A DNA stretch of 64,000 nt from the IMG/VR virus record IMGVR_UViG_3300037067_027643, positions 221,745 through 285,744 of that record. One strand, given 5' to 3'. The position numbers and the translations under genes are program-made. The stretch comes from a virus. Its lineage: Duplodnaviria; Caudoviricetes. This document shows positions 1 to 64,000 of this stretch, piece after piece. The notes beneath the pieces are model-generated. The model was not told the DNA's origin. It did not search any database and saw nothing but the letters and a program-made list of their open reading frames with translations. Position 1 is the stretch's first letter. Every line of letters starts with the position of its first letter.

Positions 1-159
1 TATTAGATTGTATGAAAGAAGCACAAAAACAAACTAAAATTAAATATAAGAAAAAGATAAATAAGATCGAAAAACAATATTACGACAAAGGATATACTAA
101 GGGTTGGACAGAAGGATTTAATTAAGCAAAACAAGAAATTTAAAACAAATATATATAAC

Positions 160-630
160 ATGAGAAAAATCATTAAAGAAGATTATGGAATCGGAGTAGT
201 AAATGCAAGTGAAAATAAACACCATTACTACATAGCAAAAAGATTATCAAATGAACAGATAAATAAATTTGTCCAAGCTAAAACATTAATTGGATATGAA
301 GTTGATGTTCTATATCGTAAAAAACAAAGAAAATGTATAATAGTTGCAGTCTCACTTCCAGACAAAGAACAAACCGTATATACATTCAAGGATGGTAGTA
401 AACAAACCTATTCAAACTTTCCATTTAGTATATTTCTTTGTATAGAAGATGGTAGACTACAAGGTAGATGGTTTAATAATATAGACTCTTTTAACTTTGA
501 TAATGCAATATATAAAGGTGTTCATTTCGAAACACATGGAACAGAATATACAGTAATTAATAAAAATTTTGATTGTGTTGAATTGATATATGATTATAAT
601 AGTGGGCATTTAGAATTACCATGTGCTTAG
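160..630 (+). CDS. hypothetical phage protein
   Basis: 156-aa ORF with A-rich leader; no recognised motif. Confidence 0.6.
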   Translation: MRKIIKEDYGIGVVNASENKHHYYIAKRLSNEQINKFVQAKTLIGYEVDVLYRKKQRKCIIVAVSLPDKEQTVYTFKDGSKQTYSNFPFSIFLCIEDGRLQGRWFNNIDSFNFDNAIYKGVHFETHGTEYTVINKNFDCVELIYDYNSGHLELPCA

Positions 631-654
631 TCTTATAACTTGTATGTGACAAAC

Positions 655-1222
655 TATTTTAAAAAACGAAAATTAACCTCGATAAAATATGAATAAAATA
701 CACACGAAACGAGACGCAGAATCATTAATATTTTTATTACAAAAATTAGGATATATAAATGCTAAATTAATTGGTTCATTTGGTAATGGAAAAGAAACTT
801 CAGAACATGATATAGATGTTTATATACCAAAATTACCAGGATTTTTAAGTAAAAGATTTAAGAGTAAACAATTTGCTGATACTATGAAAAATTTATTAGA
901 TGCAGAATCTTATGAATATACAGATATGGAAAGTTGGTATTTTACAAATACATTTTTTGGTGATGTAGATATGTTTCACAATATAGATCATTTTGATTAT
1001 TAAATATTATGTTAAAAAGTATAAGAAGTATTGAAAATTTATTTTTTATTTTTTCTATACATACACTGATTATAGACTATTTTGAAAATTATAAAAACTG
1101 ATATAACATATTAGTAATAATAGAAGATATATTATACAATGACTGGAATTGATATTAAACTATTAAACTAGGGTTATTTTTATGTTATTAAGTATTTTGA
1201 AAAACCAAAATTAACCTCGATA
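655..1222 (+). repeat. 30-bp direct repeat (655-684 and 1193-1222) flanking the nucleotidyltransferase gene
   Basis: TATTTT(A/G)AAAAAC(G/C)AAAATTAACCTCGATA; 28 of 30 positions identical. Confidence 0.8.
689..1003 (+). CDS. minimal nucleotidyltransferase (Pol-beta superfamily, MNT-like)
   Basis: hGS...DxD signature: LIGSFGNGKETSEHDIDVYI, with a later VDMF strand; 104 aa. Confidence 0.7.
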   Translation: MNKIHTKRDAESLIFLLQKLGYINAKLIGSFGNGKETSEHDIDVYIPKLPGFLSKRFKSKQFADTMKNLLDAESYEYTDMESWYFTNTFFGDVDMFHNIDHFDY

Positions 1223-2333
1223 TGAAAACGTATATGTCTCATTTCTCAATCTATCATCACCCAACGTCAAAAGTGAATCATCAAATTTTTGCGAAATAGA
1301 TTTTTAAATCGATACTTCGATACGGTTATAAAAATAGTGATGTTACATAATAGGGTTTTATGTAACGACAATTTAAGATAGGTTTAATAAAATGTAAGTA
1401 GATTAATAGATCATTGTTTAAATCTATTTAAAATAGGTTAGAATAATATTAGTTATAATATACAATAATAAAATTTACATTAATTTCAACATTATTTCTT
1501 TAGATTTATTTTCTATTTGGTAATACTTTTTCTTGTTTGTTAACTATAATATTAGATAACTCTATAACCTTATCTTCTAACCAATGAACATATTCTGGAT
1601 TATAGTTAGATGATAGTATATCAAAAGATTTACCTGTTTTTGTATAGAATTCTGATCTTATATCGTCTTGAAACATAATTTTATTTATTTTTATTTTTTA
1701 TAATTAGTTTGAAATATTTTTTCTAGTTCTTTTCTTTTATCAAATTCTGGTTCCCAATCTATACTATGACTATAATTTATTTTTCGTTCCCACCAACTGT
1801 TAGATTTGGTATTTCTTCTGTATTGTTGTTCTATATCGTTTTCTACAGTATCAACAATAAAATATTCTACGAGATGGATGCCTGTGAGTTTCATTATTAT
1901 TTATTTTTAACTAGTTCAACAATCCATCTATCATCAAAATCAAACCAACATCCACTACATCTAATTTGTTTATTTTTTGTATCTAATGTAGCGATATCGT
2001 TAATTTTACAATATCTTTCTGATATTGGTGTTTGTAAAACTTTTACTTTCATGATTTATATTATTATTTAAAAATTTACCATGTTGCTTAGGTTTGTATC
2101 ATCATTACCTTTATTTTTAGATAATGCTATTCTTGCTATTAATGTTCCAAATACTAAAACAAGTATTGACATTTTAATACCTTCTAAAATTGTGATAGGA
2201 GTTTTGTCTACATGATATCCAATTGGATAGATGATATAAAAGAATATTAAAAACATTAATACTCCTGTTATTGTTCCTATTAATAAGGAAATAAACCATT
2301 TTTTCATGTTGTTTGTTGTTTTAAATTATAGTA

Positions 2334-2365
2334 CAAAAGTACAAAATAAAAATCACACTACCAAA
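2334..2365 (-). promoter_or_regulatory. Bacteroidota-type -33/-7 promoter
   Basis: Reverse complement reads TTTG-N20-TACTTTTG, upstream of ORF 2307-2068. Confidence 0.8.
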
Positions 2366-3098
2366 TTTATTTCGAGAAAATATTTTAAATTTTAAATAAT
2401 ATTAATACTAATATTCTAAAAGATATAGTGGTCATTATATAGTTATTTAATACTAATATCGACGGTAATGTTTTAAAATCAAATAATAAATATAAGAATG
2501 AATGAGATTGATTATATTCAAAGTCTACTATATAAAATAAGTATAGATATAAGAGTATTAATATCCAAATTATATATATTGATATTAATATTATTGTTGG
2601 TAGCATGATTTTTAATTTATTAATCTAATGTTTTAAATAGTTCTTTTAATTGTTCTATATTACATAATATAAACTGTTCTACTGTGTCTTGATCTTCTGT
2701 ATATGATACTTTATCATTTACAAGGTCAGATACTGAATTTCGGAAGTCTATTTGTTTTTGAAGTGTGATAGCTTCTTGTTCATCTTCTATTATTTCTCCA
2801 TTAGTGAGTTGATAGCCGGATACTTTTTGTGGGGTGTTTGTTTTCATGTTTGTATTATTTTAATTTATTATCAAACCAATCAGCGAACATAGCTGCATAA
2901 TATGCAAATTGAATTATTATATAACCTATTAAAATCACTTGAAATGTTGAGTATATTACAACATAATTTGTTGTATTTATATAATCTTTAACTAAATGTA
3001 CATTAAAATAAAATGTAAGTATTGTTGGTACTAATACTATTAATATACAGATACTAAATTTAATTGCTTTCATAAATTTAATTGTTTTCATAAATTTT

Positions 3099-4367
3099 TT
3101 ATTTATTTTTTTCTAATTTGTTTATTAAGATGTCAATTTGATCTTTACTTAAATTTTTATTTACTTCAGTAAGGACCCTAATAGATTCTTCTTCTATAGT
3201 AAATGGATACTTAAATTGTTTATTTAAATTCATTACTACTTTAATAGCTTTTAGTTCTTCTAATGTTAGACGTTTACTATCTTTACAAGTAGGTGGTCCA
3301 AATAAGATTTGTTTTGTTGTTTCTCTTGTATTATTTTTTGTATCTATATAAACAGATTCTGCTATTTCTGCTTTGTGTCCATCTACTATTACATCGTTAT
3401 TTTCTTCTTTTATGATTTCTGCCCATGTTCCTTGTTTATAAATTGTATAATAATTATATTCTAATGAATCACTAAATGAATAATAAATTATAACATGTTT
3501 ATCTTTTTTATCAATTATTATTGTATCACTAATACATTTTTCAAATTTAGATCTGTTTACTTTAACTCCGTCTTTAAATCCTTTCCATAATGCTACTTGA
3601 GTTAATACATCTTCGATTTGTTTTGTAGTTGCTTTAGTGACATTTGTTTTAACAGTAAAATGGTAATATTCATTTTCAATTGTTGATTTAAATTCTGATA
3701 TATGATTTGGATTGATTATATAACCTTCTGTTGTATTATATGAATTTTCTGTTTGAGAACTATATCTAAATAATACTTTTTGATCATTTACCTCTTTATA
3801 CAACCAATCACCTTCTTTGAAATCATTTGTTTGATTAAATTTGGATATTTCTTCCGTTGTTGCTTTTCTAACTAAATCTTTATGAACTCCAGTAGATCTT
3901 CCTAGTTCAGATCTTAAATAAAATTCATCTTTTATTTCTTTTATTTGAAAAATATCACCAACCTTAAAAGTAGACCAATTACCTTTTCCATCAGAAATTA
4001 TTTTCACATAATCATTTAATTTGTATTCATCATCTTCCTCTTCTATTACCGATTGTTTTAATAGTTGTTCAAAGCTATCTACTTTTGCGAACATGTCTTG
4101 TTTGAACTCTTTGAATTGTTCTTGGATTGATGAGGTATCTGGAAAATTTATTTCGTTAAATTCTATTGTACGATAATATGAATAAGCACACCAACCAGGA
4201 CAAGGCAATAGATAATAATTATAAATTGGATTCCACTCACGCATATTTTTAAAATGTTGTTTAAGTATATAATGCTGTTCTTTTGTTGTTACATGACAGA
4301 CATAATTTTTATTTTCATCAATATTATTATAATTGACACTTAATTCTTCTATTGAATATTTTTTCAT
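3099..4367 (-). CDS. hypothetical phage protein (422 aa) with repeated FKxGD..RKATxxEI-type modules
   Basis: Long ORF; FKVGDIF..VRKATTEEI and FKEGDWL..VTKATTKQI resemble each other. Confidence 0.6.
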   Translation of the reverse strand: MKKYSIEELSVNYNNIDENKNYVCHVTTKEQHYILKQHFKNMREWNPIYNYYLLPCPGWCAYSYYRTIEFNEINFPDTSSIQEQFKEFKQDMFAKVDSFEQLLKQSVIEEEDDEYKLNDYVKIISDGKGNWSTFKVGDIFQIKEIKDEFYLRSELGRSTGVHKDLVRKATTEEISKFNQTNDFKEGDWLYKEVNDQKVLFRYSSQTENSYNTTEGYIINPNHISEFKSTIENEYYHFTVKTNVTKATTKQIEDVLTQVALWKGFKDGVKVNRSKFEKCISDTIIIDKKDKHVIIYYSFSDSLEYNYYTIYKQGTWAEIIKEENNDVIVDGHKAEIAESVYIDTKNNTRETTKQILFGPPTCKDSKRLTLEELKAIKVVMNLNKQFKYPFTIEEESIRVLTEVNKNLSKDQIDILINKLEKNK

Positions 4368-4824
4368 AATTTTAATTTATTAATGTTAATTGAATTTCTT
4401 GTGCTACAAAATGAGTATAATCATATACTTTATTTCTAATAGAGTTATCTGGTTCTATAATATAGGTTCCACCTATAATTGGTTGGTCAGTTAATGCTTT
4501 ACCTACTATTTTACCTGTTCCTTTAAATTCTCTTATATTGAATTCAACTCTTTGATCTTGTTTTAAATCACTCATAGTTTTATATATTTTAAATTTATAA
4601 ATTTTCAAATATATATAATATCTGATTCCAATAATATATATCACCTTCACTACCACATGTTGGTATTATTACTTTTTTAATTAGCTTTATCGATCTTCTT
4701 TTTTTAAAAAATAAAAATAAAGATTTTATTTCATCTATTTTAACTGATAATTCTTGAAATGTAAAAATATTTGTATTATTCATAATTTTTATTTATTTTT
4801 AATTTTTGTTTATTATTATATTTA

Positions 4825-4873
4825 AGGTAAAGGAGATGAAAATTGTTTGAATTTTCTATTTGCTCCTTTACCT
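4825..4873. other. long stem-loop in the leader of the minus-strand block
   Basis: AGGTAAAGGAG (4825-4835) / CTCCTTTACCT (4863-4873) perfect 11-bp stem, plus inner GAAAATT/AATTTTC. Confidence 0.75.
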
Positions 4874-4890
4874 ATTTTAATTATGTGATA

Positions 4891-5010
4891 CAAAATTAAT
4901 ACTTATTTTTCTATTTACCAAATTTATTTTAAAATATTTTAGATTGTTAATAACTTTCTTAAAATAAATCAAAATAAATTTTTTTATGTGACATATTATT
5001 TGTACATTTG
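4891..5010. promoter_or_regulatory. divergent promoter pair
   Basis: Minus: TTTG-N20-TAATTTTG (4922-4891). Plus: TTTT-N20-TACATTTG (4979-5010). Coincides with the coding-strand switch. Confidence 0.75.
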
Positions 5011-5037
5011 TATTATAATTTAAAACAATAAATAGAT

Positions 5038-5208
5038 ATGAAAACAAGTAAAAACATAAAAGAAACAAAAACAGCAGTAAGTTCTAAATATCCAAAATGG
5101 TTAGATGTCAAAGATCAAAAATATTATGATAGTATGAAAGAAGAAGGATTTTCTAACAGTCATATTCAAAGAACTATAGAATATATGAAATTATTAAACG
5201 AAGAATAA
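5038..5208 (+). pseudogene. small frameshifted ORF (or homopolymer sequence error)
   Basis: ATG AAA ACA AGT AAA ACA TAA; one extra A joins it to an open frame ...KETKTAVSSKYPKWLDVKDQKYYDSMKEEGF...NEE*. Confidence 0.4.
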
Positions 5209-5229
5209 AAAATTTAAATAATTACAACT

Positions 5230-8084
5230 ATGTTCGAAAAGATAGGTTACTTCAAAGAATACTATATCAACAATCGATTTATTGGTACTGTAACTCCATG
5301 TGAAAAAGATAGAGACGAAGTTGGATACTATAGTCGTAAAGATGAAGTATTAACTGATACAGTAATATTAGATAATAAAAAAAGAATTAAAAAAGGAACA
5401 CTTGGAGTTCATACATTAATATATCCATTGTTTGGAAAATTAATAAAATAAATTTGGTTATATAAAAAATATTTATTAATTTTGTAAAGTTAAATTAAAA
5501 ATAAAAACAATGATAAAAGTAAATAAATACCCAGAACAAAAATCAATTAATAGATATTTTGATGATTTAGAAGAATGGGAAAATAGTTTTTCATGTAATG
5601 AATGTGGTTGTGATAATATTACAGACTTCACTTATGACAGAACAGTTGCAAATGGCGAAGTTTGGATTTGTAAATATTGTAAAACAGAAAGACTTGTAAA
5701 AAATAAACCAAATGAAGATAGATATTAATATTAACAACCTGATATAAAACAAATGACAAAATTTAAACTAAATTCAGAAATTACTATAAGTGCTTATACA
5801 GAAGTAGAAGCTGATACATTAGAAGAAGCAATTGAAATAGCTAAAGAAAGATCAACAATGGAAATACCAATTAATAGTCTAGCAGATGTTAGTGAAGAAT
5901 GGATTGTAGATGAAATAGATGGTATGCCAGTTAATATACATGAAACTGAATAAAATTAATTGATAATAGTTAAAAATAACTTAACCCGGAAAAATATATG
6001 TCAGGAGTAAAAGACAAAGTATATTCTATTATTAATTAATTTTTTAAAATATAAAACAATATGTCAAAAGCAAACGATACCAGAAAAGAAGCATTAGCAT
6101 GGTGGGATAATATTCCATTTAATTCATCTAATACAACTATAAGTAAAACTCATTATACTAATAAATATTTTGAGGGTAGAAAATATAATAGTTTAACAGG
6201 AAGAGAAATAGAATTGATTTATAATGAACTATGTAAATGTCCTCATTGTGGATATATAAGAAAAAATATATCAGGTCTATGTCCAGAATGTTGTATATTT
6301 CCACCAACAAATAATATTTTAAAATAATTTAAAACAGATAAAACCTATAAAAATGAACTATAACATTATATCATTAGCAGAAGATATAGAATCTATATCA
6401 ACCATTCTAAAAATAAAAAAGACAGAATTTACAGAAAATTTTTATAAAAATGTAAATTATTCTAAGATGTCATTTTCAGAAATAAAACAATTAAATTTAG
6501 AATATCAATTAAAAATTAAAGAATTGGAAGATGACATTTATAAAAAATATCATACTAGTAAAAGATTAATTAAAAACAATTAAATATGATAGAAGATAAT
6601 AATATTATACAACTCAAAGGAGCTTCTAAAAAAGATAAAGTATTAGTGAAAGAAATTCTTTTAAATAGTTACAAAGAATTAGTAAATGAAATTGAAAAAG
6701 AAGCAGACTATTGTGATGTAATTGGTTATTGGAAAGATAATATACCAACTAGTAAACCAATAATAACAGCTAAGGAATTTATTAATATATATAAAAATTT
6801 ATTAGATAAATAAAATGTATAAACCAAAGTTATTCGATACAGCAACAAGTCTAGAAGACTTTATAAGAAGATATCAACCATCTAGTTGGTGTGAACCTAT
6901 TCAATCTTGTAGTTTTGTTCCATACTTTACAAATGAAGAATATGAACAAATAAAACAAGGAAATTATGTTATTCGATATAGACCATTAACTTGGTTTGAA
7001 AAAGAAGCAATAGTAGAATTTTTTAAACAACTTCACAAGAAAAGATCTTAGAAGATTGGAATAAAAGTAAAGAATATGACAATATAGGACCAACGGTAGA
7101 AGAATTTTTAAAAGTATTAAATCATGTTGATACTGGTGATATTATAAAACAACAGATAAAAGACTTAATTGAAATATATAAACTTAAATTAGATTCTGTT
7201 AATAAAAGATTATGTTCTTGTTATTCAGAAGACTTGGATGATTTTAGGTTTTGTTACGAAAATATAATAACAGAATTAACAAACATATTAGAAAACAATA
7301 AATAAAACATTATGAAAACAAGAACAAAATTATTTTGGATATTTACATTCTACTTCTTTTTAGGAGGTAACTTAGGTGGTGTAATATTTGCTATAACTAT
7401 CCATTTAAATTTATTAAATTATATATTAAATATAATAGCAATAATAGGATTAATAATATCTTCGTTTGGTATAGACTGGGTAACATGGCCAGGTAACGGA
7501 TATCATTTTAAATGGAAGAACATATATTCATTTGTTATATATTTTAGAAATTTAAAATCGAAAGAATATACATTAAAACAAAAATTTGATTGTATTAATA
7601 AATTAAGAGTAGCATTACAGGAAGATGAAAAAGAACAACGGCATAATGCATTTCTTTGTAATCAATTGTACCGTTTAGGTATTATACAAGATAATAAAAT
7701 TAAATATGTTTTAGTTATATTTCCAGAACTACATAATATAATTATTAAATATATAAAAATTTATAATTCATGTATGATATCTGCAATATCATGTGGTGAA
7801 GATTATGGAACAAGATATAAACTTTTAGATGAATTAGAAGCTCAATTAAAAAATAAATAATAATTATGAAAAACCTATTAAAAAAGATAATATGTAAATA
7901 TTATTCTTGGCGTGATGATATTGTCTTTGAAAAGGGATATGAATATTTAAAGATTACTCATACCGAATTAGATCAATTAGAAACACATCATCGTATATTA
8001 TTAGATGACGGATATAAAAAAGTTAGTGATGTTAACTGTAATTTTTCTAAAGCATGGTGTTGGTATAGAAAACCAAATAAATAA
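5230..8084 (+). other. cluster of small hypothetical early genes, incl. Zn-ribbon proteins 5510-5728 and 6061-6327 and membrane protein 7312-7860
   Basis: Abutting ORFs; paired CxxC motifs; hydrophobic N-terminus in 7312-7860. Confidence 0.65.
5453..5484 (+). promoter_or_regulatory. Bacteroidota-type -33/-7 promoter
   Basis: TTTG-N20-TAATTTTG. Confidence 0.8.
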
Positions 8085-8371
8085 TATAACAATATTATTA
8101 AACATCAAAATCGACCAAACCCTAAAATTCATCGACGGCATATAAAAATTTATCAAGGGTTCTAGAGGTACTATGTATAACAAGGTACTCTTACTACACT
8201 AGGATTACCGAGAATTGTCCCACATGTAAATCGGACATCAAAAATTATTTAAAATTTATTTCGACTAAACAACAATATTTAACGATTAAAATATTTTGAA
8301 AAGTAGTTGAAATTTAAAGGAAGAAATAGTCAAAAATTGTTAGAATGTTATAAATTAACAATCTAACTAAT

Positions 8372-8499
8372 ATTTGTATATACAAATGTTTTTAATAAAA
8401 TCGTGCTTCACATAGGCCGTAAAACCAGTATTTCAAAAAACTAAAATATTAATAATCAACAATCTAGTTTTAAGATAATAATCATTTGTATATACAAAT
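8372..8499. repeat. two copies of a perfect 16-bp palindrome ATTTGTATATACAAAT
   Basis: 8372-8387 and 8484-8499 in non-coding DNA. Confidence 0.85.
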
Positions 8500-8530
8500 A
8501 TCACCATCTATAAAAATAAATGAAAATAAA

Positions 8531-8562
8531 TTTGGTAATGTGATAAATTATTCTTACTTTTG
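8531..8562 (+). promoter_or_regulatory. Bacteroidota-type -33/-7 promoter
   Basis: TTTG-N20-TACTTTTG. Confidence 0.8.
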
Positions 8563-9227
8563 TATTGTTAAATTAATACTAAAAAATAGACAATATGTGT
8601 AAAATAGTAATATCATCAATTAGAAAATTTAACGATAATGGTATCATTCGAGAGGGGATGGTTCACGGTAAATTTAAAGAAAAATCATTCATTGTTGTTG
8701 TCAAAAACTTTGAAACAAATGAAGAAGAAGACTTTATTGTCAACGAAACCGATTTCATATAATTAGTATTAACAAGTAAATAACCAAGTTATGTTATATA
8801 CCAAAGAATTTTATGAAGTAATGGACTTCTTCGAAAACAAAGCCTCTAAAGAAATGTATATAGAAGGATCATTAACAAGAGAAGATCGAGAACAATGGAA
8901 GAGACAATGTTACTATACAAATGGAAATGCAAACAATTATTTCAAAATGTTTTTAAGTGGATATCAATTAGGTAAAATAAGTTAATATTATAAAAATAAA
9001 ACATCATGTCAGTAATAACAACCGCAGATGAACATATAACCAAAGCTAAAGAACTTATATCAGAAGCCTATAAAAATTTATTAGTAGTACTAGATGAAGA
9101 AACTTGGGGTCATAAAGACTATAATGAAACATTTTTAGACAATGTACAAGAAGTAGCAATGGAACTATTAAAATTAAAAAGAAAATTATAATAAATAATT
9201 TTACTACACAATCAAACGAAAACAAAA

Positions 9228-9340
9228 ATTTTGTTAAATTTGTAACAATTTTTCCGGATTTTGTTAAATTTTTAACAAATTTGTTATAACACATTTATAA
9301 TCAATTAATTACAAGAAAATATTTTGTTAAATTTGTAACA
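9228..9340. repeat. three 20-bp direct repeats ATTTTGTTAAATTT(G/T)TAACA with internal dyad TGTTA-N6-TAACA
   Basis: 9228-9247, 9258-9277, 9321-9340; related TGTTATAACA at 9282-9291. Confidence 0.85.
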
Positions 9341-9797
9341 CTTTAAATAATTAAAAATCAAACGATTATGTGAGAAAAAATTAAAACTTTATCTGCTTAG
9401 TGTAAGTAGGAAAACACGTCGCTTAAAAACGTTGGTATTAGTATGTTATAAAGTACGTAGATGTAACTAACTGATAATCAATGGGTAAACGCAACTAAAT
9501 TTCGCATTTTCCTAATACATAATCATCTCGAATTTTTCGAAAATTATCTATTAAAATAACCATACCACACACTAATCTATAATATACGTAATAAAAAATC
9601 TTTAATTCAATGTATTATAAAACAGTCAATAAACCAGTTAAAAATTACGTCGATTCACCTCTTTTTCTTTAATATAACCACTTATAAATTCAATTATACA
9701 ATATAGTATATAATCAATCAAAGTACCCGTAAATCTAATCTAATTAAGTTATATAATACAATTTGTTTTACCTAATAATATTAATTAAATAAAATTT

Positions 9798-10121
9798 GTG
9801 ATAGCATATAAATTATTCACTGTGAGAAAGAATGGAACAATTGTATCATTATTTATAAATCGTAAATATGTCATTCCTATTAACGAGTGGTTAGTAGCAG
9901 AAACCGAACATCATACTAAGGGATATAAATACAGACCTTATTGGCATTGTTGTTCTGAACCTGTTGCTCCTCACCTCGGTATTAAAAATCGTTGTTGGTA
10001 TAAAGTAGAGATTCAAGATTATATAAAATTTGATAGACCTATTAATCAGGGAGGAACGTGGTATCTAAGTAAGAAAATGAAGGTACTATATCCAATGATA
10101 GTAGAATATGTTAATAAATAA
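9798..10121 (+). CDS. conserved-looking hypothetical phage protein
   Basis: GTG start; AYKLF...YRPYWHC...QGGTWYL motif pattern. Confidence 0.6.
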   Translation: MIAYKLFTVRKNGTIVSLFINRKYVIPINEWLVAETEHHTKGYKYRPYWHCCSEPVAPHLGIKNRCWYKVEIQDYIKFDRPINQGGTWYLSKKMKVLYPMIVEYVNK

Positions 10122-10132
10122 TTGCGATTTTA

Positions 10133-10164
10133 TTTGGTAGAGTGAAATATTATCATTACTTTTG
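10133..10164 (+). promoter_or_regulatory. Bacteroidota-type -33/-7 promoter
   Basis: TTTG-N20-TACTTTTG. Confidence 0.8.
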
Positions 10165-10998
10165 TTGTATTATTAAAATATAAAAATATTAATTGTTATG
10201 AGTATATCACTTAAAAAGAAATTAATAAACATATACAACGCTAATCAATGTGTGGATTTAAATGATTGTGATATAGCTATTAGCCAAACAAAAGAATTAA
10301 TATTATTACATGGTTATACTCCAGCATTAATTAAAAGATTATTAAGTTTAGAAAATAAAAGAAAATGTTACATTGGATAGATAGCACTACTGCACTTTTA
10401 GATGATAAATCTATTATTAATTTTCTTGATAACGGAGATGTTGAATTTTATCCTAATACTAAATCGGGTTGGAAAAAGATTAAAAATAATAGAAAGGATA
10501 AAAATCACATGTATAATTCTAAATTTGGTTTAATTATATTTCATCACAATAGTAAAGAAGATGCTATTCGAATTTGGGAAAATATAGATATGTTATTAAA
10601 TAATCAAACATTATGAAAATAGGTGATAAGGTTAAATATTCTGATCGAAACTTATATTGTAAAAATACTGTTTCTGCGTATGCTAATATGGAGGGAATAG
10701 TTGAAAATATATTTGATGATGGCGGTTTCGTTTTAGATTGTGGTACTTCTACATTGGTTGTACCTAGTCGTGGTTATTATACATTAGATAAAGGAGTATG
10801 GATATATTTAAATGATGTACTTATATTTCATAAATTTAAACACACTTTTAAAGAACGATTAAATTGTTTATTTCATAATATATTTTATTAATCAATAAAA
10901 TAACTGTTAAATTTAATCTAATAAAATGATATAATATCAATAAATAATTACAATTTTATTTAGTAGAGTAAAATATTATTAATATAAATAAGTAAAAA

Positions 10999-11508
10999 AT
11001 GAAAGAACAATTTGTAACATTTAAAATAGCCGAACTATTAAAAAAATTAAATTTTAATGAACCTTGTTTATCTTTATGGAGATTAATTGATAGTGAGCCA
11101 GTATTCAACATAACTTCTGATCCTTGTTATTCAGTGTCTCAAGAAAAAGTGAGTTATATTCATGGTAGAAATGCAATTTTGGCTCCGTTGTGGCAACAAG
11201 TTCAAGATTGGGTATTAAAAACATATAATGTAGAATATCATATTTGCTCTACCAATGGAATAGGACAGAAATTAGGAGATACTCCGGAATGGTCAATTAA
11301 TTATTGTTTTCCTGGTACTAATAGCAGAGGTTGTGATTTACGATTATTATATCCAGATGAGATGCCTAATGCTTATTTTAAATCTAAATATGATTGTTTG
11401 TGTGATTCAGTATATAGGCTATTAAAATTCTTACAGACTGAACAATTTAAAGAATTAAAAGAAAGAGAAGGTATAATACATTTAATGGGTAAAACGATGA
11501 CTATTTAA
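10999..11508 (+). CDS. hypothetical protein, paralog of 53904-54284
   Basis: Shared MKExFV..A..LK..F...C and APL(W/Y)QQVxDW motifs. Confidence 0.7.
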   Translation: MKEQFVTFKIAELLKKLNFNEPCLSLWRLIDSEPVFNITSDPCYSVSQEKVSYIHGRNAILAPLWQQVQDWVLKTYNVEYHICSTNGIGQKLGDTPEWSINYCFPGTNSRGCDLRLLYPDEMPNAYFKSKYDCLCDSVYRLLKFLQTEQFKELKEREGIIHLMGKTMTI

Positions 11509-11930
11509 TTAAAATAGTTACAATAACATAGTATATAAATCAGTAAACAACCGTTAAATCTAATCTAAATAAGAGATATGAAACCAAATTATTTTAATGA
11601 ACCAGAACATATTTATTTTTATAAACAATTGTATGGAATTGTAACAATACCCGATTATTTAGATCATTGTTATTTGTTAACTCATGGTCATCGAAAAAGA
11701 AATATAGAAGATAGACCGTATTCCAAAACCGATGAAATAATATGTAAGGAATTAACTGATGCTATAGATATATTAAACCGAACATACAATTATACTAATA
11801 ATGAAATAAATATTGAAAATTTATATGATCCTTTTACTAGAGATTTATATAATTATTCTATTCGTACTTATATATTTTATAAACATTAAACAATCATTAA
11901 ATCTAATCGAGTCTTAATAATATATCAGTA

Positions 11931-13193
11931 ATGAAGATAAATATAAATTTAGTAAAAGTCGTCCCAAAGTCCATCAATATTAGCAACCGTGATAATAATT
12001 CATTTGCGGTATGTGTTTATGGTCAACCATCAGAAGAAATCGAGCAATGGATCAATTACCATCAATTTAAATCGGAATACATTGATAACTATACCAATAT
12101 ATTTATTCCAAATGATACAGTATTATTATCTGATATATTTTTAGATGCTAAATGTTTTGAATGGATGGATAGCTTTAGTCCCAATCTTAATAAAGAGTTA
12201 CATATTGGACATTTTTCTAACCTTGTATTAGGAAAATCTTTTAAATCGTTAGGTATTTGTAAAAAGACAGTTAGTATATATGGTGATACATTAAATGATA
12301 TTAATAAAGATACTATAAGTAAAGCAGAAGCACTAATTCAAATACATTATTATTTAAAACAATTCGAATATACAGTAAATAAAATCCTATTAGCTTCTCA
12401 GGTTAAATATTCTGATAAAAATGGGATATTAAAAGATGGTACTGATAAGTATCAGGGTTGTAAAATATTCGAAATTGATAATAGTAGTGGTAATAATAAT
12501 GAACCAACAAAAATAGTGGCCGTTAAAAGTGATGGAAGTTCTTCTTATTTTTATCAAGATGTAGCGTTGTGTGAATTATTAAATAGCAGTTCTACATTAT
12601 ATTTAACTGGTAAGGAACAATGTAATCATTTTTTATCTCTTAAACAATTATATCCTGGTATAGAGCATATTGGATTAGGACTGGTTAATGTTTTTGGTAA
12701 TAAGATGTCTAGTAGAAAAGGAAATGTTATATTGATTAAAGATTTTATACAATGTGTACAAGAATTATTTGATAATAATATTCAATTAGTATATAATGTA
12801 TTTGCTGGTTATATATTAAAATCTTCTCCTGAACAAGACAAGGAAATAAATTCTGACTATTTAAACAATCCTAAAAATTCATCCGGGTTATATATTAGTT
12901 ATACCACTGCTAGGTTAATAAGTGCTGGTTGTGATTTAATTGATAATAATAGTAATAATAAATATACTTTTATTTCAAAACAGTTAGAATTTGCTTATTT
13001 AAAATCTAAGTTTAATTTAAAGCCAAATATATTATTCGAATCTTTAGTTGAACATTGTAAATTGATAAACTCATTATATGCTACTCATATTATAAAAGAT
13101 AATAGTGATAATAAAAATATGTTTAATTTATTATTGTCTGATTTAATATATGGATGTAAAAAATTAGGATTATTTATTATTGAAAAGGTATAA
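11931..13193 (+). CDS. argS: compact arginyl-tRNA synthetase-like protein (class I aaRS)
   Basis: SPNLNKELHIGH (HIGH), KSDGSSSYFYQDVA, YLTGKEQCNHF, GLV..KMSSRKGN (KMSKS), GLYISYTTARL (anticodon-binding domain), all in ArgRS order. Confidence 0.88.
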   Translation: MKININLVKVVPKSINISNRDNNSFAVCVYGQPSEEIEQWINYHQFKSEYIDNYTNIFIPNDTVLLSDIFLDAKCFEWMDSFSPNLNKELHIGHFSNLVLGKSFKSLGICKKTVSIYGDTLNDINKDTISKAEALIQIHYYLKQFEYTVNKILLASQVKYSDKNGILKDGTDKYQGCKIFEIDNSSGNNNEPTKIVAVKSDGSSSYFYQDVALCELLNSSSTLYLTGKEQCNHFLSLKQLYPGIEHIGLGLVNVFGNKMSSRKGNVILIKDFIQCVQELFDNNIQLVYNVFAGYILKSSPEQDKEINSDYLNNPKNSSGLYISYTTARLISAGCDLIDNNSNNKYTFISKQLEFAYLKSKFNLKPNILFESLVEHCKLINSLYATHIIKDNSDNKNMFNLLLSDLIYGCKKLGLFIIEKV

Positions 13194-13263
13194 TATATAA
13201 TCAATCAAAGTATAGTTAAATCTAATCTAAATAAGTAATATAATATCAATAAAAATTAATAAT

Positions 13264-14142
13264 ATGAAACAAACACATACAATTAAAACAAATCACCCGA
13301 TAGTAGAATTTATAAGGGATGAGATAATAAATAATACATATAATGATTATTATAAAGATAATGGTTTTGCTATCTGTGTACCATTAACCATATCAAATCG
13401 AGCAATATGTTCTTGTGATATTTATAATTTTAAATTTAACGGTAATAACTGGAATGTTCCTTGTATAAACATAGGCGTATATTATAATGTTAAACCTGAT
13501 ATAGATACTAATAATATTCCACATTTTATAAATAATAAAGATAATGATGGGTTTAAGTATTATCAAATTAGTTCTACTTGTAGTATAAAACTTAAAACAT
13601 TTTTGGATAAAAATCCTCAGTGGTTAGATACATTTAATGAATGGGCTATACCTGTTAAAGAAAAGAAAATTAAATGTCGATATAACAATCATAATAATAA
13701 GGATAGAAAAGTTAGTATATTATGTCCGGATAACGAAACAGAATATATTGTTAATTTTCCATCATTAGAAACAGATGATAAAAATATTTTAACCTGGATT
13801 AAACCAATAGAAGATCGATTAACTAAACAATATTATGATACGATTAAATTTAATAAGAAAAATAATATTAAATTAAATTTAAATGTATGGTTAAATCATA
13901 TATGGTATTATTATGATTATAAAGATGGTGTTGTTGAAATATACAATATTAAAAATTATAAAGGTGATAGTATATATAAACAGTTATTGGATACCGGATT
14001 AATTAATCTTTATAATAATATACCAGAATCTACTAAAATTTTAATTAAAAAAGAAATTGAAAGTGGTGATATATTAGTTAAAGATATTATATTAGTCGAA
14101 TATAGAGAATATTCAAATAAAATAGAAATTGGTAATATATAA
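13264..14142 (+). CDS. hypothetical protein (292 aa)
   Basis: Long ORF bounded by the intergenic repeat. Confidence 0.65.
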   Translation: MKQTHTIKTNHPIVEFIRDEIINNTYNDYYKDNGFAICVPLTISNRAICSCDIYNFKFNGNNWNVPCINIGVYYNVKPDIDTNNIPHFINNKDNDGFKYYQISSTCSIKLKTFLDKNPQWLDTFNEWAIPVKEKKIKCRYNNHNNKDRKVSILCPDNETEYIVNFPSLETDDKNILTWIKPIEDRLTKQYYDTIKFNKKNNIKLNLNVWLNHIWYYYDYKDGVVEIYNIKNYKGDSIYKQLLDTGLINLYNNIPESTKILIKKEIESGDILVKDIILVEYREYSNKIEIGNI

Positions 14143-14191
14143 CACTTAAATCTAATCGAGTCTTAATATAATAACAATAAAAATTAATAAT

Positions 14192-14569
14192 ATGAAAGAA
14201 AGAATTAAAAACGTTTTAAAAACATCGATTCATTTAATTATTATTATAGTATGTCTTTCATTTGGTTGTACAAATAATACATCGAAACCTATATGCTATG
14301 AAACCGTAAATACTTCGGTTTATATAACAAATGTATTTACCGCAAAATATTCTAAAGTACAAGGTTATATTTATTACAGAAATTTTAAATTAGATATTGA
14401 TAATGGTAATACTGGGTATTATTATAAAAAATATAATTTAACGTCTGGTGATATTATCAATGGTAACGTTACTATTTATCAACAATCTTATTATTCTAAT
14501 AATCCTTATAAAAATGATTTAATTTTATCGACATCAGAAGTTGATTTTTCTAAATATGAAATAAAATAA
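14192..14569 (+). CDS. putative lipoprotein
   Basis: Basic N-terminus, hydrophobic stretch, lipobox-like LSFGC. Confidence 0.5.
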   Translation: MKERIKNVLKTSIHLIIIIVCLSFGCTNNTSKPICYETVNTSVYITNVFTAKYSKVQGYIYYRNFKLDIDNGNTGYYYKKYNLTSGDIINGNVTIYQQSYYSNNPYKNDLILSTSEVDFSKYEIK

Positions 14570-14589
14570 ATTTAATAAAGCGATATAAT

Positions 14590-17500
14590 ATGAATATAAT
14601 CTTACAATCACGCACATCAATAAATAATGTTAAAAAATTAAATTCATTAAATGATATTGATATTGTTAAAAATCGTTTATTTTATGAATTAGGTCATTAT
14701 ATTGTTTTATCAAGTTATCGTGATAAGGATGGATATATTGTTGAAAATAAAAAATGGATTAAAGAAGGTATATTTAAAGAAGTCGATAATATAAAAGAAT
14801 TTATTAATTTTCACGTAAATATGTCTAAGAAAGAATTAAAGGAATATATTAAACATCATAATTTTGTAATTGATAATCTAATAAAATAATAATTATGGGT
14901 ATAGGAATAAACAGTAGTGAATATAAAATACAAGGGATAATTAAAATTAATGGCATTAATTGTTTTTATTTATATGATCAACAAATTCGAGAAATATTAT
15001 CAAATGTTTTTAAAGCTCAATTAGAACGTGAAGGAAAGTGTGTTTGTACTATAGAAGTAGAATTAAATTCTCCTCCATCTAATTATATAAACATTAATGG
15101 TAAAGAAAATAGCTAATAAAATAATAATATATGAAAACAAAAGAAGAAATAAATTTAAAAAGGTCTGTTAAAATTACCGAATTAGAAAATATCAAAATAA
15201 CAAGAAATGAAATGAGAAAAATTTCTAATAAATATTTTGATGTTGATAATTTATTTGATCCTATTATTGAAAAAATACAAAATGATATTGATATTTACAC
15301 TTGGGTATTAAATTAAAATAAATATTATGCAAATAACAATAAACAACATTGATTTAAATAATAGTGATTATATTATTGATAGTAATCTAAAACCTTACGA
15401 ACAATTACAAGCGCTTTTAAGAGAAGAATTTACTTATAAACACTTTGATCTATATAAAGGAACAGATAAAGATATTCAATGTTTTATAGATGATTACTTA
15501 TATAAATTAGGATATTATTTAAATTTAAGAGAAGATGAACAAAAATTATTAAAATTAAATGTTAAATTTGAAGAAGAACATAATCATTTAACTGAAATAA
15601 ATTGTAATATCGTACCTAATAACTTATTTACTGCTTGCGTAATGTTTGGTAAGTATGTTCCTAGTATGTTTATTAAAGAAGACTGTTTAAGTGTAACATC
15701 TAAAGATTATAGTATTATTAGTTGTAATAAAGATAAAACACACTACTATTTAAAAGAAGTTTATGTTGATAGTCCCAATTATAAAACTCCAGAACAACTT
15801 AAAAATATGTGTATGAGTGATAGAGAGAAGTATTATGATAATTTACCTTATAAAGAAAATGTAATTTATGATGTTTCCAAAATTAATATTATTGATAATA
15901 TTGTTATAGAAGATTCCATTAATAAAGCAAAAGAAGTAATAGAAATAAAGGGTTATGATTCTATCGAATTTATTAAAGAATATGAAGAATGCATTAAAAA
16001 TCCTGATAAATTTAGTGATGAACAATTGTATAAATTATTAGGTTCTAAAAGTAATGAACGATGGAATAATATTAAATCTATAATAAAAGATAGGGAAGAT
16101 AAAATAATATTAGAATGGAATGATAAATATCCTGGTGTTCCATTTGGAAGCATTGAATTAGTATTAGGTAAAAATTATAAAGTATATATTGATGGAGAAA
16201 TGAAAATTAGATCATTACATGGAAAATTATGGGCATTTCCTCCAGATTGTGGTAATATTAATGAAGATGATATATAAACAAAAAGTAAATAATAATATAA
16301 TCGTGGAAGAAAGAATTAAAGAAACTAAAACATTTTCTACTACTATTGATAGTGATAGATATAAATGTTATATAAAATCAGAATCAGATAATGATTTTAA
16401 TCGTGTAAAACATGTACTATATATTTCGAAACTTAAAAAATTAAAATTTTTATGGTGGGAGTATTTTTTGAATATTATAGATTGGAGCACAGAATATTAT
16501 ATTGGTTTTAATGATTATTATTTAGAAGGTAATGTAGATTGTACTTATCTAAATGGATACTTTTACTATTCTATTGATGGTATTAAAGAAAAGATCGTAG
16601 AAGCAGTAAAATATCATACTAGTACTATTAATATTAAAAAAGAAGAAAAAGCAAAATTAAAAAACATTAAACATAAAAGAGAAATATAAATAATATAAAC
16701 ATTATGATAAAAGCAAACATAATAACAGAAACAACTCATTACATAGAATGTCCTTATTGTCATAAATCAAAAGAAAGAATTGATCATCTATTTGAAGAAA
16801 ATACTAATAGAAAAGAAACCTCATTTGGACCTTGGTATTGTGATGAATGTGGTGGTAGCTATGAAGGTGTTGTTAGAGGACAAGATGTATTCATTAAATT
16901 AAATACAAACAAAAGAAAAGATGATAGTCTTGTATTTTTAAGAAATGGTAATGTATTATTGATTGTTAAAGGAATGTATTTTGATGGAGATCTTGATAAA
17001 GGACATCAGGAATATTTTTACAATGAACATACCTGTCCAACTAACTATTTTAAATCTGTAGAAATGGTAGTAGATTTAAAAACAGGAGATACCGATCCAC
17101 ATGGTATATTTGAATATGTTGACGCTATTCCTTATATAAATTTAAAAGAAATGAACGAAACTGAAGTTCATAAATTATTGTTGTCGGTTTTAACATAATC
17201 AAAAATAAATTTGTTTAATTGATTTTAATTTATTAATTTTGTATTCTATAACCTAAATTAACAAAAAATATAAAGAAATGAATAATAATATTACAATAAA
17301 TATAGAAGAAATTAAATCACTTGTAGATAATAGTATAACCAATCCAGAAACAATTCGTCAAATAGCATTATATGCTATTAAAACCAGAGATGTTTCATTA
17401 ATTTCTAAAATAAAAAATGGTTATGAAGTCTATGGATTATATCCAGAAGTAATGATTTCATTAAATATAAAACCAGAAAATAAAGAATAACATGGAAAAC

Positions 17501-18386
17501 AAATATATATTAGTCAAAAAAGCTTACGAAATTAACTTTTCTAAAATAGAAGAAGGTTATCTAGCATGTGAACAAATATGTTATGCTGAAACTAGAGGCA
17601 GAGCTAAAACTCAATTATTAGATAAAATTAAATATGATGATTGGAAAAGTAACATTACAGGAGAACCGATTACCTATTTAAATATTCCAGTAAGAAGATG
17701 TAAAATAGAAGATTTATATAAGTTTGAAAATTGTATATATTCATTATATCAGATAGAACAAATACTAAAAGAAAGAGAAAGAATAAAGGAATTGGAAGAT
17801 TTATTCAATAATGGTAATATAGGATATTGTTATATTAAAAAACGTGGACAATATTATTGTCCCAATTGTTGTGGATATACAGATTATATTAAATATGCTG
17901 GAGTATATACTAAAAAAGAAGCTATAGAAGAAGTTAAATCATGTAGTGAATTAGAAGTAATTCCAATTAATGTTGAAAGACATAATAGTATTATAAACGA
18001 AACAATCAACGATTTAAAAACAAGATTAATTAAAAATAAATAACATGGGATTTCTAACAACATTCACAATCTACAATGATGATATCGATAGAATATCAAA
18101 GAATCCAAAAGAATTTGTAGAAAAATTAATTGATTCCACTACCAATTATCTATCAAGTACATTTCATGTAGACGGAGCAACTATAAAAGCTCAAGGAACA
18201 AGACATAGCAGTGAAACTGTTATCTATGTTCAAAGTGGTAATACCACATGTTTAATGAACGCATCCAATATAGAAACAGAACAATTAATGAATAACTCTC
18301 CAGAATTTTTTGAAGAAATGTTAAACGAAATGGAGAATCAGGTAATTAAATTAAAAGCAAAATATAAAGAAATTAAAAATAAATAA
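14590..18386 (+). other. cluster of hypothetical genes, incl. 15327-16277 (316 aa), Zn-ribbon protein 16704-17198 and 17492-18043
   Basis: Abutting + strand ORFs; CPYC...CDEC in 16704-17198. Confidence 0.65.
17210..17241 (+). promoter_or_regulatory. Bacteroidota-type -33/-7 promoter
   Basis: TTTG-N20-TAATTTTG. Confidence 0.75.
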
Positions 18387-18390
18387 CATT

Positions 18391-19200
18391 ATGAACAAAG
18401 ATACACTAGGTGATAGAATGAAAGACTATTACGAAAACAGAACTCGTATTAGCCTTCCAAGAAGAAGCTATACTATTATTAGAATTGATGGTAAAGCTTT
18501 TCACAGTTATACCAAAGGATTAAATCGCCCGTTTGATGATGGTTTAATCGAAGATATGGATTCTACTACTGCTTATTTGTGTAAAAACATACAAGGAGCT
18601 AAATTTGGATACGTTCAAAGTGATGAAATTTCTATACTGCTTTGTGATTTTGAAGACATAGGAACTCAAGCTTGGTTTGATAACAATATTCAAAAGATGT
18701 GTAGTGTATCGGCTAGTATGGCTACAAGTAAATTTAATCAACTAAGATTGATGAGAACAGCTAAATGTGGATTCGATTTGTTAAATGATTGTAAATCTCA
18801 AATATTTGCTATTCCATTAATTCATGATATGTGTAATAAAAAATTAGCAGAATTTGATAGTCGAGTATTTCAAATACCATCCAGTATCGAAGTTGAAAAT
18901 TATTTTATCTGGAGACAACAAGATGCTACTAGGAACAGTATTCAATCTGTAGCACAATCATTGTATAGTCACAAAGAACTAAATAATAAAAATTGTGATC
19001 AGCTACAAGAAATGATATTTCAAAAAGGCATTAATTGGAATGATTATCCAAGTAAATATAAAAGAGGTAGAATAATTAGTAAGGAAACATATACCAAAGA
19101 TAATACTAACAGAAGTAGATGGACAAATATAAACAACAATGAAATACCAATATTTACACAAGAAAGAGAATTTATTAGTAATTTAATCCCAAAGATATGA
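18391..19200 (+). CDS. thg1: tRNA(His) guanylyltransferase Thg1 / Thg1-like 3'-5' polymerase
   Basis: IRIDGKAFHSYT, RPFD, YVQSDEIS, FDSR, YFIWRQQDATRNS, GINWNDYP..KRG. Confidence 0.95.
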   Translation: MNKDTLGDRMKDYYENRTRISLPRRSYTIIRIDGKAFHSYTKGLNRPFDDGLIEDMDSTTAYLCKNIQGAKFGYVQSDEISILLCDFEDIGTQAWFDNNIQKMCSVSASMATSKFNQLRLMRTAKCGFDLLNDCKSQIFAIPLIHDMCNKKLAEFDSRVFQIPSSIEVENYFIWRQQDATRNSIQSVAQSLYSHKELNNKNCDQLQEMIFQKGINWNDYPSKYKRGRIISKETYTKDNTNRSRWTNINNNEIPIFTQEREFISNLIPKI

Positions 19201-19495
19201 AAGAATTTGAATATTTATTTAAGGTAAAAACATTAGAAGCTGGACAAAGAGGTAGATATCAAGATAGTTATTATTCCTATGAAGTAACTAGTAATTGTAC
19301 AGAATATAAAGTAAAACAGTTTTGTATGAATGTATTACAAAAAAGTTATGAAAAGAAGGATATGCCTAATCCATTTGCTGGTGAGTTATTAGAGTTTAAA
19401 AAATTAACCGATAACAATAAAAACGTTGATATGTTTAATTCTACTAAAGAAGAAACATATTTATACAAAACAAAAGAATTATATTGTGATTAACT

Positions 19496-19936
19496 ATGAA
19501 ACAATTAATTAACCTAGTTGTCTTATTATTACTGATACCAACATCATCTATAGCACAAGACACCATAAAATCTGATCTAGCAAAGAACATTATTACTATC
19601 TCATGTTCTATGAAAGAACCATTAGATTCTGTTTTTAATGAACTATTATGTTCTAAAATAACAACCGATACTAATAGCAATATTCTAACTGTTATTTATA
19701 GTTGTCACGATCATAAAATTGAACTATATTTTTATAACAATTTATTAATAGGAGGAGTTATACTTTATCAAACAGATGTTCAGTTTAAAGAGATAATTGA
19801 ATTATTTGATCAAAAATTATATAGATTAAAGGATGATAACTATAATTGGGTGTTCTACTATAAAGAATCTTGTAGCTTTATAATATTACATGTTGACAAA
19901 GACAAGAAAACAGTTCAAATATATCTGGATCAATAG
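19496..19936 (+). CDS. putative exported protein
   Basis: Signal peptide MKQLINLVVLLLLIPTSSIA|Q with +1 Gln, typical of Bacteroidota. Confidence 0.55.
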   Translation: MKQLINLVVLLLLIPTSSIAQDTIKSDLAKNIITISCSMKEPLDSVFNELLCSKITTDTNSNILTVIYSCHDHKIELYFYNNLLIGGVILYQTDVQFKEIIELFDQKLYRLKDDNYNWVFYYKESCSFIILHVDKDKKTVQIYLDQ

Positions 19937-19959
19937 ACAAAAATATATATCAAAATAAA

Positions 19960-19991
19960 TTTGGTAATATAAATTATTTTTACTAATTTTG
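19960..19991 (+). promoter_or_regulatory. Bacteroidota-type -33/-7 promoter
   Basis: TTTG-N20-TAATTTTG. Confidence 0.8.
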
Positions 19992-20017
19992 TATTGTTAA
20001 ATTTAAAGTATGTTAAT

Positions 20018-20752
20018 ATGACAACAATAATTATATGTTTATTAATTCCATTAATTCTAGTATGTTTAATTATTCTTTTAAATAATACATCTACTAAATC
20101 TAAACAGTCGATTATTAAAAAAATTAATAACCACTCAAATTTAAAATATGAATATGAATTATTAGAATATAATCTAAAATTAAATAATAACATTATTCAT
20201 AAAAGAATATATGATAAATTTAGAAACGGGTTAATGAAAATTATAGAAGAAGAAAATATTAAATTTACCGAATTAGATTCTATATATGAACTTAACAATG
20301 TTACAGAAGAACAAGTATTAAATGATATAAATATAAAAAATAACTTAGCATGTGGATTATACATATATATTTCTAAAGAAAAATTAAAAAAGTATGATTT
20401 GATTGATTTAGATTGGTATAACAGAAAGTATCCACAAATAAAAGTTGAAAATACTGTTATTGATGATGATTTATCTTATGGAAATGAATTAATTATTGCA
20501 CATGAACTTGGACATCATTTTTGTATTGCACAATTAAATGATAAAAGTGAAGAAGGTGCAGATTATTATGTACTGACATTAGCACAGAAAATTTTAACCC
20601 CATTAGAAATATATACTATTAGTATACTACTTCGTATTAAATGCAAATTAACTAGTGAAGAATTCGAAAATATGTATAATTTAGATGATATTGTATCATT
20701 TGATAAGTTTAAAGAAGTTAATGGAGATATCTATAAACTATTTGAAAATTAA
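20018..20752 (+). CDS. membrane-anchored ImmA/IrrE-like zinc metallopeptidase
   Basis: N-terminal TM helix; IIAHELGHH followed by SEEGADYY; ATG at 20018 preferred to TTG 19994, which abuts the promoter. Confidence 0.6.
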   Translation: MTTIIICLLIPLILVCLIILLNNTSTKSKQSIIKKINNHSNLKYEYELLEYNLKLNNNIIHKRIYDKFRNGLMKIIEEENIKFTELDSIYELNNVTEEQVLNDINIKNNLACGLYIYISKEKLKKYDLIDLDWYNRKYPQIKVENTVIDDDLSYGNELIIAHELGHHFCIAQLNDKSEEGADYYVLTLAQKILTPLEIYTISILLRIKCKLTSEEFENMYNLDDIVSFDKFKEVNGDIYKLFEN

Positions 20753-21322
20753 ATAAACATGGAAAATATTTATAAACCTATTATGAAATCAGTAATTGAT
20801 TTTTTATTGCTAAATGGATTTACTTGTATAGAGCCAAATTCATATATTAATAATTATTGTAATATTATTATAAACGAAGAATATTATACTATTATTGATA
20901 AAAATAACGAGGTAATGATTAGTAGAGACGTAAATATTTATTGGTTGATTGGATGTCTTACTTATTATGGTTACATGGATAAAAATTACAAACAATTAGA
21001 TTAAGAATAAATAATATGAAAACATTTAAACAAAAATTAGGCAAAACAATAGCTAAATATAAATGGCTACAATTTACAAGAGAAGATCAAGTATTTGGTA
21101 GTCCAGCAGATTTATATTATGAATTATATAATAGTAAAGGTATAGCAGAATGTTTTATGTTAATAGATGATGGTGATTGCATAGGAGAAGAATGTGCGAT
21201 TCATATATGTTGTTTATCTACAAATAAAAGAGGAAAAGTTAAATATAATTTTAAAGGAAAGATATTTGAAGGTCGTATATGTTCTAAAAAAGATTTTAAA
21301 TATTTAATGAAATTTTTAGGAT

Positions 21323-21838
21323 TTGAAAAAATATATTAATAGTATGAAAAATATTAAAAACATATTAACAATCATCAATACTACTAATAATTTTAAACAA
21401 AAATTTTTTATATATTTAAGGTTATTTATTTCATTTGTACAATTTCCAGCATTTGTATTTCATGAATTATGCCATAGCTTATTATTGATATTTTGTACTG
21501 ATATAAAAATAAAGGAATATAATTTTTTAAAAATTAATAACAACAATAAAAATTTACAAACATACGGTTTACGTATTAGCTATAATAGTACAAAGAAAGT
21601 TGGATTACTTAGTTCTGCTATGCCATTAATTGGTTGGTTAGTGTTATTTATTATTTCTTTGATTAATTGTTATTGGTTGATTTTAATATATTGTATTATT
21701 AGCTTTCGTATGTTTTATTTGAGTTCTGTAGATATTGAAAGTATGGATAATTGTGGTTGTGATAAAAGATTAACTAAAATTTTAAAATATATTAATACGA
21801 ACATACAAAAATTATCAAATAAATATTATATAATATGA
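21323..21838 (+). CDS. membrane HExxH metalloprotease-like protein
   Basis: PAFVFHELCH, SAMPL, LSSVD and hydrophobic segments. Confidence 0.55.
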   Translation: MKKYINSMKNIKNILTIINTTNNFKQKFFIYLRLFISFVQFPAFVFHELCHSLLLIFCTDIKIKEYNFLKINNNNKNLQTYGLRISYNSTKKVGLLSSAMPLIGWLVLFIISLINCYWLILIYCIISFRMFYLSSVDIESMDNCGCDKRLTKILKYINTNIQKLSNKYYII

Positions 21839-22274
21839 AGCATCAAGATAAATCAATAAACCTTAAATCTACAGAAAAGGAATTAAGAGAATTATATAAA
21901 CGGTTTGGATTGAAACAATGGATTCCTAAATTATCAAAAGAGGAAATATTGATAGATTTATATAACTATATATGTGGAGATAAATCAATGTTAGAGGAAT
22001 TGGTAGAACATTTAGAAACTATTCAAAGTAAATTAAATAAAGAGTATCCAAACATTTGGGTTGGAGAATTATAAAATATTATGAAAACATTTATATTATG
22101 TTCTGATACAAATTACGATTTATCTGTTACAATTGTTAATGCAGAATCAGAAGAAGAAGTTAGAAATTTAGTTAAAGATAATAAATATGTTTGGCTAGGT
22201 TATAATATTAACGAAATAGATACTAAAACAAAAGGAATTGTATTTCAAGATCCTATTGATAATTAAAAAATAAA

Positions 22275-22835
22275 ATGGAAAAATATATATTCTTAGATAT
22301 TGATGGAGTAATAGCAACACCAAAAACTATAATTGATTGTGGTTGGGGTTTAACTCCTATTTGTCAAGAGAATTTAGGATTTATTTTAAAAGAAACAAAT
22401 GCTAAAATCGTAATAAGTTCTAGTTGGAGACTAAATACAGTTGAAGAAACAGTTAAATATATGGACGAACAAGGATTTTTATTTTGTGATTCTATTGTTG
22501 GAGTAACTATAAGAGCTTATCACTATATTCAAAAAGGTGTACATTTAGGAATTCCAAGAGGAGTAGAAATCAAACAATATATAGATACCCATTTAAAATA
22601 TCCATGGTATGCTTATCCTGAAAGAGATAATGAGTTTAAATTGTATAGAGAAGATGGAACATTTTTAATGATGAGACATCAAGAACTTGGTAAGGATTAT
22701 AACTATTGTATATTAGATGATGATACAGATTTTTTATTAGAACATAAAAATTATTTCGTACAATGTAATCCAAACGTAGGTTTAACTAAAAGTAAAGCAT
22801 TAAAAGCAATTAAAATATTGAACAATGGAAATTAA
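22275..22835 (+). CDS. HAD-family phosphatase (type found in RNA-repair 'Swiss army knife' proteins)
   Basis: IFLDIDGV, IVISSSWR, RGVEIKQY, YCILDDD, GLT. Confidence 0.85.
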   Translation: MEKYIFLDIDGVIATPKTIIDCGWGLTPICQENLGFILKETNAKIVISSSWRLNTVEETVKYMDEQGFLFCDSIVGVTIRAYHYIQKGVHLGIPRGVEIKQYIDTHLKYPWYAYPERDNEFKLYREDGTFLMMRHQELGKDYNYCILDDDTDFLLEHKNYFVQCNPNVGLTKSKALKAIKILNNGN

Positions 22836-23683
22836 AGACGAATATACTTATACAACAATTAACTATGATGTTATTCAAGGTAATGATAAAATTATTAAAT
22901 GTATAAATTCTTGTATATCAAATGTTCAGTTAGATAGTGTAGAAAGAATGATTAATAATTTCAATAATATTTATAAATGTGATGATATATCAATTTTGTA
23001 TTTATTTAGGTTAGTGTACTCAAAAAGGAAAAAATTAAAAACATATTAGATGAAAAAAGAAAGTAAAACAATTTATATAGTAATGGGATCAACTGGTAAT
23101 ATATTACATGAAAATTGGTTTAAATATTCAGTAAAAGCATTTTATGATCAAGAAGAAGCTGATAAATATATTGAAAAATATACAAAAATAGTTAATATAG
23201 CTAAAGAATATTTTAGTTATTTGTATAGTAATGAATATTATACAAATAGATATACCGATTTTGAATTTGATAGAGATAATATTTACTTCTATAAATATAA
23301 TAAGTGGATAGAATTTGACAAATCATTTGTTCAGGAAATTGAATTAATTTAATAATAAATAATATGAAAGAAACAAAATTTTACAAAGATGAACTTAATG
23401 AACATTATTACAAAGAAACCGATAATTTAATTTTACATATTTTTGTATGTAGAGAAGCAAGAGATACAAAAGAATTTACATACGATGGTGATTTTATGAT
23501 ATTATGTCCTCATAATCTAAATGATCGGTGTATTAATAATGTACCAGAACTACCAACAGATAAAAAACTTAAAGAAATTACTAAAGAAGAATTTGATACA
23601 GTAGTAAAACAGGTGATATTTGATTTGGAATTATATAAATATATTAAATAAAAACAATTATAAACATTTAAAAATTAAAAAAC

Positions 23684-24157
23684 ATGACAACAACATTCTC
23701 AAAAATTAAATTACACAGTTCAGTAGATCTAATTACCAATTCATCCACAGTTATATTCACTTATAGCGGAGGTAGTTTATCAGCAGTAAAAGACCTAGTA
23801 AACGAAATGTTAAAAGTATTTGGAAAGACAGAAACATTTGATGACATATTTTATGCTGATGTATTTTGTGAAGATCTTGATACATACTTAGAAGATGATT
23901 TATATTCAAATTTTATAGAAGAAAATGAAAATGAAGCGGTAAGTGATATTAAAGTATTAGTAGATGATATTTTAACAGGTAAGGTAGAAAGACCAAAATG
24001 GATGGATGAAGTAGAGGAAGAAGAAAGTAGATGTGATTATTTTACTCCAGAAACAGCTTTATATCTTAAAGCAAAAGATGAAAAATATAACGAATTGGCA
24101 AATAAATTATTAAAATATTTAAATTCACAAACTCATGAAGCAACAAGAGATGGCTAA
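23684..24157 (+). CDS. DLITNSS-motif protein 1
   Basis: N-terminal KLHSSVDLITNSSTVIF. Confidence 0.8.
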   Translation: MTTTFSKIKLHSSVDLITNSSTVIFTYSGGSLSAVKDLVNEMLKVFGKTETFDDIFYADVFCEDLDTYLEDDLYSNFIEENENEAVSDIKVLVDDILTGKVERPKWMDEVEEEESRCDYFTPETALYLKAKDEKYNELANKLLKYLNSQTHEATRDG

Positions 24158-24632
24158 AAATAAAAAAGTAATATTCGTAATCCAACCTCAATCAATGGTT
24201 GATATTATTACGAACAGTTCTTCAGAATTATTTGTTTTTGAAGGCAAAGAAAAACAAGTGATAGAAGAAATGATTAAAGATGTTTATCCAGATTACTTAA
24301 ATGAATATGAACAACTTGTATCAATAAATGATATTAGTGACGATAATTTATATACATATTTAATTTATAAATATTGGGTTTACGATATTCATGATAATTT
24401 ATATCTATCAAAAGAATTCAATATCGACCCAAAAATTTTATATTCTAATTGGGATAATAAAAATACAGATAAGTATTGGTATCCACAATTAAGTAGTGAA
24501 GGTTGTAGATTAATAAAAGATAAAATTGATCCCAACAGACAGATGTATTTTCTTTTTAGTAAATATGACAATCCAGAATATGAATATCAAGAACTGTTAG
24601 AAAATATTGGAACTAGATATCATTTAGGTTAA
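24150..24632 (+). CDS. DLITNSS-motif protein 2
   Basis: QPQSMVDIITNSSSELF; start at 24150 or 24135. Confidence 0.8.
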   Translation: MAKNKKVIFVIQPQSMVDIITNSSSELFVFEGKEKQVIEEMIKDVYPDYLNEYEQLVSINDISDDNLYTYLIYKYWVYDIHDNLYLSKEFNIDPKILYSNWDNKNTDKYWYPQLSSEGCRLIKDKIDPNRQMYFLFSKYDNPEYEYQELLENIGTRYHLG

Positions 24633-24653
24633 TAATTATAAATATATAAAATT

Positions 24654-24983
24654 ATGAAAAAAGAAAAATTAATATTTATAAAATTGCATTCATTTGTTGA
24701 TTTAATAACAAATAGTTCAACAGAATTGTATGTAGTAGATAGTTCTAAATCGGAAGGTATTTTAAAAGAAATATTCGATTTAATTATTAAAGAAGGTAAT
24801 TCTGGTTATGATGAAACTAAAATAGAATGTTTAAAAAATTATAAATATAAAAGTGATTATATTATTCCAGAAGATTTAGATCAAAATACAGTTTTTATTT
24901 GTAATATCGATCGTGGAAATATTATTTTAATGAAAATCATAGAAAAATATTTTACAACAATTAATTTAAAATATAATGGATAA
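24654..24983 (+). CDS. DLITNSS-motif protein 3
   Basis: KLHSFVDLITNSSTELY. Confidence 0.8.
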   Translation: MKKEKLIFIKLHSFVDLITNSSTELYVVDSSKSEGILKEIFDLIIKEGNSGYDETKIECLKNYKYKSDYIIPEDLDQNTVFICNIDRGNIILMKIIEKYFTTINLKYNG

Positions 24984-25257
24984 AATAACAATAAGTAAGC
25001 CACATAGTTCTGTTGATTTAATAACCAACAGCTCTACAGTCATTTTTACAGTATCAAATAGTTATGTAAATATGATACAAGATCTAATAAGACATAGATG
25101 TCAAACATCGGATGATATGGAATGGTTTGACAAATGGTTAACGGTTATAGAAAACGAAGACGGTAACATTGAAATAGAATCATTTATAAACGATCCAGAT
25201 TGGTTTTGTGATTTTATTAATGATAATTTCAATGTAATTAATGAATGGTTTAGTTGA
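24976..25257 (+). CDS. DLITNSS-motif protein 4
   Basis: KPHSSVDLITNSSTVIF. Confidence 0.8.
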   Translation: MDKITISKPHSSVDLITNSSTVIFTVSNSYVNMIQDLIRHRCQTSDDMEWFDKWLTVIENEDGNIEIESFINDPDWFCDFINDNFNVINEWFS

Positions 25258-25265
25258 AAATTAAA

Positions 25266-25297
25266 TTTGTTTAAATAAATAATATTACTTACTTTTG
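25266..25297 (+). promoter_or_regulatory. Bacteroidota-type -33/-7 promoter
   Basis: TTTG-N20-TACTTTTG immediately before the radical SAM gene. Confidence 0.75.
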
Positions 25298-25313
25298 TAA
25301 AAATAAATAAAAC

Positions 25314-26180
25314 ATGATTAAAACAAGAATAGAACCAGAAGCGAATTATCGTGCTATTTGGTGTAATGGTAAAACACTTAGATTTGCAATAGATCCAAAG
25401 AAGCCAATTACAGAATTAAAGTACCCAGAATTTTTTGATATAATGACAACTTCCTGTTGTTCAGGGTTTTGCAAAGAATGTTATATGGATAGTTTCCCGC
25501 AACCACATTATGAAAATATCATAGAAAAAACAAGAACATTTTTTGATAATATTCCAAAAGAACATTTACCATTTCAAGTTGCACTTGGTGGAGGAGAACC
25601 AACAAGTCATCCTGATTTTATTGAACTACTTAGAGTATTAAAGGAAGAATATGATATCTGTCCTAACTATACTACAAATGGAATGTTTTGTGATTATAAA
25701 GAAGCTATATCATCTCAAAATGAAATTGATATATTAGAAGCAACTAAAAAATATTGTGGTGGAGTAGCAGTTAGTTGTCATCCGCATTTAAAAGATTATT
25801 GGGAGAGAGCTGCTAAACAATTTATACATTATGGTATAAAACTTAATTTTCATATCATTATATCAGATCGAGAATCAATTGACAACTTTGTAGAAATATA
25901 TAATGAATGGAAAGATCGAGTTGATTACTTTGTTTTGTTACCCTACGGAGTACAAGGAAGAGCTAAACAAAAAGAAATAGATTGGGAATATTTAGTAGAA
26001 CAACTTCCAGAAGAACAATCTAAAATAGCGTTTGGTGCTAACTTTTATCCATATTTACTTAAAGGAGGACATAATATTAAAGTGTGCTTGTATGAACCAG
26101 AAATAATGAGTAAATTTTTAGATTTAAAAGATATGAAACTTTATCCAAGTTCGTTTAATTTAACAGAAATAAAACAATGA
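25314..26180 (+). CDS. radical SAM enzyme
   Basis: CSGFCKECY (CxxxCxxC), ALGGGEPTSHPDF, YTTNG, VAVS; no obvious C-terminal SPASM Cys cluster. Confidence 0.92.
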   Translation: MIKTRIEPEANYRAIWCNGKTLRFAIDPKKPITELKYPEFFDIMTTSCCSGFCKECYMDSFPQPHYENIIEKTRTFFDNIPKEHLPFQVALGGGEPTSHPDFIELLRVLKEEYDICPNYTTNGMFCDYKEAISSQNEIDILEATKKYCGGVAVSCHPHLKDYWERAAKQFIHYGIKLNFHIIISDRESIDNFVEIYNEWKDRVDYFVLLPYGVQGRAKQKEIDWEYLVEQLPEEQSKIAFGANFYPYLLKGGHNIKVCLYEPEIMSKFLDLKDMKLYPSSFNLTEIKQ

Positions 26181-27338
26181 CAAATAAAGAGCAAGAAACC
26201 GTAGATAAATTACTTAGATTAGTAAATGATCTAAGAACAGAAAACAATAAGTTTAGAGAAGACATCAAACTACAAGTAGACGCTATTAATACCAAAACCA
26301 ATAATAAACATCTACCAATAGTTTTAGAACAGGATATTTTAAGAACTACTCAATTAGCAATAGATAAATCAATTCAAACTGTATTAACCGCTTATGATAG
26401 CCCACTTAATAAACTTGTAAAATCTGTAGTAGATGAAAATTCTATGGAACTAAGAAAAATAATATCAGATAGTTTTTCACAAGTAATCAAAACAGATGAT
26501 TTTAAACAATCAATTATAAGTGGATTTGCACATAAAGTAGCTAGAACTATAATTTCAAATAATGATGGGTTGTTTGATAAAGTATCTAATGAACTGAAAC
26601 AAGATAGTATATTTAAATCAAAGATGTCTTTAGCAGTTGCTAATGTAGTGGAAGAATGTTTACAAAATAAAAAGTAAATAATATGGATAAAATAGATAAA
26701 CTTAAAGAACAAATAGATCTTTTAGACAGTAAGGTTGATGCTCTAATTGATAAATTTGATAGAAAATGGTTTAAAACATATAATCCATTTAGTGAAAAGA
26801 CATTTGATCAATATAACAAAGAAAGAAATGATTATTGTCAACCACATTTGGAAGAATTAATAAAATTAAAATTGGAATATCGATTAACAAAACCGTATAA
26901 ATTAGAACCAGTTCCAGATTATGGTGATGTAATGTCTTTAATTGATTTTATAGATTGTGTAAAAGAAGGAGGTTTTATTGATTATGATGGGTATGGAAGA
27001 TATATTATAAATAATTATATGACAGATATTGAAATTTATCCAACTGATGTAAAAAATAATTATTTAAGAAAAGAATTTGATACTATTATTTGGTTTAATA
27101 GATAGAAATATGACACTATCAGAAAATATACAATCAACTTTAGATTCTGGTTTTGTAGTAGAATCTATTGAAACAGGAATAAGGATACAAAAAACAAATG
27201 ATACTTATTATTTACAAGACAGAGATGAACAGTTAAAATTTACTGAGTGGAGTGAAATATTTAGTTATTTTATAAAGTGTCATTTCCTAGAGTTGCAAAA
27301 GAAGTACGAAGATAGTGAAGAAGATAATTAAAAATAAA

Positions 27339-27370
27339 TTTGGTAATATAAAATAAATTGTTTAATTTTG
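27339..27370 (+). promoter_or_regulatory. Bacteroidota-type -33/-7 promoter
   Basis: TTTG-N20-TAATTTTG. Confidence 0.8.
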
Positions 27371-27593
27371 TAAAAAGAATATAATGGAAAATAAAAATAA
27401 TCTTATTAGGAGAAATACTATATTAGATTTAATATCATATGAGATATATTGTGAAGAAAAACGAATAGAAAATATGTCTGAATGTAAGTTAAAAGAAAAG
27501 AAAAAATATTTAATTATAAAATTAAATGATCTAAAAGAAAAAGTTGAAGAATTAAAGGGCATTTAAATAAATTGTTTAATTTTGTAAAAAGAA
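27351..27593 (+). repeat. 29-bp perfect direct repeat flanking ORF 27384-27566
   Basis: AAATAAATTGTTTAATTTTGTAAAAAGAA at 27351-27379 and 27565-27593. Confidence 0.85.
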
Positions 27594-30500
27594 ATATATG
27601 GAATCAAATTTAAAAGAATTATATGTTATTGTTTTATGTGGTTGTGAAGGAATAGATTCATTAGTTTATGCTACGTTAGATAAAGAAGACGCCGTTAATG
27701 CAATAAAAACTTTAAAAAACGATATTACAAAAGCAATAGAACATCAAAATAAAGTATTTGAAGAATTTGGGAGTGAAGAAAATGAACAATGGAATACAGT
27801 ATGGGATAGAATGTATTTTAATAAAGAAATCACAAATAAAGAACATGATGATGCCTGCTTCAAAGATCCGGATGCATATTGTATTAGAAAATGGAATGGA
27901 ATAGAATTTTCGTGCGTATGTAGTGAATTAGGATGTAGTCCAAGTAAACCGTGGTTAATGTAGATAATTAAAAATAATAATAATGGAAAATAACAAAGAA
28001 ATAGTAGAATCAGTAAAATTCAAATGTATGGATTGCAAACACTTTCATCAGATCACTTATTCAATAGGACAAGGATCTGAAACAATGTATTGTCTAAAAA
28101 ATCCAACTATGTATCTTAAGAAATTTGAATATATAGTAGATTGCAATCAATTTGAAGCAAAAGGTAGTAGAACAAAATTAAATGACTAAATAATATGAAA
28201 TGGAAAGTTAAATACCCAACTATCGGTGATACAAGAATCATAAAAAGATTTTTGTTTTTACCTCGTTGTATAGAAGGCGAGGTTAGATGGTTAGAATTTG
28301 TCAAAATTAAACAGATGTATAAAATAAATTATATGGATGCAGATAGTTGGTATGATATAGCGTTTGTTGATTAAAGTTTTAAAATTATGAACGTCAAAAA
28401 AGAAGTATTAGATAAGTGTAAGTCAATGGTTCAAAAAGAACTAAACGAAGTTCAATACAAAATTCGTTGTAATAAATATAAAATAAACGAATTGTCCAAA
28501 GAACAGAGAGTATTAAAAGCAGAATTAGGTCGATTATTTGAAATAAGAAATTCATTAAAATAAAAATAAATCATGAAACAATTATCATTTAGAAAAAACG
28601 TAATGTGGATAGGATTAACAACCATCTTTCCAATGCTATTTTCGCTATTATTTTACCTATTACAGAGATATAATATAATGTATGTAGGAAACCTATGGAT
28701 AACATTACCTTTGATATTAGCTAGTATATTATGGGTGTTTGCTATTATTGTAACTATCAAAGATCATTATAAAAACAAAAGTGATGAAAAGATTGAATAA
28801 ATTTTGGGCAATCAATATTGTAATAGGATTCGTAATGCTATGTTTGTGGAACTATTGTGATTTAATTGGAAAGATAGGTTATTTATGGATGATGACAAGT
28901 ATAATGATGACAATTTATAAAATCAAATAAAAATATAAAAAAGAAAATTATGACAACAACATTAATTATTTTAATATCCTTTATAATTTGGTTAATTATA
29001 GGATTTATAAGTTTTGTTTACTGGTGGACTAGAGATTGCGGTAATATTACAACAAAAGAATTATCTTATCTTTTTACATTTTCTATACTTGGAATAATCT
29101 CTTGGTTTATTGGGTATGGAATTCATAGAATGACGTTAGAAAAACCCAAAAAATATAAAGAACCTATGATATTATTTAAAAGTAGAATAGATAATTATTA
29201 AAATAAATGAAACTAACCGAAGAACAAATTAAACAAAATAATAATATTCCTACATCAGAAATTGAAGATGATATTTATGAAACTCAATATGAAATTGATC
29301 AATATGAATCAGAACTTAAACCATTAAGAAATAATCCAGTCGAAAACAAGTTGAGTATTTATATGAAAGAAGGAAACATTTTAAAACGCAAAGATTTTAT
29401 AGACGAATTAAATCAAATATTAGAATATAGAAAAATAAAATTATGAAAAATCAAAAAGAATACGATAGTTTAGTTGTATTATACGATACAGTTAAAAATT
29501 TAATTAAAACATATAAATTTAATAAAAAAGCAGAACAGAAAAGACTTAAGAATATTCATATTAATACACTTCCTCCTTATTCTGGAGATGATCTAGTTAG
29601 TGCTAGAATTGATGAAGAGATCACTAATATTGATATATTTATTATGGACTTAAAGAAAATAAAAAATAAAATAATCGAATTAAATAATATTGATAATGAA
29701 ACTAATTAAAATTGAAGTAAATAAAGAATGTGATAAAACAATGATTCTAGGTGAGTTAGAATTATATCCTGTTACTCTTACATTCAAAACATTATTTGGT
29801 AAAGTAAAAACTGTTTTAGCTTATCCAACCAGTTATGGTCCAACTTACTGGAGTAATTTTATTCATTTTTACTATTATATTGATGAAACTGGAAAACAAT
29901 TAAGCGGCAATATATCAGAGAAAATAACAAATTTTTGTAAAACATTAAGATTTAAATAATTATGAATCAATTAAATTATAACTTAGAAAAATTAATTAGA
30001 ATATCTGTAGTAGATGTTAAAAAGAGTAATACTTACGAATATATCAAAGGTCATTATAATTTTTGGGGTAAATTTATACCCACTTACATAGAATACAGAG
30101 ATGGTCTTGTATATGAAAAAACTAAGAATATTGATGAACTACCAGATAATTTGTTTTTAAAGGATAATATAATATATAAAAAATCAAAATGTGTATTAGA
30201 ATTTCAAGATCATTATCAATATACATATTGGTTTGAAACATATCAACACGCTATATATAAAGCAAACGAAATAAAAACATTATCAGGAAATAGGTATTTA
30301 ACTATAAATTAATAAATTAATTATGAAAAAGAAACTAAGTAAAGAAGAATTCAAAGCAAAAAGAGAAGCAGCTAAATTCAAAAGAAATGAAATAGATTCT
30401 CATACAGTAAAAATGAGTAGAATAAATGGTACTTATGTAGAGCCAACAAAAATAAATAAGTAAAGATATGAAAAAGTTCGAGAAAATAGTACAATTAGAA

Positions 30501-33500
30501 TTAAATAACACATTATTAAGAAATGAAGTAGCAAACCTAAGAAAGTCAAATTTAAGATATGAAGAATTACTCAAAACTTTATTATGGACTAAAGAATTAC
30601 CTAATAATGATACAATGAAAAAATTAGCTATTCCAGTTCCAACAAAACAAGAAGATATTAATATTAAATATCCACCAACCAAATTTGAGTTTAAACCAGA
30701 AATCGTAGAATTAAAAGATAGTAAATATATAACATCAATCATTCACATTAGAAATGATAATCAATATAATCATGTAAACGCTACCTTAGTTGGAATTGTA
30801 AAAGAAAATAAACTAAATATTGGTATTTCATTTTGTCATGAAAAAGATAATTTCTCTAAAAAAGTAGGTAGAGAACAAGCATTAGATAGAGCTATAAATA
30901 ATCCAATAGTGTTTCCTTGGTTAAAGACCTCAAATCCAAAAGAAATTAAAATGTTTTTATATGAATTTGCCGAACTATGTAAGAATACTAAAAATACATT
31001 AGTTGAAAATCTTTACAATACTAATAAAAATAAATAAGTATGGATATACATATAAAAGAATTAGTAAAAGATGAACTACAATTTTGTGAAGAACTTGATT
31101 GTGTTAAAAATGAACATGGAGTGTATATTTATAAAAGTTCAAATGAAGTACATAGTTTTAACTTACCTCTGCTATTAAGCCATTATAAAGATTGGTTAAT
31201 TGATAATAATATAGTTAAAGGAATTGATATAGATTTAGAAAATAAAAGATATCCAACCGACAAAGAAATTCAAAAAAGAGGTAATGATTATGCGGATGGT
31301 TGTAATCATGAATATAGTGAAAATCCATTATCACCTTATTACCAATGCGCAGAAGATTTTATAAATGGAGCCAGATGGTTGAAAAAATATATTAAGAAAA
31401 ATAATGAAAAAACAAAAAATCGAACTAATAAGAAGTCTTGAAAGAGATTGTGGATTTCAACGATTTAAAGTCAATATTAAATCTAATGAAGAAGATATTA
31501 ATAATGTATTAAATTATGTTAGAAGTATTATAATTGAATTAAATGATCATTATAAACAAGATATTAATAATTTATTAGAACATGAAAAATAAAAGATATC
31601 CAATGTGCAAAGATCAAATAGCACAAATAGATTGTAGACAAGAAGAATGTAAATACCATAAAAATGCTTGTTGTACTAATATAAGTCCAGCAATATCACT
31701 ATATTCAAATGGAAATTTTGTTTGTTGGAGTTACAAACATAAAAAGAAATAATATTATGATTGAAAAAGACAACGACTATCTTTGGAGACAATTTATAAA
31801 ATTAGGTGATATGATGGGAAACGGACTACATCATGAACCAGATGGTAAATGGATAATTAAAGAATATAATAAATTAGCTAAAATTTTAATACCAGAAATA
31901 AAAGAACAAAATAAAGAAAAACGTAAATTAAAATCAGAACATATAAATAAACAAATGCAAATATTGCTATTAACCAAAAAATGTCATTGCGGAGGACAAT
32001 TAGAACAATCAAGAAGTGGTAGTAAAGTTTGCTATTGTAAAGATTGTAAGAGTAGATACATAGCCAAAAATAAATAAAATAATAAAATGAAAATAAACAT
32101 TAAAGACTTAGTAAAAGATAAAACAGCAAAATTATCATATATTTGTAACTGTATAGCTTATTTTGAAATAGATGAAAAATATCAGTTTCCAATTAATTTA
32201 ACAACGGATGAATGGAAAACTACATATCTATATACAGAATATAAAGCTATCACATTAATGAGATGGATAAGAATAGCTATAAACAATGAAACATTAATAA
32301 TTTTAAAATAGTAAAATGAAAACATCAGAAGAAATAAACATTAAAGTTCTGAAAACTAAAAAATTGTTTGATAAAAAACTTATTGAATATAATAAAATAC
32401 GTCAAAATGGAGCAGTAGATGGTTCTTGGAATCGATTAGAATCTGAATTACAAGAGTTAAATGGTATGTTAAAAGCTTTTAAATGGATAATAAATCATAA
32501 ATAATATAAATCATGAAATATAGAATTAAAATCATAACTTATAAAAGTGGTAGAAAAACATATTCTCCACAGTTTAAAACATTTTTTGGATATAAAGGAT
32601 TGTCATATACAGGTGAAACAAGACCGTTTAGTTTAGAACTAGAATCTAGAGAACAAGCATTAACTTTTATTGATTATCATTATAATGGTAATAGTAAAGT
32701 ACAAACAATTGAAGTTGAATATATAACAAAATAACAATTAAATTATGAGTATAGATACAAACTTACATGTTGGACCATATTTAGTTCAACTAAAAACAAA
32801 AGAAACCGAAGTAGAAAAGACAATTAAAACATGTTCAAATGATAATTGTCAAATAAATATTAATAATGAGAGACAAACTTCGAAATTTTGTCCAAATTGT
32901 GGTAGTCCGGTTTTAGAAAAAATATATATTGAAACAGAAATAATGGATATCTGTGATATTTTGTGTAATAATGAAGAATTTGAAAACGAATTAAGTAATA
33001 TAGATCAAATGGGTTGTAGAAAAGATAATATTATTATTTCTAATGGAGGATCTCCTTTTGACGAAGATAGATGGACAGAAGATGATGATATTTGTGATCT
33101 AACCAATGTAAACGTACAGGAAGAAATTGAATGGTTTAAAAATGAATATAAAACTATTTTAGAAGCAATAGAAAAAGAATTAGGTGAAAATGCTTATGAA
33201 ATAAAATACGGAGTCATACAATGGTATAGTTAAAATTTATAAAATTAAAATGGGACAAATTATAGAAGAACAATCATTTGAAAGAGATGAAGATTATGGT
33301 ATAGATATTAAAATTACTCAAAAATGTGAATATAATAGCATATCAGAATGGATCATAGTAGAAACGGATGGACAACAATTAAGTTTACCTACTTTTGAAT
33401 GGAGAATGTTATATAATTTAATCAATAAATGTTTAGAAATGAAAGGACACAAATTATGAAAAATTTTACAGATAATGATGCACAAGAATTCGGTGATAAA

Positions 33501-35484
33501 TTAGTTGATACAGTAAATAAAATAACTGCTGGGCACATGATACCTCCATAAAATATCGATAAAGAAAAGGAAGAATCATTTAAGAAATGGGTTGATAAAT
33601 TACACAATGATATAAATTCAATTACTGGTAAAGAAATGTTGGACTTTTTAAATAATAATTGGGTTGTAGATAAAGATGGAAATATTAATAAAATAAATTT
33701 AAAGAAATGAAAATAACAAAAAATTTAACTTGGGAACCCAATTTTAATAATCAAATAGAAACAGAACATAAAACATTTATACTTACTATCAATAAAAAAG
33801 AAGTAGAAATAAATTGCAACTGGGATTATGGTTGGGCTGGTAGAGGAAGTGAAACAATGGTTCTCGGTTTAGAAGAATTAAAACAATTAATTAATGAAAT
33901 AGAAAATAGTTAAAATTATGGAAGACAACTTAACAATAATTCTAAGACAGTTTGAACGACTTAAAGGACAATTGGTTATTACCGCGTCTTGGGAAATAGA
34001 AAGATTAATAGCAATAAGTTCAGATAAATGGGACTATTATTATGTAACTTACAATGGAAGAAAACTAATATTTAATAGCTGTGTAAGTAGATTGATACAA
34101 TTAAAAGATAAAATTGATAAAGAAGATTATAATGAATTGATACGTATAGCTAAATTAAACAATTACGATTATATAGTAAAAGATGAAAAAGATAGAAAAC
34201 AAATTAGAGATGATTTATTATCAGTGTTTTACGACGATGATACAGAAATATTATTAACTGAGGTATTTTGGGAATTAAACTAACTTAAATTAAAAAATTA
34301 TGAAAATAGCATTATTAAAAGAAGTAAGATTAACATTTGAAGGCAATTATACAAGTTATCAGAAATAATAAAAGAAGGAACAATATAATGGAAAAGCCAA
34401 AAAGAAATTATGAATTAATAATAACAGTAAGTTCAAATAATAAAGAAGATTTATTTAATACGTTAAAAAACTGTTATAATACTGTTACTTCTGAATTAGA
34501 TTGTAGTTCTTGTGGTGGACAATGGGATTATATAGAATATAACGCAAAATTTTATAAAAACGATGAAATGACCAAAGAAAAATATAATATAGAACGAGAA
34601 AAATTTTCAAAAGAAATTATTAATCATAGTGAAAATTATTATTTTTGTAAGAAGTGTGGTAATTGGAATGAAATAGAAAAACAAATAAAATTATGATAAC
34701 AGAAAAAGATTGTGATTTAGACACATTAAACTATATCAAACAACGATTCGATATATTTAGTGATCTTAGTACTACGTGCCAAGGATATAAGTCATTATGT
34801 AGATTGATAAAACAATTAGAAAACAATCCAAGACCAAAACGTACTCCATTGGTAATGGAAGAAAACTTTGGTATAAATACATGGGAGGAAATGGAGGACT
34901 TACATAAAAGATTTAAAGAATAACAAAATAAAAATAAAGATTTGGAAAATAATAAATAATTTTGTATATTAAAACAATTAAAATTTAAAATTATGACACT
35001 ATTATTTAGAAATTGGTTAGAAGAAGGATATTACGAAGAAGATGGATTAGGTGATTTAACAAAAATAGAAGAATCAAAAGATATATATGAAGCATTTAAC
35101 AATGGTACATTATATGAACACGATGGATTGGCAATGACAAAGTTTATGATAAAGATACAATTAAAAATAAAGAAAATAACTAAATAAAAATATTATGGAA
35201 TATTCAATAGAACAAATAGAAAAATGGAAATCAAAAGCTGAAAAATGGGATAAACTTAGTGAAGAAATTGCTAAATGCTATCCAACAGATTATGATAATG
35301 AAGGTAATGAATTAGGAACAGAATATCCAGATGCGGATTTAGGTACAATTGGAGAATTAGCGGCTATAGCATTTGGATGGTTATAATTAAAGATATAATA
35401 CTATATAACAATTATTTTTCATATTACGTTTCATTTTAAAGTTAATAATTAAATTTAGTTTAACAAACCCCGTTATTAGTATTT

Positions 35485-35523
35485 AAAAAGAGGACTCTAA
35501 ATCCAATTAGAAATCCTCTTTTT
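35485..35523. terminator. bidirectional intrinsic terminator candidate
   Basis: AAAAAGAGGA...TCCTCTTTTT between convergent genes. Confidence 0.7.
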
Positions 35524-35548
35524 CCTTTTAAAAACATTAATAAATTAA

Positions 35549-36109
35549 TCAATCTAATTTAAAAATAAACGCCTTAGCCTTCCAAACAGCACCTGTATTA
35601 TCCGATACATTATTATCAAAGATAGAACTAGTAGTATGAGTCCAACTGTCATTACCAGCCATCTGTATAGCTTTATAACCACTCCCATAAACACTTTCAA
35701 CAAATACATTGTCAAGTGTTAATGAAGAAGTAAAATCATGCTTTATCGATAACTGATTATATCCTATTACCAAATGATCATTATGTTCTGGAACATCGTT
35801 ACCAACTATATCTTCATTATTAACAGTAACAGTTACATTATTACAATCATCAATATAAATAACATTGGTTGATCCGTTAACCTGCCAGTTTTTCTCTGCT
35901 ACTTTAAAATATTGATTTGTACCACACTGATTGAAATATCCAACTTGTGTATCGCTACAACCTACAAAATTAAAAACGGTTGTTTCACTATATACAGAAG
36001 CAGTAAAAATAGGAACACTCATATAATCAAATGTTTGTTCATGTCGTTGAAGTGATCCCACATAAGAATCGGTTGAACTGGTGTACATACAGAATTCGTT
36101 GTTTTTCAT
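35549..36109 (-). CDS. hypothetical protein, possibly virion-associated
   Basis: 186 aa, S/T/N/V-rich and Lys-poor, unlike neighbours; opposite strand. Confidence 0.55.
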   Translation of the reverse strand: MKNNEFCMYTSSTDSYVGSLQRHEQTFDYMSVPIFTASVYSETTVFNFVGCSDTQVGYFNQCGTNQYFKVAEKNWQVNGSTNVIYIDDCNNVTVTVNNEDIVGNDVPEHNDHLVIGYNQLSIKHDFTSSLTLDNVFVESVYGSGYKAIQMAGNDSWTHTTSSIFDNNVSDNTGAVWKAKAFIFKLD

Positions 36110-36228
36110 TTTTAAAATCCTTTCTTTAGTTATTATATTTTGGTTTATATTGTATAAGTAGTAAAAGAAAAAATAAAATGTTTGGAAGGACTGGTATTAT
36201 TGAGAAATCAAAAATAAATGAAAATAAA

Positions 36229-36260
36229 TTTGGTAGTGTGAAAAATTATATGTATCTTTG
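36229..36260 (+). promoter_or_regulatory. Bacteroidota-type -33/-7 promoter
   Basis: TTTG-N20-TATCTTTG. Confidence 0.85.
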
Positions 36261-36296
36261 TACTATAAATTTTAAAAACAATTAAAAATAAACAAT

Positions 36297-36953
36297 ATGA
36301 AAACAAAAATTTTAATTTTAACATTTTTAGTAGTAATTTTTACTACTTTTACAACAAAATCGCAAATAGTTCATGATAGTTTAGTTCAGTTGAATCCTTG
36401 GACATTATACGATTCTGCTACAGTAGTAAACGATACAATTTATTTTAATAATCAATATTTTTATTATGCAGAAGCTGTTAGCACTCCATTTACTTTTGAA
36501 AATAATTTAGATTCTTTAACGATCAATTTTTCAATTTGTGGACACAAATATCCAAACTCACCAAATACATTTAATTATCTATTAATGGGTAATATTAGTC
36601 CATTTACACATTATTCATTTGAAACTATAGAAGTAACAGATAACCCAATTCATCATCATATTAATGTAAATTTAACAGGCATTAATATATCTTCAATTCC
36701 TTTAATTTTAGATCTAGATGCATTAGCAAATTATGAATTTATAAAAATTTTTAATATCGAAATTCATGGATTTTATACAATTAATAATAGTTCAATTACA
36801 GAATATACACTTAATAGTAATAACCCAAATAAAAAATTAGTAAAAGTTTATAATTTAAATGGTCAAGAAGTACCATATTCAACAAATTTATCTGGTATTT
36901 ATATTTTTGTTTATGATGATCATTCTATAACAAAAACTTGTATAATTAAATAG
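36297..36953 (+). CDS. secreted protein with T9SS type-A-like C-terminal sorting domain
   Basis: Signal peptide ending TKS|Q; C-terminus SITEY..KKLVKVYNLNGQEV..LSGIYIFVY..TKTCIIK. Confidence 0.7.
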   Translation: MKTKILILTFLVVIFTTFTTKSQIVHDSLVQLNPWTLYDSATVVNDTIYFNNQYFYYAEAVSTPFTFENNLDSLTINFSICGHKYPNSPNTFNYLLMGNISPFTHYSFETIEVTDNPIHHHINVNLTGINISSIPLILDLDALANYEFIKIFNIEIHGFYTINNSSITEYTLNSNNPNKKLVKVYNLNGQEVPYSTNLSGIYIFVYDDHSITKTCIIK

Positions 36954-36973
36954 ATATTAAAATAAAATCACAT

Positions 36974-37003
36974 AAAAAAGGAACTAATATTAGTTCCTTT
37001 TTT
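36974..37003. terminator. bidirectional intrinsic terminator
   Basis: AAAAAAGGAACTAATATTAGTTCCTTTTTT perfect dyad between convergent genes. Confidence 0.85.
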
Positions 37004-37010
37004 GTTATAT

Positions 37011-40000
37011 CTATCTTTCGGGTAGGGGCTGGGGTTGCTGATCAATTGTACGAAACTTAGCTGGATTACTATCCCTATCAAATATGCAACGACTAAATAA
37101 AAATCTTGGGTTAGTTATGTTTTTATATTTTATTTTACACATATATTGAATCATCATTCCAGAAATTAAATTATTCAAAGAAATATGTTGATTTGTATAT
37201 ATCATATTAGTATTGGAACCAATTGATATTACTTGATCTGATAAAGTATTTGTTGTTATTGAAACTGCGGTTTCTGTTGCCATGCTCTGGTATGCACAAG
37301 AATAAGATTGGTCTGTAATAGTAATTGTTCTTGGTGTTATTCCACTATCATAAGCAAAAAAATGAAAAAGACTAGCCGATGTATTTATAATAAATTCGGG
37401 AACTTGTATAGTAAACCCTATTGTACCATAAGTATAGCTATCAATTCCGTCAAAACTACCTGTTAACAATAATGAATTAAATCCATTCCAGAGTTCTGTT
37501 GTAGCACTTCCTGTTGTAGCATAACTTAATGTTAAATTATCAACACCAATAAATTCATTTCGTCTATTTCCGTAAAGATTTAATATATTTGCTGATTTAT
37601 AATTTACAATAAAATTTTCATAATTATCAGCTGCCATATTAGACCAACCATTTGTGCCTTTTGTAAAGGTATATCTGCTCCCTTTAGTACCAGTTAATAA
37701 AAAATCATAAGTATTTCCGGCAATGATCTTAGTATCTTTAAAACCGCTATAGCAATATGAACCAGAGAAATTACGAATTGCGTTTGATTCATTTAAATCT
37801 GATAATTGAGGATTTGCAATAAATCCGTATGAACTATAACTTTTATTATTATAATTAAGTAGATCTGTAAATAGAGATTCATAAGAATTCGGAGGATTAG
37901 GATCAGTGAATTCCAGCACAATATTTCCACCTATAGTATTATCTGCGTATCCATCTACTTTTGGAATAATTATGTGGCTAATAGGAAAATCACTAGTTTT
38001 GGAAATTTTAACATACATTGCGCTCTCTGATGCCTCTGTATTACTAAGATTTAAATACGAAAATGGTACTGATGCAGAATAATAATTCTTAAAAAAATCT
38101 AAAGAATTTTGTGTTGTAATTTCAATTACTCGACTTCCAATATAGTCAGCTATTGCGTATGACTCAAATGTGGCTGATGTGGATTTTATGCTTCCTGTGA
38201 TTTCAAGTACACCTGTAGTAGTTGAGAATCTTAATGATGCTGGTTTCTTTCTAGTCAATGGATTGTAAGCCGACTGAAGCTCAATTCCTACTCCATCATA
38301 CGAACTAGATATACCAGACCCTGTTTCTATCAATGAAAATGACCCAGACCAAAGAATAAATCCTGGAATTCCGTTTACAGATTGATTTGTAGCAAAATTT
38401 CTTCCTAAATAATTTGAACTTTGTACTATACCAGAGTGAGCTCCCGAAATTTTTAAACCGTTACCAAGTTTAGTATTTACAAACATACTACCTGTCAGTA
38501 AATTATTTTCACCTTGAATAAATTCAGACCGCCCATTCATCATAATTATGTTCTCAATATAAAATACCTGATTGGCCAGTTTGCCTTCAAAATCGAAAAT
38601 CTCTAGTCGTATGCTAATTTTGTCATTATCCCAGTCAGGAGCAACAGGAACCAATATCTTAGTTTGTCTTGGATTATACCCAGGTTCTTGTACCGCTTTT
38701 ACTTTGATGTTAGCAATCTTCCAAATTCCGTTGTTGATATAAAAATGGAATATACCGTTGCCAGTTGTATTAGGTGTTATGTCAAATGTCAAATTTCTGT
38801 ATTGTAATGTTTTATTAAAATCTTTCTGAACCACCGTTCCTATGTATGTACCATCATAATGATTATCAATTCTATCGTTGTAAAATCCACTACCGGAGCA
38901 AATAATTACCATCTTAGTATCAGATGAAGTTGTTGGTTGACAAAATACATCAAAGCTAATCTGATATAAGTTGTCTTTGTAGAACTGACAGGCACTTTCT
39001 GATATATGACTTAATACAAGTTCGGTTCCAAGGCTAGCAGAGAAGTAGCAAGAATCAAGTAGGTTAGTGCTATCAGTAATAATATTATAATAAGTTGGTG
39101 ATGCTTTAGTGTTAGTTGATAGTCGCCAGTAAGCATTTAGAAATTCATTGTTTTTAAAATCTCCAACGCTTTCATTTAAGTCTATACTACTAGTGCTTAA
39201 TAAGATGTTGTTAGATGATAATACAATATTAGCAGTAGGGATGTAATCTCCGTTTTCTGTTATTGATTTAACTGATGGGAGAATTCGATAAACACATCCG
39301 CTAAGTGGCTCCAGATTATTTATCGTCAGCTCGACATAATTTTTATAGGCCTCACTTTCGACAGCATAGCGGTTGCTCTTATATTCTGCACTGAATATAC
39401 TGTCTTCAAAGCTACTAAATGAATGAGAGCTATTATTAATTGTGTCTTTTACTATATATGGCCTATCCACAAATACTTCTGTATTGCTTAATACCTTAAT
39501 TATTACTGGAGTGTAAGGTTCTGGTATGTATGTTTGTGTTAATACTGTAACATCACTTTCGGTTCCACTTCCACCAGCGTTTGTCAACCTATTATCTGAT
39601 AATTTTGGTGCAGGTTCTAATGGCAAAGGTATATTTAGTCGTCCTCCTTCCATATCCTTGGTAAATTGGAACTGTCTATTTGCTGTTCTATAGGATAGGT
39701 TGATAAAAGGCATAGAGCTGTTATCACAGGTTACATTGTTCTTTGCTATTACATTGTTTTGAGATGGTGTGGTTTTGCTATTATATACATAACTGGTATC
39801 TGGTTGTTCACTATTAATTACATTTAATATATTATTACCTACGTTGCTATCTATTCCAAATGATTGTTTGGTGTATTGAGCTTGATAATCAGTATAGTTT
39901 ATTGCTTGGGTTCTTGTATTTTGACTGTTTTTATATCTTATAGCGTATAGTGAACTGGTTGGCATGTAAGTTATATCATCACTTACTATTAGGTTTGGAT

Positions 40001-40559
40001 TGGTGATACTTCCACTTGTATATAAATATTTATTTTGTTTTTTGAATATTTCTCGTACTGTAAATGTTGGACTTGTTTTAAAAGCGATTTCTGTATTGTT
40101 TCTTTTTAATGGATCTACTAATAGACTGGTTGTCCATCTTATGTTATATCGATCTTGCCATTCTTGTGGTATTGGTTTTGTTGTGCCATCTCGGTATATT
40201 ATCTTATTAGCTACTCCTACAAATGAAAATGAAGCATATCCTAAGGATGTTTCTGGATAGATGTATATTACAGCAAACTGATTGTTGTTTCTATCTACAT
40301 AGTCATCAATTATTTCTGAATATATTACATTATTATTGCTATCAAGTGCTTCAAATATAACTGTTGAATTGGTTTTTAGGTTATTTATGTTTAGATTGAA
40401 TTTAAATAAGTTTTTACCTGATGTTAATTGGGTTGGAATATAAGTAAGTCCGAAATAGTTATCAGAAAATTGAGAGGTATCTTCAACTAAGATATCATAT
40501 TTATTAATCCCTATTAACTGTCTGGTTTTATGTGTGGTTGTATTTTTTTGAGAAATCAT
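37011..40559 (-). CDS. large putative virion structural (tail/baseplate-associated) protein, 1182 aa
   Basis: Size; beta-rich S/T/G/N composition (many TGS/SGS/SAS motifs); different base composition and strand from the early genes. Confidence 0.55.
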   Translation of the reverse strand: MISQKNTTTHKTRQLIGINKYDILVEDTSQFSDNYFGLTYIPTQLTSGKNLFKFNLNINNLKTNSTVIFEALDSNNNVIYSEIIDDYVDRNNNQFAVIYIYPETSLGYASFSFVGVANKIIYRDGTTKPIPQEWQDRYNIRWTTSLLVDPLKRNNTEIAFKTSPTFTVREIFKKQNKYLYTSGSITNPNLIVSDDITYMPTSSLYAIRYKNSQNTRTQAINYTDYQAQYTKQSFGIDSNVGNNILNVINSEQPDTSYVYNSKTTPSQNNVIAKNNVTCDNSSMPFINLSYRTANRQFQFTKDMEGGRLNIPLPLEPAPKLSDNRLTNAGGSGTESDVTVLTQTYIPEPYTPVIIKVLSNTEVFVDRPYIVKDTINNSSHSFSSFEDSIFSAEYKSNRYAVESEAYKNYVELTINNLEPLSGCVYRILPSVKSITENGDYIPTANIVLSSNNILLSTSSIDLNESVGDFKNNEFLNAYWRLSTNTKASPTYYNIITDSTNLLDSCYFSASLGTELVLSHISESACQFYKDNLYQISFDVFCQPTTSSDTKMVIICSGSGFYNDRIDNHYDGTYIGTVVQKDFNKTLQYRNLTFDITPNTTGNGIFHFYINNGIWKIANIKVKAVQEPGYNPRQTKILVPVAPDWDNDKISIRLEIFDFEGKLANQVFYIENIIMMNGRSEFIQGENNLLTGSMFVNTKLGNGLKISGAHSGIVQSSNYLGRNFATNQSVNGIPGFILWSGSFSLIETGSGISSSYDGVGIELQSAYNPLTRKKPASLRFSTTTGVLEITGSIKSTSATFESYAIADYIGSRVIEITTQNSLDFFKNYYSASVPFSYLNLSNTEASESAMYVKISKTSDFPISHIIIPKVDGYADNTIGGNIVLEFTDPNPPNSYESLFTDLLNYNNKSYSSYGFIANPQLSDLNESNAIRNFSGSYCYSGFKDTKIIAGNTYDFLLTGTKGSRYTFTKGTNGWSNMAADNYENFIVNYKSANILNLYGNRRNEFIGVDNLTLSYATTGSATTELWNGFNSLLLTGSFDGIDSYTYGTIGFTIQVPEFIINTSASLFHFFAYDSGITPRTITITDQSYSCAYQSMATETAVSITTNTLSDQVISIGSNTNMIYTNQHISLNNLISGMMIQYMCKIKYKNITNPRFLFSRCIFDRDSNPAKFRTIDQQPQPLPER

Positions 40560-40570
40560 TGTTAAAATTT

Positions 40571-40591
40571 GATTTATTTATATAAATAGTT
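40571..40591 (-). promoter_or_regulatory. candidate late promoter (ACTATTTATATAAATA)
   Basis: Upstream of the 1182-aa gene; related ACTACTTATA lies upstream of 36109; neither has the -33/-7 motif. Confidence 0.4.
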
Positions 40592-40611
40592 TAAAAATAT
40601 ATTAATTATTA

Positions 40612-41138
40612 TTTGGTAGTGTGAAATATTATTTGTATATTTGTAGTGTTAAATAATTAATTATATGAAAAATATATTATTTTGTAATAATGAAACTTGT
40701 AAATTAAAAGATAGCTGTTTTCGTTTTTTGAACGAGAATCCAAATAGTAAAAATTTATTTAATTTAAAAAAAGACATTTGTAATAATTATATAAAATGGA
40801 ATAAAGATGGTTGGGATATTAATGTATTAGTTGATTCTATAATAAAATTCAAATAAATTTGGTTAATTCAAAAATTATTATTACTTTTGTATCGTTAAAT
40901 AATTAAAACAATAAACAATATGAAAACATTTAAAGTAAAATTTATAAATCCAAATACTAATAAAGAAGAATACAGATTTTTAGACATCTTTATCAATAAT
41001 GATTATGATGTAGAATTACAAGTAAAAACGGTATTTGAAACTAGAATTGCTTCTTTAGAAACATTTATTTCTTACAAAGAAATAAAATATACATATAAAA
41101 AATAAATTTGGTTATATCAAAAATAATAATTACTTTTG
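40612..41138 (+). promoter_or_regulatory. three tandem Bacteroidota-type promoters (40612-40643, 40858-40889, 41107-41138)
   Basis: Each is TTTG-N20-TAnnTTTG and precedes one small ORF. Confidence 0.85.
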
Positions 41139-44100
41139 TAGCGTTAAAATTTTAAATATATGAAAATTACAACAGAACAATTAAATGAATATTATATGTT
41201 AAAATCTAAAAAAGATATTTGGTTTAAGTATTTAACAGATAATAAAAAACATTGGCCAAATGGATTTACTCTTAAAAGACTTGAAAAGGTTAAATCATTT
41301 GTATTAACAGATAAAGATATTATGTTTGATTTAATGGAAAGACATAGTGGAAATGAACTTACTCCAGAAGAAATGAAAGAAGATGATGTTGAAAATTTTA
41401 ATCATTGTATAAGTAATTTCGCTATTAATATATTGTATAAAATGAGAGAATTAAATATTATTAAATAAACTTAAAATATGAAAACAAACATTCATTTTTA
41501 TCTAAATGATAAAGACAGTACACAATTAGTAAATATCTATAATGCTACATTTAATCCATTTAATGTAGGTGATAAAGTATGGTTTGATGTAATAGAACTA
41601 TATCCAAAATCAATAAATGAATTATCCAAACAATGGAAACCAGATTTTGTAGAAAGTTATGTTAATGATATAGAAGAAAGATCCAAAAAATTTAAAAACT
41701 ATAGATTTAAAATTGTTTCTGGTAGTAAATTTATTAAAGATGATCGTAATCATGATGATAATATTTTATTAGAAATAGAATATCATTGTAAATATTGTCA
41801 AAAGTTTTATTGGAAATGGTGGTATATTAAATATTATATTAAAAAATTGTTTAACATTAAAACTAAATAAAACAATGAACAGACAACTATTTTATCAAAT
41901 GGAAATCTCTAGAGCAATTAATCAAGTTGTAGATGATTTATTTCCAAAAAATAATCCAAATGAAGTACTACAAGTCAATATTAATTTGTGTGCTTATAAA
42001 TTTACAGAAGATGGTAAAAATGAAAAACATGCAATAAAATCATTTTATCTATTTTTCTATCGTTCATCAACATATACATTTATAGGTTGTTTTGATCCAA
42101 AGAATGAAATTATTTATAATTTTGATAAAGCTAATATTGAATATATTTCTTATCATGATAGTTGTTGGAGAGATGGAACTGATAGAGCTATAAAAGATTT
42201 TGTAGATGAACTAATAAATCAGTTTGATAAGAATGATAATGTATTCGTTTTTAATACTTTTGGAATGGATGGTTTTAAAAAACTTAAAGCTACTATTAAT
42301 ATGAATAGCGACAAAAGAACAGCAATTTTAAATTTAATTAAGTAAATAACATGACACTATTTGAATATTCTGATTTTTTAGATGAAATGATTGATAATTA
42401 TATTAAATATAATAAAGTAGTTATCGATATGATAAATAACTGTAAGGAAAGAATGAAGATTAAACAATAATGAAAACAACGATTAATTACATAGCTATAT
42501 CCAAAAATAAATCATTAAAATTTGATAAAATTGATTACATTATTAATTATGATGGAAGTGGGAATAGTTTAATAACAGGTAAGAAATTGTGTTATGGTTA
42601 TTTAACCAATAGTACAATATTAGGAGCTAAAAGAGGTTGGTTTGTTACTACATTTTCAATGACAAATGATGATTTCTGTAATCGATATGATTTTGTAGAA
42701 GGTTGTTTAAATATTAAAATAAATTTGGTAAAATGAAAAAGATTTATTAATTTTGTATTATGATTTTAAATAAAACAGATATTACACGTCTTAAAAAAGC
42801 TTTGGATAAAGCTACTAGATTAGAAAGAGAATCACAACTAGCTGCCCAAAATATTGCTACTATAATTGAAGAAATTACTGGTATAGAAGGTAATATTGAT
42901 CATTTTCTGGATGATGGATTTGGTTTTACACCATTATCTGATAATGATACTCATGTTTCAATTGATTGGTTAATAGAAAAAGCAACAAATGGGACAGATA
43001 TAACAGAAAAATTTATTTTAGATAATTTATGTTTTTAAAAAAATAAATAATTATGTTTGATAATAGACAAAAATACATAAGATTTGGAGAATATAATTCA
43101 TTTTTATTCTTTCCAACAATAATAGATCATAAAGTATTTAAACATTTAAATCCAATATCAGCTGGGTTTTGTTATTTAGATCAAGTAAATGTCGTTTATT
43201 GTTTTGGTGAATCCGTTTCTCTTGAGTTACAATCGATGGAAGATGATACTAAATTGGCGACAAAACAAGTTTATGGTATAGATGCAATGTTAAATTTAAA
43301 ATAATATAATGGAAACAACAAAACCAAAAAGTGTAGAATGTCCTTATTGGATAGTTAATTCAAAGGAGGAAAAAGAAATAATACAAACATTAACTGGGTA
43401 TCATTGGCCAGAAATTGGGCATAAATTTCCTTATATTATAGGAAGAGAACCTATGTTTAGTTTTCAAGGATCAACAACACAAGAAATGAATGATTATTTG
43501 GATAAAGATGAAAATATAATTTATCATTATGTATTAAAAACAATTTAAGAAATAAAGTTATGGAAAAAGAATTTGATAAATGGTTAATAAAAAATATAGG
43601 AATACAAGATGCTTCTATATTTAGTAAAGGATCACAAGTAAGACAAGTTGCTATTGATTTTGCAAAATATAAATCAAACTATAACGAAAATTCAAATTTT
43701 ATTAAAGGACAATGTCATACTAACTTAGATGATTATGATTGTCTAAGTAGTCCAACAGTATTTGCAAGAGTCCCGAATGTAGGAGAAAGAGTAGCATGCA
43801 GATATAAAGGAAATGTTAGTAGTTTAAAAATTTGTCAGATTACACATGATGTAAAGGACAATAAACCGTTTATTATAGTAGAATTAACTAAAGATGTATT
43901 TAAATTATGAAAACTTATTTAGAATCCTCTGTATTTTATGAAGATGAATATTTAAACTTACCAATATTTGATTCTAATACTGGTATGGATTATGAATGGT
44001 ATGAAGATAATAATACTAAACATTGTAAGGTTATTAATGATAATAAACCAAGAATAGTTACATTAGAAATAACTTCTTGGTGTGGTGTAAGTCCAGATGC

Positions 44101-45527
44101 AATTCATGTTTATGGTAAATTAATAGTACATGATTTATATTATAGTATTAATGGTAAAAGTTCTTGTTCTTCTACAAATCAACCAGAAATAACACAAGGT
44201 TTTGAAATAGAAATACGAAGAAAATTAACACAGGAAGAAATTGATAGTGATCCAGATAGATTTGCTGGATGGAGAGCTGGTAATTATATTACTAATTTTT
44301 TAACAGAAAAGGAATTAATAAAAGTAGCTAAAAAGATATTTAAAGAAAAATTTGTAGGTAATTGGAAATTAAAAATTAAAAGATAATTATGAAAACAAAA
44401 AAGAAAAACATATTTCAGAAATTAATCTGGAGACTACAGTTCAAAAAAGCCTTATTTATTCCAACAAAAAGAGATTATTTAGATTTAATGGAGGGAAGAT
44501 GTACTAATTGTGATGCCGGAAATCCAAGAGTAGAATGTAGTGAATATTATTGTCCTTGTAATGAGAATGAACAATTAAAAAGAAAGAAATCTTTAAAATA
44601 ACTAATATGACAGATATAAATGATCCAGATATCAGAAAATTAATCAAAATTGTTAATCGTCTTAAAAAAAGAAAAATATTTATTACTACAATAGGCAATA
44701 CTAACAATGATCCAGTATTAATAAATTATAATTTACCAGAAACAGAAGATGATAATGATAGAGTAATATGTATTCTTTAAATTTTATTATATGAACAACA
44801 ACGAAAATTATCTAATTAGAAAACATAAATTAAATGGAATATATTGCTATGATATAGAACAAGAAAATTTAATATATTCTGATTGCTCTCCAACTCATCA
44901 TGGTTTGCAATGTAGTTATGTAAGTGGAACAGAAGAATATGAAAAGATATTTAAACTATGTGATCAGCTAAATGATATAATTAGAGAAATAGATGAACTA
45001 AATAATCCAAAGCAAAATGAAAAAATTGATTGAACATGAGTTATTATCATTTGGATTTTTACCTTTATTATTAGTAATTGAACTTTTAATAAGTAAAGAA
45101 AAATATGAAATATGTTCAATTATATCAGAAGTTTTAAATGAACAATCAAATAAATACAATTTAAAATTTCCAACTAAATATAATGAAGAAGCTATAGAAG
45201 AAATGAAATATTGTTTTATGAAACATCATAATCTTTCTGGTGATATAACAGAAAAGAATCATATTATATATGCAAAAGAAATATTAAATAAAATTGAAAA
45301 TTATGAAAACATTTAAAGAAACAATAGAAGTTGATGTAATTCCAACAATTAAAACGATGATAGAAAAAGAGGAAGAACATTTAGCTTATTGTTTAAAATC
45401 AAAACAAGAAAATCCAACTTTTAAACATATTGATAAATTTATAAGGAATTCAAAATTTTATTTAAAACATTATAAAACAAGATTACAGGAATATATTGAT
45501 TATGCGAATACTATTAAAGAAGAATAA
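40665..45527 (+). other. cluster of small hypothetical genes
   Basis: Abutting ORFs; additional promoter at 42724-42755 (TTTG-N20-TAATTTTG). Confidence 0.65.
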
Positions 45528-45530
45528 TAT

Positions 45531-46271
45531 ATGACCATTTTAGAAAAAGCAAAACAACTATCAAATATTATAGTAGTAGGTGATACTCATGGTAAAATAA
45601 AAGAACTAGGTTATAATATCAGAGAAAGATATAAAATAACTGATAGTATTATATGTTTAGCTGGAGATATTGGATTAGGGTTTAATAAACCAATGTATCA
45701 TTTAAATGAATTTAAATATTTTAATGAAATAGCCAAAAAAACAAATAATGTAATTTTTGTAGTTCGCGGTAATCATGACGATCCAGAATATTTTAATGGG
45801 CAATGTTTTGAATATAGTAATGTTAAATTAGTTCCAGATTATTATTTTTTGGAAACACAGATATATGATATTTTATTTGTTGGTGGTGGAATTAGTATTG
45901 ATAGAACTTATAGGACATTAGGTTCTACTTATTGGATGAATGAATTTCCTGTATATCGAGAAGATAAACTAAAAATAATCGATAAACCAGATATTGTTAT
46001 TACTCATTCCGCTCCAACTTTTTGTCACCCAACAGATAAAATTGGATTGTTAGAATGGTCAAAACTTGATAAACAACTATTAGAGGATTGTGATAAGGAT
46101 AGAATGGTATTTACAAAAATATTTGACTATCTTAAAAACAATAATAAACAGCCTAAGCATTGGATCTATGGACATTTTCACATGTCATATAATCAATTAA
46201 TAGATGGAACACAATTTAAAGTTTTGAATGAATTGGAGATGTTTGAATTAAACAAAAGAAAAGATTTTTAA
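45531..46271 (+). CDS. calcineurin-like metallophosphoesterase
   Basis: GDTHG, GDIG, RGNHD, GGGISID, ITHSAP, YGHFH. Confidence 0.92.
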   Translation: MTILEKAKQLSNIIVVGDTHGKIKELGYNIRERYKITDSIICLAGDIGLGFNKPMYHLNEFKYFNEIAKKTNNVIFVVRGNHDDPEYFNGQCFEYSNVKLVPDYYFLETQIYDILFVGGGISIDRTYRTLGSTYWMNEFPVYREDKLKIIDKPDIVITHSAPTFCHPTDKIGLLEWSKLDKQLLEDCDKDRMVFTKIFDYLKNNNKQPKHWIYGHFHMSYNQLIDGTQFKVLNELEMFELNKRKDF

Positions 46272-46278
46272 AAATAAA

Positions 46279-46310
46279 TTTGGATAATTAAATTATTTTA
46301 CTTATTTTTG
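46279..46310 (+). promoter_or_regulatory. Bacteroidota-type -33/-7 promoter
   Basis: TTTG-N20-TATTTTTG. Confidence 0.75.
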
Positions 46311-46653
46311 TAATTAAATTTGAAAATAATATGGAAACAACAATTAAAAACTTCTGTTATCTCGCTTTTGATTCTGAATATAGCATTTGGGATCTTAGTG
46401 AAGTTGATAAATCAGATAGAACAATTGATATTAATGTTAATGAACTAGCAGTTAATGAAAAATTGTTAGATCTGTTAAAATTAGAATCATTATATTCAAA
46501 TCGTCCAAATGCAGTAAATTTCTTTTGTTGTTATTTATCAGCATTTGGAAAGGATAATTCCGAAAAATATGACAAACTTATTACCAATTCTATATTAAGG
46601 ATATTAGTTGTTAATGAAGAACTTTTAAAAGAAATTAAAAAAGTAATATAAAT

Positions 46654-48591
46654 ATGGATAAAGAACAAAGAATTAGCGAACTTGTAAATATATTAATAGA
46701 AACAAACGAATCCTATCGTTTAGGTACTCCATTAATAAGTGATAAAGAATATGATTTGTTAATAGACGAATTAACAGAACTAGATCCCGAAAATCCGTTT
46801 TTAAATAAAGTAGGAATAGAACTACCAAACAATGATAGTCGTAAAGAAAAACTACCTGTTAAATTAGGTAGTATGAATAAAGTTAAAACCGTAGCAGAAA
46901 TTCATAAATGGTGTCGATCAAAAAATATTCCATTAGATGAATATGTAGTATTAACTGCTAAATTAGATGGTCTTACATTAGAAACATTTGGTATAAATGG
47001 AAATGCTTGGACTAGAGGAGATGGAGAATTTGGACAAAACAGCAAAAAACATTATGAACAGATAAAAATAAATAATGATAAACATGTTTATCCAGATGGA
47101 GATGAAAACAGATATACTATTGGAGAAGTAATTATATCAAAAAAAGTATTTGAAGAAAAATATAAAGATCAGTTTGAAAATCCAAGAAATGCTGTAAGTG
47201 GATTATTAAATTCTGACTATGATCCTAAATTAAATGAAAGATTATTAGATTGTAGTTATATAAGATATAATTTAGTTGATACTGATATTCCTAATGATTA
47301 CAGTAAAGCTAATATGATTGGTATTTTAAATGAAGATTATAATACAGTAAAAATTCCATGTAAAGTATTAAGAATTAATGAACTTACAGAAGAACTATTA
47401 TTAGATCTATTTACTAAGTGGAGTACAGAATATGAAATTGATGGAATTGTAATTGAAGTAAATGATTGTGAATTAAGACAAAAACTAGGACTGGAAACCA
47501 ATTCATTAAATCCAGCTTACGCAAGGGCTTACAAAGGAAATTTTGAAGAAGTAGGCGAAACAAAAGTATTAGCAATTAAAGAAGATATTTCAAAACAAGG
47601 ACATGACGTTCCAGTAGCAGTATTAGAACCAATTAGTTTAAATGGAGTCACTATTACAAATGTTACCTGTAACAATATGAAACAGATACTTGATATGGGT
47701 ATAAATATCGGATGTACTGTAAAAATAAAAAGAAGTGGAATGGTTATACCTTTTATTATTGAAGTTACTAAACCAAATGGAACATATCAATTACCAACAC
47801 GTTGTCCTTCTTGTGGATCAGAATTAACTTGGAATGAAAATAATGTACATTTAGTTTGTAATAATTCCAATTGCAAAGAAAAGCAAATTAAACAGATTAT
47901 ATCATTTTTTAGTATTTTAGATGTAGATGGACTGAGAGAAGCAACATGTAGACTATTATACGAATGCGGATTTGATACCGTTAAGAAAATATTATTAATG
48001 ACTAAAGAAGATTTCTTATCACTTCCAAGTTTTGCAGAAAAGAAAAGTGAAACATTATATAATGAAATTCAAAAGAAAATCTCAAACGTTGAATTAGGTG
48101 TTTTAATGCACGCTACATCAATATTTAAAAGTCTTGGTAGTAGAAAGTTATTAGAGTTAACTAAACAGTTTAAAAACAATAAACCCTCAGTAAATGAAGT
48201 TAAACAGGTAGAAGGATTTTCTGATATCACTGCAAATGAATATGTAAATAATTTTGATCGAGTAATGGAGTTTATTAATGACTTACCATTAAAATATAAA
48301 GAAATAAATAATAATATTAATCATTTAAATAATAACAATATGGAAACAAATAGTAGTGTATTAAAAGATCAAGTATTTGTGTTTACTGGAATTCGTAGAG
48401 CAGACTTAGAAGATGTAATTAAATTAAATGGCGGAGAAGTAGGAAGTGGAGTAACAAAGAAAACTACATGTTTAGTAATGAAATTATTAGGTAGCGGTAG
48501 TTCAAAAGAAAAGAAAGCTCAAGAAATGGGAATTGAAATATTAACTGTTGAACAGTTAGAAGAAAAATTCGAAAAATTAGGATTATTGTAA
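46654..48591 (+). CDS. ligA: NAD-dependent DNA ligase
   Basis: Y..G.PLISDKEYD (domain Ia), KLDG, TRGDG, NPRN, DGIV, OB fold, Zn finger CPSC..C..C, HhH region, C-terminal BRCT (VFTG..GVTKKT). Confidence 0.96.
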   Translation: MDKEQRISELVNILIETNESYRLGTPLISDKEYDLLIDELTELDPENPFLNKVGIELPNNDSRKEKLPVKLGSMNKVKTVAEIHKWCRSKNIPLDEYVVLTAKLDGLTLETFGINGNAWTRGDGEFGQNSKKHYEQIKINNDKHVYPDGDENRYTIGEVIISKKVFEEKYKDQFENPRNAVSGLLNSDYDPKLNERLLDCSYIRYNLVDTDIPNDYSKANMIGILNEDYNTVKIPCKVLRINELTEELLLDLFTKWSTEYEIDGIVIEVNDCELRQKLGLETNSLNPAYARAYKGNFEEVGETKVLAIKEDISKQGHDVPVAVLEPISLNGVTITNVTCNNMKQILDMGINIGCTVKIKRSGMVIPFIIEVTKPNGTYQLPTRCPSCGSELTWNENNVHLVCNNSNCKEKQIKQIISFFSILDVDGLREATCRLLYECGFDTVKKILLMTKEDFLSLPSFAEKKSETLYNEIQKKISNVELGVLMHATSIFKSLGSRKLLELTKQFKNNKPSVNEVKQVEGFSDITANEYVNNFDRVMEFINDLPLKYKEINNNINHLNNNNMETNSSVLKDQVFVFTGIRRADLEDVIKLNGGEVGSGVTKKTTCLVMKLLGSGSSKEKKAQEMGIEILTVEQLEEKFEKLGLL

Positions 48592-49322
48592 ATTAATTTG
48601 TATATTTATGAATATAGACGTAAAAACATTAATAGTATATAAATCTGATTTAAATACATCATCTCAAAATAAAAATATAAAAGATATTTGGTACGAAGAT
48701 TTAAAAGATACAAATACAAAGTTTTATCTTAATGATATTGTATTATTTCTCGATGAAAATTTACAAACAAAAATATTGAAAAATAGATATGGTGATAATG
48801 GATCGGGTTTATACAATGTTATGATCAAAGAAATAAGAGATAAATTTGATAAGAAAATTAATGATATTAAAAGGGAACTATCACAAGATTTAGAAGAAAT
48901 AATAGACAAATTAAATATTCAGTAAAAGACAAACAATATGAAACGAATAGCATTAATTCCAATAACGGAAACCTCAGAAGGAAAATACAGATACTGCATA
49001 CAAAAGAATAATAAATTAAGTAGTGGAACAATAGATAATGCTAGACCAGCATTAGAAAGTTCAATTAGATCAGCTACTATTAATATTGGATACAAGCATA
49101 GTCCTAATTTTACAGTTAAAAAACTTATATATACAGATACAGTTAATATTTTTTTTGTATGTATTCCAATGGAAATGGTTGATTATAAATACAGAGCAAT
49201 GTGGATCTCAGAAGAAGAATTCAGTCAGTTAGATGATTTTGAAATGTATATTCCAGAAATTATTGAAAAAATAAACATTTATAAACCTACATTAGTAAAA
49301 ATTAATAAAAAAGACATAGAAA

Positions 49323-49946
49323 ATGACAACACTGATAAAGAACAATCAACAGAAAACGCATAAATCATTTAGCAACAGTCGCTGGACGTTGCAACAGAAA
49401 AGCACTCTTATTGAAAAATATAGGTTAATATCTATAGGAGAATTATGCGAAATATTAGGAAAAACTCCTAAAGCAATAAGTATGAAAGCAGCTAGACTTG
49501 GGTTAAATAAAAATGTAATTAGTAACCAACTAAACTTATCACTATCTGAAAAACCGGTTAACTGGACAGATAAACAAATATATTTTTTAAAAAACTATTA
49601 TGGTAAACTAGCAAATTCCACAATTGTTATATGTGATCCATTTATCGCTAGTGGAATAACAATCCAACAAATAGCTGATAAGGCTTATGAATTAGGGATT
49701 ACCAAGGTTAAACATTTAGAACCTGATGTAGACTTATATAATGATAATAATATTGTTTCGGACAAGAAAAAATCTAGAAAAAAGAAACGATTCTTCGATA
49801 ATACAGAAGTTAAAATGTTACAAAATTTAATTGATAGTAATATCGAATTAAAAGTAGTAGAAATAGCACGATTGTTGGATAGAGATCCTTCGTCAATAAG
49901 TAAGAAAATTAAAGAATTAAAAACGTTAAAAACTAAAAATAAATAA
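49323..49946 (+). CDS. multi-HTH DNA-binding protein
   Basis: Repeated WT..(Q/E)...L...Y..LGKTPKAISMKAARLGL-type units; C-terminal EIARLLDRDPSSISKKI. Confidence 0.65.
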   Translation: MTTLIKNNQQKTHKSFSNSRWTLQQKSTLIEKYRLISIGELCEILGKTPKAISMKAARLGLNKNVISNQLNLSLSEKPVNWTDKQIYFLKNYYGKLANSTIVICDPFIASGITIQQIADKAYELGITKVKHLEPDVDLYNDNNIVSDKKKSRKKKRFFDNTEVKMLQNLIDSNIELKVVEIARLLDRDPSSISKKIKELKTLKTKNK

Positions 49947-50276
49947 AATTATGGATTTACACGAAAAAATAAACGAAAATACAATTCTTTATTATATAGA
50001 ATCAAACAATACAAGTTATGATGCAAATAATAAACCTAGAATTGATAGCTATACCTTATCATTTGGATTTTATGATTGCCATTATTATCTAACAGTTTCT
50101 AAAAAAGATATAGAAGAAGACAATTGCTATAGTACATCATTAGATGGAGATTCTAGATTATTTGATAGTTTTGAAGAGCATTGTCAAGATGAACTTTGGG
50201 AAATTATTAAAACTAAATGTAAAGAATACGACAAATGGTATAATAAAAATATGATTTAAATTTAAAAATAAAAATA

Positions 50277-50936
50277 ATGTCAAACAAACAACTAACAGAA
50301 GAACAACTTCTAGAAAATTATAACAAACTATTATCATATACCGAACTCTTTCCAGAACCAAGGAAAGAAAAAGTATTAGAATTATACAAAGAGTTTGAAA
50401 ATCAAATAATAGTAGCTCCTTGTAGTGCTACAAATACATATCATGGTTGTTATCCAGGCGGGTATGTAGTACATGTATTAAATGTTATTAAAAATTGTAT
50501 AGAACTGTATAAAACTTATAAAACATGTGGACTAAGAATAGATAACTTTACCAAAGAAGAACTGGTATTTAGTGCAATGTTTCATGATTTAGGTAAAATA
50601 GGTGAAAAAGATGTAGATGCTCTTATTCCTAATACAAGTGAGTGGCATATTAAAAATCAAGGAAAGATATATCTTAAAAATCCCGCTATTAAACACATGC
50701 TACATGAAGATAGAAGTTTATATCTCCTTCAAAAATATGGTGTAGTAGTAACAGACAATGAATTTATTTCGATAAGAACACATAATGGTCTTTTTGTAGA
50801 TGCTAATAGATGGTATTGGGAATTATCAAACGATAAAACTAACGAATTCAGAAATAACTTACCTATAATTTTACATCAAGCTGATTTTATGAGTTATAGA
50901 CTAGAGTGTGAACAAGAAGGTATATTTAAACAATAA
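50277..50936 (+). CDS. HD-domain phosphohydrolase
   Basis: YHGCYPGGYVVH, FHDLGK, H..RS, THNG, HQAD. Confidence 0.9.
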   Translation: MSNKQLTEEQLLENYNKLLSYTELFPEPRKEKVLELYKEFENQIIVAPCSATNTYHGCYPGGYVVHVLNVIKNCIELYKTYKTCGLRIDNFTKEELVFSAMFHDLGKIGEKDVDALIPNTSEWHIKNQGKIYLKNPAIKHMLHEDRSLYLLQKYGVVVTDNEFISIRTHNGLFVDANRWYWELSNDKTNEFRNNLPIILHQADFMSYRLECEQEGIFKQ

Positions 50937-50976
50937 ATAAAAATAATTTATAAACAATTTAAAAATAAATAAAATT

Positions 50977-51483
50977 ATGTACACAATAATAATAATGACA
51001 ATCGTTGGAATAATCATATCAATTAGATATACCTATAAAAATGATGGAAATGACTTCGAATTTTATATTATGAACGGAATATTAGGTACAGTTATTGGAT
51101 GCTGCGTTGGAATACTTTTCGCTGTAATAATATTTGCTGTTACTCCACATGATATTTCAAAAGAAAGACATGACTTAGTAGCTATTAAAGATGGAAGTGG
51201 TATAAACGGAAGTTTCTTTTTAGGTTGTGGAACTATAGAAGATAGAAATTATTACTATTATTATGAGAAAAGCAATGATAACGGTTATAAACAACAAAAA
51301 ATTTTAGTTGATAAAGTAGTATTATATGAAGATGCTACAGATAGTACTGCATATATTGAATTTCAACATAAAATATCAAAGACACCTTATAAAAAATGGA
51401 GTGTAAATTGTGGATGTATACAAACAAAAATCCATGTTCCAAAAGGTACTATAATTAAACAGTTTAAACTTGATTTAGAATAA
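50977..51483 (+). CDS. membrane protein (two N-terminal TM helices)
   Basis: Hydrophobic segments followed by GSFFLGCG..YYYYY. Confidence 0.6.
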   Translation: MYTIIIMTIVGIIISIRYTYKNDGNDFEFYIMNGILGTVIGCCVGILFAVIIFAVTPHDISKERHDLVAIKDGSGINGSFFLGCGTIEDRNYYYYYEKSNDNGYKQQKILVDKVVLYEDATDSTAYIEFQHKISKTPYKKWSVNCGCIQTKIHVPKGTIIKQFKLDLE

Positions 51484-51484
51484 A

Positions 51485-51835
51485 ATGAAAATTCTATATC
51501 TAACAATTAAAAAACAATGGTTTAATATGATTCTATCTGGAGAAAAGACAGAAGAATATAAAGAACTTAAACTATATTGGCAATCTAGATTATGTAACTC
51601 TTATTTAAAGGTGGCAAATGGATGTAAACATCTAAATTGTGATATGTGTAAATGGAACAATTTCAAAAAATTTGATGTTATTCACTTTTATAATGGAGGT
51701 TCTCCTTCATTAAAATATCAAAATTTTAAAATAGAATTTAAAGGAATTGAAATTGGATATGGAATAGAAAAATGGGGAGTGGAATTAAATAAGAAATATT
51801 TTATATTAAAGTTAGGTAAAATAATAAAATCATGA
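51485..51835 (+). CDS. ASCH-domain protein
   Basis: LTIKKQWFNMILSGEKTEEY (GxKxxE; Lys where Arg is usual). Confidence 0.8.
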   Translation: MKILYLTIKKQWFNMILSGEKTEEYKELKLYWQSRLCNSYLKVANGCKHLNCDMCKWNNFKKFDVIHFYNGGSPSLKYQNFKIEFKGIEIGYGIEKWGVELNKKYFILKLGKIIKS

Positions 51836-52021
51836 AAATAATAACAATCGAAAAATACGAAATTTTTGAAATTAAAACTGATACAAATGAACAGTTTAGA
51901 AGAACTGGAAATTGTTGTTGGGAAAAATTGTATGGAGAATCGTGGGAAAGTGAATATTCTAAAGAATATGAATTAGAAGAGGAATTTCAACAATATTTAA
52001 AAGAACATAAATTATAAAACA

Positions 52022-52216
52022 ATGGAAGACAATGATTTAATGCCATTTGGAGTTCATAAAGGAAAAGCAATGGTAAATGTTCCATCACACTACTTACTTT
52101 GGCTATACGAAGAGAAGAAATGTAGTGGAGTTGTTAAACAATACATTATAGATAATTTAGATGTGATTTGTAGTGATATCAAAAGAAATAACATTATTAA
52201 AAATAAAAATGATTGA
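52022..52216 (+). CDS. small DUF3820 / exonuclease-X C-terminal-like protein
   Basis: MPFGVHKGK....VPSHYLLW. Confidence 0.8.
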   Translation: MEDNDLMPFGVHKGKAMVNVPSHYLLWLYEEKKCSGVVKQYIIDNLDVICSDIKRNNIIKNKND

Positions 52217-52405
52217 TAATACTACTTATATTAATAGTATGAACTAATTGGAGAAAGTGAATGAATTTTTTAAACAACATTAAACATAAAATTACTCAAA
52301 AATTAATTTGGGAAATTGTATTATTTTCGGTAGGAATATTAATTGGTGTTTATTTAACACTTAAATTAGTACCTATAATTTGGAGAATTTTTTAAAATCT
52401 AATTA

Positions 52406-53347
52406 ATGCAAGAAGAAAAACAAATCATAAAACACTTTGATCCACTAGCAACTCTAAATAAACAATTAACAATACCAAACAATACTGAATTAGATAAAAT
52501 AGATTTCATCCACACTAAGTCATTACGATTAAAACCAAATGATTTATTTATAAGTGATTTAAAGTGGAAATATCTAATTCGTACATTGTTGTATGGTAAG
52601 AACATATTAATTGAAGGGCCTAGTGGATCAGGTAAAACACGTTCTATATTATCATTAAAAACAGTATTTCCAGAACGACCATTCTTTAATATATCAATGG
52701 GAAATAGTACAGATCCAAAAAGTACATTAATAGGAAATACACATTTTAAACAGGATACAGGAACATTTTTTAATCGATCTCTTTTTGTTCAAGCAATACA
52801 AACAAAAAATGCTATTATATTATTAGATGAACTAAGTAGAGCACATCCGGAAGCTGGAAATATATTAATGCCTGTATTAGATAGTGAACAACGCTTTTTA
52901 AGATTGGATGATGAAGTTGATAGTCCTACTATACCAGTTGCTACAGGAGTTTGTTTTCTTGCTACTGCTAATATAGGAGTTGAATATACCAGTACAAGAA
53001 TAATGGATCGTTCTTTAATGGATAGATTTATAAGAATCGTAATGGAACCATTAAGTCGAGAAGAAGAAAGTCAACTGATTCAATTAAAATATCCAGCACT
53101 TAATATTGATACGGTAAATGCTATTAGTGAGATTGTTGATATTACAAGACAAGAAGTAAAAAAACCGGATAGTAAATTATCTACAATTATATCAACAAGA
53201 GCCAGTTTAGAAATAGCCGGATTGTGTAATGATCGTTTTAGTTTAGAAGAGGCATTTCAAGTACAGGTATATCCATTCTACAGTGAAATTGGAGATAATG
53301 AATCAGAAAGGTGTTTTATTAAACAAATATTACAAAAATTTATATAA
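52406..53347 (+). CDS. MoxR/CbbQ/CobS-type AAA+ ATPase
   Basis: Walker A GPSGSGKT, Walker B ILLDELSR, ATAN, DRSLMDRF, ISTR. Confidence 0.92.
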   Translation: MQEEKQIIKHFDPLATLNKQLTIPNNTELDKIDFIHTKSLRLKPNDLFISDLKWKYLIRTLLYGKNILIEGPSGSGKTRSILSLKTVFPERPFFNISMGNSTDPKSTLIGNTHFKQDTGTFFNRSLFVQAIQTKNAIILLDELSRAHPEAGNILMPVLDSEQRFLRLDDEVDSPTIPVATGVCFLATANIGVEYTSTRIMDRSLMDRFIRIVMEPLSREEESQLIQLKYPALNIDTVNAISEIVDITRQEVKKPDSKLSTIISTRASLEIAGLCNDRFSLEEAFQVQVYPFYSEIGDNESERCFIKQILQKFI

Positions 53348-53903
53348 TATGAAAAATGACGAATATAGATTAATTTTAGCGGCTATAGTTGATAAAAATA
53401 ATAATTGTGTAAATTGTATTCCTCATACAGAAGGTAAAACAATATCAAGACAAGAATCATTAGATATATTATGTGATTCAATTTGTATGATTATAAAAGA
53501 TATAAATAAATCAAGAGAAGAACAGGATTATATTTTAGTGAATAAAATTATAGATAATATTAAAAAAGAATTTGTAAGTCCAAAAAATTTTGAAAATGTT
53601 AGTTTAGAAGTTGAAATATTAAAAGATAAAAAATTATGACAGAACTCGAATTATACAAATTTGTAGATGACAATTGTTTAGAATACCATTGGATAGAAAA
53701 TGATATAGGCGATGATATTGATGTAATATTATTTGTTAATAATGAACAGATAGAAGATTTTAAATATTGGTTAGGAGAAGGAATATTTGATGATGAGGGT
53801 ATTAAGTGTGTAGCTAAATATGAATATTTTTGTTTTCATATGTTAGAAATTTGTGAGTATTTTGGTATTAATATTAATAATGTTTTTAAAAAATAATAAA
53901 ATT

Positions 53904-54284
53904 ATGAAAGAATTATTTGTACAATTAACACTAGCTAATAAATTAAAAGAAAAAGGTTTTAAAAAATCTTGTTTTGGATTTTATCCAAATGATGAAAATC
54001 CATGTATACAATTATGTTCAATTGATCATAAATTTGGTTGGTGGGATGATTATATAAGCGCTCCTCTTTATCAACAAGTGATAGATTGGTTAAGAGAAAA
54101 ACATAATTTATATATAATCGAACAACTTGATATGACATGTGATCCAAAATACTGTTATGAAATCTATAGATATGAAGATTTTGGAAATTGGACATTAGTA
54201 AGTAAACGACCTGATATGTTTCTTTATCTAAATCCAATAGAAAATTTGAATGCGGCGATAATGGAAGCTTTGACTTTAATTTAA
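53904..54284 (+). CDS. hypothetical protein, paralog of 10999-11508
   Basis: MKELFV..ANKLKEKGF..C; SAPLYQQVIDWLREK. Confidence 0.7.
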   Translation: MKELFVQLTLANKLKEKGFKKSCFGFYPNDENPCIQLCSIDHKFGWWDDYISAPLYQQVIDWLREKHNLYIIEQLDMTCDPKYCYEIYRYEDFGNWTLVSKRPDMFLYLNPIENLNAAIMEALTLI

Positions 54285-54291
54285 AATTAAT

Positions 54292-55134
54292 ATGGAAAAA
54301 CTTATAAAATGGTTTAAAAGTTTATATCACCCTTATACAATCAAAGAATCGATCATTTTAAATTTAATGCAATGTATTAATTTCTTTATTGGTAAAAGAT
54401 TTCAATTTTTACATTATTTTAATTTTATAAAAGAATATAAAATAAAACATTCAAATAAAACAATATTTGTTGATGATTTTATATCATTTAATGATAATAT
54501 ATGGCAAAAAGAATTTCCATGGGGTAATGGTAATAATGAACCATCTAATGTTTGTATTTTTAAAGATAGCGTAATAATGGAAATGAATAAAGAAAATTAT
54601 ATTGGATATTGGGGTGGACAAAATTGGAATTATATCAATACAACTGGGATGATTTATTCTAAAAATATTTATCCAGTAGAAGCCGTTTATGAATTTAAAG
54701 TAAAATTTTCAAATGTTAAAAATATAAACCAAGCTGTGTGGTTATTAAGATTAAAAGATGAACCATTACCTAAACAAATAGAAGAGATAGATTTTGAATA
54801 TTATGGTGATAGAATAACAATGAGTCAACATTGGGGTAATGGATATAATCACAAAGAAAACCATCGTCAAGATTCATTTGGATTTAAAATTGATTTATCT
54901 AAAAAATGGCACATATTAAAATTTAAAATAACAAAAAGAAATATCTACTGGTATATTGATAATATTCTTGTAAAATGGCATTTTATAGGGGTTCCAAAAT
55001 TAGAACAACATATTGTTTTAGATATAGGAAATTGTAGTATTGATTCTGAACATCCAAATGATATAGGGAATCTTAATTTAGATAAATTACCAGCTTATTT
55101 TAAATGCGACTATATTAGGATTATTAAAAATTAA
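54292..55134 (+). CDS. glycoside hydrolase family 16-like protein
   Basis: FVDDF..W, TTGMIYS, AVWL, catalytic EIDFE, WH, WYIDN, DYIRI. Confidence 0.75.
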   Translation: MEKLIKWFKSLYHPYTIKESIILNLMQCINFFIGKRFQFLHYFNFIKEYKIKHSNKTIFVDDFISFNDNIWQKEFPWGNGNNEPSNVCIFKDSVIMEMNKENYIGYWGGQNWNYINTTGMIYSKNIYPVEAVYEFKVKFSNVKNINQAVWLLRLKDEPLPKQIEEIDFEYYGDRITMSQHWGNGYNHKENHRQDSFGFKIDLSKKWHILKFKITKRNIYWYIDNILVKWHFIGVPKLEQHIVLDIGNCSIDSEHPNDIGNLNLDKLPAYFKCDYIRIIKN

Positions 55135-55701
55135 ATAATATGAACGAAACTCTTAGTATCAAAGAATTTTTTGAAAAATATTGGGTCATAAAAAATTCGG
55201 ATGGAACAATAACTCATCCTAAAATTACACAATCACAATTAGAATTTTTAGAATTATGTGAAAAAGCTAAAAAAGATGGAAAACAATTATGTTTAAATCA
55301 TGGTAGACCAAATAAAGGAACTTATATTTTTGAACTAGCACAAACAATTCAAGAATTAGAAAATGGTAAAACTGTTGCATTAGTTTCATTTGAAAATCCG
55401 AATAAGTATTTAAATGATTTAAAAAATTATTTTGGAAATAATATAAAAATTAAAAAAGATAAGAAAAACAAAGATATAACAATATTAAAATTAAAATAAT
55501 ATGGAAATTAGAAATGTAATGGAATATTGGGAGTCACTTCATAAAATTGATAGATGTAGTTTACTGGAAACAATTTATATCGATTCGGAATTAGGAAATT
55601 ATAAATATGAAGATTTACATGGACATATAAGATTGATATTGGTTAGTTTATTTAACTATAAGTGGAAACATCAAACTCACGAATTAACTTTTTAACTATT
55701 A

Positions 55702-57501
55702 ATGTCAACAACTCATTCATCCTTTTGGCTTCCTAAAAATATAGATTTCGCTACTATTCCACGTATTTTTAAATTGTCTATATTCAAAAAAGCTGTTGAT
55801 AATTTTATCGATATAATAACCAACAATGATAATTCAATAGTTTCACAATTTGATGTTCATCTTATTAATACAGATATCGAAAATAAAATAATATTATCTG
55901 GAGAATGTGATAAAAATTTAGATGCTACAATCGGATTAGCTATTTTTGAAACAATACAGTTAAAATATTCAAGCACTAAACTAAATATAGAAGAATATAT
56001 AAAAACCAACCTAATAGGATTAGATATAACAAACGATTTAGAATCAATTAATACTATATACCACTTTGTAGAAGATCTAAGATTATACCGTATTATATTA
56101 GATAAGTATAACGGATACGCTGGTTATTTACAAGAAATGATTGTAGAATACAAACAAGATCGAGTAATTGATAAAATATTACGAAGTAACCAACTATTTA
56201 AAACCAATGATGTAGAAAGTTATTTGTTTAGATTGTTAAATATTCAAAATGCTAATAATAAATTATCATCGTTACCTGGACTACAATCATTATCGGACGG
56301 TTTAGATATTAAAAATATTGATAGATTAAAAAATAGTGAAGAAGCATTATTACTATCAATAGAACTATTAAACATAATTAAAAGATATACTACAAGCAAT
56401 AATCAAACCACAGAAGAAGATATAAACAACATTTTAAAATCAGAAAAACAAACTAAAAGATTCGTATCAGTATATACTCAACAACGACAATTCGATCCTA
56501 AAAAAACAAAAATATCAATTCGAGAAAGTAAACAAGTAGATGTCATTAAAAACTCAGGAACGAAAATAGTAAAAATAAATGATAACATAATAAAAGATGT
56601 TGATGTAATTGTAATAGATAAACTCACAGAACAACTAATCAATTCTAAAACATTTAACTTCTTTACTATCAATAAGCAAAAGAATTATTACAATTTAAAA
56701 CGAATAGAACAAGCAATACGAACTGGAAAACAAATAGCTAATCAACTACAATTATATACTATTAACAACAACTATAAAAATACAAGACTTAAAACAGGTA
56801 AGATAGATCAAAGACTGGTAGCTAACTTAGGATATAATGATAGTAAAATATTTTATAATTACTCGGATACTAATGATAACAAAGATAATCTAACATATTG
56901 TAATATATCAATAGATGGTAGCAGTAGTATGGAAGGAGATAAATTTGAAAACTGTCTATCTACAGCCGTATCAATAATTGTAGCAACTACTCAAATATTA
57001 GGCAATTCAATTCATATAAAATGTAATGTTAGATATACAAATAGGATTGATAATGTTTGTGTTCCTGTTGTATTAAATATATTTGATAGTAAAACGGATA
57101 CTATTTATAAAATTAAATCATTATTTCAATACTTAAAACCAAACGGACATACTCCAGAAGGACTTTGCTTTAACAGTATTATAGATACAATAGATAAGGA
57201 TAGTAAACTAAGTAATAAGAAATATTTTATCAATTTTAGTGATGGAGAACCTTACTATGAAACAAAATGTTTTAAATATGAAAATGACGTAGCTATACAA
57301 CATACAAAGAAACAGGTAGATAGAATGAAATTGAATAATATAAAAGTATTGTCTTACTATGTTTCAAATAAAAAATGCGGAGATATTAACTTAAATAATT
57401 TTAAAGCTATGTATGGAAATTCTGCTATAGCTATAGATGTAAACGATATTAGACTATTAACAAAAAGTTTAAATGAAAGGTTGATTACCACTACTTGTTA
57501 A
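55702..57501 (+). CDS. vWA-domain protein (CobT/NorD-like partner of the AAA+ ATPase)
   Basis: TGKID, MIDAS IDGSSSM, GHTPEG, FSDGEP; N-terminal VEDLR. Confidence 0.85.
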   Translation: MSTTHSSFWLPKNIDFATIPRIFKLSIFKKAVDNFIDIITNNDNSIVSQFDVHLINTDIENKIILSGECDKNLDATIGLAIFETIQLKYSSTKLNIEEYIKTNLIGLDITNDLESINTIYHFVEDLRLYRIILDKYNGYAGYLQEMIVEYKQDRVIDKILRSNQLFKTNDVESYLFRLLNIQNANNKLSSLPGLQSLSDGLDIKNIDRLKNSEEALLLSIELLNIIKRYTTSNNQTTEEDINNILKSEKQTKRFVSVYTQQRQFDPKKTKISIRESKQVDVIKNSGTKIVKINDNIIKDVDVIVIDKLTEQLINSKTFNFFTINKQKNYYNLKRIEQAIRTGKQIANQLQLYTINNNYKNTRLKTGKIDQRLVANLGYNDSKIFYNYSDTNDNKDNLTYCNISIDGSSSMEGDKFENCLSTAVSIIVATTQILGNSIHIKCNVRYTNRIDNVCVPVVLNIFDSKTDTIYKIKSLFQYLKPNGHTPEGLCFNSIIDTIDKDSKLSNKKYFINFSDGEPYYETKCFKYENDVAIQHTKKQVDRMKLNNIKVLSYYVSNKKCGDINLNNFKAMYGNSAIAIDVNDIRLLTKSLNERLITTTC

Positions 57502-57555
57502 AATTTATTTTGAAAATTATAAAAGATTTTGTATATTAAAATAAAAATTAAAACT

Positions 57556-60360
57556 ATGGAAAATAAAATTAAAAGAATTGACATCAAAGAATTTCGTGAA
57601 AAAGGATATTTACAAGAATTAAATAGAAGATTTTTACATCCACTTGGTTTAGCATTAGAAATAGTTGTTAATGATGATGGAACCGAAATTCTTGGAGGAA
57701 TATGGGACTATAGAGAAGAAAAAGAAGGAATATATTATGATATTTCTAATTCAGATTCTGAACGTAAAATAAAATTTAATAAAAATAAATCATTTATTGA
57801 TAATGAATTAGAAACTAGATGTCAATATAGAAAAGAAATACTTGGCTTTGGAATAGAACTTATAGATTAGATTTTTATTGTATGGAAACTATTTTTGTAA
57901 TAGCTGTTATACTCATAGGAATTTGGGGTATCATAGTATTATTAAGTGATAATGAATAAAATTTAAAATTATGGAAGAAAATAAAAAACCAACAATTTAT
58001 GATGATTATTTAATTAGAGAGAAAGATGGTCGTAAAATTAAAAGAATTCACTTATTATTTGTAGATCATAAATCAGAACCATTACTTTGTGATTGTTGTG
58101 ACAAGGTAAAACAATTAGCACATTTTGAAGATATTTTAGGAAATGTTTGGTGTATATGTAAAGATTGTTTGCAAGAAATGATTAATGAATTTGATTAAAT
58201 ATGGAAAATAAAAATTATACAAAGAAAAATGCAAAATATCGAGGAGTGCCATGTTGGTTTAATCCTTTAAATAATGAAATTAAAGGTAAAAATAAACTAT
58301 ATGATATATTAATTGATATTTTAGTTTGGTTTGATATGAATGTTTTTATAGTAGATGAATTTCCAATTTGGGTTGAAGTTGACGAATTAGAAAAATAAAT
58401 ATATAATTATGAATAACTGCGAATATTGTGGAACAAAATTAACAGATAATAATATAACCAATTGTAAAAATTGTGGAGCTCCAATTAAACAAACCGTTAG
58501 TGAGGAAATGGTATTTAATAATGACGATTGTTTTGGGTTACCACATTTTCATAATACTAATAAATTGCTATCAGGAATAATTTTACCGCATATAATAGAT
58601 AAATCAAAAATTATAATAATAGAACCTTTAATAACATATGAATAATCAATTTGAATTTACATATCATTGTCCGGAATGTGATACAGAATTTCAGTCTGAT
58701 ATTGGAATTAAATTAAAATGTCCTGGTTGTGGTATATTATTAGAAACAGATTGGACAGAAGATGAACTTGATTATGGAATGGTAGAAATGACACCATGTT
58801 GCAGAGTAATAGAAAATGATAATAAATAATTTAAATAAGACTTAAAATATGAATATAAGCGGAGCGAACCCAGCATTGTGGAACAAGACAGAAAAATCAA
58901 AAACTAAATCAACTACATCAAAAACAGTTGTAGAAACTAAACAATTAAATTGTAGTAATGAAATAATAGAACTACAAAATATCATTGATAGAATAGAAAA
59001 ATTAAGATCAGCAAATCCACATAAATATTTACATGATAGTGAAATAAGTCTTAATTTAGCATTATTATCTCTTAAACAAATAAATTAAAATTATGGAAAT
59101 ATATACAAGTGATTTAACAAATTTAGCAACTGATTATGCTGGTATAATTGAAAGAAAAATAAATATGAATAATGGTAAATTTGATTATATAATTCAAGAT
59201 GAATGTTGTAGCTTAATGTCAACAACAAGAAAATTATTATATACAAGATTATCAGCATCATTTAATACTTTAGTAGAACAATCAAAAACAGATAAAGATT
59301 TTGATTTAAAAACTAATTTATTTAAAATAATTAATGATTTATAAAAATTAAACAAAACATGATTAAAAAAATTAAATGTTTATTTGGACAACATACATTA
59401 GGTAAACAAGGAGAAGATGATAAACATTTTTACTTACATTGTCATAATTGTAACCATTTCAAAAAAGTTTTGAAAGAAGATATTAATAATTATAAATTAT
59501 ACGGATCAATTAAACGTCCAACCAGCCTTCAAATTAAACTTAGAAATTTTCTTAAAAAACACAAATTATATTATAAATTTAAATTATACAATTTTATATG
59601 AAAACACTAACATTAACAGAATTATTAAAATTATTAGGAACAACTCCAAAACAAATCAAATTAATAACTCTTACTGATGTTAAACTTAAAAAGAATACAG
59701 TATTTACAAATCCAATTAAAAAACTATCAAATGCTATAGTTGAAGTGAATTTTGACTATAAAACAGATGTAAATGAAGCAAGAAAATTGGAAGGAATTAA
59801 AGAAGAATTTACAGCATCGTCAAGAAAATGGGGTAAACATATTGAAGGATCAACTTGTTTAATAGAACATGAAACCACTAAAGAAAAATATTTAAATTGT
59901 AAACTAATTTCAAAAGATAAAAAAGTTGAATATATTGATGGTAGTAAAACAACTAATCCAATTCCAATTGAAACTATTCAACCTTATTTACCAGCTGTCA
60001 GTCCAAGTAAAACACAGGGAGTAGAAAATCAAATTGTAATTAATACATATAAACTTTCAAGTATTAAGGAAATTGAAATTGATAATGTGAAATATACATT
60101 TATTCCAACTGATAAAATTTAAAAATATGAAAATTTATAAAATAACCGAATATTGTTGTAAACCATTATATTATAAAAATAAAATACAAGCTAGAAAAAT
60201 ATTTGTAGATATTGCTGTTAGGTATTGGAAAGAACATCAATTGGACGATAGAGATTTAGAAAAATTACCTTGTGGTGGAGAACAATATGTTGCTGATAGA
60301 TTTTTATGTAAAGATGATGCAAAAGTAATATCTAAGATGGAAATAATAAATGTTTTATAA
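57556..60360 (+). other. cluster of small hypothetical genes, several Zn-ribbon (57971, 58409, 58638), plus 59598-60122
   Basis: Abutting ORFs with paired CxxC motifs. Confidence 0.65.
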
Positions 60361-60366
60361 TAATAC

Positions 60367-60566
60367 AAACAACTCTAAACCACCTTCTCTAACCGCCGAT
60401 AGTTTGTTCATTTCAACTAGATAAATAAAATGAAAACTCCTGTACCCTTGTATATAATTAAGTTTATAGAAACTCGGATCGGTTCAGCAGGAAATAAAGG
60501 GGTAGAAAAGAGAGAATTATTAAGGTAGCAACTGCGGATATGCTAATCTAAGTGGAAGAGTTGTTT
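60367..60566. ncRNA. candidate structured non-coding RNA (~200 nt)
   Basis: GC-enriched intergenic island closed by AAACAACTCT/AGAGTTGTTT with several internal complementary segments; family not recognised. Confidence 0.6.
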
Positions 60567-61239
60567 TTAAATAATAAAAGATAGTTGTATAATTACATAA
60601 AATCTGTTAAGATACAACTGTAAAATAACAAAAATTTAAATTATGAAAAAATTATTCAATAAATTAAAAGCGAAATTTCAAATAAACCTAACGACATTAT
60701 CTGATATTTTTGGATTAACACCAGAATATCTGTTTTATATACTATTAGGATTATGTTTAATGCTAAGTTACTTGTCAATACTAATTTTTAAAATATTTTA
60801 AAATTATGGAATATTCAATTACAATAAAAGAATTAATAAAAAGACCGATTATCAGAAACGATCAACCAACTGAATTTCTAAATAAAATGACAGATAATGA
60901 AATTGAACAATGGGAGAAAGAAGTTGAACAAGAATTATTAGAGAATGGGGTTAAACGAAAATTTCCAGATTGGAATGCTGAATTTTTATCTAAAACAATT
61001 GATATGCGTATTTTTTATAAATTATTTAAAAAAGAATACTATGAAACTAAGTAGTCAACAAATCCATGATAAAGCACATCTAATTTATCGAGTAAGAAGA
61101 GAATTAACAGATGATATTTATAAATTAATTGATAATTTTCATTCTACAATTGAACCAGATTATAAGAAATTAAGCAAAGATGATATAATATATGTATTAT
61201 CATTAATAATATCAAAAGAAACAGAAAAAATTTAAAATT

Positions 61240-62148
61240 ATGGCACTTTTAGGCATAAATGGTTACCTCCAGAGTGGGAAAGATACAGTAGGAAAGATAA
61301 TACAGTATCTCATAGCTAATGATAAAGAAGAATACAACCAATATCAACCAACAATATATGAGTTCTTAGAAGGTAAAGATGTATATAGTACAATATATAA
61401 GGTAAATTATGATGTGGTAGAAAGTGTTACAAATGATAGTGGATATAAAATTAAAAAGTTTGCTGATAAGTTAAAAGATATTGTATGTTTATTGATAAAT
61501 TGTACAAAAGAACAGTTAGAAGACAATACATTTAAATCAAAAGAACTCGGTGAAGAATGGTGGTACTATAAACATCGTAATATAGATAATTATAATTTAT
61601 TAACAATAGAAGAATATAATGAATTACCTTATCTTCACCAGGAATATTTTAAATTAATTAAATTAACACCTCGTTTATTATTACAACTAATAGGAACAGA
61701 CTGTGGTAGAAACATTATTCATCCGAACATCTGGGTGAGTAGCTTATTTAGTGAATATGATTATAATTTTCATGCTATAAAATTTAGTGTTAGACAAGGA
61801 ATAAATAAACCAGAATATCCTAACTGGATCATTACAGACACTCGTTTTCCAAACGAAGCAAATGCTATTAAAAATAGAGGTGGAATACTTATTAATGTTC
61901 AAAGAGATGAGTGTCCTAAATGTGGTAATACAACAAATCATCATTACAATAAAAATAATACTGGAAAATTAGAATCTATTTTATGTAACGAATGTGGTAC
62001 ATTTTTTAGAGAAAATTCTCATGAATCAGAAACAAGTCTTGATGGTTATAAGGGATTTAATTACCTAATTGATAATAGTGGTACATTAGAAGAATTAATA
62101 GAACAAGTAAGAGAAATTTTAATAAAAGAAAAGCTAATTAAAAAATGA
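61240..62148 (+). CDS. deoxynucleoside monophosphate kinase (T4 gp1-like) with Zn-ribbon insertion
   Basis: GYLQSGKDT, FADKLK, TPRLLLQLIGTDCGR, IW, ITDTRFPNE, HESE, IDNSGT; insertion CPKC...CNEC. Confidence 0.9.
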   Translation: MALLGINGYLQSGKDTVGKIIQYLIANDKEEYNQYQPTIYEFLEGKDVYSTIYKVNYDVVESVTNDSGYKIKKFADKLKDIVCLLINCTKEQLEDNTFKSKELGEEWWYYKHRNIDNYNLLTIEEYNELPYLHQEYFKLIKLTPRLLLQLIGTDCGRNIIHPNIWVSSLFSEYDYNFHAIKFSVRQGINKPEYPNWIITDTRFPNEANAIKNRGGILINVQRDECPKCGNTTNHHYNKNNTGKLESILCNECGTFFRENSHESETSLDGYKGFNYLIDNSGTLEELIEQVREILIKEKLIKK

Positions 62149-64000
62149 AAGTATTTTTAGTATTATGGACTTTAATAGCAATCTGGTCTGGAATTGGATA
62201 TTTATCAGCTCATTTACATTGTTTATTATGTGGTACATATAGCAATCCAGATATGTACGATGATAGTCTTGGACAATATATACCTCCAATAGAATCTAAA
62301 TTAATTTTAGGTAGCATGTTTGGATTGATAACGTTATTTTGTCTAATTGTTTTAAGTTTATATAAATTAGGTAAATATATTTTAAAATTTGAATAATTGA
62401 TTAATTTTTATTATCTTTGTAAAAATTTATAACTATGAAAAACACTAAACCTTATTTTCGCGAACTTCCACAATCAGAAATAGATAAAATGATTGAAGAA
62501 GGTAGAACTGTTGGATATTGTATGGAGCATTACTTACAGCCAGATTGGTGTGGTTATCCGGAAGCATTATCAATGGAACTGGGTTGTTGGGATCTGTGTG
62601 ATATTTCTATAAATGGAAAAAGAACTCAAATATCAGAAGAATATTGTAAGAGTTGTGAATTTAAAACTAAAATAAAATAAATTATGAAAGAATATAAACT
62701 CGAACATGATTTCCAAAACAACTACTATGAAGTCTTATACAATGCTAGTAAAATAGCAAGCAATGCTAAAAAGTATATAATGAATAACTATAAATCTATT
62801 ACTGATTGGAGTGAATTATCGGTTACTGTTATTGATGGTAGAGATGGCAATACTGTTGAATTCTATAATTTTGATACTTGTTCAGCGGCGGGTGGATTTA
62901 TTGGGTATGAACCATTAAAAAATACATTAAATAAGTGGAGAAAAGAAAAACATAATCCAATAGTTTCATTAACAGATTGTTGTTTAGATAAATTTGATGA
63001 TGATTTTAGTTTGACTATTAATGGAATTGAATTTTATTGGATTGATGATGAAGCGGTAATTGAAATAGCCAATTATATTGAAAGACATATAAAACATTAA
63101 CAATTTAACAAATTATATTTAAAAACGTATAATATGGATACAGAAAACGACATGACTAAAGAAGAAATTATAGATTTAGTAACAGAATTTATCAATTCAA
63201 TATCAACTAAAAATGGAGAAAGAGCTACATTTGGTTGTACATTAATTACAGAGATAATGAACTGGAGTTCGTATAATTATTATGAAGCTATGGGTATAGC
63301 TAAAACAGCTATGGATGAATACAAACGTACATTTGATGAAATAATGGACGATGAAATTCAAGAAAATAACAATTTAGCAAAATTAAATTAACAATGAAAG
63401 GACAATGTGATAAATGTGGTAATGTTTATAATATTACTTCTTCTCCAAATAAAATAGAAGGATATTTTGTTACTCAAGAAGTTTGGGATTGTAGACAGAG
63501 TGATTTACTTAATAATATAATAAAAGAAGAAGGAAATAAACCAATATATTGTCAAAAATGCCCAGAATGCAGTAATATAACAATAATTGAATAAATATGA
63601 GACCAGAATTAAATTTAACTTACGAAGAAAAGGTAAAAATTGGTGAATGGAAACAATCGTTACCACAGAAAAATCGTGAATTTATTTATACGTTTGTTGA
63701 AAATGGTAAATATTCAGAATCTGGTTATAAATTATATACCTATATTATTAAAACAAATGATAAATTTTCATTAATTGTAGCGGAGAATGTTGAATTATGA
63801 AATATATATTGAGAATTTTTGGATTAGTTCGTAAAAAAGATATATGTAAATATCTTGATGATGAAATTAAATCTTTTGAAGATGCCCGTAAAAATTTAAC
63901 TGATGTAAAGGACATATTATATGAATACCAGTATAATACATTATCACATTGGAAAGAATGCTTAATGTACGTAAAATTAAATATGAAATATGAACTATGA
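62145..64000 (+). other. cluster of small hypothetical genes
   Basis: Abutting ORFs to the window end. Confidence 0.65.
62388..62419 (+). promoter_or_regulatory. Bacteroidota-type -33/-7 promoter
   Basis: TTTG-N20-TATCTTTG. Confidence 0.75.

Follow-up and report, generated by a model that had tools for sequence, protein, structure and literature searches.

Four consecutive genes that encode small proteins with a common N-terminal tag, followed by a gene for a radical SAM enzyme, lie on the plus strand of the window, by which is meant the whole 64,000-nucleotide stretch of DNA that was analysed. Tagged protein 1 (23684–24157; 157 aa; tag codons 23714–23758) ends in D-G and belongs to the most widespread subfamily, and tagged protein 2 (24150–24632; 160 aa, or 165 aa from an alternative start at 24135; tag codons 24189–24233) ends in an invariant H-L-G. 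Tagged proteins 3 (24654–24983; 109 aa; tag codons 24687–24731) and 4 (24976–25257; 93 aa; tag codons 25003–25047) belong to subfamilies of seven and five members, respectively. The tag, with the consensus H/Q-S-x-V-D-(L/I)-I-T-N-S-S, is close to the N-terminus in all four proteins, and the pattern D-[LIVM]-[IV]-T-N-S-S has exactly four matches in a six-frame search of the 285,744-base genome, all of them inside a 1.3-kb segment. These genes had been picked out in an earlier, sequence-only reading, and the ORFs, motifs and codons that it gave were confirmed for all four. Its proposal that the motif is conserved at the protein level is borne out by the 238 distinct copies of the tag, in which TCN and AGY serine codons are both used, so that selection acts on the protein. 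Its description of the bodies as acidic does not extend to protein 3, which is barely acidic (net 0.02).

The fifth gene (25314–26180, plus strand; 288 aa) had been called a radical SAM gene, correctly: as judged from its CxxxCxxC motif (C49/C53/C56), its GGE motif (GGGEP at 92–96) and its match to Pfam PF04055 (30.0 bits; cut-off 29.5), the product is a member of the radical SAM superfamily. C49/C53/C56 and G92–E95 are invariant in 45 relatives; K20-T21-x-R23 in an N-terminal extension of ~35 aa, N178 and H180 are further invariant positions. The enzyme is without SPASM or twitch cysteines, and its clade has no conserved cysteine beyond C155 and hence no C-terminal auxiliary-cluster cysteines. 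No Pfam match to a PqqD-like RiPP recognition element (RRE) is found in the enzyme, and the 35-aa extension is too short for a full one. The score is far below every named NCBIfam cut-off, and the best match among solved structures, at E 1.5e-7, is not a close homologue. The clade is large and unnamed (1,063 clusters at E ≤1e-10), and its clusters in the Atlas are 96–100% viral; in the GTDB collection the enzyme occurs in only five contigs, all from metagenome bins, and a tblastn search of 50,697 cultured phage records gives one 24% match and none other. Some homologues of 670–710 aa look like products of intein insertion, and long intein-like insertions directly after the cysteine motif are seen in clade enzymes L404:7192-9330, L443:3195-4799, P0124, P0127 and P0135.

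The window is the terminal part of a 285,744-base virus record, a giant phage of ~286 kb with a G+C content of 25.5% and 22 tRNA genes. Most of the window is also represented in contigs of a second study, which agree with it at every covered position. The phage is present in groundwater and landfill metagenomes, and no RNA dataset is listed among those that contain it. Its host is probably a member of the Bacteroidota, as suggested by promoter statistics: Bacteroidota-type promoters have 75 matches in the genome, 38 of them directly upstream of ORFs, versus 23–46 in Markov models. One such sigma-A match (25267–25297, plus strand; TTG, 20 bases, TAnnTTTG) ends 16 bases 5′ of the start codon of the enzyme. 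It is kept in an 89%-identical locus (L086) and absent in nine other close loci. The promoter that had been ascribed to the radical SAM gene is thus real and of the Bacteroidota type, while sigma-70 matches are at chance level (33 versus 30.5 expected), as is the terminator scan. Upstream of the five genes lie a Thg1-like tRNA-His guanylyltransferase gene and a gene for an RNA-repair-type HAD domain (18391–19200 and 22275–22835), neither of which is conserved as a neighbour of the module. A second radical SAM gene of the phage (near 176,864) falls outside the clade of the module enzyme and is unrelated to it, as judged from the tree and from profile comparison.

Linkage of the tag and the enzyme

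The co-occurrence of tag and enzyme was assessed in 87 distinct enzyme-clade loci with 3 kb of upstream DNA. In 79 of these loci, one to six tagged genes lie upstream of the enzyme on its own strand at a distance of at most 3 kb, and 85 have a tagged gene within 8 kb; at the remaining two, a tag that differs by one residue is found directly upstream of the enzyme. Only a single tagged gene is present at 18 of the 87 loci, and the flanking genes differ entirely among the loci. In the reverse direction, an enzyme of the clade is found on 65 of 72 viral contigs that were collected by their tag, a set that includes near-identical gut phages. Linkage is therefore near-perfect both ways when variants are counted (87/87 loci; 65/72 contigs), and the pair is found in a large number of uncultured phages.

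The seven contigs without the enzyme are fragments, six of them estimated to be 12–60% complete and one of 5 kb; one enzyme-less tag-bearing contig is 140 kb long. Five tandem tagged genes lie at L239:5349-7508 (G008:44479-46632) in a 52-kb fragment that has no radical SAM gene, and an enzyme for these clients would have to be encoded in another part of the genome. These contigs, together with the promoter that the enzyme has for itself in the window, count against a dedicated enzyme–client pair.

No third gene is conserved in the module. After the tagged genes, the most frequent neighbour is present in 8 of 75 loci, which makes the unit a two-component one, and no protease, transporter or exporter gene, and no metabolic, kinase or glycyl radical enzyme gene, is among the recurrent neighbours. 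In one protein, P0217 (L626:280-807), the N-terminal half of a client is joined in frame to the last third of the enzyme; it was considered as a working fusion and rejected, since it probably arose by an in-frame deletion of the central part of the module. Longer fused forms were not found in the search, which is weak evidence.

Tag dialects and the client family

Scans of DNA with patterns revealed two further tags with an (S/T)-N-S-S core. The three dialects correspond to three separate enzyme clades (15, 42 and 18 rows; SH-aLRT support 97, 100 and 100) in a tree that was obtained by a quick search without bootstrap and midpoint-rooted for drawing only, the other nine rows being bystander radical SAM proteins, and tags are not mixed at any locus in the tree. 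Over their full length, the three clades align with one another (HHalign 99%), and they have the N-terminal extension and its arginine in common, and auxiliary-cluster cysteines are present in clade A only. One sister tag, F-E-T-N-S-S-S-T-H, occurs in many large phage contigs (L374–L492) with its own enzyme clade, whose members are ~295 aa long and mostly lack C-terminal cysteines. The other, G-F-V-S-N-S-S, is carried by a protein encoded at L315:2396-2752 (minus strand), the body of which is 41% identical to the H-L-G subfamily, so that the same body occurs under two tags. Of 119 eight-kb bacterial loci with the A tag, ~83 contain an enzyme that is matched by the clade profiles, and 21 contain a recurrent Avs2-like STAND family. 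Operons in bacteria in which a tagged gene and a clade A enzyme gene are joined by a gene for a large protein are seen at L569:236-5692, L530 and L613:3568-8020, the large protein being Avs2-like in L569 (E 5e-82) and L613.

It has to be considered whether the motif acts independently of the enzyme, either as a self-cleavage site (Asn-Ser cleavage or serinolysis) or as an assembly strand of a hetero-oligomer, the enzyme being a mere neighbour. N-S and S-S junctions do self-process in inteins and pyruvoyl enzymes, some tagged arrays have no enzyme nearby, and the enzyme has its own promoter in the window. However, the tag is present at all 87 enzyme loci despite wholly different flanking genes, its dialect tracks the enzyme clade, it forms the interface in the co-fold described below, and loci with a single tagged gene are common. 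An enzyme-independent role is thus very improbable, and the assembly strand that had been offered as an option in the sequence-only reading is weakened.

The tagged proteins number 257, with a median length of 147 aa, and their subfamilies are conserved over the whole length. N, S and S of the tag are present in 100% of them, although the pattern used in the search demanded these three residues; H/Q, S, D and a fixed N-terminal position were not all required. Glycine is the last residue in 57% of the proteins. The four bodies in the window give pairwise scores close to those of shuffled sequences (best p = 0.035), as the sequence-only reading had judged by eye. At the family level that judgement does not hold: when the tag is removed, the larger subfamilies still align by HHalign (99, 87, 86 and 72%), with little or no profile signal in the small subfamilies of genes 3 and 4. 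The clients are therefore best seen as diverged relatives, which look like members of one small α/β family, not arbitrary proteins. To say that they share only the motif was too strong.

No family in Pfam, PHROGs, NCBIfam or PADLOC (two clients for the last) was matched by the clients scanned. Client 1 has 747 relatives, of which 120 were listed, and a Pfam family is assigned to none of these 120; it has no tblastn match in the 50,697 cultured phage records. In monomer models of clients 1 and 2, the tag is unstructured (pLDDT 48–53 at residues 11–20) and is followed by a confident α/β domain that carries a variable helical insert. The best structural matches of client 2 have Z 5.8 (rmsd 4.8, 81 aligned) and Z 5.4 (rmsd 3.3, 77 aligned), with many ACT-like rows among the weak matches; such a ferredoxin-like or ACT-like α/β sandwich is a common arrangement, and client 1 has a match with Z 3.5 (rmsd 3.6, 77 aligned). 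Foldseek searches of a viral library (client 2) and of the PDB (client 1), as well as the Atlas searches, gave no significant match, which does not amount to a new fold. Covariation in the client 1 family (~200 effective sequences) links V23 with D156 and S28 with Q149, and provides weak evidence that the strand after the tag pairs with the C-terminal end, where the last residue would adjoin T22; the top pair may reflect subfamily structure.

Docking model and proposed modification

When the enzyme and client 1 were co-folded, a score of 0.72 was obtained, versus 0.00 for the best of three controls. In the calibration, 58 of 80 solved pairs and 2 of 110 mismatched pairs scored as high, counts that apply only roughly to the alignments used here. 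The runs agreed in at least 88% of contacts, with a partner pLDDT of at least 74. On the client, the interface consists of residues 8–27 and the helix at 33–45, and the surest contacts are those of client residues 9–14 with enzyme residues 20–25, R23 being set against H11 and S12. On the enzyme, residues 39–42, 88–90, 116–120, 149–152, 176–180, 204–209, 235–245 and 256–268 take part; judged from where they fall in the radical SAM core, these are probably the strands lining the substrate side. The co-fold suggested earlier as a check thus places the tag in the substrate face of the enzyme and, like the co-occurrence test proposed with it, supports the interpretation given in the sequence-only reading. 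Since it was made without SAM or cluster and gave no coordinates, it does not pick out the attacked residue, and it supports binding, not turnover; a pseudo-substrate or an activator would be modelled alike.

It is conceivable, then, that the tagged proteins bind the enzyme unaltered, as activators, adaptors or plugs, and that the real substrate is a small molecule or a nucleotide, as in viperins. The co-fold shows binding only, the enzyme resembles viperin in having no auxiliary cluster, and weak matches to a prokaryotic viperin profile (PADLOC pVip, E 2e-6) and to two viperin-like solved chains (E 0.002–0.003) are found. Assignment to viperin itself was rejected, the enzyme scoring only 15.1 bits against NF038283, for which the cut-off is 180. 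Moreover, metabolic and kinase genes do not accompany the enzyme, and a set of one to six diverged partners in which three core residues are invariant is more in keeping with substrates than with a single regulator, so that this alternative is unlikely.

The best explanation is instead a two-component maturation module of large phages, in which one dedicated radical SAM enzyme would serve several clients that each carry a combined recognition and target tag. We consider it probable, at roughly two chances in three, that the enzyme covalently alters the N-S-S segment of the tag, and the module is probably an undescribed protein-modification system. In the model, residues 9–14 of the tag would lie along residues 20–25 of the enzyme, probably as an added β-strand, and the first helix of the client would dock alongside, as a leader does on an RRE, the 35-aa extension appearing to take the RRE-equivalent part. 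Client residues up to 27, including N19-S20-S21, are modelled in contact with the strands lining the partial TIM barrel. From general radical SAM chemistry, the deoxyadenosyl radical would then take a hydrogen from N-S-S, most likely from a serine.

There is also a RiPP-like alternative, in which the tag is a core peptide that is modified and cut off as a small product, the folded body being a mere carrier. In its favour, the flexible tag sits at the N-terminus and is much better conserved than the body, and its modelled recognition resembles leader binding. Against such processing, no protease or transporter is linked, many near-identical copies of a core would be redundant, and the bodies are conserved throughout, with invariant residues at the C-terminus, for which a disposable carrier would have no use. 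A released product is accordingly quite improbable.

As to the outcome of the proposed modification, electron-sink oxidations need an auxiliary cluster in established radical SAM enzymology. If the chemistry is common to the three clades, the absence of that cluster from two of them argues against such oxidations, for example formylglycine formation, and favours dehydration, backbone scission, epimerisation or a stored radical; the outcome may tentatively be taken as likelier redox-neutral than oxidative. An oxidation like that of anaerobic sulfatase-maturating enzymes (anSME) is therefore less likely than had been suggested at first. A first guess would be water loss or backbone scission at a serine, after which the folded domain would begin with a dehydro or keto group, and a second would be epimerisation; the former is ranked first on the surmise that the altered residue would cap the domain beside the conserved C-terminal residues. 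The altered residue would thus come to lie beside the conserved C-terminal glycine end, the variable helical insert would set the target of each client, and the likely arena would be phage–host conflict.

If this explanation is right, several folded proteins carry a portable tag of ~15 residues that is edited by one compact enzyme, and a post-translational modification of which no description was found is widespread in large phages. The existence of at least three dialects, the enzymes of which differ in the auxiliary cluster, provides a natural comparison for the chemistry, and the module clade, with its enzyme of 288 aa, single cluster and concrete binding model, is an easy one to test. An orthogonal enzyme–tag pair for protein labelling could also be obtained, and the outcome would bear on the role of the radical SAM partner of Avs2, a question raised by the work on KpAvs2 (PMC11564622).

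Comparison with known systems

The module is real and conserved; a search of the literature did not turn it up, and no account of the tag was found in open-access publications. No tested family beyond the radical SAM superfamily includes it, and it would work like a protein-directed radical SAM maturase. RiPP radical SAM maturases with an RRE and a SPASM or twitch domain include SuiB, CteB, SkfB and TqqB. The module resembles them in a motif common to adjacent gene products, in modelled N-terminal recognition and in a target modelled as threaded into the barrel, and differs from them in having no SPASM or twitch cysteines, no full PqqD-like domain and no protease or exporter; its substrates are proteins of 93–160 aa, two of them modelled as folded domains, not short unstructured precursors. 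Action of a radical SAM enzyme on a short motif of a folded protein is also a property of PFL-AE, NrdG and anSME, and PFL-AE needs no auxiliary cluster. The enzyme, however, scores 16 bits against TIGR02493 and TIGR02491, versus cut-offs of 232 and 126, and the clients have neither a glycyl-radical loop nor (C/S)xPxR and are far smaller than the clients of these three enzymes. Membership in the anSME/sulfatase system was rejected, with no (C/S)xPxR in the clients and no SPASM in the enzyme.

In the HXS antiphage system, HxsA is matured by HxsB/HxsC with HxsD (PMC13128918). The likeness would lie in the radical SAM-dependent maturation of a folded protein, a short His/Ser-rich motif, N-terminal processing and a setting of phage–host conflict. 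HXS is bacterial and consists of two enzymes, a helper and one secreted effector with five His-x-Ser repeats, whereas the module is phage-encoded, with one clade enzyme per locus and several clients that each carry a single tag of another motif.

The closest published system is Avap1/Avap2 of KpAvs2, an accessory pair of a radical SAM protein (Avap1) and a DUF6375 protein (Avap2) (Bechon et al. 2024, PMC11564622). Defence requires Avap2, which binds Avs2; Avap1 is required against T2, its pocket does not fit an NTP, and viperin-type nucleotides were not detected (PMC11564622). As in the module, the two genes are coupled and join a radical SAM enzyme with a small protein. Avap1-like enzymes, for which DUF6375-linked homologues stood in for KpAvap1, likewise have no cysteine cluster at the C-terminus and align with the module clade from one end to the other (HHalign 98.6%, 261 columns). 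The score against the module clade is 115, versus 138–176 when the three tag clades are compared with one another and at most 68 when bystanders are; single Avap1-like proteins score 72–88 and unrelated radical SAM proteins up to 68, so that kinship with Avap1 beyond the superfamily is only suggestive. DUF6375 proteins have an invariant serine-containing N-terminal motif of their own, unlike the tag of the module, and no modification of Avap2 is reported. In loci L614–L625 these proteins start with M-K-(I/V)-W-x-x-x-G-S-E-H-S-x-N-L, with a coupled radical SAM gene in 10 of 10 loci, and the motif is a candidate fourth tag. DUF6375 (PF19902) has no Pfam match among the window proteins, and HHalign values for the families of the dialect are at noise level (≤2%).

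The module further differs from Avap1/Avap2 in being phage-borne and multi-copy. The A dialect adjoins genes for Avs2-like STAND (NLR) proteins in bacteria, whereas the module in the window is without STAND: no large NTPase ORF lies beside it there or is among the recurrent neighbours. It is a doubtful idea that the module is the phage counterpart of the radical SAM and small protein pair that regulates bacterial Avs2/STAND sensors, the small protein having been expanded into arrays of chemically armed decoys or inhibitors with one insert per host target, each switched on by a new serine-derived modification on a portable tag with orthogonal dialects.

Follow-up and report, generated by a model that had tools for sequence, protein, structure and literature searches.

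What kind of element occupies a GC-rich, stem-enclosed gap in an array of small phage genes? The gap belongs to an IMG/VR phage record of 285,744 bp with a GC content of about 24.4%, and the final 64 kb of this record (64,000 nucleotides) were analysed in our study and are referred to as the window. The initial annotation had described here an island of about 200 nt, closed by a terminal stem and folded into two potential pseudoknots, and had proposed it as a candidate novel noncoding RNA (ncRNA). The gap, 282 bases long, was delimited from the ORF lists and six-frame translation, and its features are collected in Table 1. The genes around it are small ORFs, all on the + strand and packed end to end, and those flanking it gave no family match and are regarded as ORFans. 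The product of the downstream 52-aa ORF has a basic N-terminus in addition to its hydrophobic half.

Table 1. Features in and around the gap, with positions numbered from the first nucleotide of the window.
Feature	Position	Strand	Remarks
Upstream 77-aa ORF	60127-60360	+	From ORF list
Noncoding gap	60361-60642	+	Between the 77-aa ORF and the 52-aa ORF; from ORF lists and six-frame translation
Closing stem, 5' arm (AAACAACTCT)	60367-60376	+	Imperfect repeat runs outward to 60350
CCAC, second stalk block	60380-60383	+	Pairs with GTGG at 60552-60555; pair probability 0.6-0.94
Weak A/U hairpin TTCATTT...AAATGAA	60407-60434	+	dG -1.9, z -0.23; 3' arm shares bases with the start ATG of the 32-codon ORF
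32-codon ATG ORF (MKTPVPLYIIKF...)	60430-60528	+	Probably not translated
Small hairpin TAGCA...TGCTA	60526-60545	+	dG -4.1, z -0.36; pair probability about 0.9
Closing stem, 3' arm (AGAGTTGTTT), then TTTAAAT	60557-60566	+	Imperfect repeat runs to 60583
Stable hairpin, 10-bp stem AUAGUUGUAU/AUACAACUGU	60581-60621	+	Followed after 21 nt by the start codon of the 52-aa ORF
Downstream 52-aa ORF	60643-60801	+	C-terminal half hydrophobic; possible regulated gene

The island had been noted as visibly richer in GC than its surroundings, and the measurements bear this out, with a GC content of 0.29 for the gap and 0.33 for positions 60361-60575 against a window mean of 0.245. The latter segment stands at about the 97th percentile among the 215-nt windows of the analysed stretch. 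For comparison, 62 gaps that measure 100 nt or more and carry no ATG ORF were collected from the 286-kb genome. The true intergenic gaps elsewhere in the genome have GC contents of 0.08-0.25, and among the 62 gaps values above 0.27 were found for tRNA arrays, for stretches with non-ATG or partial ORFs and for the island alone. The island, at 0.29-0.33, resembles the tRNA-array gaps of the same phage (0.34-0.38). Without constraint, DNA as GC-rich as this would not be expected to last in this genome, except where it is of recent origin. Moreover, three-base periodicity is absent in the gap (GC by phase 0.30, 0.32 and 0.37, versus a GC3 of 0.05-0.17 in the neighbours), which argues against a native gene as well as a freshly decayed one. 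That the segment is noncoding, compositionally anomalous and enclosed by a stem is established by the analysis; a folded ncRNA is not established by the data. Another stretch of the same genome, C1:48810-49195, lies outside the window, has a GC content of 0.32 and no ATG ORF, and contains two open pieces of frame on the - strand, possibly those of a gene that is interrupted or frameshifted.

All the pairings that had been listed for the island were recovered at their positions, the final stem being shifted by 1 nt. The two arms of the closing stem (60367-60376 and 60557-60566) form a perfect 10-bp complement, and a helix of this kind was found in 1% of the dinucleotide shuffles of the 200-nt core. 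In its extended form the repeat is matched at 22 of 27 positions, which was equalled by 3 of 1000 shuffles and by 13 of 1017 window controls of the same geometry. The stalk, consisting of these 10 bp and the 4-bp CCAC/GTGG block (which has no statistical weight by itself), showed a pair probability of 0.66-1.0 in both the 321-nt and the 675-nt sequence contexts. The downstream hairpin is stable for its composition (dG -11.2, z -3.43, with none of 200 shuffles equally stable) and it is kept in the centroid of the 321-nt fold. The hairpin and the closing stem have an ACAACT/AGTTGT core in common. The broader motif A[AT]ACAACT, which was defined post hoc after inspection of the data, occurs 4 times within 254 nt (60367+, 60559-, 60583- and 60612+) and 62 times in the 286 kb, where it forms no second cluster. 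Features at p of about 0.01 are to be expected somewhere when the whole 64-kb window is inspected.

Two other arrangements were observed. On the - strand the downstream hairpin is followed by a U-rich tract, and a near-consensus sigma-70-type promoter (TTGACA-17-CATAAT, 11/12) lies antisense inside the 52-aa ORF at 60778-60750; this layout resembles a type I toxin/antisense pair, although the promoters used by the hosts of this phage are of another type. Elsewhere in the window, a perfect 16-bp inverted repeat with a 100-nt spacer (8370-8385 and 8486-8501) is located just upstream of the promoter at 8531, and, once GC content is allowed for, no other fold in the window is as stable (- strand GC-adjusted score -5.15).

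The interior of the island is ordinary in the shuffle tests. The initial annotation had set as a check that the fold should be better than those of composition-matched shuffles, and the + strand reaches a z of only about -0.7 (whole-domain MFE z of -0.67 and -0.74 in two shuffle tests), with a rank of 289 among 1595 in the window-wide scan. The interior sub-domains gave z values from -0.4 to +0.4, and the domain taken with its flanks and the 3' hairpin gave -1.85. The claimed H-type pseudoknot, TCCTG/CAGGA interleaved with TACCCTT/AGGGGTA, cannot be upheld as a special feature, since crossing helices of 5 bp and 7 bp are present in 95.5% of the shuffles; the region 60436-60506 has a z of +0.44. 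Its 5' strands abut, leaving a first loop of 0 nt, and such a loop is sterically unfavourable in the geometry of H-type pseudoknots. Both proposed pseudoknots and most of the interior helices are as expected from shuffled sequence. The 200-nt core does contain 26 perfect helices of at least 5 bp, compared to 14.2 +/- 3.6 in shuffles; this excess arises mostly because a pyrimidine-rich 5' part faces a purine-rich 3' part. A G-U pair in the pseudoknot had been taken as weakly favouring the + strand, and the energies speak against this argument, the - strand folding better (-45.2 versus -39.2 kcal/mol, - strand z of -2.0). Against a - strand transcript, however, no conserved promoter points that way and all the local genes are on the + strand. 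Of the proposed fold, the bounding stalk and the 3' hairpin alone survive the shuffle tests.

The island was further compared with known kinds of element. The earlier statement that it could not be assigned to tRNA, tmRNA, RNase P or a known small ribozyme was supported: ARAGORN reported 0 tRNA or tmRNA genes, including in its relaxed, intron and mitochondrial modes, and the Rfam 15 covariance models, which include ribozymes, riboswitches, 6S, Y RNA, pRNA, group I/II introns and phage motifs, gave no match in the whole window at gathering thresholds. With the Rfam limit relaxed to E <=10 over 60200-60750, the sole match was WsnRNA46, with 15.3 bits against a threshold of 65.3 and E = 6. A ribozyme or a riboswitch-like RNA had also been suggested, and nothing points to either. 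Several other identities were tried and rejected. For a retron msr-msd RNA, no RVT_1 match was found in the 286-kb record. A phage-driven inverton was discarded on the lack of a TAnnTTTG-type promoter in the gap and of any Phage_integrase or Resolvase match in the phage, and the orientation of the inverted-repeat segment is identical in a second assembly; a host enzyme could still supply the recombinase. An attP site was dismissed, the phage having no integrase or resolvase. Of the parts of a leader-peptide attenuator a mini-ORF is present, while an upstream promoter is lacking and 59500-61500 contains no terminator-like site. A split gene or intron was set aside with the downstream ORF extendable by one codon only and stops in all frames. 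A mimic of a CRISPR repeat (GTTGT...ACAAC hairpin) was also rejected, with 18 chance GTTG-N-CAAC strings in the genome and unrelated coding matches in a pattern scan. No likeness was seen to the TnpB cassette of the genome or to any other internal copy.

The setting of the gap in the transcription of the phage was examined through its promoters. A strongly conserved early promoter of the Bacteroidota type (-33/-7) was recognised as AAAATAAATTTGG-N-TGAAA-N-TAnnTTTGTA, or in shorter form ...AAATAAATTTGG-N-TAnnTTTGTA, and it is located 20-45 nt upstream of many gene starts. The search pattern TTTG-N19-21-TAnnTTTG gave 53 matches genome-wide, of which about 35 were well conserved by our own count. 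The window holds 14 of the matches on the + strand, including those at 5453, 8531, 17210, 19960, 25266, 27339 and 36229 and further ones at 40858, 41107, 42724, 46279 and 62388. In the window scan the pattern had no match between 46279 and 62388, a stretch which includes the gap, and this fits read-through transcription across the gap. It suggests a unit of about 16 kb which is read through or driven by another promoter class. Some further features of the window and the record were observed. A noncoding stretch of about 600 nt (9192-9797) precedes a 107-aa ORF with a GTG start (9798-10121) and carries three TTTTGTTAAATTTGTAAC-like boxes (near 9228, 9262 and 9324), possibly operator repeats. 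Enzymes of RNA and nucleotide metabolism are encoded at 11931-13193, 18391-19200, 45531-46271, 46654-48591 and 61240-62148; the set comprises an ArgRS catalytic-domain-like protein, a Thg1-like tRNA-His guanylyltransferase, a metallophosphoesterase, an NAD-dependent DNA ligase and a dNMP kinase, and suggests functions in tRNA repair or maintenance. The ends of the record are classed as 'provirus' by IMG/VR, although its 286 kb show no detectable recombinase of the tyrosine or serine type. The same phage is also present on a separate contig of 318 kb, and the label 'provirus' is possibly an artefact.

Relatives of the locus were sought at the protein and the nucleotide level. Searches of the flanking proteins against IMG/VR and a set of 5.8 billion proteins returned the identical copy only, and the neighbouring 174-aa protein matched itself alone among the 5.8 billion. 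The sole other copy of the locus (ENA ERZ27247358, L010) shows 100% identity along the 321 nt compared. The samples in which the phage is present are the IMG/VR source sample, ENA ERZ27247358 and SRR18595300. For the dNMP kinase and the ligase, relatives were found at 30-45% protein identity, the closest ligase being at 30%, and the two dNMP kinase loci that were compared showed no synteny with the phage locus. A BLAST search against the phage collection gave no match to the island, and within the phage neither a second copy, nor partial similarity to it, nor any shared intergenic motif was found. Exact and gapped DNA patterns run through IMG/VR, the JGI metagenomes and 185,579 GTDB genomes returned chance matches with unrelated interiors, and BLAST against 401 Bacteroidota genomes gave short A/T-rich matches only. 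An identical stretch of 19 nt, present once in each of two related Bacteroidales metagenome-assembled genomes, was judged to be due to chance.

On this evidence the leading single reading, a tentative one, is that the island is a stem-enclosed, untranslated RNA segment of a + strand polycistronic transcript, which takes part in processing, stability or translational control. No host-type promoter was found in or near the island, so it would most likely be transcribed within the + strand polycistronic RNA. Its ends are predicted to pair as a stalk of 10 bp and 4 bp, possibly lengthened by A/U pairs, which would enclose the GC-rich interior, with the second stable hairpin standing shortly before the start of the next gene. 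The segment would most likely act as a cis-acting RNA element. The double-stranded stalk could serve as a processing or stability site of the RNase III type, or the segment could be a structured leader which governs how the downstream 52-aa membrane-type protein is translated. A small RNA might also be released from it. The double-pseudoknot fold has no part in this proposed explanation. The reading as RNA is supported by the noncoding nature and the high GC of the gap, the above-chance repeat and hairpin, the pairing of the stalk and the number of helices, as well as by the + strand neighbours and the promoter-free stretch; transcription of the island, its strand, any function at the RNA level and any processing are inferred. 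It is weakened by a + strand MFE at shuffle level, by ordinary sub-domains and by searches that found no homologues. The occurrence of the same core in both helices weakens it further, as this is not predicted by base pairing alone and fits protein-binding sites or a duplication. The proposal of a candidate ncRNA is retained in so far as it rests on a noncoding segment of odd composition with an above-chance stem and no known family; its pseudoknots and interior fold are given up. A stronger form of the proposal appears unlikely, namely an undescribed structured RNA of the phage, about 200 nt long and closed by a 5'/3' stalk, which would be excised from the polycistronic transcript and act in trans in a Bacteroidota-type host. 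The part suggested for such an RNA, for example as a protein decoy or a regulator during infection, is likewise doubtful.

Among the alternatives, the absence of any function is somewhat unlikely. The island would then be a compositional fluctuation or young spacer DNA, and its stems chance complementarity picked out by eye. This agrees with the shuffle-level fold of the + strand, with the frequency of pseudoknot-like crossings in shuffles and with the uniqueness of the element to this phage. Inverted repeats of 10 bp separated by 100-300 nt are also common in the AT-rich window, with 142 overlapping 10-mer matches that correspond, by our count, to about 85 distinct repeats, of which about 8 have at least 3 G/C. 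However, the other true intergenic gaps all stay at or below a GC of 0.25, unconstrained DNA in this genome should drift AT-ward, and p is about 0.01 or lower for the repeat, for the hairpin and for the four-fold motif alike. A coding origin, either as a small protein gene (60430-60528) with structured flanks or as the stump of a decayed gene, is very unlikely. The earlier remark that the island has no ORF holds for ORFs of at least 33 codons, the longest being the 32-codon ATG ORF. The start context of this ORF, ATGAAAAC (longer form AAATAAAATGAAAAC), is the gene start favoured by the phage, where 40 of the 68 such sites begin an ORF of at least 50 aa, and the gap is comparable in length to one neighbouring gene. 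The ORF has a codon score of 0.16, which is below those of the long genes; among random small ORFs it would rank between the 75th and the 95th percentile. Against translation, its GC3 is 0.28 compared to 0.05-0.17 in real genes, no periodicity is seen anywhere in the gap and very rare codons are used (CGG at 0.3 and CCC at 0.9 per thousand). Moreover, the 28 short ORFs at ATGAAAAC sites are close to the about 25 expected by chance from our composition-based estimate, and an exhaustive HMMER search of 1.84 billion proteins matched the ORF just to a spurious tandem-repeat protein.

The remaining two alternatives address the inverted repeats as DNA, and both are judged quite improbable. A foreign or mobile remnant, similar to a MITE, with imperfect terminal inverted repeats and no RNA function of its own, could have inserted just past the stop of the 77-aa gene. 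The ends of the island do form such repeats, with the 22 of 27 matches around a 10-bp perfect core, its GC is above that of the phage without any periodicity, and ATAATAA is present on both flanks (60357-63 and 60571-77), which could be a target-site duplication. This flank repeat is of low complexity, however, and an extension of the inverted repeat is an equally good reading of it. In addition, several related copies in some genome, as known for MITEs, were not found in the phage, GTDB, IMG/VR or Bacteroidota genomes: the phage has one copy, no sequence in the 185,579 GTDB species genomes or in IMG/VR combined these termini with a related interior, and nothing was detected in the 401 Bacteroidota genomes. 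The matches to the terminus pattern (30 and 4) are unrelated inside and agree in number with chance, about 34 being expected in the genome collection by our own calculation. Alternatively, the CAACT-core boxes may form two inverted pairs bound by a phage or host protein, as in an operator, a partition-like site or a recombination site. Binding sites predict the identical core seen in both helices, and they account for the isolated cluster of four A[AT]ACAACT copies, to which a fifth near-copy, AGCAACTG, can be added at 60527. The weight of this cluster is reduced by the choice of the motif after data inspection. Further, the neighbouring ORFs have no recognised DNA-binding domain except for weak zinc-ribbon matches 1.5-2 kb upstream, tyrosine and serine recombinases are lacking in the phage, no promoter is there to be controlled, and the GC-rich interior is left unexplained.

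If the preferred reading as an RNA-level element holds, the island would be a new orphan structured RNA of the intercistronic or leader type in a phage, of a kind already known; nothing in the data speaks for a new class, or for a riboswitch or ribozyme. It would provide an orphan cis-acting or small RNA for a lineage of giant, AT-rich phages that is very poorly known. Moreover, a GC island without codon periodicity would be a usable flag for functional RNA in AT-rich phage genomes. At present it stands as a single-sequence candidate, and its exotic-looking pseudoknots are at chance level.

The features of the island can be compared with several known systems. Among the jumbo phages with ncRNAs reported from RNA-seq is Pseudomonas phage PA5oct, with four such RNAs (PMC7318152). 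The island, in a phage genome of about 286 kb, is likewise an orphan noncoding locus; the PA5oct ncRNAs are defined by transcripts, the island is known from its sequence alone, and the two phages are unrelated. The likeness to MITEs and Correia-like miniature elements lies in the length of about 200 bp, the imperfect terminal inverted repeats, the intergenic position and the odd composition. Unlike these elements, the island is single-copy, has no relatives in the searched collections and shows an ambiguous target-site duplication. In comparison to a riboswitch or 5' leader with a P1 helix, it is also an untranslated domain of about 190 nt with paired ends upstream of a gene, and as in a structured leader a further hairpin is placed near the start codon of the next gene. 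It differs from a riboswitch in having no Rfam match at E <=10 other than the subthreshold one above, no terminator and no obvious sequestering helix, and its interior fold is at shuffle level with no family to define an aptamer. Stalks of the RNase III type and structured intercistronic spacers are represented by the early-region sites of T7 and by the rRNA-operon stalks flanking 16S and 23S; between phage genes, RNase III-type sites serve in processing or stability. At the T7 sites the structure is a local hairpin of about 60 nt, whereas the island is a 190-nt enclosure with a stalk of 14 firm bp, predicted computationally. In common with RNase III-type stalks, its flanks are predicted to pair around an enclosed segment which lies between genes of the same strand and has no promoter of its own.
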